Assembly (NCBI GenBank): GCA_053919585.1
Contig: CM132794.1
DNA: 64,000 nucleotides
Reading direction: 5' to 3' (one strand)
Source: Euprymna scolopes
Taxonomy: Eukaryota
Part shown: positions 1 through 64,000 of the stretch, in pieces
How positions within the stretch are numbered: position 1 is the stretch's first letter
How the letters are laid out: each line of letters begins with the position of its first letter
The notes under the pieces: model-generated
The model's database searches: none
Told to the model about the DNA's origin: nothing
Seen by the model: only the letters and a program-made list of their open reading frames with translations
Translations under genes and position numbers: made by a program

Positions 1-680
1 AGGTTAGATCATTATTTCCAGTAACATTTCTTCATGTTGATTAACCTAGTTTGGTTTGCTGCCTTTTATTCCCGAGTTTCTTTTATGTATGTGAACACTT
101 ATGCCGTGCGTTTGCCTGTGTTATTCAACCATTTGATGTCAATTCGTTCCCATGATTCTAGTTTCTGTTTTTAATAGTTGGAAAGTATGGATATTGCAAC
201 GTTTTATAAAAATCACATTATGTCAATTTTGCTCATATTCTATACGTTTGTTTTTTTGTGTCTTTTTTTCTCGATGATGGCAAGTTCTGACCTGTTTTTA
301 TTACTATTTTCACCTACATTTTCAGCTTGGATACCCTCTTCTTATTGTGCTGTGTTTACCTATTGTTATTGTCGTACTTACACAGTTTTTTGTACCATGT
401 TTATGTTATAAGTAAGATGTTTTTTGTGATCTCCTATTACTTTTATATCAATGCAGTCGTGTGTATGCATATCGTATACTACACAGTATCCACTGACTTT
501 TAAGTTCATAGCTCTGTCCACAATAGCTAGATTTTTCCTGATATTAGTTTTCTGGAATTGCATATGCTTTGTTCGCGTCCTGATTTTTTGTGGGGCTAAC
601 ATTATTAATTCCATGTTACCGAGTAGGTGTCTATTCTTAACCATGTCAATTGCACGTCATTAGTCAGACATTTACATTGA
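1..680 (-). mobile_element. Highly decayed LINE APE-endonuclease relic (tentative)
   Basis: Minus ORF 378-644 reads DRAMNLKVSGYCVVYDMHT...IKVIGD, loosely matching the APE motifs dRl...vYAPt...ivGDFN. Very degenerate. Confidence 0.3.
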
Positions 681-1169
681 TATTCCACATACACCATGAA
701 ACGTTTTAAATTTTCATGTCAGAAAATTATAAGCGAAACGGTATAATATTTTTACACAAAAGAACATCCGTAATTTTTAATTATATCCCGCCTTGTTTTT
801 TATATAGAAGTCCGGTGTATGCTTTTTTTAGTACAAAGCATTGCCCTTGGAAAAAACCCATTTTTTGTCTGCCTTTTACTAGCCGATTTATGTCAACTCT
901 GACGCGACTAATCCAAGCTATTTTATTAGTTTTTTTCTCCAAAATATTATATAATTATGGGAACATGCTTTTTTCACGTTTTTCTTCACATATGCGAATG
1001 CGTAAAGCATATTAGATATTTGTGAAAGTAAAGTGTCATGTTTTGATAGGAAATTATTATTTTATTGAAAATAATATTCAAATTCGATAGTTTTTGTGAC
1101 TATATCGAAACATTATCGGTTTAAAGTAATAAAACCTACAAAGCTTCCAAAACTGGTGTACTGCATACA

Positions 1170-1700
1170 CGAAGAAGGAAAATCGGTGCATAGCAAGGAA
1201 AGGATCGTCATCAAATACCCTCTCCCAGACAGAGACAGAATACTCTTCCTACCGCTGCAGATGAAGCATTATCAAGCAGTTCACCAAGCCTATAGACAAG
1301 GATGGTGACTGTTTCGCTAGGAATTCCCATAATTGATCAAAGACAAGTGCAACGCTGGCAACTTCAACGGTCCTTAGATGCGGCAGCTCATCAGAAATCA
1401 TTGAACGAAGTGGATTTGTTAGCGTGAAAGATATTTAATCTAGTATTGAATAACTTTCCGTTCAATTCTAAGCCCAGAAACTACGGAGAACTTGTAAAGA
1501 ACATGATTTCTGCTTTCAGAAATCTGGGCTGTAACAAAAATGTCTACATGCACTTCCTGTTTTCATAAACGAACCGGCTTCATGAGAACTTGGCTTCAAT
1601 GACTGATGTTCAGGACTAGACAAAAGATGGAAACCACGTATCGGGGTAACTAAGATGTAATGCTGATAGCTGACTCTTATTGGAATCTTAACAGTGGTCC
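1170..1700 (+). mobile_element. DNA transposase relic, Chapaev3 (CMC)-type
   Basis: Frameshifted translation ILFLPLQMK/IKQFTKA, FNGP*MRQLI, NYGELVKNMISAFRNLGCNKNVYMHFLF matches the PPLHIKLGLMKQFVKAL / FxGPQIRxL / LGCNMSxKxHxL motif series. Confidence 0.6.
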
Positions 1701-2619
1701 ACTCCACACCCGATCATTCGATAATTTCGAAGAAACGGAAGTTGAATTCATTGCATAATTCAATGTCCGTGTATTTGCCAGTACAATAACTCATCATTCA
1801 GTTTACATTATCATGTAATCAATATATGTTGTCGGCAAAAAAAGTTTGCTTTTAAAACATATGCAGATTGATAAGTGCTGAAAAAAAAACAACTTCATAA
1901 TGTCACAATAATGCAATTTATTTTTTCATAAGATCTGATTTTTTTTCGAATCATTTTACCTCAGTTGATGTAGTGATCGATGGAATTTCCTTGTTTTGCA
2001 GTATGAAATACCTTAACCTGGTCGAAGATATCTGCATAAAATTCAAAAACTAAGTAATTGTAGACTATTATTTTCTTAGTTCGTTGGTCGAGCTGCAACT
2101 TTTGTTTTCACTGAAAAAGGATCTATTATAAAAATTTCAACATGATACTGAGCTATTAAACATACATACGTTTTTTTTATTTGGAGACGTTAGTTTTGAA
2201 CTTTCCTCAATTTGTACATCTATATTTAATTTCATATTCCTATGCTATCTTAACATTTTCATCTGTAATCTGGCTCGGTTTTCAATATAGGGCACTGTAT
2301 ATTTTTTCCCTATGCTACAACATGCAATTTTCAGGGAGTATTCCGGCTATTAAGTTAGAAGAAAAAATAAGACTGATTTAGCGAGACGTCAATCTATGTA
2401 ATTTCTGGCAAATTAGTAAATCATAATTTTTGATTGACCTGACACAGACTGAATTTTTGAGAAGTATTGAAAAAATAAATATGACTCGCGAAAACATTAA
2501 TTTATAACGTGGCCTTAACGTTCGTCCTGTATTTGTTACAACTCAAATCACTATAGAATATCAACACCATCCAGAACCTTCAAGAATGAAAAAAAAATCT
2601 GAGTCGGCTTTCTTTTCTG

Positions 2620-3000
2620 TCTTAGGAAAAGGCGTTTGTTAACATTACTTTTCTTTCAATGCCTCATTATTGTTTCTATCAATCCAGGGTGTCTGCTATG
2701 AGATGATCAAACCCCCGCTATCTCTACACTTGCTTAAAATGTATCTCGCTTCCATTGCTGGACTACATGCCAATCCGTCCTCCGACCTGCGTTTTATTTT
2801 TCTGCTCCAAAAACGCTGGTTGTAGTCAAACATTTCTCGTTTTCGATTTTAAAGTCACTCGTTGACAACGGCACTTTGTCGTCTACTGACCACGTGATGC
2901 CAATTTATTTCTCTTCTTGTCACCCAAGCTCTCACTTACTTACTAGTTTGCATTTGTGTTTTTTTCGGCTACCGTTGCTAAGGTCCTTTCAGGCAAGCTA
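2620..3000 (-). mobile_element. Decayed LINE (RTE-like) ORF C-terminal relic (tentative)
   Basis: Minus strand GGACGGATTGGCATGTAGTC resembles the RTE-type WxGHVxR motif, followed by a W-I-D-like segment. Confidence 0.25.
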
Positions 3001-4807
3001 TCTTACAGCTCCTGTTGATATTTTTCCACGCGTTAAACGTACTCTGTTTCAACTTAATTACAATCACAAATCTAAGAAATCTAAGAAATATTATATCTTA
3101 AACTGGTAAATAATCGATTTTTTTATTAAACATGTACCTTAACCTTGGCCATCTTGGTCTTCTTAAAAATATGTTCCACTGAAATTGCCGAATCAAATTC
3201 ATCGAACCAATTCTATATGATAAACATTCAAATTGATTTTTCTTCTGACAAGAACTTGTAAAAACACTATCAGAGTTATTTCATTATATTTTATTTATTA
3301 AAAGAAGAAAAGGAGAGTTTTCCTAGTGTAATAATGTTTCGAAATAAATTGTAAATAAACAATGTGTAATTAGGCGTGGTGCGTTTCTCTCAATAGAAAG
3401 CATTTCGCGTTGTGCATGCAACGACAAAACCCTAAATCGGTGTGCGTTCGTATTAGTCCCTTGTGAACGATGAAACGTCGGTGTAAATGGGGAAAAGGGA
3501 AAGGAGGAATTAAATAGAGATAAAAGATTTTACAACTTCCATTGATTCTTACACGTTTTTGCAGCGACTATCACTTGAAAAAATATAGGAGTGTACGATT
3601 ATTGAGCAAGTGTGGAGGTAATAGACATGTAGCACACCTTAAATAATGGGCTGCAGTTTGTTAAAGCATGTTACAGATTCTGAATATGTTTTCTAAATTA
3701 AGTGCGTTTCAATTATTTTCCAGTTCAAACGGTCGCCTGGTGTTGATTTCTACGCGGTTTCATTTATTTCGTGGCATCTTAATGTTTATTTATTAAAAAA
3801 ACAAAAAAAAATAAACCTGAAAATCCTGAAATTCTTGTTGCTCACATTATACATAAATACTTAGTTTTAAATCGAGTCTAAATATCTTCGTTTATAATGC
3901 TGGATATATGTATATGATTATTTTTATTCGGTCTGTTGCAAATTACATCATGCACTCCATATTTATTACATTGGGCAATATTTACATTATGGGTTTGCTT
4001 TCAGCATTGCCCTCCTATCCATTTTATATAATGGTTATAATAAAATACTGGTAAAGGAAAATTTAACTTAAATATGATCATATTACTTATGTATGTTGTT
4101 TTCAACTGTCTATCTATTCTAGCTTTTCTTGTTATTATAATTACTGTTTCATCTATAGTGCAAGTAATTCTATGTCGAACTGGCATATCAATAAAAGTAA
4201 ATTTCCACGTTAGAATACGTGACACATATGTCCTATAGTGAATCTAACGATCATCTATCTACATTTATGATTTTTATATATTTCAAATATCTATACCCAG
4301 GCATTGCTTATCAACGTCCTTTATTTCATATTGTTCAGTTTTGTATGTGTACATTTTCAGGTTACTTTATAGTGTTACTTTATTAGATCTACCAGTATAA
4401 TATAATGCTTGCTGTTTCTTGAACTTGTCAAGTATATTTTTTTTTATATTATTATTCTTATGTTATCATATAAATAGTGTTTTATTATCATTGAGCGTAA
4501 ATATTTTTTTATTTGCGAGCGTCATTTATCATATCGACCGAAAATATATCTTTTTTTTATGGATACGAATATGCCCGTTCATTTCTGTCGTTTCTATAAT
4601 CCATATCGATCTACAAAGATTTACAGTAAAAATAAATGTACTAATCTGCTAAGTACAAGGATATAACGAATACCGAATACAATATTCATTTTAGTCGATT
4701 CTTTTAGAAACTTACTGGAAAAAACGTTACATTTCTTGCTAGTTTAACGATAGTAATATTTTTTCAATATTATTATATGCACGCCTTAGAAATTATCTGT
4801 AAGACAT

Positions 4808-4808
<1 letters not shown>

Positions 4809-4879
<71 letters not shown>

Positions 4880-4900
4880 AGTCATATATATATATATATG
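4809..4900. repeat. (CA)n-(TA)n compound microsatellite
   Basis: Directly visible. One of roughly 30 (TA)n tracts in the window. Confidence 0.95.
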
Positions 4901-5035
4901 TAGTCATCGACAAACAGTCCTGTTTCGTTGCATCACAACTCATTAGTGACGCTAGACAATCACCAAGCCAAAGATTGAACCGAGAACAATCGAGTTGAAA
5001 GTCAGTAGTTTACCAATCGACCCACGGAACCGGCG
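4900..5035 (-). mobile_element. tRNA-derived SINE-like element with a degenerate hammerhead ribozyme
   Basis: Minus strand: A-box TGGGTCGATTGG (5024-5013), CT-TTC-AA anticodon-like loop, B-box GGTTCAATC (4981-4973), then CTAATGA-GTTG tgatg CAAC-GAAA-CAGG..TTTG-TC (4950-4903), ending in (TA)n. Confidence 0.6.
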
Positions 5036-5349
5036 CCCGTAAATTATCAAATGTATATTTAAAGAAACATTTGTTCACCACATTTGCAGTGCTCTAAGCG
5101 CTCGTTTATANNNNNNNNNNNNNNNNNNNNNNNNNNNNNNNNNNNNNNNNNNNNNNNNNNNNNNNNNNNNNNNNNNNNNNNNNNNNNNNNNNNNNNNNNN
5201 NNNNNNNNNNNNNNNNNNNNNNNNNNNNNNNNNNNNNNNNNNNNNCTAAAATGCACAAAAACCCAGTTAGCACTAAGTTTATTGGAGTTCAAAAACGTGG
5301 ATGACTTTCCTTTAAGTAAATAGTTAAATTACTTATAAATCAAATAAAT

Positions 5350-5781
5350 AATTTCTCCCTGAAAAGAAAATACTATAGTAATATTTATTAAGGAGAGTAA
5401 ATAATAAAAAACCCGTGAAAGAAAACTTAGATAAAATAAATTCCAGTCGAAAAGCAACTCTATAGCTACTTATGATTTCAGTACGCTTTACAATAAAATT
5501 CTGCACGCAAAACACTTATAAAGAATTAAATGATGCTGTGGATTTAGCTTTTGACGGTGGTAAAGGTAAATATATATAGACTTTTTAAACTTTAAAGCGT
5601 TCTTATTTAAAAAAAAACAGCAAAACTAATATTTCGAAAGGTATATTTAAAATATTTATAAGTCATCTTATTAAAGAAAGTTATTTTCAAATAGAAAAAT
5701 AAAATATTACTCCAAATAATATGTATCCCAATGGATTGTATCCTGCACCATTTTGGGCAAATCTGTATTTCATAGACTCGA

Positions 5782-5840
<59 letters not shown>

Positions 5841-6340
5841 CACAAATAAAAATGATATATCTAAAACATATAATTTCCATTGGTGTAGGAGATTTATAGA
5901 TGGATTTGTATGCCTAAACGATAACGATGAATTCGAAAAAAAAAATAAACATCTTATATATCCAAAGGAGTTAGAATTGAATTTTGAACACCGAGGACAT
6001 CAGGTTACATTTCTGGATTTAGATAAAGGTCTTGAGGATGGGATTTTTCTTCATAAGATATTTCATAAAAGAAACTCTTTCCCCTTCTAAATAGTTTGTA
6101 TACCGCATAAAGATAGCACCTGTCTGTTTTTTTATGTTTTAGGGAACCATTATGTCGGAGATTTTGAGAATAGCTCGCTTAACTTTAAAATTAATAGACT
6201 TTATACCACCAGATTCTAGCTTGGTAATAAGGATTATAAAAAGAGTTGGTGATAAAACTAAAATATTTAAACAGTTAAATAAAGCATCGTTATTCTGATG
6301 CTTTTGAATCGTTTAAAATTAACCAGAATATATTATTAAA
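5350..6340 (+). mobile_element. Penelope-like element reverse transcriptase relic
   Basis: Motifs TYDFSTLYNKILH (5468), IPM.../PAPFWANLY, RFID, YPKELELNFEH, VTFLDLD and FHKRNSFPF are diagnostic of PLE RT. Frameshifted and interrupted by (TA)n at about 5782-5837. Confidence 0.8.
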
Positions 6341-6566
6341 GGAGCTCCAAAACTTTATTAGTAATGTATAAAATATATTTATATTTAATATATTTATATA
6401 TATATGTATATATATATATATATATATGTATATACAAATATTTGTAACCTTTATATATATTTCCTTTTCAATGGAATGTAAATATATAAATAAGTAGTCA
6501 AATCGATTAATCCTTATCTTAGAAATACAAGACTGGTAAATTAAAAAATATTTGCATTTTGAATTT

Positions 6567-6915
6567 GGGCCCTGTCGGTGGGGCATTAGAATACACCGAC
6601 TGCCCCCCTGCAGAGGGTAAAAGTCCCTCAATGGGGGGGGGGGCTGGATATGACCTTAAACTATATCCAGTGATCAGGCCCCCAGCTTGTGGGCTTTGGG
6701 GAGTGTGGAGCCACCCTTTAATTACCATTAATCCCAGGTCCACTCTGACCCAGAGTGGTATTACCTGTTATGGTTCAAACTATGGGTTAAATAGAAACCG
6801 GCTTGAAAACAACAAATATATTCTATTAAAAAAATATTCTTCAAAATCTTTGGTTTCGGCATTAAATAACCCGAAAAGGGTTGATATGCCGTAAAACAAA
6901 AACAACCAACCAACA
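6567..6915 (+). mobile_element. Full-length SINE-like retroelement with 11-bp TSD and (CAAC)n tail
   Basis: TSD ATTTTGAATTT at 6556-6566 and 6916-6926, GC-rich structured head, tail AAAACAAAAACAACCAACCAACA. A second copy lies at 28702-28981 (-). Confidence 0.85.
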
Positions 6916-7922
6916 ATTTTGAATTTTGACTCCGATGAATTTCACAGGTGAAAAATTTATTTTTTTACATGATTGAATTAGATAAAGTAATTAAGAATAT
7001 GAAACTAGATCTAATGTTTCTAACGTGCTTTTTTCCTCAGATTAAGGGAACAACACTGCTAGTAAGCCATGATGTAATGAACTGTTTTGCTTTTTTTATG
7101 CGGTGATTGCAGGTAATTTTATGATTTACTGACTTAATGGTTTTCTAACGAATGAAAATATTTTTGTATAGTTTTAAAGGCTAAAAACTTCCAAGACAAT
7201 ATATATATATATATATATATTATTATTATTATTTACACGAAACCCTGATCTATACAGTTGACCACTTGACTATATGTGTGCTTAAATGTTTGGCATAATA
7301 TGGTAGACACCTCATCCGTTAATGGACGAAAATATCTTAAACCGAAAAAAGACAAAAATTAATAAGACCTTATAACTCAGTATTTTGTGTATGAGAATAT
7401 TTTTTAATTCGCGGACTTTTCCGCGCCGGAATGCAAATAAGGAATACTATCTGCAATATCGATATTATGCGACATAAGATTCGACTAATATGTGGGAAAA
7501 CATATACTCCATGGACCGATGCTTGAACAATATATCCACGTTGTTAGATTTATTTAGTGAAAATAACTTAGCTAAGTGCCAATAAACGCATTCATTTAAA
7601 TGAGGAGGAAATGTCTATTAAACGCCAAAACATACACAATTTTAGTATCGTATAGTCGAAAAAAAACAGTTTTTTTTTTAAGAATCAAAGTAGTATATAA
7701 AACCTGTGATGAATCTGGTTGAATCTGTTTGGACGATTCGAAATTATTCGGGTTTACACAGCAATTACATATAACAAATCGTTTGTTATACATATGGAAA
7801 ATAAGGACATTTATTTAAATCAAACTCATGGAAATGAATTAAAAATAGTAAAATTTAAAAAAAAAAGATAATCCCATTGAGTAAGGGTATTATTTTTATA
7901 GAATCTGCACAGTTACATATAT

Positions 7923-7978
<56 letters not shown>

Positions 7979-9908
7979 TAAAATTGTGTGAATTGAGGTA
8001 GTGTGTTACATTCAAAAAATGTAAATATATGCACACACACAAACACACACAAACACACACAAACACAAACACCGACCCACACTCACACACCCACACACAT
8101 TGTAGTTGACATCAGCTCATAATGTTTCTATATATAATAAGTAACATCCATATATAATAACTTGTGTTTTCTTACGTAATTGATTTTAGACAACGATGTT
8201 TTTCCTTCTAGAATTTTAATATTATCAGAAAGAGAATTATTCTCTGTCATGAACATCTAAACTTTCATAATTTTATTTCATCAGTATTGTGTTGTCATTA
8301 CCTTAAAGTGCAGACAACGATACATTACAAGCATGCTGACTCACGTAACATGAAAAATTACTTTGTGTTTTGAAGAGTAAAGATCGAATTACTTATAAAT
8401 ATTTTAGGTAAGTTCGGAAGTAATGTAATTTTTGGCTACTGAACGGTAATTAAGCACCAAATAAGTAAAACGTGTATCGCTTCCTGGAAATGTATATTTA
8501 CATGAGTAAGCAGTAAATACTGAATAGAATTACTTATTATAAACCATAAAGTGACTCAATAATATCACGGTCGGAAAAGAAAAGGTTGGAGCTGTTCTGC
8601 TTATTAATTTCCGGCCAACATTTTTCATTTCATAAGTGTTTATTAATTATGTGTTTCTTTTCCATTGCCCTCTGATTTGTTTTCTTAATATTTATCAACC
8701 GAATGTGTCAGGATGACTTCCGTTCTTGTAACAGTTGATCATAATAAAACAAGCGAATCGAGAAGATTCCACGCCCCTAAATAACACAGGCCAACTTTTA
8801 TTTTCCGAGTTTAGAAAACCGCACATCTCATTAAATGACTGAGTCATATGAGTAGACAATGGCTTGACAGAAATCCAGTCCTATTCTCTGACTTGTTTTG
8901 AAGATCAAACAATAGGTTCACTGTTTTATCCCACCAAAGTAGAGCGTGTTTACGATCCGTTGAAAAGACGCGAGTAGAATTTTTTGTGTAGTAGGCCTTT
9001 CAAGCGAGGCGGGACATTCATGTCGTTATTTACGGATCCGATAGTAGGGGAAAAATAATAATATGGAGCAATCTCTAAATTCAATGAACGATGAATGTGT
9101 ACAAATGAGCTTCACTGAAATAAGTTAATTAGTACTTTGATTTTCTTTAATTTCAAATCCTTAGTTAATTAATTACCTTGTTTACAGTAATAACTGCATT
9201 AAAAATAATACCATATTTTTTCATCAATTCAGGACTAGAAAACCCACTCGATTCTATTTCGTTATAATTGTCTATATATAATCAGAAAAAAAAAAAACAA
9301 GCAGAACAAACAATGAAAAATTGCTATAATATTTCTCCGGAAAAATCTAAGTTTTTTCAAGGTCACTCGCGCTAATCCTTACATTATATAAACATCCGCG
9401 TATTTAGTTATTGTCTTCTGCCTAAAACCAAAAACTTTCCAAAGCACTAACACGCTGAAAGATCATTAAGATATATTTTTATATGAAGTAAAAAGAAAAT
9501 AAATACAAACGCTTAACATATGAATAAAGCTGTGATACATCAAGCTCCTTGGCTATCTATAAATTACACGTGACTTTTTTACTTTCAATTACCCTTCATA
9601 ATATTAAAAATGTTTTCTTTTTAAATAATAGTTACATGATTAAATATATAACAAAATATTTTACATGTGAGCATTTAACGTTTTATGACCTAATCTATAA
9701 TGTTAGCTTAAATTTGATTAGCAAAATTATCATAAAAAAGATTAACCGAATCATTAAGCAGTGATACGCTGGAAAACGTAAACCATAGAGATAACTGTTT
9801 CAAAAATGTATAATTTCCAACATGTTAAACGGCGGAATAGTAAAATCGCAGCACACGTAAGAGCTTTACATAAGAGTGTTTTTCCTAAATTACCTGAGCA
9901 TTCAATAG

Positions 9909-9982
<74 letters not shown>

Positions 9983-10202
9983 AGAGACATGGCGGGAGTA
10001 ATTAAAGGTTAAAGATGAATAGCAGAAAAGAGATTTCCCTTTAACCCGAGACCTCTTTCGCCATCCTCGTCAGATCAAAACGAGTCTTTTTGATTTTTTA
10101 AAAAAGGGGAAAAATTAAAAACATTAGATGAAAATAAATAGAACACACTAAAACTTAGAATAAAATGAGCACTTGCAAGACGGAAAAAGGGAGTAAAAAA
10201 TG

Positions 10203-10280
<78 letters not shown>

Positions 10281-10886
10281 GCATTATGGTACCTTGCTAG
10301 GAGTAACCAAAAGGCCCAATGTATTAACGAACCTCTTCTGCCGGCAGGGAAAGGGGCTGATGAGTTCGATAGAGACACCCTCCAGTATGTTCAAATGATT
10401 TCTCAATCAGTCTCTGAACCAAACTGCATCGTATATATATGACAGACCGCATTCTGGATTATCCAGTGTGTGTTGGCCAGCTGCAGAATCTTAATTATTG
10501 TGAGGAGANNNNNNNNNNNNNNNNNNNNNNNNNNNNNNNNNNNNNNNNNNNNNNNNNNNNNNNNNNNNNNNNNNNNNNNNNNNNNNNNNNNNNNNNNNNN
10601 NNNNNNNNNNNNNNNNNNNNNNNNNNNNNNNNNNNNNNNNNNNNNNNNNNNNNNNNNNNNNNNNNNNNNNNNNNNNNNNNNNNNNNNNNNNNNNNNNNNN
10701 NNNAGAGAGAGATGAATAAAATTAACACCACAAGTTATGTGTTTATCGACGTCGTTTCTTCATTTGAGACTTTCTTTTAAATACAGACAGAACTTTGATG
10801 AACACATGACTTGACATGTTCCTTCTTATATCTCAATTTGTCTCAATAATATTTCAATTATTATAATCATATATATGATATATTTG

Positions 10887-11151
10887 CCCCACTCTATATC
10901 TGTGCCTAAATCAAAACGCGGATTCCATGGACAAAGCTTCTTTCTAAGAACTGCACGCATGTGGAACTCTGTTTCATCTTCCTGCTTCGCTCCGGACGAC
11001 AACTTGGATATCTTCAAGTCCAATGTTTACAAATTCCTAATGAACCGCCCCCTTAATTAAACACTTCATCAAATCTACACACTAACGTAATTTACTTGCA
11101 ATAACCATTATCCCTGAGTGGCTTCCGGGCCTTGATAAGTGGTGATCACTG
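10887..11151 (+). mobile_element. 5'-truncated CR1-group (Crack/Daphne-like) LINE 3' end
   Basis: Encodes SFFLRTARMWNS...NLDIFKSNV plus 3' UTR. Highly similar to the reverse complement of about 34022-34288 and ends in (TA)n. Confidence 0.85.
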
Positions 11152-11153
11152 TG

Positions 11154-11219
<66 letters not shown>

Positions 11220-11549
11220 TGTAATAAAGTGTACACTTTTATTTGTTAAATTATTAAGAAATTGGTCAGTCGGAGATTATTTAAATTCACAAATATATTC
11301 TCTTATTTCGTCTTATTTTTTTTATTGTTATTATATAAAACTAATTACTGAGGTATGATCAAACGTTTTACTCAAAATTTTCCTTCGCAAATAAATAATA
11401 TAGGATTTTTTTTAAAATCAGCGCTTATTATAGTGCATACATGTTAAGTATGCGCGGGTCTCAAAAATCTCCGTGGAACATCACATTCTGGTGAAAATGA
11501 ACAAACGGTGCAGCTTTCGGCCTAAACATATGCACATTTGAGTTTTGCA

Positions 11550-12012
11550 CCAAACAAAACTTCTAATAAACAGACGCACACATAAGATTCCGGACAAATA
11601 TGGTAAAATAGTCTCCAAAATGTAGTGTTTTCATTAGCTCCTAAAAGCTCCTGGGGCACATCCACCAGGTATCGCAAAGTATGGACAAACGAAATTATAT
11701 GGAAATCAGTTAGTTACAACTTTTCAGAATGTATATAAAATTCTAAGGCATACATTCTTTTTAATAAGCACAAAAGTTTCAATTTTGGCGATTTTAATCA
11801 GAAGGGCACTCCTTGGAGGGAAACCGGAGTATTCTCGGAAAATACGTTCCGTTTCTTTCTTATGATGTTTATCATGTGTAATTTTTGTGCAAAATATAAA
11901 AAAAAAACAAGTCATAGTTATTGAGAAAAGAACGGACAGACGAGCGGACGGACAGACGAACGGACAAAGGTGAATGAACAGATCAACCCTCCGTTTGTCG
12001 GGAGACCAACAA
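11550..12012 (+). mobile_element. Helentron-associated (HINE/DINE-1-like) short element, 3' portion; 5' boundary uncertain
   Basis: (GGAC/AGAC)n microsatellite at about 11932-11966 followed by a short GC-rich terminal hairpin-like segment and CCAACAAA. Same layout as the end at 45735-45797. Confidence 0.45.
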
Positions 12013-14286
12013 ACAATGTCTACTTCTTACGTATTAATCTATACTTACTTTAATACACTCATCTCTCACCGATAGAATTCGATTGCTCGTTTATTTCTTA
12101 GTTGTGTGAAGTATTATGAAATGTTTACTTCATGTTTATCTCCTTAGCATGGCCGGAACATGTTACAACAATTATGCAACCAATTTAAAATTTCAGCGCC
12201 TAAGAGGAAACATACTCGCATGCACTAATATCGTGGCAGCTCAACCGATACGCAACATATTAACATATTTTTAAAGGGTAAATAATTCAAGTTTTGGAAT
12301 AAAAACTTATTAGAACAGAGATAAAGCTAGATAAGTAATCTCCGGGACTATGAAATACTTGGACTGACAGAATCATAATTATAATCAATTATTGCCAGTT
12401 TTCTATACTTTTTCTAATTTTAGAGTATCTGAGGTTATTCGATGCGGACTCACTTGTGAGTTTGAGTTTTTGTTTATAATATTCACAATCAATTAATGTA
12501 ATTTTCTTTAATACGCGATCGAAGTAGAGCTTTCTCTTCGCTGATTTGACATTATTCATATATAATTGCAGAGAGTGTATTTTGGTTGAATTAACTGTTT
12601 TTAAAAACTACGGAACGAAGGTCTGCGCGAAAAAGAAAAAAAATATTTTATTTGTCCTTTTTTTGTTTATTTTATAGGACAAAGCCGTAACTATTAATTT
12701 CTTATTGTCGATAACAAAGGATGCTAACTCTGATCCAAGTTGCATGTACATTTTAGATTTAAACAATAACACGCCATTTGCATTAGAAAATATAATAGAT
12801 AAAACATAGAGCAGAAGGAGCGATCAAGAATGAATTATTAGAAGAAAGTGTATGCACAATAATAAATCAGAAATTAGGGATCTATGATTGGGTGGTGATA
12901 CAATATAATGATATCTATATTAAGCTACAGAATACCAAAAGAAAGAATCGAGAAACATACTTTAAACTAATTATATTACCAATAGAATTATAAAAAAATA
13001 TTCTGAATCGAGGTGTCAGATGTGATTAAGTATCATGGTAATATAAATAATTTAAGAGGTGGCATTTTAAAGTACAACGAAAAGATTCATTATTTTTTAG
13101 AAAAAATTTAATGCATTTATTTTAATATACAACAGCCACGATGGTTCCTATGTTATTTTGTGAAAAAATGGAAATGATTTTTATTTTAAATTGGAGATTG
13201 TGCAATACAACAATCATTAAATTACTGGCTTAGTGAATCAATAACCTATTTTCCAAATAAATTGTATGCCTTAGAAGAGTTTCAATGTAAATGAATAGAT
13301 AATGCATGGGCATATAATGTTACAATCTGACATATAATTCACGTATACTTAACAATAAAATATTATTATAGGGCATGTTATATTGTGACATACATTATGT
13401 GAAGATATTTCCCTTATCTTATATTATTTCCTTATGTACAGTTTTATATTCTATACACTTTTACAATAATACTAGCAGGCCGCTCGACGTTGCCAGGTAT
13501 TTAACGTAAAGTTAATTTCTTCTTAAATGAAGACAAATGTAAGGAAATGAGACACGTGCATGCGATTATCTTATTTTTATCTTAACACTTCCTTTCTTTA
13601 AGTAAAAAAAAAAGTATTTGAGCTGAGAAGGGATCTAACACTTAAAGAAAATGAGTAAACTACAATTACAGTTAAACCAGCTCGAGATAATCATTAAAAT
13701 GTGTTTTCAAACTAACTTATAAGTAGCATAAGGAAACTATCATGTTCTATGACCGCAGAAGGGCATTCGTGAAACAGGGGAAAAACAGAGAAAAACCTGA
13801 TAACCCATCCATACAAATTTTTCAATTTGGAAAAGGGTATTCACAGAGACATTATCACATTTATATGTTAAATAATATAATTTCTACCTCAGATTAACAT
13901 ATATAATTAAAAAAATATTATCCATTTTCCCATCAGTTATTTAATTAAGGTATGAAAATAGCGTATTCAATAGCTATTTTACACTGGTAAAATATCCGCC
14001 AGACAATACATTATAAGTGTCACTGCATACAACAATTACCTGCAAATACATAAAACCTGCTATTTAAGTCAGAATTTACTATTATGCGTACTGTTATTAA
14101 AAAAGCGTAGTAATGAAATATCTATTTAAAAAATGACTATGGAAGCGAAAACTGTAAAATTAATATTAATTAAGACAATTCGACAAAATATTATTTTGAT
14201 TTCAATGTTATTATCAATAAAAAACATTTATCAAACAAAATAAACCCACAGACAAAATGCGATCATGGTAAGACTTATTTTAAAGC

Positions 14287-14368
<82 letters not shown>

Positions 14369-28981: not shown

Positions 28982-30954
28982 AAAAAAAATCCATGCCTCT
29001 TAATAGTTCTTACTCCAATAAAACTATTGGACCATACTGTCTGTACTTCTTCTAACACGTAACTCATATAGTTTAATAACACAGGATAATTGGCGATGGT
29101 TAAAGCAGTAATTGCATAAAATTAGAAATGGTCTGTATCAGGAGTTCATTTTTCAAAACGGATTGTCATACTAATTCTCTAGAATTTAGCTAGGATAATA
29201 TTCTTCCAAATAGTGTAACAGAAGTGCACCATTAACTTGGCCAGCAAGAGTGAATCAACACCGCCAGAAAAAAAACAACACATTTTTTAGAATATCAATT
29301 TCAATTCTTTCAGTACCTTGATATTTCCCTAAATAGATATAACAATGTTATAATTTTGCAGGTCTCACGGTACGTATCAAAGCCGTACATGAAGCCCTTG
29401 TGTTCACCTCTCGCACTGATCACGCTCTACATTGCTAAACATCTTTGATAAACTGAGAAGCAACTATATAAGTATGTATGTAATATTTAGTTTTCTGAAA
29501 TGAACTTATTGTTGAACAAAGTTCCTGTTAAAACAATTCAGTTGGAGAAATTTATTGATACTCATTCATATTTTTATAAATTGTTTATTCGTGCGAAGTG
29601 TAAAATGATGCAAGTGGGAATATAATTTTTAACGTGCAAAAAATTATAACAACGTTTTCCAAATTATGGCCAGTAAAATATGCATACAGCATATGGAATA
29701 TATTGGCCAATTTATAGACGTGATACGCATTTTTTTTCATTACAATGAACAATACATACAATGAATGAAGTTAATGAATACGCGACAACTATGTTTTTGT
29801 TCCAAGTGTCTAAGCAATAATGTTATAATACGAAATATGTAGTTTACATATCGTGATGTCGGGGAGTAAGCGGGCATTATAGAACTTTTTATAGATTGTT
29901 TCATTGCTTCACAAATATGTTGTGCTTCAGTATAAGTTTTCAGTAGAAAATCATCGCATTCAATGTAAAGGTATGTGAAAGAACAATGAATATGTTGTAC
30001 TCATATTATTTTGTTTCATCCACTCAATAATCAATGATATGAATGAATATAAAGCTGTAGATATTTTTAATTCCATAAATTTGGTAGTCCGCTCGTCACA
30101 GATTCCTGACCTTACTGATTTTAAGTGTTATTTATTTCCCATAACTAGTTGTCTTCTATATTAACATAATATGATTGCAAAAACGCGAACTCTTATTATT
30201 TCTTCCAGTATTATTGTTAGTGTAAAATTCTTAATCCAGAAGTGGTGCCATTTACTTCAAGTAGTATTTGTATCATTTTTATTTATTATTATTTTCAATT
30301 GCTACAAATGTTAAACATGTTTAGTTTAACATTCAATTCTTAATATTTCTGAATATTTTGGATGATGAATTTTTGTTTATATAATTCATTATACTACAAA
30401 GCATTTTTAAAATTATTTCTGTGTTTTATTCGTACAAAGTTTACGTCGCTGTAATCTTCGATCTTTTTCAGGTGTGTAATTCGTCTTGTTGAGGAAAAAA
30501 AGTAGAGCTAACTTTACACTTCCGAAATATAAGTTTATGAAACAAGAAACGAAAAATGTTTGCTAAATCACACGTTGTTTTGTGGTATCTATTTTCTTTT
30601 TGAAATATTTTACAACATAAATATTTGTTTTATTTTCATGTAGTATGTTTATTACATAGCTATAAAGCGAATGATATGGGATGAAAAAGAAAAAAAAGTA
30701 GCCATGAAGTAAAATAACATAAAGGATAAAAAGAGTTTATTAAACACAGGATTTGGACTAAATTTTGTGATTATTTTTTCCGTTAAAATATGTTCCAAAA
30801 CAGTTAAAATGGGAATATGTGCGATAATAAAAATACATTTTATTAGTTGAATGTTTATATTACAATTGTCTGAAAACAATGCCAAGTTATTCTACGTAAC
30901 TTCACAATAATTATTATTGTACGTGTAACCAGAAATAAGTAATAAATATTTTAT

Positions 30955-31070
30955 ATATTATATCATCATATATTATAACATCAAACATGATATCATCATA
31001 TATTATATCATCGTATATTATATCATCGTATATTATATCATCGTATATTATATAACCGTATATTATACAT
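30955..31070. repeat. Short tandem repeat, ~15-bp unit ATATTATATCATCGT
   Basis: About 7 imperfect tandem copies visible. Confidence 0.85.
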
Positions 31071-32746
31071 AGCATTATTTTATATTTAATTAACGCATAT
31101 AATACAAGTAATCTGTTGTTTATCCTTTTTATGAAACATATTTTTCTAAATTCTATAACATATTCACCGTTCTTTATACCGTAACATCTACATTGAACTT
31201 TTTTGTCTGTAATGTTAAAATCGTCCTATTAAAAGAGGTCAAGTTTTAATTGCCAGCCATATGTGGTTATTTATACGGTATTTTCAATATATCCATATAT
31301 AACGGCGTCCGGTGTGTTTTTTTAGTAGCCGAACCTAAAAATTTGTAAGACTCTACAAATATGAAGTGCAGAGTGTCCCCTCTATTTTTTTATCACACAT
31401 GGCGATTCACCCTCTTAAATCATATCGAAGGAAATGTCCAAATACACACTAGTTAAAAAAAACGATTAAATCTAAGTAAGACATTGTTATATTTTTTGGG
31501 TTCCACTTTTTATTTTGGTTCGATTATTATTGCAATAGACAGTTCATTGTCTGTTAATATTTCAATTGTATTTAATCGCCTTTGCCATGCAAACTTTATT
31601 GCTTAATTGCTCTGCTTACCCGATTGAAATGGGGTTGCTTGAATTTGATAAATGCTGTATATTTGTTGAAAATAGCACCCAAATATTCAGACTGAGTATA
31701 ATAATAACGTTAGAAAACAATTTTTCTGACTTTTTATTGATTTGCTATCTGGTTGTAAATATGGTATTATACTTATAAATATATAACCCCTGTTATGGAA
31801 TATCTATTCTTAATCTCTTTCGAATTTTTAGTCGTACAATCTTTACTAATTTTATTAACTGTAAATTCTCCGTTTTAAAATAATTCCTTAAAAAATGCGA
31901 ATCATTTCCGCAAATCCGACATGATAATAGAATTAATAATAATATCCACAAAAATTATACAGTAATAATATATCAACACCCTTCAGATATCTCTATTTAG
32001 ACGTAATTATTCAACCTTACACTGTAAACTTGCTTACGTTTCCATTCATATGTTACAGGATCAGTTAGGTTATATTTTTAATGACATGTTTATCAATAAA
32101 GAAGGACGACCATAATAACTCTGGAATTTAAAAATTCGCTAAAATTTATCTGCAATTGATAGCAATTCGTTAGTCGTTATCTGTCCCGAAAGAGAACTGA
32201 CTAAGCAAGTTCTCTTTCGAAATTAGTCTGCCATTGTTTTTTACCTATAGAATAACTGCTTAATTTACGATGTAAGCTATTCACACATAACTGGTAAAAT
32301 TTGTAATGTAAGATAAGACCTGATGAAGGAAATTGGAGAAAATAAAGTATTTAAAAGATCGAATCATGATGACGTTATTTGCGTTAAATTAAGGAATATT
32401 ATGTTATCGTAAATTCGCAAGAAACTCATCAATATCGTACATCACAAAGGTAAAGTTATTGGAAAAAGCTTTGCTTATGGATTAATTAACGCTTATCTGA
32501 ATATCTCATTCGTAAGATCGCGTTACGCTGAAACGAAGATCACTAACCTAATGTAAACAAAATAATTTCGGTTTGTCAGATTAAAGATAAAACAACTGTG
32601 TATTAATTCACCTATAAAATGAAAAATATGCGTATTAGATTATCTTTATTCATTAAAAAAATCAACGTCAGGATATGATAAGCAACATGTATAAATTAAA
32701 GTATATTAAAACGCATTTTTCGAGTTGTCAACGTCTACTGACCTGG

Positions 32747-32801
<55 letters not shown>

Positions 32802-33405
32802 TATAAGTTTTTAATCAATTTCTTTCCTCTTCTTACAAGGAATAAGCCTACACTTTTCCCGTGAAATTCCAGCAGAATAATTTGTTAAGTATTGTTTTAT
32901 GGCTTCCTTTGAAGGCCTTTAAAATATCCCCTTGGGTTGTCTGTCCGATATTTAACCGTCTTTTATTTGGAAATATAGTTCGTTATTTCATCTCGTTACA
33001 TCTCGAGTGCACTTCCTCGGGGTCAGCAATTGTTCTTCTCTTTCCTCTTTACATTTGATCGAGAAATTTAATTACTTTCTAGGATAGTATATTTGATAAA
33101 GACGACATCAATGACCAGGTTTATCTCTCGAGGGGAATGTATTATGTACATTATCTCAGTTAGATGGTTTCTCCAGTGCCGAATGTGAAACCTAACAATC
33201 AAAATTTACTTTATTTTTTGTATTATTCGTTTCTAAACTTGATTGAAATATCGTATGTTAAAAGTTTAACCTCTAATATCATTCGAATGAAATGTGATTT
33301 AATTAAGAAATATGACTCAAGTTTTATCTTTCTATTAATGATAAGAATATTTTAAATACTTTTATTCATAAATAGTATTTTTTCAAATAATTTTCGTCAT
33401 ATATA

Positions 33406-33460
<55 letters not shown>

Positions 33461-33488
33461 TTATTTTTTTTACTATAATAATTAAATA

Positions 33489-33534
33489 CCTACAGACACT
33501 AGTGTTTCATCCTTTCGGGATTCTTCAGTGCAGG
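33489..33534 (-). ncRNA. Type I hammerhead ribozyme (copy 1)
   Basis: CCUGCA-CUGAAGA-AUCC cgaaa GGAU-GAAA-CACUAGUG-UC^UGUAGG: intact core, 6-bp stem I (one G-U), 4-bp stem II, palindromic stem III, GUC cleavage triplet (cut between 33495 and 33494). Confidence 0.9.
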
Positions 33535-33836
33535 GTGTCACGATTACTACCAGTCGAACGATTCGAACCCCGCGACACGAGACATCTCTGGCTCGATTAG
33601 CGGAGGCCGTATCCATTCGGCTACTATTAACCGTGTGAAATAGCGTTGAATTTTAAACATTTTTTTAATTTAAATGTTCATTACGTCAGACAGACAGTGA
33701 TCAAATCGCTATACGATGATCTACGCATAAGAGATAAATTGACCGACTTTTTAATTCAACTGAAAGTACTCAACGATAAGAAACGAATTTCTTAAAGGGG
33801 CTGTCATAATTATTTTTTTACTATAATAATTAAATA

Positions 33837-33882
33837 CCTACAGACACTAGTGTTTCATCCTTTCGGGATTCTTCAGTGCAGG
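33837..33882 (-). ncRNA. Type I hammerhead ribozyme (copy 2)
   Basis: Identical to copy 1, 348 nt away. Confidence 0.9.
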
Positions 33883-33911
33883 GTGTCACGATTACTACCT
33901 GCACGGTTGAT

Positions 33912-35521
33912 CCATTTATGTGAGTTTTCATTTATGTGAGTTTTTCATTTACGTGAGATAATCATTTATGTATGTTTTTCATTTATTTCAGTTTTCATGC
34001 ATGTGAGGTTTTTTTTTTACTCAGTGATCACCACTTATCAAGGCCCGGAAGCCACTCAGGGATAAGGGTTATTGCAAGTACATTACGTTAGTGAGGAGAT
34101 TTGATGAAGTGTTTAATTAGGGGGGAGGTTCATTAGGAATTTGTTAACATTAGACTTGAAGACATCCAAGTTGTAGTCCGGAGGGAAGCAGGCAGACGGA
34201 ACAGAGTTCCACATGCGTGCAGTTCTAAGAAAGAAGATTTGTTCATGAAATCCGCGTTTTGATTTAGGCACAGATATAGAGTGGGGGACATTTTTCACAT
34301 TGGATTCAGCTAGACGGGTGTTTTTCGTGAAAGATTGGCGAGGGGGGGGGCCAGGAATTAGAGTTCAGACGAGCACCTGCCATGAAAATAACGATAAAAC
34401 AAGGATAGGCTTGCAACGTCTCTTCTGTGGGAGAGGGGTTGCAGGGTAGAGAATAGGGCATCCCCCACTAAACCACGAAGTCTATTTTGTACTCTGTCAA
34501 GGCATGATAGGCTGTTTTTTGCAGCTCCTGCCCAGATATGGCAACAGTATTCCATCCTTGGACGTTCTTGGCTTTTATATGGATAGAGAATTGCATCAGT
34601 AGTGAGATATCTTCTGGAGCGGTAGAAGGATCCCACCATCTTTCCAGCGACCTTGGCAACAGACTTGATGTACGTGTTCCATTTCAGATCAGGAGTAAAG
34701 GTCAAAACCAGAAGCTTGTCAAAACACGGGGCCTCACCCAGACGAGAGCCATCCATCACAATTGATACCAGCTGGGGATCAGAGCGTTGATGATGATTTT
34801 CATGAGTTTTCATTTATGTCAGTTTTCATTTATGTTAGATGTTAGTTTATATGAGTTTTCATTTATGTGAGTTTTCGTTTATGTGAGTTTTCGTTTATGT
34901 GAGTTTTTGTTTATGTGAGTTTTCCATTTATGTGCAATTTTCATTTAGTTGAGTGATCATTTATTTGAGATTTTCATTCATGAGTGTTTTCATTTATATG
35001 AGTTTTCCATTTATACGAGTATTCATTGATGTGAGGTTTTATTTATGTGAGTTTTTCATTTATGTGAGTTTTCTGTTTTTGTGAGTTTTCATTCGTGCGA
35101 GTTTTTCATTGATGTGAGTTTTTCATTCATGTGAGTTTTTCATTGATGTGAGTTTTTCATTTATCTGAGATTTTCATTAATGTTACTTTACATTTATGTG
35201 ATATTTTCATTTATGTGAGATTTTCATCTATGAGAGTTTTCAAGTTATGTGAGTTTTCATTTATGTGAGTTTTTTTTTATTCATGTGAGTTTTCATATAT
35301 GTCAGTATTTCATTTATGCGAGTTTTTTTCATTTATGTGAGATTTTCATTTATTTGAGTTTTCATTGATATGAGTTGTCCATATATGTGAGTTTTCATTT
35401 ATGTGGGTTTTTACTTTTACGTGAGATTATCATTTATGTGAGTTTTCCATTTATTTTAGTTTTCAATTTATGTGACATTTTCATTTATGTGAGGTTTCCA
35501 TTTATGTGAGATTTTCATTTA
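33912..35521. repeat. Minisatellite, 16-17-bp unit TTTTCATTTATGTGAG, interrupted by a LINE
   Basis: Dozens of degenerate tandem copies at about 33912-34008 and 34797-35521. Confidence 0.9.
34009..34797 (-). mobile_element. CR1-group (Crack/Daphne-like) LINE: RT C-terminus, 3' UTR and poly(A)
   Basis: ORF 34358-34813 reads RPRMEYCCHIWAGA..LDRVQ..LQPLSHRRDVASLSLFYRYFHGRCSSEL; then FFLRTARMWNS. T-run at 34009-34018 is the poly(A). Confidence 0.9.
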
Positions 35522-35810
35522 GTTCATGAAAGGGTTTATGTATTGTTTCTCGAGATCTAGAGTTGCATCTAAAACCCCCACTTTATATAAATCTCTCTTT
35601 ATAGTTATTTTAAAACCTTGTTTCTTGAAATAATCAACTAAATCTTGAAAAAAAAACTCAAAAAGAAACCACATACAGCCTTAAAATATCTATATTTTCG
35701 TAACAAATCAAGTATGGCATTTGGGAACAACTTTTAAATACTCGTATTTATTCGCCAAATTTTAATGTCAACTTGTTCTCTCGATATTCCATATAAAATT
35801 ATAAGACATT

Positions 35811-36200
35811 TTATATCAAGTCATTAAGGGAACTAATTCGCTGCACGGCTACTTTGGATGGGACGGACTGAACATATACTTCTCTTGCAGTTTTTATTTC
35901 TCTTTTACAGGGGTGTATGGCAGTCCTGCAAGCTGCTTTAGTCTCAGCACATCTATTACGTTGGTAACTATAGAAAAAGTGATTTCTGTGCGCGATGACA
36001 GCAGCACGTTCTAGGGAGAGCCATTGCTGGCTGTTAGATTTTTGTTGGAATTTTTTGGATGGTATGAATTGGTCTATGCCTACAATTAACCATTCAATAC
36101 GGTCTGATACTATAGAGGACACATCCCTTATAATGCAGAGGTAGATTAGATATGACTGTATGGAAGCTATCCGGGTCTGCCATAGAGTACTGATATACAG
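35811..36200 (-). mobile_element. CR1-group LINE ORF2 fragment (APE-RT linker)
   Basis: IDQFIPSKKFQQKSNSQQWLSLERAAVIAHRNHFFYSYQRN matches the IP......PWF......AAAIAHRNHFF linker of this LINE group. Confidence 0.7.
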
Positions 36201-36489
36201 TACTGTGGAGAGACACGCATGAAGACTTATTACATTTCATTTTTCTCTTAACTGATACAACGAAGTGGTCATCTTTGTCTGTTTCCCTTTTAATCTCCAT
36301 TAGAGACACCGAGAGCTCTTTGATTGTGTTGCATATCATCGTAGTCATTTCCCCGTTAGTCAGAAGAGTGTCAATGATGGAATCTTAAAACGGATTCCTT
36401 TTCAATTGTATCAGCCTATATAGGCTATTCTCATGGTTAATTTTTTTCGAGGAGAAATACTTCAGGGAGAAATAATAATTCATTAATAC

Positions 36490-39310
36490 TGTACCCTATC
36501 TCAACAGTCTATTAGCAGTATATGTCAATAAGCCGTTTTTTTTAAGCAAAATCGTGTGCAACAGGTTATGATCCGTCTGCAATGTAAACTTTCTGTTATG
36601 TAAACACCTATGAAACATTGTCACAGCAGGCCTTCTATTTAAATGTTATCGTAATGGCTGTTGGCCTTCAGTAGCGTTCTAGATTCAGGCGTGATCGGTT
36701 TTCTGGTACCGTCAGGCATGAAGTATGCAAGCTCCACCACTAAATGAGCTTCCGTCACACACTACTATTATTCTAAACCTTGGATCATAGGTTGTCAAAA
36801 AAGGTCTTAAGTTGACGTCTATTTGATCTTCTCAAACGCCATTGACGTCCAGTCCCAGGCTTTCTCTTTCTTTAACAGTGCATTTAGTAGGGTCCGCAAA
36901 TCATACAAATTCTTGATGAAGACTTGGTAGATATTAGCCAGGCTCAGGAAGCTTTATAGTGCTTGCCCGTTATTGGGAGTAGGCATGCTCTTTTTGGCTT
37001 CGGCCTTCTCAGGACCTGGGTGTCTACCATTTTCATCAAACCTGTGACCTAAGTAACGTATTTTCCTCACCAGGACGTCACATAGTGCTACATTTACTTT
37101 CAAACAAAAACTTTGAATTCTTTCAAAAACTTCATGTATGTGTTTGTGGTGCTCGTCCATCGATTTACTGGCTATGACAATACCCTCCAAGTAAGCGCAA
37201 GCGAAATCGAGGCAACGCAGCATAGGTTTCAGGTTTCCATGACCTGCTGCAAAATCGCCCCTGCCACCTTACACCGAAAGCTAACCATTCAAACTTGTAG
37301 AGTCAACTGTGTGTATTTACACAGACGAGTTTTAGACAATCCTCCTTGACGGGAATCTACAAATATGCGTTGCTCAAATCCACTTTAGAAAATACTTTAC
37401 CAACGTTTAATCTGTTGAATATCTTCATTGGCGTGAGGAGTGGATAGCGGTAATCTTTAATACACGAATCCGATTTATTTTCTTTGGCACATATAGGGTA
37501 GCGGCTGCCCAATCACTGTCGCTTATTTCGATAGTATTCTGATCCAACACCATTTTCGATTTTCTCCGTGGCTGCAAATGGAACGTATCGTTTCTTCTTG
37601 AAAACAGGCAGAGTGTCTGCTTTTACTTCGAATATTGCTATAGTTTTTTTTTACATTTTCCTAGTCCTGGAGAGAATACTTTTGTAAATTCCACGTTTAA
37701 ACGTCCTTCAGTTGTTGTGCTTCCGTAGAAGAGTCTTCTATCTATGACAGAATATATTCATAGGTTGGTCCCACACTTCGAATCGCTCCATCCGTTCAGT
37801 ACCGAATAAGTTTTTGGATGTCCTATGCATATAGACTTTCACTTTTTTAATAACATGAATTAAGGGTACCGGGAATGTGAGCTCTCCCTTAAATTCAACA
37901 TTATCGCCTGTCACAGATCGAGCTGACTTGTCCGTCTTGCTCATTGTTGGTTTCCTAAGAATATTCCACGTCTTAAGGTTAATGATAGACAGGTTTGATC
38001 CGGAATGCAATTTTAGATGCACCGTTTTATTTGCGATGTTAACTGTTATATATTTGCGCCGGTTATCCTCCGAATCCAAGTTGGATCTAGTCTGTCGGAC
38101 AATGTTCTTGTCCTTGTTCTTTTCTGTACTGGATCGCTTTGTGGCCCTTCCTGCCACATTCGTTGCAGTAATTATATTTGCAAAACATTGAGTCGACCAA
38201 TGTTTCCCGTCGCAGAGATAGTACGGGCGTGTAGGAGACTCGGGTCTTGTGGCTTGGTGGTATTTATTTGGTGCAACCTGACTATTCTTATTCTAGCTCT
38301 GATTTTTCGGGGTGTGTATTTTCCGGTCTGAAGGTTGTCCTTCTAATGAATTTTGCGCCTGACACCCCGACGTGTCTCAAGTTGTTCCTTAAGAAAACTT
38401 CGCGCTGGAAGGCCTCGGCCAACTTCTAGAGGGTGAGGCCGTGTTCGCTCCCAAGTCTAGAGAGAACACGTCGTCTAATCTACGGGTTTTTGGATGAAAC
38501 TTGACCCTGCGCAAAAATCAACACTTGAAGTCATCTGCCGATACGGAAATTATCGATGTGTTCATTTACCACGGACGCGAAAGTCAGGTAATCGTCATCG
38601 CCTTTTATGAAAGAGCATAGTATTCGGCATGAACAGTTCAGATAAAAGTTTTACCTCTTCAGCGATTTCCAACTCACTCGTCTTCCTAGGAAATCTACAA
38701 ACTTGGTATTGTCTGTGGTCCCTACTTTCCTCACAAGTAGACTAAATTTATTAGCGTTGTTCCACTCTTGACAGTCTACGGTGAATAGGTCCTCATGTCT
38801 CTGATAGAAAGCGTCAAACGTCCCATCCAACTCCGCTTGGTAGTTGAACGTTTCTATAGCGTTCCATATTGTACTTTGAGAAAAAGCACAGCGTTCGTTC
38901 CTTTGTTCCGTTCTATCGAAACTGTTGAACAATAGCTCTTCTTGTCTATGTTCTTGGAGTAGCATTCTCTCCTCCAACGCTTTTACCTCTCTTGAAATTG
39001 AAAGTGGAGCTGCTGATCACGTTCTTTTTAATTTTCTTCAGCTTTCCGCTGCTGCTATATCTACGCCGATCGAGTATTAATACGGATTTAACCTCGTTCC
39101 TCTTGTAATATATTTTCCAAGCGCACGAGAAAAAATTATTTAAGTTTTTGACTAAAGAAGAGAGATAAAATAAAAATAAAAAAGAAAACGTATTTTCCTT
39201 GAGTGTGTGCGTATGAGGATGGAGAAATATATACCTTGCTTCTTATAAAACATTAGTTACTTTCGAAGCAAAAAACAAAAGCAAAACATAATATAATGTG
39301 ATACTATACA
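36490..39310 (-). mobile_element. Decayed Ty3/Gypsy LTR retrotransposon (gag-PR-RT-RNase H, 3' truncated) with candidate 5' LTR at 39104-39310
   Basis: gag-like TFDAFYQRHEDLF, degenerate zinc knuckle YLCDGKHWSTQC, protease KLHSGSNLSII, RT AYLEGIVI and IRYLGH, RNase H-like VVCDGSS. TG..CA-bounded segment 39104-39310 with an adjacent PBS-like AGAGGAACGAGG. Many stops and frameshifts. Confidence 0.85.
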
Positions 39311-41666
39311 GTTGCAAAAGAATAATAATAATCGTGGAATTGTCCGAAAGTTAACCAAAATGCGTAGTTTTGTTATGTGTGTGTGTGTGCGGAGCTTGTC
39401 CTCACGAGTAAGAAAAAATGTCACTTTAGAACAGACAGTTTTAAATAGAATAGTTCAGAAGCTTCCACTCAATGGAAAATTATTACCTTTCAATACTACT
39501 TAAGTTAAAAGAAAGGGGAAAAACATGTCTTCCCTGTTAAAAATATGCATGAAGTTAGCAGCAAAAAGAAAAGCTGAAAATTATCTTTTCCCTTCATTTG
39601 AAAAAATGCCCGACTTTGCATAAGACTGAACATTTGAAAAGTTACAATTCAAATTGTGTTGCAGTGAATTTGGATCAACATTTTTCTCTTTCTTCCAATA
39701 CGCAACCAAATTACTTTTTACAGTTTTAACAAAAATGCGTTTTGTACAGTTCTTTTCAATTGATATACATACAGAGACATAAAGATTGCTTACAATTGAG
39801 TTGAGAGATCTGCCCTGCCTTCGTTTCTTTTTTGTTTTTAGAATTTTGGTTTTGTGAAAGTAATTGCCAGCGGGAATTCTTAACTTACAAGGTAAGTACT
39901 TTTGAAGTAAAATTAAATTATTTTTTTTCCTATTTTGTTTAGTAAACCCGTGTGAAAGTCGAATCCGTTTGTCGTCAGTTTGTTATGGTGTAAAATGGTA
40001 ATAAAAACGAAACAAACACAGGACTCTTAGAAACAAACATGTATTCACATATATTACAGGCAAGACGAGTTGAGTAATATTATTCTCTCAGCAGTTGGGC
40101 TTTTGCACACGACCTGCTTAGACGCGTACCAAACTCTGACTGCCGGGCACCGATACTTGTTACTGGAAGTGACGTTACCAGCGGAAGTGATGTCGTAAGA
40201 TAGTCCATTAATGTCATGGAGGGTCGGCTCCAAAATATATTTATATGTATAACTGTTGACCCGTCCTCATAAAAATGTAACTACGAGGACATGGACATGA
40301 ACAGCGTTGCCGATCGTAAAATATTAAAGAAATGTGACTGCGACAATGGGACAAAAACTCAAAACAGTGAGACAACGGAGGCAGGAGCGGATGGATTTAC
40401 TTAAAAACAGGACTTTGTGTCATCAGTCAGAACTGAAACCTAAAGCAAAATGTTGCTATAAAAAAGTAATCAATATCCCCTGTGGGGGGGGCAAACACGT
40501 ACATATCTATTTAGTAAGCGATCACTTTATCGCTGGCACGCAAATACGCAATTTAAATAATAATGATATTTTTGGACGATTTTATTTTAAATGTACGATA
40601 TATTTTTTTTTTTATCCGAGAGATAGCTATTTCTACCTATGTAACTTTGGGAATGTTAGTGCAATCTTAAAAACAATGTTTTCCTTTCATTAACTAATTG
40701 TGTAAACAAGAGAGAGAAAATATATATTCAACGATTAATTCAGAGTTGCTGATTTACATTATTTAATATCCTCGAAACTTTCTTGAAGATATTATTACTC
40801 AATTTAATGCTGATTGTAGAATATGGAAGACACCTGAATTTTATATTTCTTCATAAAAAAGCCGAAATCTCTATTGTCTGATTTCGGCTTTCCATTTTAA
40901 TGCCTCGCCTAATGTAAAACATCAAGGTAAAATTGGCAAATGACACCGTCTTATGTCTAACGTAGCATTAATGAGATTTCAGTACCAATTAAAAATCCAT
41001 ATTTAGACACACACTTTTTTAGAAAAATAAAATTTAACTCTAAAATACGTGTTTTACCTAAATAACACACTGAGGCTCACGCTCCACAATTTTCCTAGGC
41101 TAAAGTATTAAGTGTCCAAAGGTATGGTTATATGATCTTCTGTTTGGGTTATTTTCAGCCAAAACTAAGTGTCGGGAAATATTCTATTGTAAGAAAAATT
41201 TCGAAGATGAGAGCGTTAGTCCAATGAATCAACATTAATGCCAACCATCATTTAAAAATAAAACAATTTATCTAATCGGAATGTATCCAATTAATAGAAA
41301 TTGTGTTCAAATGTAAAAGAAATAAATTGGAAAAATTTAGAAAGCCGAATAACGCTAATAATTTTTATTTTTAAATAAAATGAATAACTAGCTAGATTTG
41401 TTCAGTAATTTCTATTTCTGTCACATATATTCTTTAAAATAAAATTATTTGGAATTTCGTGCAAACAAACTATTTCTACTTAAACTATGGTTGTAACAAT
41501 ATTAAAAAAATATGAGTTCAAACAAGTAATTTACAGCGTGTTTTAGGAATTGTGTATTACACGACCTGAGACAAATAGTTGCCACACAATGATTAAGATA
41601 AATGTTTAAGAAAAAAGGCTAAATCAAAAATATACTTTTTGCGGTAAACAAGGAAGTGTTGTTTAT

Positions 41667-42124
41667 TTATTGAGATTGTCAGAGTGGTTTCCTCATCTTG
41701 CTTGTTATAGTCACAACAGGTCGGCCGTTTTTTCCTCCGGCCTTCATCAGGTGTTTTGTATCGAACTGGGGGACCGTTTGTTAGGAGTCTCGAACCCAAA
41801 CCTTTATTATCCTAGTGATATATGGCAGAGGTGTCCTAGACGTTGTATCAAAGTTTACAGTTACCCGAATGTGCTGAGTTCAATCCTGAACGAAGACAGT
41901 GAAAACTAACATTCAAAACAGAGAATCACCAACTATGTCTCAGAGCTTAGCTGGAGTCCGAACACGGTACCCCCGTAATAATAATAACGGGTTGGCTTCG
42001 AAACTCCTAATAATCGGTTCCCCAGTTCGATACAGAACACCTGATGAATACCGAAGGGCAAAACGGCCGAAACGTTGTGACTATAACAACCAAGATGCGG
42101 AAGTCAGTCCGACAATCTCAATAA
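41667..42124. mobile_element. Palindromic short element: ~144-bp inverted arms each with a minimal hammerhead motif, tRNA-like A/B boxes in the spacer
   Basis: Arms 41667-41810 and 41981-42124 are reverse complements (about 80% by eye). HHR motifs at 41712-41753 (-) and 42038-42079 (+). Spacer has TGGCAGAGGTG (41823) and GAGTTCAATCC (41876). Confidence 0.75.
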
Positions 42125-44128
42125 CTGAAAACATCTCATCTAAAAAATACAGGCAATTACTAAGCAATTGTTGTATTTATATTATAATAGCGAACGAAAT
42201 ATGGACTTCACGCGCAACTACAGTACCTACGTAATTGTCATGGAGAAAATGCTACCATATACAAAAAAAAAAACGAGAAACCAAAAGATAGAAAAGTAAT
42301 TCTTGAAAAAAAAAAGTGAAATTGTTGATTACGAGCGAAATGCGACAGAAATAATATGTTCTTTTGCATTTAACAATCCACGCTGAAACAATAACATTAA
42401 TATTTAGGAACTTATTATTTAACCTTGGAAAGGAGAATGTATTTTGTAATGATTTATTTTAACCTAACAGTTTAATAAAATATGATAGCCAAAAATTTGA
42501 ATTTAACTTCAAAATACAATTTAATAATAAGCCCAGGTCTTTACATGCATAGCCACTAAATAACGTTTATTTTATCAAACTACAATTTAAAACACATTTA
42601 TTGCATCAAAAGTTAAAGCACTATTATACGGGCGGGAACATTTTGCCTTGTTCTGTCTCATTGAATGAGCGATAGAGGCTCAACTTTGAACAGATACAAT
42701 AATGAAAAGTAAATTTTTATGGTGTAAATTTAATTTTTATTAAAATTTAGTTTTATCTTTCAGCGACTTCTTTCCTTTCAATCAAAATATTTTTTAAAAA
42801 ATTCATTGATGCTTCAATTCAGAAAATGTGTTAAAATTGTTTGCAAAAAAATCCAGTGTTGCTTCATTTTTTAATTCTATTTTCTTACGAAGAGTATCCG
42901 TTAAATTGGTTTAAAAAATTGAATGTTTCTATTTACTTAGCTCATCGGTATGATTAAGTAAGAAAAACATCGATTTTAATGTAAGGGAAGGAAGAGAAAT
43001 AAAAATTGCCTCAGTCCAAAATGATTATTATCCCACTGATCGATTACCAAAAAAGGACAAGTAATGTTGTTTTATTTAAGATTTTTTCTTTCAATAAATA
43101 TTATTGTTCATTTTATTTTGATACATTGTTTTACAATAAGATTTGTTTTTCAATTCGTTAATTTTTACGTTATTTACACAAGAAAATATTATCTGAATTT
43201 TATACGAGAAAACTATCCAATCCTAAATACAGTGTTTAACTGTGTTGCTCTATTTTTCCGGCATTATTTAGAAGCCTATTATTTAACATGGACTGTGAGT
43301 GTATTGTAACTATTTCAATAAGAATTGTAGTAATCGGCCCTAACAATGCCGTCGTCCCCATAATGCGTAAGTGCCAAAAAACAATTTCCGTTCAAAGTTA
43401 ACGTAGATTTAATATCCTACACAAAGAGTAATTTTTTTTAAATTTTTCTTCCAAGCCAGGGTGTCCTTTTGGAAAACAATATTTTCTCCACGTTAATAAC
43501 CAACCTTGTATTTAAATCTACCCTCATGGGGAGGCAAGGCAATAGGAATACATTAAGAAAAGAAACCATTAAAACCTAAAGGAAATTACATAATATTTTT
43601 ATCAGATATGTATATTCATATAGGCACCTCCAAAACTGGGGGGGGGTAGGTAAGTACTTTTTGACGGATCGTCTTTTTAAAAAATCTACTAAAAATCAGG
43701 TAATTATTCGATCAATACGAAATTTTCAGCGATTATTAAGAGAAGAATGAACTTTAGAACCGTCTACTTATTTTTCATAAACGATATTATATATATATAT
43801 ATTTGCTTACAACCCCCATTGCTTTGAGGGGGTACAAATATGCTTAAAATAATGATCTGAAACGTAACACAACATAATGTGTTGTTGCAAGGGACAGAAT
43901 TATAGATTTTAAAAAAAAGTGTTTGCATACCTTATTTTGACGTATTAATATCAGAACTTCGATTGTGTTTAATTATCCCGCTTTTGAGTGTTGAAGTGTG
44001 AAATTCGGTGAATATGTTAAGTAAAATAATTAATTAAAGTTAAGCAAAAAAAATATTTATACGAAAAAAAACATTTTAAAATATTTGATAATTTTTTTTT
44101 ACCGAGCCGAATAATGCCTGACCATTAT

Positions 44129-45797
44129 TAAACAAGGCATACTATGAAGAATCGATACAAGAAATCGATAAATATTGTACCCTTTGTGTTAAAAATATCA
44201 TCTTTTTTTCGATCCCGTTTGAAAACGTTTGCCACCTTTCGACTACGGTGGACCAAACGCGCTGAAATATATTTTTATTATTCTGCTTGAAATTGGTCCC
44301 CCCATTTTGGGGAGTCTGGCCCCCACACACATACACATTAAAAACCAAACTCATACAAATGGTCACCCATCTGGTACTGGCCAGCATCAGTGTTAATAAT
44401 ACATTTAAATTTTCGTCACTGAAAAAAAAGTTTTTTTGGCCTGTTTGGTCTTCCATAGTTTGCTTTTTATCAAATACAAGCGTAAACATTGTCGAACTAG
44501 ACTCTAGATCGACGCGAAGTAACTGGTTGCCTATATGAATAAGTGGAATTATTTGAAATCCAGGTACTTATATTAGAATATTTTTGCATATTCTCATAGA
44601 AAATCATCCTTAATCTTAGACAACAAATAAATCAATTAATTATCTCAAAAACATCTTTCGTTTAATATTCATGTACGTTTTTTATGCAAGACAAAAAATA
44701 TCATTTGTTAACTTTTACGGAAAATTTAAAATTTAAAATTTAATTATAAATAGTAGAAAACGTTTTACATTATTCTATTTTCTATATGATGAAAGTCAGG
44801 GTTTTATCCTTCTGGAAAAAAAAAGTTACTCAGAAATAATGGATTTTAATAAATGTAATTTCGGTTTAAAAACAACAACAACTTCATTTTCCGGCCATTT
44901 TTGGCAGTGCCGATATTTATAAGACAGAGAAACAAATACATCAGATATTTAATTTTGATTTAAAAAAAAAAAATACACGTTTTTTTAACCCTTTTTTACC
45001 CCTGGGCAAAAAATCAAATTTTTTTTAGGGTCAAATTTAACATTCCTGAATAAATCTTTATGTGATCTTTCTTTGCGTGATTTTCAAAATAATCTAATGA
45101 TCGGAAAAGTTTCTATGTAGCAAAAAGTAACGTTTTGGTCAATTTCGAACGCTTTTAACCACCTAGAGACGCAAACAGAGTTTTTTTTCTAGTGTGAAAT
45201 ATAAGATTTTCAAATGTATACCCACATGGTATTTCTTTTGCGAAATCTTAAACAAAATCTACTTATCTGAACAGATTCGATGCCCCGAATTCTATTACCG
45301 CTTTGATCCACTGCGGATGCAAGCAGAATGTCCCCAACCTTAAATATTACGTTTCTGGGTGTATATTTACTTGGCATAGACTTTTGGTAATTTTTTTGGA
45401 AAATATAATTGTCAGAACAGATTCTATATCCCGAAAACATTTTGCCCTTTTTTAGCAAGATATCACCATATTAACTCCTTTTTTCCCTCCCAAAATAAAA
45501 TATTATGTTTTCAGGTGTATATCCAAATGATCTTTTTGGGGGAAATTTTCAGCAAAATCTAAAACTATTCTATGTACTCCAATTTGCTATTTTCGGCCAT
45601 TTGGACCGCTTTTGAAAACACAAAGAACATTTTTATTAAAAAAATCCATGTTACATTTGATCATTTTCCTAGTTGTAACATTATGCAAACTTAAAGAACA
45701 ATGTAATTAGAAGTCATTGTGGATTATTTGATCGAACGGATAGATAGGCAAGGGTGAATTCTAAGGTCCAAATCCAGCTGAGTCGGTGGGCCAATAT
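44129..45797 (+). mobile_element. Probable non-autonomous Helentron-like (HINE) element; boundaries approximate
   Basis: Begins AAACAAGG, non-coding internally repetitive body, ends CGGATAGATAGGCAAGGGTGAA...GTCGGTGGGCCAATA, like the end at 11930-12012. Confidence 0.4.
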
Positions 45798-46025
45798 TTC
45801 CATAATAAAGCCAGTCGTTGCCTGTTTATCAATGCACTGTTAACTCTTGTCTTGGCCTATAATTGCAAAATAGTGGCAAACAGTTCTTCTTCACGAATCA
45901 TGCGAAGAATTGCCTATATTAAGACTGTCTGCAAACATTGTAATAACGATATGGTCTTAAGAATAAAATATAGGCAATATATTCTCTAAGTATCTTTCTA
46001 TGGCTTCCTTCTTTCACTTTCTCTG

Positions 46026-46082
<57 letters not shown>

Positions 46083-46149
46083 GTATGTTATCATATACGC
46101 ATACAATATTATAAAGTATTTATAAACGCACACGCTCGCATATATATAA

Positions 46150-46187
<38 letters not shown>

Positions 46188-46999
46188 CCACTATCAAACT
46201 ATTATATCTAAACTGCAAATTATATATTTGTTAATTTAGATTTAACAAGTTATTTCATAAGGAAGATTAATAGTAAAAAAACACATTTAAGCCAGGCATT
46301 TCGAAGCCTAATATTTTGACTTAATTAAATAGAACAAATAACGTTTGGTATACCTTCAGCCTTATATTCATACAATATCATATCTTGCGAACTTTACTTT
46401 TTATTATATTGTCATCTAATAATAATACACTAAAACATATCCCATGTATATATCTTATATACATTAATTTTTTATCAACATATCCACCCTTATTTGAAAT
46501 GGATTATAGCACCCTTTTCTCCCACGAGTAATCCAATTTTGTGCCCTTAAAATAGTTTGTGGCTTTTGTACTACTATATTTCACAAGGCATCCTTACAAG
46601 GCAATTGCCTTCCTCACTTATAAACTCCTTTGATAATTACTATGATATCCGATAGGGTTAAGGTCTGAATAACACAGTGGTTAGGTCATGAGAGTTTCCC
46701 CAAGGAAGAAAAGTGATTAAAGGAAAGCTGAAATCGCCCCAAACACAATTGGAGTGTACATTGTCTTGTTTAAAAATTATCGGAAAAGGATGTGGCAATG
46801 GTAGGTCATCTAGTCATGTGGCCAAATTATTATGTAAAAATATCCTGCACGCATTGCTGGTAAATTTTCCACTCTCTGGCACTCGGCATGGGCCATCCAA
46901 CGTATTCCTAATGATTCTTGACCAAAATATTATGCCTGTACCTCCTTGTTGGCGATTAACTCTTTAACGGGTCGAAGTTCCGATCGGGTTTTAAACTTT

Positions 47000-47450
47000 G
47001 ATCCATTTATCCAGACCGTAAAGTGTAGCATGGGTCTCATCCCTAAATATGAGCTGATGAAAATACATTTAAATGCAATACTGTGTCCAAGCAATTAGTT
47101 GTACCATATGTTGTTTGCTCAAGTGAGGCCTTGGAAAAGGTTTGATGTTTCTTGCTTTCTCATTCAACACATTGTATCCGGCCTGCTTGGATCTTGAAGC
47201 GATTCAAGCTTTTTCAAAAATGGAAACACTGTGCTGTTTGTGTTGCGCTTGGCTTCCCTACGAATTTTCCAAATATAACGATCTTAAATGTTGCTCCTGG
47301 ACCCCTTATCATTTGGTATTTGGTGTTCGGGTCCTTCAAGAATAAGGCCAAGGTTATTGAATCCCTTTTCAGACCTGTGGCTAAATCCTTAATGTACAAT
47401 ACTCGTGCGAGTCCAGCAACTATTCTTTTACTTTTCGATAAGATTTAATC
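47000..47450 (-). mobile_element. Possible LINE ORF1 (zinc-knuckle) relic
   Basis: Minus translation QTAQCFHF*K...IQCVE...H resembles decayed CCHC knuckles. Confidence 0.25.
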
Positions 47451-47719
47451 CGTTGATTTTTGACATTTTAAGAGATCTGCAAAAAAGCGGCGGTGCGTAT
47501 AATTTCCTTAATATTAAATAAAATGTCGTAACTTCGTGTATATAACATTACTTTGAATAAAATTGGAAGGGAATAACTAACCTTAAGCAGCCCTTTCATG
47601 GTAGAGGTTTTATATTTTTGTGACGCATATTTAGTGAAATATTGATATTTTACAAATCAGTAATAAAGTGATTACCACAGTATATATACAAGTTACTCCT
47701 AAGAATATCCTTAAAATCT

Positions 47720-48180
47720 CCATAGCTTTACAAGGCCCATGTATGGAGTATTGTCTACACACTTGGACAGGTGCGAATAGTCTTTCCTTCTCAGACATTG
47801 TCCAACAAAGAGTCGCCAAATTAATATGTCTTGCATTTCCAGTAAAGTTTAGACCGCTGTTCCATCAACGAAATTTTGCAACTCTTTCCCTGTTTTACAA
47901 TATTATAACTCTTCTTACAGAACTACAAAACAGTGTTATTCTTAACGTAAATACCCTTCACACTATCAATAAGCAGAAAATCCCTTCTAATCGTTTTTGA
48001 GAACTGCTAGACTACGTCTTTCTTGACCTTGATTCCTGGACTTTAGTGGCATGTAGAATTTCACATGTAATGTAGACATACAGCTTGCTACTAATCTCCC
48101 CACATAGTAACACTTAAGAGAGTAGCGCCTAATGAGGCACTTTACTGTGTTTTGGCTGGAAATGCAAAAATAAAAAAAAA
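47720..48180 (+). mobile_element. Old CR1-group LINE 3' fragment
   Basis: PCMEYCLHTWTGA..DIVQQR..RPLFHQRNFATLSLFY is homologous to 34358-34813. A-rich tail near 48166-48180. Confidence 0.75.
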
Positions 48181-48638
48181 TGAAAAATATAATAGCAGTC
48201 CGCCCAGAGTTTCCTAGCTGTTATCTACGCTTAAATATGTTATATTAATTAATGAAGATTTCCTATATATTTATTCTGGGTAAATTCCCTAAAGATTAAT
48301 AGGTCATACCAACTCGTTAAAAGTATTCATTTCGGTGCCATCATCTGGAATCGAAAGAAAAACAGTAAGCGCTCCAGTGTTAGTCTTTATTCAAATTTTA
48401 AATCGATTTCAAGCTTAAAATGTGTATCTACGTATGCTCTGAAATTAGTTGATTTACATCTGCAAAGATTCATATTTTAATTACATTTTAACTCCCTAAC
48501 GGCTATTGTCAGAGGTTAATAACCTAAGCGAAATTGAGACATATATTCTAATATATTTTCTATCCAATTCCAAATATATGATTCCATTATCCCGAGATGA
48601 GGTTAAAAAAGGGTGGTCGCATACACAGTAACATGGGC

Positions 48639-48701
<63 letters not shown>

Positions 48702-49241
48702 CTGACCTACCATTGCCACATCCTTTTCCGATTATTTTTATATATGACAATGTACACTCCCATTGTGTTTAGGGCGNNNNNNNNNNNNNNNNNNNNNNNN
48801 NNNNNNNNNNNNNNNNNNNNNNNNNNNNNNNNNNNNNNNNNNNNNNNNNNNNNNNNNNNNNNNNNNNNNNNNNNNNNNNNNNNNNNNNNNNNNNNNNNNN
48901 NNNNNNNNNNNNNNNNNNNNNNNNNNNNNNNNNNNNNNNNNNNNNNNNNNNNNNGGTAAAAAGGTCATATGCTGAAACGTTATCTTCATGAAGTCTACTG
49001 AATTATAATTTATAAAAAACCCTTTAATAGTTAATTGTAACAAACAATCTAATAAAAACGCATACAAAATGAATTAAGAAAAAATGACTTTGTTGTTTGG
49101 TGAGATCTAAAAATTAGTTCATCTTTATATAGTTGTCCGCATATTACTGACTCCGTATAAGCAGACGAGCTTTTAAATAATGTAAAAATGAAAAAGGTAG
49201 AATTTTAATATTAATGGTGGAGCGAGTAAAACCTAACTCCA

Positions 49242-49310
<69 letters not shown>

Positions 49311-50123
49311 TGTGTGTGTGTGTGTGTGCATGCGGATGTTCATTTCTTATATTTCAAGGGGCCCTCGGTTTGGATAACCAGAATATAGGGAAAAAAATAT
49401 TTAAATAAGAGCGTTGGAAAAACTGGGCATTTGTTCTTTGGGGTGCGTTCATTCGCTGCATCAATGTTGGAGAAAATTTCACGTGAATATTTGTCACCGG
49501 TTGTGCAAGAATAATGCTGCACTTTCTTTTGTGTTTCAAGTATTAAAATTTGTAAAGTATTTATGTAAATTCCTACTGCTTATAAACTATACGCAATTAA
49601 ACACAAGACAAACAAACAGAGTATCTTGGCAGAAGTAGTCGACCACTCTTGTTTTTATGAATAAATCAACGCTCATAAGTCTAACAACATAATGCGTGTC
49701 TATGAATATGTAACTCGCACGCTTACGAATGCAATTAGAGAGTTGCAGCGTAAGGTTTCCATCTTAGCTAATCGCACCCAAGTTATGTTGTTTTTTTTTA
49801 ATGTGTTTTTTTATATAACGTCTATATATAAGAAACAATATAATAGCCGATATAAATTATGTTCTATAATAATATTGGACAATTTTCAGGGATTAATACA
49901 TACTTAAGTTTGTATAACGACCGCCAAAGCCGCACAGTCTGCTAGTTTAAATAACTTAAAGAACATTTTGAATATTATGCCCGGAGCTTCATACACATAT
50001 TTCGCAATCTATGGATCAAATTATTAAAAAAGTATGTTTTAAACTAGGCAGTGATTTCCCATAGACAATTCTGACGTTGCCTTTCAAGACGTCTATTTTT
50101 TCTTATTTAAAGACGTGCACATG

Positions 50124-50192
<69 letters not shown>

Positions 50193-50549
50193 GTAGATTA
50201 AAACATATAGAATGCGTTTTGAATTTCGTATTATTATCCATTCATCAATTCTTACTTCGGTTTATTAAGCGGATTACCCTGCATCTACCTGATAAATTTT
50301 ACAACGAACTGATCTCGAATAAAGGATACTGCCGAAATCTGCAAAAAAATATAAAATATTGTTCATTTTTAGTTCACTTCCGATTAAAATTCAAGAAATA
50401 TTCATTTACGGAATAAGAAGTTTTATGCTACGCTATTATATTGTCAGAAAAAAAAGAAAAACATTTGAAAAGGGAAAAATTTTCCGAAATTAATAATGGA
50501 ATACGTCGCATAGACTTACAAGTAATACATTTTACCATACAACTGAATA

Positions 50550-50601
<52 letters not shown>

Positions 50602-50743
50602 CTTATTGATTTGTAAATCGCTACTTGTTCTCGTCTCCTCTTACCAAATCCGACTATAATTCATTCCTCGCATTGTGACAGCCTTCTAAATCTCTTTTAC
50701 ACACCTATCCCACACAATGCTTCAAGCAAAGTACATATCAATC

Positions 50744-50790
<47 letters not shown>

Positions 50791-50949
50791 TATTATATAC
50801 TCATATTTTATATGTGTTTCCATGTGTACGTATGTGTGTGATTGCCTCTTTTTATTGAAACCGGTGCAGATCTCATTTTAGTATCTCCGTTGTTCCCTTA
50901 AGTGAAATATTGTGATCTCTTTTACACTTAGTTCATCAGTAACAATGGT

Positions 50950-52845
50950 TTGCTAGGACTTCAGGTTCTTTTTCATAAGCCCTGTCCAACTATAATGATT
51001 GGTACTATTTATATCTCCCTGAGATTCCAATTTCTTTTAATATCATACATTAACCATTGATATATGGTGTGTTTCTCTCTGCCAGTTCTGTTCAGACCTC
51101 CATCATGAAGGACACTCACTTCAATCAAGGTTGCAAATCTCTGTAACATATTCCATACACCTATGTCAAGTTTCACAGCAGCAATTTCAAGGCAGGTGGC
51201 TCTACGGATTACATTGTATGATATGTAAGTCATTTCCAAATTAATTCAGGTTGATTTTCACAGGAATTACTTTTACACTTGATGTTTAATATTTCCACGT
51301 TTTCCAATGGAGGTACTTACATACTCCATCATGTCTTGCTTAGTAGTAGTTATCCCCCAAAACTACCGTAAAACTTAATACCAAATTGCTCACACTTTCG
51401 AAATCGGTGCAGCAGAATCTGCCTTTGTTGTCATTAATGAGATCTACAATCTTCTTGCATGCATCATTCCCTGGTGTTGAGCAGCCATTTTAACCCCTTT
51501 CTGATCGTGGTGGAGGGCTTCCCTTTTGAGCCAGTCTAAGGATCCTTATTTGTCTATGTAATCATGAGATAGTTCCACCAGGAAATACTTTGCACGCTGA
51601 TGTGTGCCCCACTCTTCAAGGTTCCTCCTTTGGAAGGTCTCGGTACACTTAAGCCAGCTATTTCTTGCTATTTCTGTGTCAGGCCTGTTTAGTGTTTCAG
51701 CCTTATCTGTTAGACACCCCTGACAGAAATTTTTGACAACCTGTGGGACTGATATTGTTCTGCTGGATCTTGCCTCTTGATGTTCATAGATTATTGAGAG
51801 GGTGTGGTCTTGGGAGCTTCTCATATACTGGCATGTTCTCACAATCGTTGCCCTATATTAGTGATTGATCTCCGAGAGGGCCAGTCCTTCTTTCTCCTCT
51901 GAGCAAATACAGTCTAGGTGGACACTGATTTTTACATATAATTTTATGAAGCGTTAGTAGGTTCCGTGTTTTACATCTAGCCGGGCGATGTAGCTTTGTG
52001 ACCAGTCCAAACTATAGGTTGATACTGGCATGGCAAACTGGTTGATGGCAGTTATTTTATTTTTATTTGTAAGCTGTTTTTTGAAGATCTTTTTCACAGG
52101 GCGTACCTACTTTTTCCAATATGCTCCCTCCTCTTGGCATGTTGTATGGTGTCATTTTCTTCAATGAATTGATAAAGCTCGTGTCTTCTAGATCTTTGAT
52201 TTCGATGTTTTCATTTAGCTGCATATTTTCTGCGTTGATCTTCTTCCCAGCCCTGAGTGCACACTTGGCACATTTATCAATGTGAAACTTCATTCCGGTG
52301 TCATTGAAAAGGTGTGTCCTATGCGCAGAAGCTGGTGCATATCGGTGTAAGATTTGGCATACAGTTTTAGATCAAGCATAAAGAGCAAATGGTTTACTCT
52401 CTCGCTTGGAGCTCGATGGCGTCCCTGACTCTAATTGTAACCGCACCGATTGTAAATCAGGATCATGCTGAGTCGGTCTATTGCCATACAGAAAAGTAAT
52501 GGAGATAAACTGGCACCTTGTAATGTTCCGCTCTTGAAATTTACTTAAGGGGTGAGTGGCTGTCCTACATTGTGACTTATGCTATGGTGATTTACGACAT
52601 CTTAATGTGAGCCGCTAGTGTTTGTTTTATTACCAGGTTGATCTTGTATAACTCAAGACACCGAAGTAGTCATGATTTTATGTGTCTGTGTTTTTGTGCC
52701 TGTAAAGTGCTTTTGTGTTGCATTACATGTGCGATCTCTTGAGTCAATATGCGATGTGAGCTCCGTTTAACGAGTTCACAGCAGAGCTTTAGGAAAAAAT
52801 ATTCACAAGTTAATGTTGCCTAATAAATATTATGATAAACAATAT
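50950..52845 (-). mobile_element. Decayed R4/Dong-type LINE (RT plus C-terminal CCHC/RLE region)
   Basis: Motifs LQGASLSPLLFCMAI, VNHLLFMLDLKLYAK, IDKCA, AINQFAMPVSTYS, RLDVK/TRNLLTLH, SLDWLKRE...AAQHQG and Y..RHD are characteristic of R4-clade ORFs. Confidence 0.75.
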
Positions 52846-53790
52846 TAGTCATGATCCTGTCACTCACATTACAGGGAAGTTCTTCCAGGCTAGAGCGTAT
52901 TGATACCTTTATAGCAGAAGCTACGCCTGATTCCCTCTTACATCCATCCACTCTACCACTCCAGAAAATAGTATAGGCCACAGCCAACTCATAAAATTGC
53001 CCCTCGTCAGCCAGCCTGGTCTAAGACAGAGCAACTATGTCCATGTCATAACGTTGAAGTACCTAAGATACAAGAGCAGATCTACACTCTGGGCGCGTTA
53101 TTGCTGAGGTCAAGTCAAACAGTGTCCGTACATTCCAACAGTCGATGGTCATTGTCATATATTTCCTCGCAGAAGCATGATGACCACCGGGGCAAGGCTG
53201 TGGAACCCTTAAGCATCTGACGGGCTAGGCCCTGGAAGTTCCAGTTCCCTTATTGTCATTTACGTTCATAACCATGTTTGCCAACTTAATTGAATGTTTT
53301 GCCGTTTTAGGCTACAGCCAGCCTTTTTGCTATCAAGATACACGAGATAGTAAAAAGTGTATCTAATTTATATTGAGCAATGCATGTGCATGAGGTTTTT
53401 ATAGAGAGGAGAAACTTTGCACCGAGACAATCCCACTCTCTAAATAACTGCCTCATTGATCAAAAAAGAACAGCAAGTAACATCATTTGATGCAGCAGTC
53501 ATCGCAGGTCTTATATAAGAGTGTTCCTTCTCCCAGAGAGGTTGCCTTCACCAAGGCTTACTGAACCCTCTCCACTCACCCTACTATTTGATCCATAACT
53601 GGGATATAGGTTGCTGGGTACCAGAGCATATTCCACACGCTGGTGGGTTATATATGCCGCAGCTTACAGGGCCTAAGGTCCTCTGGGGATTTCTGTCAGG
53701 GGTACCTCACCCTAAGACTTTGGTTAAATAACTTGGCCCACAAAGCAGTGGAGGTCTAGTTATACGTGCGCGTGGGGTTTATTTGTCTGA
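52846..53790 (-). mobile_element. RTE-clade LINE 5' UTR and N-terminal APE endonuclease fragment
   Basis: MTIDCWNVRTLFD..RPECRSALVS*VLQRYDMDIVALS*TRLADEGQ..AYTIFWSG..ESGVASAIK..VSDRIMT. The 5' UTR contains GGCAACCTCTCTGGGAGAAGGAA. Confidence 0.8.
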
Positions 53791-53861
53791 AAGAAGCACA
53801 GAAAAACGCTAAGACATGTGCGTGCTTCTAACATACGTCCCCACCAGAACTTGATAACTTG

Positions 53862-53925
53862 ATACATACACACGTACATACATACATACGTACATACATA
53901 CAAACATACATACATACATACACAC
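53862..53925. repeat. (CATA)n microsatellite
   Basis: Directly visible. It is the insertion context of the hAT element. Confidence 0.9.
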
Positions 53926-53933
53926 ATGCATAC

Positions 53934-56900
53934 TAGGGTAGGTTGATTTTCAACTTTTTTTGGAAAATGTAAAAGGTTGAAGCAGAGAAAGTTGCACAAA
54001 CATATGGGGAGTACAAATAAACAAATAACTAGGTTTCTAACATCAGACATCGGATGCTAATTTGATTTTAAAGATCGTCTATTTTGAGACACGGAAAAAT
54101 CCTTATTTGTGAAAGATTTGTATGAAATTATTTAGTATTTTGCAGTTTCAATCATAACAAGTTTTATATATTTAAATAAACTATATAATGACTGATGTGC
54201 TAAATATTAAACAAAATTATAATTGCCCCCCTCCATTGAGGTGGCGGCAATTACAAAATTCTATAAACGCTGCATTTTACTTTGTTTTATAACTGCAAAA
54301 TTCAATTCTTTTTACTATCATTGAAAAAAAAGGTTTTATTCTGTCTGAAAAAAGTCTTAAAACCTAAAACAAATAATTTACCTATCTCTAGGCAGTTATC
54401 TATGCTTGTATAAAAACACAAAACAATTGGCAAGTAAAAAGCTATTTTTTTACCATAATATCAAAATTCTCCCTATAGGATCCTATTGAAGCAAAAAATG
54501 GCCTCATTTCATGCCATAAAATCTTAGCAATGATATGTCTATGTCTTGCTTCAAGTCCATAGACTGATTGGCAGGCTTCTGATGTCAATTGTACAGCCCT
54601 TTCCACACTTTGTGAATGTACAGGCAAATCAGGTAACTCTGGCTTTCTGCCGCTCATTAATTATTCCTGAAGGTCATCATCTGATAATTATTCAGTTAGT
54701 GCTGGCTCTGAAACTCCACTTTGAAAAAGGTCTATCAAATTTGACCAATATAAAGCGTCAAAATTTATTGTTGATATTTTTTTAAACGCTTTTTCACTGG
54801 TTCCTCACTCGTGAAAAAGAAAAGAGCAGTCAAATAATTTTGACTTGAATAAATGAACACAACTTTTATTTTAATTAATTTTTTTTTAAATTTAATAATT
54901 GAAAATGAATGTATAAATCAAAATAAACAATTTGATCAATTTTATATTACTTTTTACTTACCTAATGGTAAAAATTCTTCTTATAGCTTCTTCCCTCACT
55001 TCCATTTCATCTGATTTTAACATAGAGAACAGAATATTCTCTGGCAAAAGGGCAAAATCATTAAACTGAAGATTGCTTAAAGCAATTTCCTGAAGTTCTG
55101 GAGGTTGCTTTTTTATTTGCCCAATCATATAAAAAATATACATTTGCTGGTTATGAAATTTATTATCCAGTTTAATTTCAAACCAGTTAACTGCATAAAC
55201 TTCTACAATAAAACTAATCAGCTGGTGCATTTTTCTGGTCAATTCAGGTGAATAAATTTTACGGGTCCACATACACATTAATCGGATTGCCAGAGTAAGC
55301 CATCTTGCCTGATTTAAAGGTCCGATCTTCCATGCTGCATACTGAGGGTCTACTTTTCCCCTTGAAATACCAACAACATACTTTAAAAGTAGTCTTTGGT
55401 CACCAGTGAGATCATTTCCTGTTAGTTCAGAATACCTGTCCTCTAGAGGACTACTCACTGGTAAACAGTCAACTTGGGATAAATAATGGTAATTGTTGGC
55501 ACATAATTTTCCGAGTTGAGCCGTAAATGATGTTGGGCTTCGTGCACTTCCATCAAGGGATTTAAATAATGTCCCAACAGGAAGCTCATTCTGGTGTAGA
55601 GAACAGCAAATGGTGTGTATTTTTCTATGCAGCTTGTTTTCTAGTGAGGAAACTAGTCCTGATTTGCACCAGTATTGGTGCTTGTGCTGTCTAAAAGGAC
55701 AGCCTTTAAAGTATTAACACTCTCATACTGTTCTAGAACTTTGTGAACTTCATCTGCCAGAACAGCAGCAGTTGCTCCAACAGTAGGGAGCTTTCTATGT
55801 GTAAGATACTCCCCCTTACTTCCACAACCCATCTTCTTTGTAAATGTCAAGTGATGCTCTTGTCCTTTAGCTTTTCTTCGATTTTTGTTTCCTTTTTCAT
55901 CGACAGTTTCCATGTAAAATAAAGTGTCTTTGTCGTGTTTCCCATCAACACCAATGCAGACAAGATTTCTAATTTTTTGATTATGTTTTTGATAGGCATT
56001 ATTTTTTTATCTTTCTTTTTCTCTGTCAATTTTGGATTTATCAAGAAAAAAAAAGTCAATATTTGATTTTAGAAGGTCCGCAGCTTGTAGATCCAAAAGA
56101 AAAGCATTTGCAAGATGTGCACCAAGGTTTGATGAGACATACCCTCTGATGAGTTCAATGGCATAACGAGGAATGTTTATCCGGCTGTAAATACTCTTAC
56201 ACTCTTCCTCTGGTTCAAAACTTTAATCTGTTCCATCACTATTTTCTGATGTCAGAATGATATTCTGGTCATGAGATGTTGAAGCAATAGGCGGCGGGGG
56301 GATGAATCAACTTGCTTTTCTCCTAACACAGTTAACTTTTTAGATTTTGCTACTGCAGCTTTATCAACAGGTCTGAGTTGAAAATTGCCTTTGGGTTCAA
56401 TTTTATTTCTTTGGTCCTTCAAATACTCTATCTCCTCCACAGGAACCTGAATTAGAAAATGTTTATTCTAATCTACGCTTATCTTAGAAATAAATTCTAT
56501 TTCACGTCCAAAAATTGTAATTTCTTTTTTCATTGGTTTACATAAAATACAAATATAGAAATTCATTTAATTTAAGATGTCTATGATTTTCATTAAAAAT
56601 ATTTTTTTCAAACAAAAAAGAGGAATTAAAAAAAAATAGAATAAACTTACCTTTTTTTTATATGGCAGGTACAGGTACTATATACTTTGACTGACAATTT
56701 TCTTTTTTGCATTTAATATTTTTGTCATGACAACTTGCCATTGGCAGGTCACACGAACAAGATGAAATGTCAAATAATTTGTCAAGTTTATTGACCAGAA
56801 GACTTTTGGCATATGCGGATAAAACGTTTCTATTTATTTGCTTAGCTTTTTTAAAGCAGGTGTCCTGCAATTTATGCAGAATCCATTTGTCAGTTAGTAG

Positions 56901-57775
56901 TGGCAAACTGGGATTTATTGCCTTACAAATATCTTTAACATCATTTGCCATTAATATTGAAAGAGCAAATTTATTTAACTTTGGGTGAGAATTCTCCATG
57001 TAATAACCATATTTAATAACGTGACGGAAAGTAGGGGGTTCTGTTGTATTTAATGGAGACGGTGAGCCCGAAAATTTTGTAGAATAAGTACTGCGTGTAG
57101 AAATAGGTCGTTTCCGACTCAGGGTTAGAAAAATATCTGCAAAATAATATTTTATGATATTGTAAGAAATTAAACAATGGAAATCATGAATTAAAAATAA
57201 AATTTGGAAAAATTGGTAAATATCAAAAAAATAAATAACAATGGTTTTACTTACCGAACAGTATGAAAACACAAGTCCAATCACACCGAAATAGCCTTGC
57301 GAAGAAAAATGTTTTTTTTTTTTTTTTAATAAAGATTTATTAAATTAAATAACACAAAGGTGTAAAATAAACCTTTCTTTTTCTTAATAATTAAGGTTTG
57401 ATAAGATATAAAATGCAAAATGTAATAATTTCTAAATTTGAATTAAGCTCCGATTAACAAAGTAAACAAACGTGTGAACACGAAAATGAAACCGATTACT
57501 TGGCGGTGTAGACGTAAATATGAACCGAATAAAATAAAGCCCTGGTTTATTAGTTGTTTACTTCATTTTAAATGAAATATGATATGCTTATTCTTTGATT
57601 TAACACCAGCACCCGGCGACATAGACGCAACATATTGAGTTTTTCAATGTTTAAATTCATTTTAGCAAAAAACGATGGAGCATTAGAAAATACTATTTTG
57701 TGTTGTTGTTCTCAATGTTATTTAACATCTTTCTCTGCATAGACCTAGTCATAATGCCAAAATCGACCTACCCTA
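53934..57775 (-). mobile_element. Full-length hAT-superfamily (hATm-type) DNA transposon, 3842 bp
   Basis: 17-bp TIRs TAGGGTAGGT(T/C)GATTTT at 53934-53950 and 57759-57775, and 8-bp TSD ATGCATAC at 53926-53933 and 57776-57783. Confidence 0.9.
54442..57136 (-). pseudogene. Intron-containing hATm-type transposase pseudogene
   Basis: Motifs CSC, VPVEEIEYLKDQR, DGKHD, DSTSTNTG, CSLHQNEL, LNQARWLTLA, INFDA..W..LID and PVHSQSVERAV. GT-AG introns about 57254-57137 and 56650-56447, plus about 54961-54811 with a degenerate acceptor. Stops and frameshifts present. Confidence 0.8.
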
Positions 57776-57784
57776 ATGCATACA

Positions 57785-57857
<73 letters not shown>

Positions 57858-58619
57858 ATGTGCGTGTGTGTGAGTGTGTTATGTATGGGTCAAGTCTAGA
57901 GCCCGTTATGATTTAGACAGACTCTCGTACTCGTTGACTTTTTATTATAACGCCCCTGTATGCTTAGTCATATTATACAACGCATGTTTTCTTTTCCTGC
58001 CAACGTTGTAAATCTTTAATACATCAAACGCTCCGTTTTCCTCGATTGGATACTTAAAAGCTTAATTGCAGTGTGTTAATTAGAGAAACAAAGATTGCAC
58101 ACATAAAATGTGCGTTTTTCTTCTGCAGTCACTACTCACCGCCAACCCAACTCTATTTGCCAGCCTTATACATCAGCTAGACTTCAGAGATAATACACCA
58201 CAATTTAGCTTCCTCGTTGCCCTTTAGTTACAAATTAATTGTCTGCATAAAACTTCAAAGGCGGACACAGAGAATGAGAAGAAAAACCTGATTAAAAAAA
58301 ACGGATACGGAGCTGTAATTATTGAAAGAAGTTTAAAGAAAAAAAAAATCAAATCCTGTCTCCCCTTAATCGACATTATTTTTATGTTCGCGTTGATTAC
58401 GTTTTACGTTTAAAAATATGGCGTCGCTTTAGAATAAAATATATGAAGAGAAAAACACGAATGTTTAATACATTTATGACCCCAACGGAATTAGTATATT
58501 TATTACATTTATAAGTCCAAAGGGACTTGTATGTCTTATAAGATTAACGTTTACATATTTCACTCTTCAACCCCAGATATAATTAGCCTATGTCGGTTTA
58601 ATGTATTGTTCATCTCATA

Positions 58620-59270
58620 TTTTTCTCTAATTATTTACTTCGATTTTCTGATCTTTGATATTTAACTGGCTCCTCTGGAAGAATTATGAGGATTAGTATT
58701 ATCGATTTCCTTGATTCTACATATTCTTCTTTTAAAACCTATTGTGCTAGAAGAATACTAACATATGAGAGAGCCTTGTACCTCTATAATACTACCTACA
58801 CCCATGCTTGTAGTAGTGCTCCCACATCTGGGCTGCTGCACTTAAAATTAATACTCCCTTTTGGATATCGCCCCAAAATGATCTTCAGCCAAATAGTTCA
58901 TACTTTATCAACAAACCTCCAACCGCTGCCCGTTGCCTCGATGTTGCATATCTGTGCCTGTTTTACAAATATTTGAATAGGATGTGGTTATTTTCCGCCT
59001 CTACGTCTATATCACCGACAGACCGGCATAGCAACAATATCCCACCTCTTAAATATTGAGGTCTCTTACTGCCAGAAAACTTTATACACTAATAGACTCT
59101 TCCCTCGAACAGCATATCTTTGGATTAATTTTGGTGATACTTGTTTCCCTGACCGTACTGTTATGCAGTAGTTTTAATGTTAGGTGAACCAAATTCTTGT
59201 TCATCTTTCCTTAGCATGGTGTCAAATATATTCCCTTACGTTCACGTAAACTTATGTCTCATAAGAAGTG
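58620..59270 (-). mobile_element. Highly decayed LINE RT relic (tentative)
   Basis: Minus strand IFKRWD and downstream segments loosely follow the order of LINE RT motifs (PIxKKGD...). Confidence 0.25.
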
Positions 59271-59565
59271 AACGTACGTAAATAAAAAAAGCATTTACAT
59301 TTATATTTCATACATTAATATTACAAAAATTGCTTCAAATAAAACCGGATAAATATTATAATAATGAATGCAATGTTTGTTTTTTTTTATAGATAATCCA
59401 AAATTATTTCTTTTTTCCGATTTGTTACACATTTGTTTATTTAACCAGCCTGTATGTAGTTGCTATTCCAAATGCAAATTTCGAAAACATTAATAAGACT
59501 TAGATTTAAAGAGCCTGGATGCTTAACAATGCAATAAACTCACACATAAACATGTATGACTGTGC

Positions 59566-59637
<72 letters not shown>

Positions 59638-60494
59638 GGGTTGTGTGCGTGTGTGTGTTGTAATTGAAAGCAATGGATAGAAAATGCTGTAAACCCTATA
59701 CAATTTTGTAAATCACTCTTTAAAACCATTGTGCATTTACTTCAAGCCATGTGCTTAACACACAAATTGTATTATTTTCATACGCGACTCTTTACTATTT
59801 CAAATCATTTAAATGTAATTTGAACTGATGCATATAAAACAACCCAGCTTTTAAGCGATACACATTCAAAACTGCCTGAAAACGACTGAAGAAAATCAAT
59901 TGTGAGTACTTGCAAAAATAGCTACAGGTGTGCAAAACGACTGCGGAAATTTCCTACACTAATTTCATCAAGACGTAAGATAGACAATGCAAAAATAGAA
60001 AAACATGTAGAAAAAGATCGTTCAGAAAAAAAGAGATATTAAACAATATATCTCTCCACAGAGCTCCTCAACACTTACCGAAGTAGATGTTGTATCCAGA
60101 AAAGATAATGTGCGGATCGCATCCAGTACCATGCCCTACCGAATGTTGCTAAACCGACGCTGTAGAAGTTAAACTAATGCGCGACGGAACCTTGCCTCAC
60201 CTGCTATATTGTCCCGACACCACACCTTACGATTACGATGTTTCAAGCATCTCTAACCCATTTTTTTCCTTAGCTGATTTTGATGTTGCTTATTTCGACC
60301 AATAAAGTTTGTTTGGGCCGAGATATGCGCATTTGAATTGAACCACTTAAAAAAATCGCGTGACCATTCGTACAAATCTGATAATCATTTATGTAAATAA
60401 GTGGTGTAAGCAACGATTGTTAGGTTTTATATGTTTTATTATTTTATATTTTTATTTAAATTATTTAATTATTTATAACATTATTTCTAAAAAA

Positions 60495-62520
60495 AAATAG
60501 CGTGTTTCGGACCATCTTGTGTTTTAAAAGCCTTCTTTTTTGGAAGTTTGTAAAAAAACAGTGTGATCTCTTAGCAGTTTTGATTACAAAAGGGTTTCCA
60601 ACGGAAGGAGAACATGTGTTTCTATTAACGTTGTTAAATATAGGTGTGTTTTGTCCCTCTCCTCGGTTTAGGATCATTGAGTATAGTTAGCTTATTTTTT
60701 TATATTAATTGTCCTTATGTGTCGGATTGGGGGGCATTCATATATCGTCACATAATGTGCGTGTGTGTGTTCGTGTGTGGGGGATGTTGTGTGAATGTAT
60801 TCGGTTTTTTCTGGTATTGGCTTGTGAAATATAGTTCTATCTCAGAGATTGAATAAGCACTCTTGCGTATTCTTTGTATTTACAGGAGAATTGTAATTAT
60901 AGTTTTATTTCGAGATTTTAATTTCATTTTTATTGTGATTTTCGTTTAAATCGCTTGGAATATCCATAAGATTTATAATATAAGGATTATAAATCAAACA
61001 CTAATTATGTAAATATTTCTTACATTCCACGAAGTTATTTCCTTGTGGGGTTTTAGATTTCGTGAATTCGTCGATCCGTATCTGTGAGAGCATAAATAAA
61101 ATACTGTCCAGGCCACTAATATTTTAATCGTATTATAATGTGCAGATTAAAGGGATTTGCTGATAAAAACATTTACTGATATATAGGATTGATATTTATG
61201 AATTATGATATGATACTCTTAGGGTTTCTATTTATTTCTTTTTCTACATAGACAGGGATAGATACAAGAACGGGTTGTAATGTAGAGAAACAAACATCTC
61301 TCTGAAAAAGCGCCGATGTGTATAGGCAGAAAAATAAATTTGTTAAAAACGTGAAGGATTTCTCAACAGACCAAACCGATAAAAATGAAGTGTAGCGACG
61401 GAACAGATACTACCATGCGATCTTAGTTATTTAATAGTGTTGCTGGTCTCGTTGTAAAATGTTAAATGTGAGATGTGAGGATTATTTTGCGTATGTGAGT
61501 GAACATACCTTCTAGCGCGTGTGTTTAAATGTGTCGGTTCTTAGACATGTATGGAAGTTTATACATGCACGGATATATTTGAGTGACTGTCTTTTGCTTT
61601 GAGTTTGTTAGCGTATTGATATAACACCCGGGTAAATTTGTGAGTAAATTCGGTTATGATTCTTTTTCCCGTGTGAGTAAGTTGAAGTAGTTGTCAGTTT
61701 GGAAGAGTGGCACTATTTTGAAGTTTTTTGCACTGCATACGTTTGCGTGATCTAAAACATAGAGGAATCTGTTTTCTGCGATTTTCCTGTTACTCCTGTG
61801 TAAAGCTACTCTATTGCTGAGGTTTTTGTCGGATGTGGATTTTAGTGCCTATTTCTGGAGGTGCAGTGTAAATCTGTTTATTTTGGATGTTTCTGTTGTG
61901 TTTTTGGAATATGTACGTGTTTCCTTATATTATTATGTAGCAATCCATACATCCATATTTGTTGCATTTTTACCTCTTTTTGTTGTTCGTTGATGTAGTT
62001 TGGATAAAGTTTTGCGTTGTTTTAATTATGTTCTTTAGTTCTGACAGAGTAGGGTATGTTTTGTTTTCTCTGTAAATAGATCTGAGGTGTTTGTATCTTT
62101 AACAGAGATGTATGCTAGATTTTGGTCTATGTCCTGTTTTATTTATTTATTTTTTGGTTAAGTTTGACTACTGGAATATTTATGCTAGTTTGAATCATTG
62201 CTGTACTAATTGTGGTGCTTATCGACTTTTCCAAGATCAGAGATGTTCGTCTGTAGGTATGGTGAAGGTCCTGCGTGGTAGGGAGTAGGTTATATATTTC
62301 AGATAATGTTTAATGTGGCTTTTTAATGTGAGAATATTGAAAGACGTTTGTTGGTTAAGAGTAAATGTTTCTGAGTATGTTGTTTTTGGAATTTCTACAA
62401 GAATGTCTAAAAATGGTAAAATCCTTTCTAGTTAGGCAAGTGTAAAATTAGCTTATAGCGTTGTAATTTTGTTTCCTTTTAGATGTAGTTATCATCATTA
62501 ATTTCGAATAACTTTTTGTT
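60495..62520 (-). mobile_element. Decayed Penelope-like element fragments (RT thumb region and pLTR relics)
   Basis: LPFLDILV near 62410, GYSKRF near 60955, strong A/C skew on the minus strand, and degenerate HHR-like motifs near 60500-60545 (-) and 61300-61335 (+). Confidence 0.5.
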
Positions 62521-62773
62521 CAGGATTATCTATATATTTATACGCTAGCGTGTATGATCTTCTGTGTGTCACGCGTAGTTCTTTCTCCTTCCGAGTGATT
62601 GTTGTTTCATTTTTATGTCATCCAATTTATTGTAAATAATAATTTTACAGATAATTTTTTAACAGTTTTATTTGATTATAATTGATGCCACTGAAGTAAT
62701 CTTTTTTATTTATAAATAATTTTACTAATCATATTTCATAAACTTGTTTGTCGGTGTCAATTATGGTTGAAGG

Positions 62774-62849
<76 letters not shown>

Positions 62850-63099
62850 TCTTCATAAGTTTTTGTTTCGGTTTCAATTCAAGCTGATACACCCACATAT
62901 TATAGATGTATATTTTTTTATTTACGAATTCACAAATTTAGAAGTATCTAATTGACTCTATAATAATATATGCAAACACATTTAAGTGTCTTTTACGACC
63001 GAGAGTCCCTGCCCGCTTAGAAAAATACTGTTGAAGTTTTAACAAAAAAGCTATAATAATACCAGGTGGTATCTATTTACGCTGAACATCAACAGAATG

Positions 63100-64000
63100 T
63101 CAACATCATAATATGAAAAAGTCTGCTGTGGAATTTTCACAGGTTCCGTATCTATAATAATGAGTGGCAGCATTCACTTACTAAGGTCCCTAAAACAAAC
63201 AGTAGCCAATTGAAAATTACTAGCTACATTATATGTATGCAGTCTATAAATTAATATACCGCACAACCTGGCGAATAAAGGACCGGTAAACATACACACG
63301 CATTACACTCCAGCTTAAACAAACAGTTCGAGATTGATAAAGTCTCATTAGGTGATCGAATAATCAATGACGTTACAGTAACTTGCATTGCAGGAGAGTT
63401 TGATATTATTTGATGGGAAAAAAGCACACACTTGTCAAATAGAATCTTGGCTATTCAAAGACCAGCAACCCGTTGGTGGCAAAAATGGTTCCTGTAAAAC
63501 ATAGAACGAGGAGGATTGAATGCTCCTAAGATGATATTTCCTGCAATGAAAAGATTGGTGGCAAGTATCGAAAGAGAGGGCAAACATGTAGCAAGACAAT
63601 GATTTTAGATTTTAAATATGTTGTTAAAGCATGTAGAATATCACAGACAGTAGATGTTCAAGTTCCAGCCGTTCACTGAGAAACTGAGGTTCATGATTTT
63701 TTTCAGACGTGTGAGACCGAATCAAAATTTTATTCCTTGAGAAAGAAAGAGTTTTGAACTGTGACCACTGTTTTAAACTGCTTAGGCAAGTCCATGCATA
63801 CAAATAACAAAAAATAAATCTCAGAAGGAGACATCATATACCATAATAGCTCAATGGGCTAACCGGCGGCCCAAACGGTTCAACACATCAATTAACTAAG
63901 AGAAAATCTGCGTCCACATAATTCTTATTGTTAGGAACTTGCCCCATTCTTATTTAACTTGTTTGGTCTGTTGAAAGCATTCACGAAGCTACGAAGTTTG
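63100..64000 (+). mobile_element. Highly decayed Chapaev3-type transposase relic (tentative)
   Basis: NNEWQH..RSLK resembles EWRLFIDSS.RSLK, and PVGGKN resembles the later L.VG.KNV motif. Same family type as 1170-1700. Confidence 0.35.

What the first reader, a model, noticed from the sequence alone, without database searches (positions are those of the whole stretch)
33461..33899. Pol III-driven, double-hammerhead retrozyme-like element defining an exact 348-nt RNA unit
Seen: two identical consensus type I hammerheads (33489-33534 and 33837-33882, minus strand) inside ~90-bp direct repeats 348 nt apart. A tRNA-like A-box/B-box pair sits just upstream of the downstream HHR. The minus strand has no run of 4 or more T in the whole 439 nt, while the opposite strand has several, in very AT-rich DNA. 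Known: animal non-LTR retrozymes are short tandem units with type I HHRs that yield self-cleaved and circular RNAs; palindromic stem III is typical of PLE-associated HHRs acting as dimers; TTTT terminates Pol III; Schistosoma SM-alpha is a precedent for a tRNA-like promoter combined with an HHR. Inference: a young non-coding retroelement whose multimeric transcripts are cut to 348-nt monomers, possibly circularised and reinserted by a PLE RT. The 1.26-unit length would fit reverse transcription running more than once around a circle.
Basis: partly seen in the sequence, partly recalled or inferred. Interest (0 to 1): 0.88.

Follow-up and report, generated by a model that had tools for sequence, protein, structure and literature searches.

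The report
Hammerhead-ribozyme retroelement copy in (TA)n microsatellite
This is a young, 1.27-unit copy of a very abundant non-coding mobile element of a mollusc genome, built from a 348-nt unit with tRNA-gene-like promoter boxes and a self-cleaving hammerhead motif and copied through RNA into (TA)n microsatellites. It is a further example of a known kind (animal retrozymes, schistosome Sm-alpha), not a new system.

Summary
Two identical type I hammerheads lie on the minus strand inside perfect 87-nt direct repeats 348 nt apart, with an A-box/B-box pair between them. The hammerheads score 25.6 bits, below Rfam's gathering score of 34. The lack of TTTT is not significant (p about 0.1).

The element belongs to a dispersed family. 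The hammerhead 34-mer has 12,004 exact genomic matches, against 0 for the reversed control. In a position-ordered sample of 26 insertions:
- the 3' end is fixed in 23;
- 5' ends vary continuously (0.28-2.67 units);
- (TA)n flanks 24 at the 3' side and 20 at the 5' side.

A roughly 33-unit tandem array also exists. This is the signature of target-primed reverse transcription. Because the fixed 3' junction lies about 37 nt past the cleavage site, the template was circular or uncleaved, not the cut linear monomer. An abundant, intact Penelope-like element in the same genome also inserts into (TA)n, but the sampled family shares no sequence with the unit.

Not supported:
- Pol III transcription is not shown.
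- In this copy the promoter boxes lie between the two ribozymes, so this locus cannot make the 348-nt unit from them.
- Poly(A)/oligo-dT reads show no cut ends and no joints.

This scan had already found the same family elsewhere in this genome (s1-295478). Verdict: new member of a known kind.

The parts
33457..33899 (-). Whole insertion, about 1.27 units of the 348-nt family unit
   Evidence: The 5' end is at unit position 262. The 3' end is at the family's fixed end (A-run plus TAAGTAT) next to (TA)n.
33813..33899 (-). Upstream copy of the 87-nt direct repeat (partial 5' unit: linker, hammerhead 1, AT-rich tail)
   Evidence: 100% identical to 33465-33551.
33837..33882 (-). Hammerhead 1, type I. 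Helix I 6 bp, helix II 4 bp, short palindromic helix III. Predicted cut between 33843 and 33842.
33631..33812 (-). Body of the unit (unit 1-182), AT-rich, non-coding. This is the least conserved part between subfamilies.
   Evidence: no ORF of 150 aa or more here.
33546..33630 (-). tRNA-like segment (unit 183-267) with A box 33623-33613 and B box 33569-33560. It folds as a long imperfect hairpin.
   Evidence: The boxes are nearly invariant across subfamilies, and 5 pairs are kept through changes on both sides.
33465..33551 (-). Downstream copy of the 87-nt direct repeat (linker, hammerhead 2, AT-rich tail)
33489..33534 (-). Hammerhead 2, identical to hammerhead 1. Predicted cut between 33495 and 33494.
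33457..33488 (-). AT-rich tail and fixed 3' junction of the family, about 37 nt downstream of the cleavage site
   Evidence: same end in about 23 of 26 unbiased copies.
33399..33456 (.). (TA)n microsatellite at the 3' flank, the family's insertion target
   Evidence: (TA)n at the 3' flank in 24 of 26 copies and at the 5' flank in 20 of 26.

Best explanation
The stretch is one insertion of a high-copy, non-autonomous retroelement of the animal non-LTR retrozyme / schistosome Sm-alpha type. Its 348-nt unit consists of an AT-rich body, a degenerate tRNA-derived segment with Pol III-type A and B boxes, a canonical metazoan type I hammerhead that should be active only when two copies pair, and an AT-rich tail. 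Shown: the family is spread through the genome by a polar copying process that always ends at the same 3' nucleotides, stops at variable 5' positions, often runs on for more than one unit, and lands in (TA)n microsatellites. Inferred: source loci with two or more units (tandem arrays exist) are transcribed, possibly by Pol III from the internal boxes. Paired hammerheads cut the multimer into 348-nt monomers, and a host RNA ligase circularises them. A Penelope-like element's GIY-YIG endonuclease and reverse transcriptase nick a (TA)n tract and prime cDNA synthesis on the AU-rich tail of the circle (or of an uncleaved multimer). They copy it for a fraction of a lap up to several laps, leaving copies of 0.3 to 2.7 units. 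The window copy (1.27 units) is such a product. Its own A/B boxes sit downstream of ribozyme 1, so it is probably a dead-end copy and not a source of the 348-nt RNA.
For: Anatomy. Copy number: 12,004 exact matches to the hammerhead 34-mer against 0 for the reversed control, and at least 1,005 first-look candidates for the unit. Polar copying: fixed 3' end and variable 5' end. In an unbiased sample of 26 insertions, lengths were 97-923 nt, 10 exceeded one unit, and (TA)n flanked 24 at the 3' side and 20 at the 5' side. The 3' junction lies about 37 nt past the GUC cleavage site and every copy is continuous across that site, so the template was not the cut linear monomer. Source candidates: a tandem array of about 33 units on C4 and dimers or trimers elsewhere. 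Youth: mean pairwise distance 2.3%, window copy 0.6-1.8% from relatives, its two repeats identical. Dimeric ribozyme: the monomer hammerhead fold is -6.3 against an alternative fold of -8.0 kcal/mol, and the homodimer minimum of -29.4 is the double hammerhead with a 10-bp helix III. This design is described for metazoan type I hammerheads (PMC4209133). Constraint: linker, hammerhead and tail are 94-98% conserved between subfamilies, against 86% for the tRNA-like part and 77-79% for the body; the A and B boxes are nearly invariant and the hairpin shows compensatory changes. Partner: at least 15,395 GIY-YIG candidates, many in frames of about 806 aa; this PLE ends in (TA)n in 5 of 5 copies and forms inverted plus partial-tandem insertions. 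PLE 5' truncation, partial tandems and (TA)n bias are documented (PMC8557442).
Against: No RNA evidence for the pathway. In three raw-read poly(A)/oligo-dT RNA runs and one RNA contig set, both strands are covered about equally, 59-88% of reads run on into unrelated sequence, no ends pile up at 33495|33494 or 33843|33842, and there are no joints. The unit shares no detectable sequence with the sampled PLE family, and those 20 PLE loci (mostly one family) have no Rfam-detectable hammerhead. The hammerhead scores below Rfam's gathering threshold. The tRNA-like part is not recognised by ARAGORN at default or by Rfam. The absence of TTTT is not significant. Copy 5' ends are not enriched at the cleavage site (2 of 26, p 0.23), so nothing marks a ribozyme-cut end. 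Circle and uncleaved multimer cannot be told apart from DNA.
Confidence: 0.7

Rival explanations
1. Same retroelement, but the ribozyme and A/B boxes are relics or irrelevant to mobility. Uncleaved linear multimers, made by read-through Pol II transcription of tandem arrays, are the templates, and no circular RNA or Pol III is involved.
For: RNA reads show both strands, embedding in longer transcripts and no cleavage ends. The variants seen in reads mirror genomic abundance. The review literature holds that metazoan retrozymes have no promoter and depend on read-through (PMC7761336). Arrays long enough to give multimers exist.
Against: The hammerhead, its linker and the boxes are the best conserved parts between subfamilies, while the body drifts. 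The hammerhead is perfect in 12,004 copies. An A/B pair at proper spacing is unlikely by chance. The libraries used select against small non-polyadenylated RNA.
Confidence: 0.2
2. A classical tRNA-derived SINE mobilised by a LINE, with (TA)n as the SINE's own 3' tail and not as a target.
For: A and B boxes. An A-run near the 3' end. The window copy abuts the 3' tail of a LINE-like element.
Against: The tRNA-like part is not at the 5' end of copies: 5' ends fall anywhere in the unit and 10 of 26 copies exceed one unit. (TA)n lies on both sides in 20 of 26 copies. Tandem arrays and partial tandems are PLE-style features. The adjacent LINE's 16-nt tail repeat has no resemblance to the unit's tail.
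Confidence: 0.07
3. A satellite DNA or DNA-level mobile element (circular DNA reintegration, or Helitron-like rolling circle inserting at A|T) that merely carries ribozyme-like motifs.
For: Tandem arrays of 345-nt units. Insertion in AT dinucleotide repeats would suit a Helitron.
Against: One end is invariant and the other truncated at random positions of the unit, the polarity expected of reverse transcription from a fixed priming site. The fixed end does not begin with the TC of Helitrons, and no CTRR end with a hairpin is present (by eye). There are thousands of dispersed short copies.
Confidence: 0.03

Closest known systems
Animal non-LTR retrozymes (Cervera and de la Pena 2020, PMC7229834; review PMC7761336; Li, Clavereau and Pollet 2026 preprint, 10.64898/2026.07.22.740005)
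   Same: Non-coding units of 170-400 nt with a type I hammerhead, low GC (37.6% here), present as monomers, dimers and arrays. Mobilisation through circular RNA and a PLE reverse transcriptase has been proposed for them. The weak palindromic helix III implies dimeric cleavage, as in the amphibian examples.
   Different: The review states that metazoan retrozymes show no promoter and no motif pointing to their partner. This family has conserved Pol III-type A and B boxes inside the unit and a strict (TA)n target shared with a resident PLE. No circular RNA has been shown here.
Schistosome Sm-alpha / Sj-alpha SINE-like elements with hammerhead (Ferbeyre et al. 1998, cited in PMC2770079)
   Same: A unit of about 330-350 nt that combines a tRNA-derived part with a type I hammerhead, is very high in copy number, and is both tandem and dispersed. 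(Unit size and tandem arrangement of Sm-alpha are from my own recollection of Ferbeyre et al.; that paper could not be opened.)
   Different: Different phylum (mollusc against flatworm), and sequence relatedness was not tested. Here the tRNA-like part is too degenerate for tRNA finders, whereas Sm-alpha relatives are called tRNA-Gln by tRNAscan. (TA)n targeting and run-on copies were documented here.
Penelope-like elements and their pLTR hammerheads (PMC4209133, PMC8557442)
   Same: 5' truncation, partial tandems, microsatellite (TA)n bias, and hammerheads designed to act as dimers.
   Different: No ORF. No sequence similarity to the sampled 806-aa PLE family of this genome. That family's pLTR carries only a non-canonical hammerhead-like core (CUUGAAGA ... 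GAAAC) that Rfam does not detect.

Membership tests
Hammerhead ribozyme type I (Rfam RF00163) | Conserved core CUGANGA ... GAAA ... UH with helices I, II and III in type I topology | tested here: met
   alignment over model positions 1-45 with no non-standard pairs; core pattern found only at the two sites.
Hammerhead ribozyme type I (Rfam RF00163) | Score at or above the curated gathering threshold (34 bits) | tested here: not met
   25.6 bits. The shortfall comes from the A-U-rich helix II and the 2-nt insert in helix III, not from core mismatches.
Hammerhead ribozyme type I (Rfam RF00163) | Self-cleavage after H17 | not testable with these tools
   Needs in vitro transcription. RNA reads show no ends at the site, but the libraries are poly(A)-selected.
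Animal non-LTR retrozyme | Short (170-400 nt) non-coding tandem units, each with a type I hammerhead, and low GC | tested here: met
   (dimers, trimers, an array of about 33 units). GC 37.6%. No ORF of 150 aa or more.
Animal non-LTR retrozyme | Expressed as unit-length linear and circular RNA | tested here: inconclusive
   present in RNA libraries of several studies, but on both strands, inside longer transcripts, and without ends or joints. The library type is unsuitable.
tRNA-derived SINE (Sm-alpha type) | Internal Pol III promoter: A box and B box at tRNA-like spacing | tested here: met
   one match in the window against 0.015 expected; the boxes are nearly invariant across subfamilies.
tRNA-derived SINE (Sm-alpha type) | Recognisable tRNA cloverleaf or similarity to a tRNA | tested here: inconclusive
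   ARAGORN at default finds none. Rfam tRNA gives no hit at E<=10. There is a sub-threshold class-II-like cloverleaf at 80% threshold. Real tRNAs of this genome could not be fetched for comparison.
tRNA-derived SINE (Sm-alpha type) | Copies begin at the Pol III start, with the head at the 5' end | tested here: not met
   5' ends are scattered over the unit, and the tRNA-like part is internal.
PLE-dependent non-autonomous element | PLE-style insertions: 5' truncation, partial tandems, and a microsatellite target shared with a resident PLE | tested here: met
   (element). (PLE with (TA)n at both ends, a pLTR and an inverted copy). Literature.
PLE-dependent non-autonomous element | Sequence similarity to the pLTR or 3' end of the partner PLE | tested here: not met
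   no blastn hit to the PLE 3' regions; no hammerhead in 20 PLE loci. These loci are mostly one PLE family, and others remain unexamined.

The most novel reading that the evidence does not exclude
This family would be the first animal retrozyme shown to carry its own Pol III promoter inside the circle-forming unit and to have an identifiable partner and target. Arrays would be Pol III-transcribed, paired hammerheads would release 348-nt RNAs that are circularised, and a (TA)n-specific Penelope-like enzyme would copy the circle by rolling-circle reverse transcription, which would explain the copies of up to 2.7 units. It would make the retrozyme-PLE link directly testable.
Probability: 0.3. Interest if true: 0.6.

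Novelty: new member of a known kind. Interest (0 to 1): 0.4.

Why it matters
Two questions about animal retrozymes remain open: how they are transcribed and which element moves them. The 2020 review says they show no promoter and no motif that identifies a partner. This family gives concrete handles on both: conserved Pol III-type boxes inside the unit, and a strict (TA)n target shared with an abundant, intact Penelope-like element. The fixed 3' junction beyond the cleavage site, together with copies longer than one unit, is genomic evidence that the template crosses the ribozyme site, as a circle would. With more than 12,000 intact ribozyme copies and very young insertions, the species would be a good system for testing retrozyme mobilisation. 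The element itself is an ordinary repeat of this genome.

Tried and rejected
- **Rfam at gathering level on the whole window:** nothing. The hammerheads appear only with the E-value threshold.
- **ARAGORN default and Rfam tRNA on the tRNA-like part:** nothing.
- **TTTT absence as a Pol III argument:** rejected as weak, because 8-13% of shuffled or simulated units also lack TTTT.
- **Genome search with the 3'-terminal 120 nt:** returned nothing because the tool skips very common words. I replaced it with an exact-pattern search.
- **Sequence link between the unit and the PLE:** blastn with short words gave only one 31-nt chance-level hit. Rfam on 20 PLE loci gave only (TA)n-driven microRNA false positives and no hammerhead.
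- **'Footprint of ribozyme-cut RNA' (lead from s1-244832):** 5' ends of copies are not enriched at the cleavage site (2 of 26, p 0.23).
- **A 43-read RNA 5' end at 33618:** rejected as an artefact. The Drop-seq-type template-switch oligo ends in GAATGGG and the element has GAATGG there (my reading).
- **My relaxed regex scan for other hammerheads:** mis-assigned helix III and found nothing, so it was discarded.
- **Ferbeyre et al. 1998:** could not be opened.
- **Helitron reading and pLTR-plus-SINE reading:** considered and rejected; see the rival explanations.

Full report
**1. What is in the sequence**

On the minus strand, 33899 to about 33457 reads: a partial unit (linker, hammerhead 1, AT-rich tail), a 182-nt AT-rich body, an 85-nt tRNA-like segment, then again linker, hammerhead 2 and tail, followed by (TA)n.

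- The two 87-nt stretches, 33813-33899 and 33465-33551, are 100% identical and 348 nt apart.
- Rfam's type I hammerhead model matches 33837-33882 and 33489-33534 over its whole length with no non-standard pair, at 25.6 bits and E 8e-4.
- That score is under the curated 34 bits, so the gathering-level scan of the window is empty.
- The core pattern occurs nowhere else in the 64 kb (0.02 expected).
- The minus strand has no TTTT, but 8-13% of shuffled or simulated units lack it too.
- tRNA finders do not call the segment. A class-II-like cloverleaf appears only at a relaxed ARAGORN threshold.

**2. It is one copy of a very large family**

The window lies in a 5.9-Gb assembly. Labels of the RNA runs that hold the unit point to a mollusc.

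- The 348-nt unit has at least 1,005 first-look candidates. The 40 that were scored are 93-100% identical.
- The hammerhead 34-mer, with two free positions, has 12,004 exact matches against 0 for the reversed control.
- All of the first 30 matches along contig C1, a sample not biased by similarity to the window, have the same architecture: body, tRNA-like part, hammerhead, tail. They include older subfamilies at 77-92% identity.

**3. How copies are built**

In both samples the 3' end is constant: A-run, TAATTAT, then (TA)n. The 5' end falls anywhere in the unit. Among 26 independent insertions:

- lengths run from 97 to 923 nt (0.28-2.67 units), and 10 exceed one unit;
- (TA)n flanks 24 at the 3' side and 20 at the 5' side.

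There are also tandem dimers and trimers. An array of about 33 units on C4 itself ends at the canonical 3' end next to (TA)n.

A fixed 3' end with random 5' truncation is the polarity of target-primed reverse transcription.

The fixed junction lies about 37 nt downstream of the GUC cleavage site, and every copy is continuous across that site. The template therefore cannot have been the cut linear monomer, whose 3' end would be GUC. It was either a religated circle or an uncleaved multimer. That much follows from the DNA; which of the two it was cannot be decided from DNA.

**4. The ribozyme**

Helix I has 6 bp, helix II has 4 bp, and helix III is the palindrome ACACUAGUGU.

- As a monomer, the hammerhead-compatible fold (-6.3 kcal/mol) loses to an alternative fold (-8.0).
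- As a homodimer, the minimum-energy structure (-29.4) is the double hammerhead with a 10-bp helix III.

This is the canonical metazoan type I design, described as inactive alone and active when a second copy is near (PMC4209133). The two ribozymes of the window copy could pair in one transcript.

**5. Constraint**

- Between subfamilies, linker, hammerhead and tail stay 94-98% identical. The tRNA-like part is at 86% and the body at 77-79% (the body figures are lowered somewhat by truncated copies).
- Among 26 young copies, the 3' module has about half the per-site variation of the body.
- The A and B boxes are nearly invariant.
- RNAalifold folds the tRNA-like part into a long hairpin with five pairs kept through changes on both sides.

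This suggests selection on source copies for the ribozyme, the tail and the boxes. The sample was chosen by a perfect hammerhead core, so the hammerhead's own conservation there is circular.

**6. The likely mobiliser**

- The genome has at least 15,395 GIY-YIG candidates, many in open frames of about 806 aa.
- One such family has a reverse transcriptase followed by a C-terminal GIY-YIG domain, and a 570-nt 3' UTR that ends directly in (TA)n in five of five copies.
- A full insertion reads: (TA)n, inverted truncated copy, partial upstream copy, ORF, 3' UTR, (TA)n. This is the classic Penelope-like layout.
- 5' truncation, partial tandems and (TA)n bias are published PLE traits (PMC8557442).

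The shared target and shared insertion style are the argument for a PLE partner. Against it, the unit has no sequence similarity to this PLE's 3' region. That region carries only a non-canonical hammerhead-like core and no Rfam-detectable hammerhead. The 20 loci I sampled are mostly one PLE family.

**7. RNA**

RNA libraries from several studies hold the unit. I laid three raw-read runs (poly(A) or oligo-dT) and one contig set on the copy.

- Both strands are covered about equally.
- 59-88% of what was laid runs on into unrelated sequence.
- There are no pile-ups of ends at the cleavage sites and no joints.
- The commonest variants are those of the abundant older subfamilies (compare).

That is the picture of passive transcription of a repeat. 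However, these libraries select against small non-polyadenylated RNAs, so the result is no evidence against the pathway.

A 43-read 5' end at 33618 coincides with GAATGG, the 3' end of the template-switch oligo, and I read it as an artefact. Eight reads with a complete oligo place a 5' end at 33637, 14 nt upstream of the A box. That is where a Pol III start would be expected, but it is only a hint.

**8.

The retrozyme-like nature, the unit length, the youth, the run-on copies and a PLE-type mobilisation are supported. 'Pol III-driven' is not shown.

The geometry of this particular copy also argues against it being a source. The boxes lie between the two ribozymes, so a transcript started there contains only ribozyme 2. 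Only loci with at least two units upstream-to-downstream could release a full unit from the internal promoter.

**9. Comparison and novelty**

The closest known kinds are:
- animal non-LTR retrozymes (PMC7229834, PMC7761336, and the 2026 preprint that derives vertebrate retrozymes from PLE pLTRs);
- the schistosome Sm-alpha element, which likewise joins a tRNA-derived part to a type I hammerhead.

The review states that metazoan retrozymes show no promoter and no motif that reveals their partner. This family differs in having conserved A and B boxes and a strict (TA)n target shared with a resident PLE.

Earlier follow-ups of this scan reached the same reading for the same 345-nt family elsewhere in this genome (s1-295478). 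My analysis agrees and adds the argument from the 3' junction and the unbiased length distribution. I file it as a new member of a known kind, of moderate interest.

Noticed in passing
window 33900-34200 (minus strand): Directly upstream of the copy lie the end of a LINE-like ORF (ending ...FKSNVNKFLMNLPPN, stop near 34110) and a tail of roughly 16-nt tandem repeats (AAAACTCACATAAATG-like) at 33900-34020. A second block of the same repeat lies at 34796-34990. The neighbouring 151-aa ORF at 34358-34813 has no Pfam match.
   Followed up: partly
L081 = G000:C3:22985800-22992800 (reverse strand); also L037, L038, L044, L045, L050: [quoted passage not shown] Its pLTR holds a hammerhead-like motif with an extra U in the core (CUUGAAGA ... 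5-bp helix II ... GAAAC) that Rfam does not detect.
   Followed up: partly
L051 about 1390-1435 (+) and L062 (reverse strand), upstream of the central element: Other hammerhead families occur next to copies of this one. One has helix III palindrome CACGCGUG (L051, also L046). One sits just after a B-box-like GGTTTCAATCC (L062). So the pairing of a tRNA-like box with a hammerhead recurs in unrelated families of this genome.
   Followed up: no
G000:C4:40616800-40628200 (L083, L027-L029, L084): Tandem array of about 33 units with a 345-nt period, all in one orientation, ending at the canonical 3' end next to (TA)n. Matches spaced 1,724 nt apart suggest a five-unit higher-order repeat. The middle part could not be fetched.
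   Followed up: partly
G000:C11:1.68-2.16 Mb: A very large cluster of high-scoring tRNA genes, all on one strand. 61 of the 62 scored tRNA matches lie there, and the genome has about 506,000 rough tRNA-like first-look candidates.
   Followed up: no
Rfam gives no hammerhead hit at E<=0.1 in either; there are only (TA)n-driven microRNA false positives at 4770-4932.
   Followed up: partly
window 33613-33618 and 33637, run X23: Template-switch oligo sequence is joined to the element at GAATGG (43 reads, likely strand invasion). Eight reads with a complete oligo join at 33637, 14 nt upstream of the A box, a possible true RNA 5' end.
   Followed up: no
window, whole: The window contains 1,118 N (masked or gap), outside the finding. 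I left them untouched.
   Followed up: no
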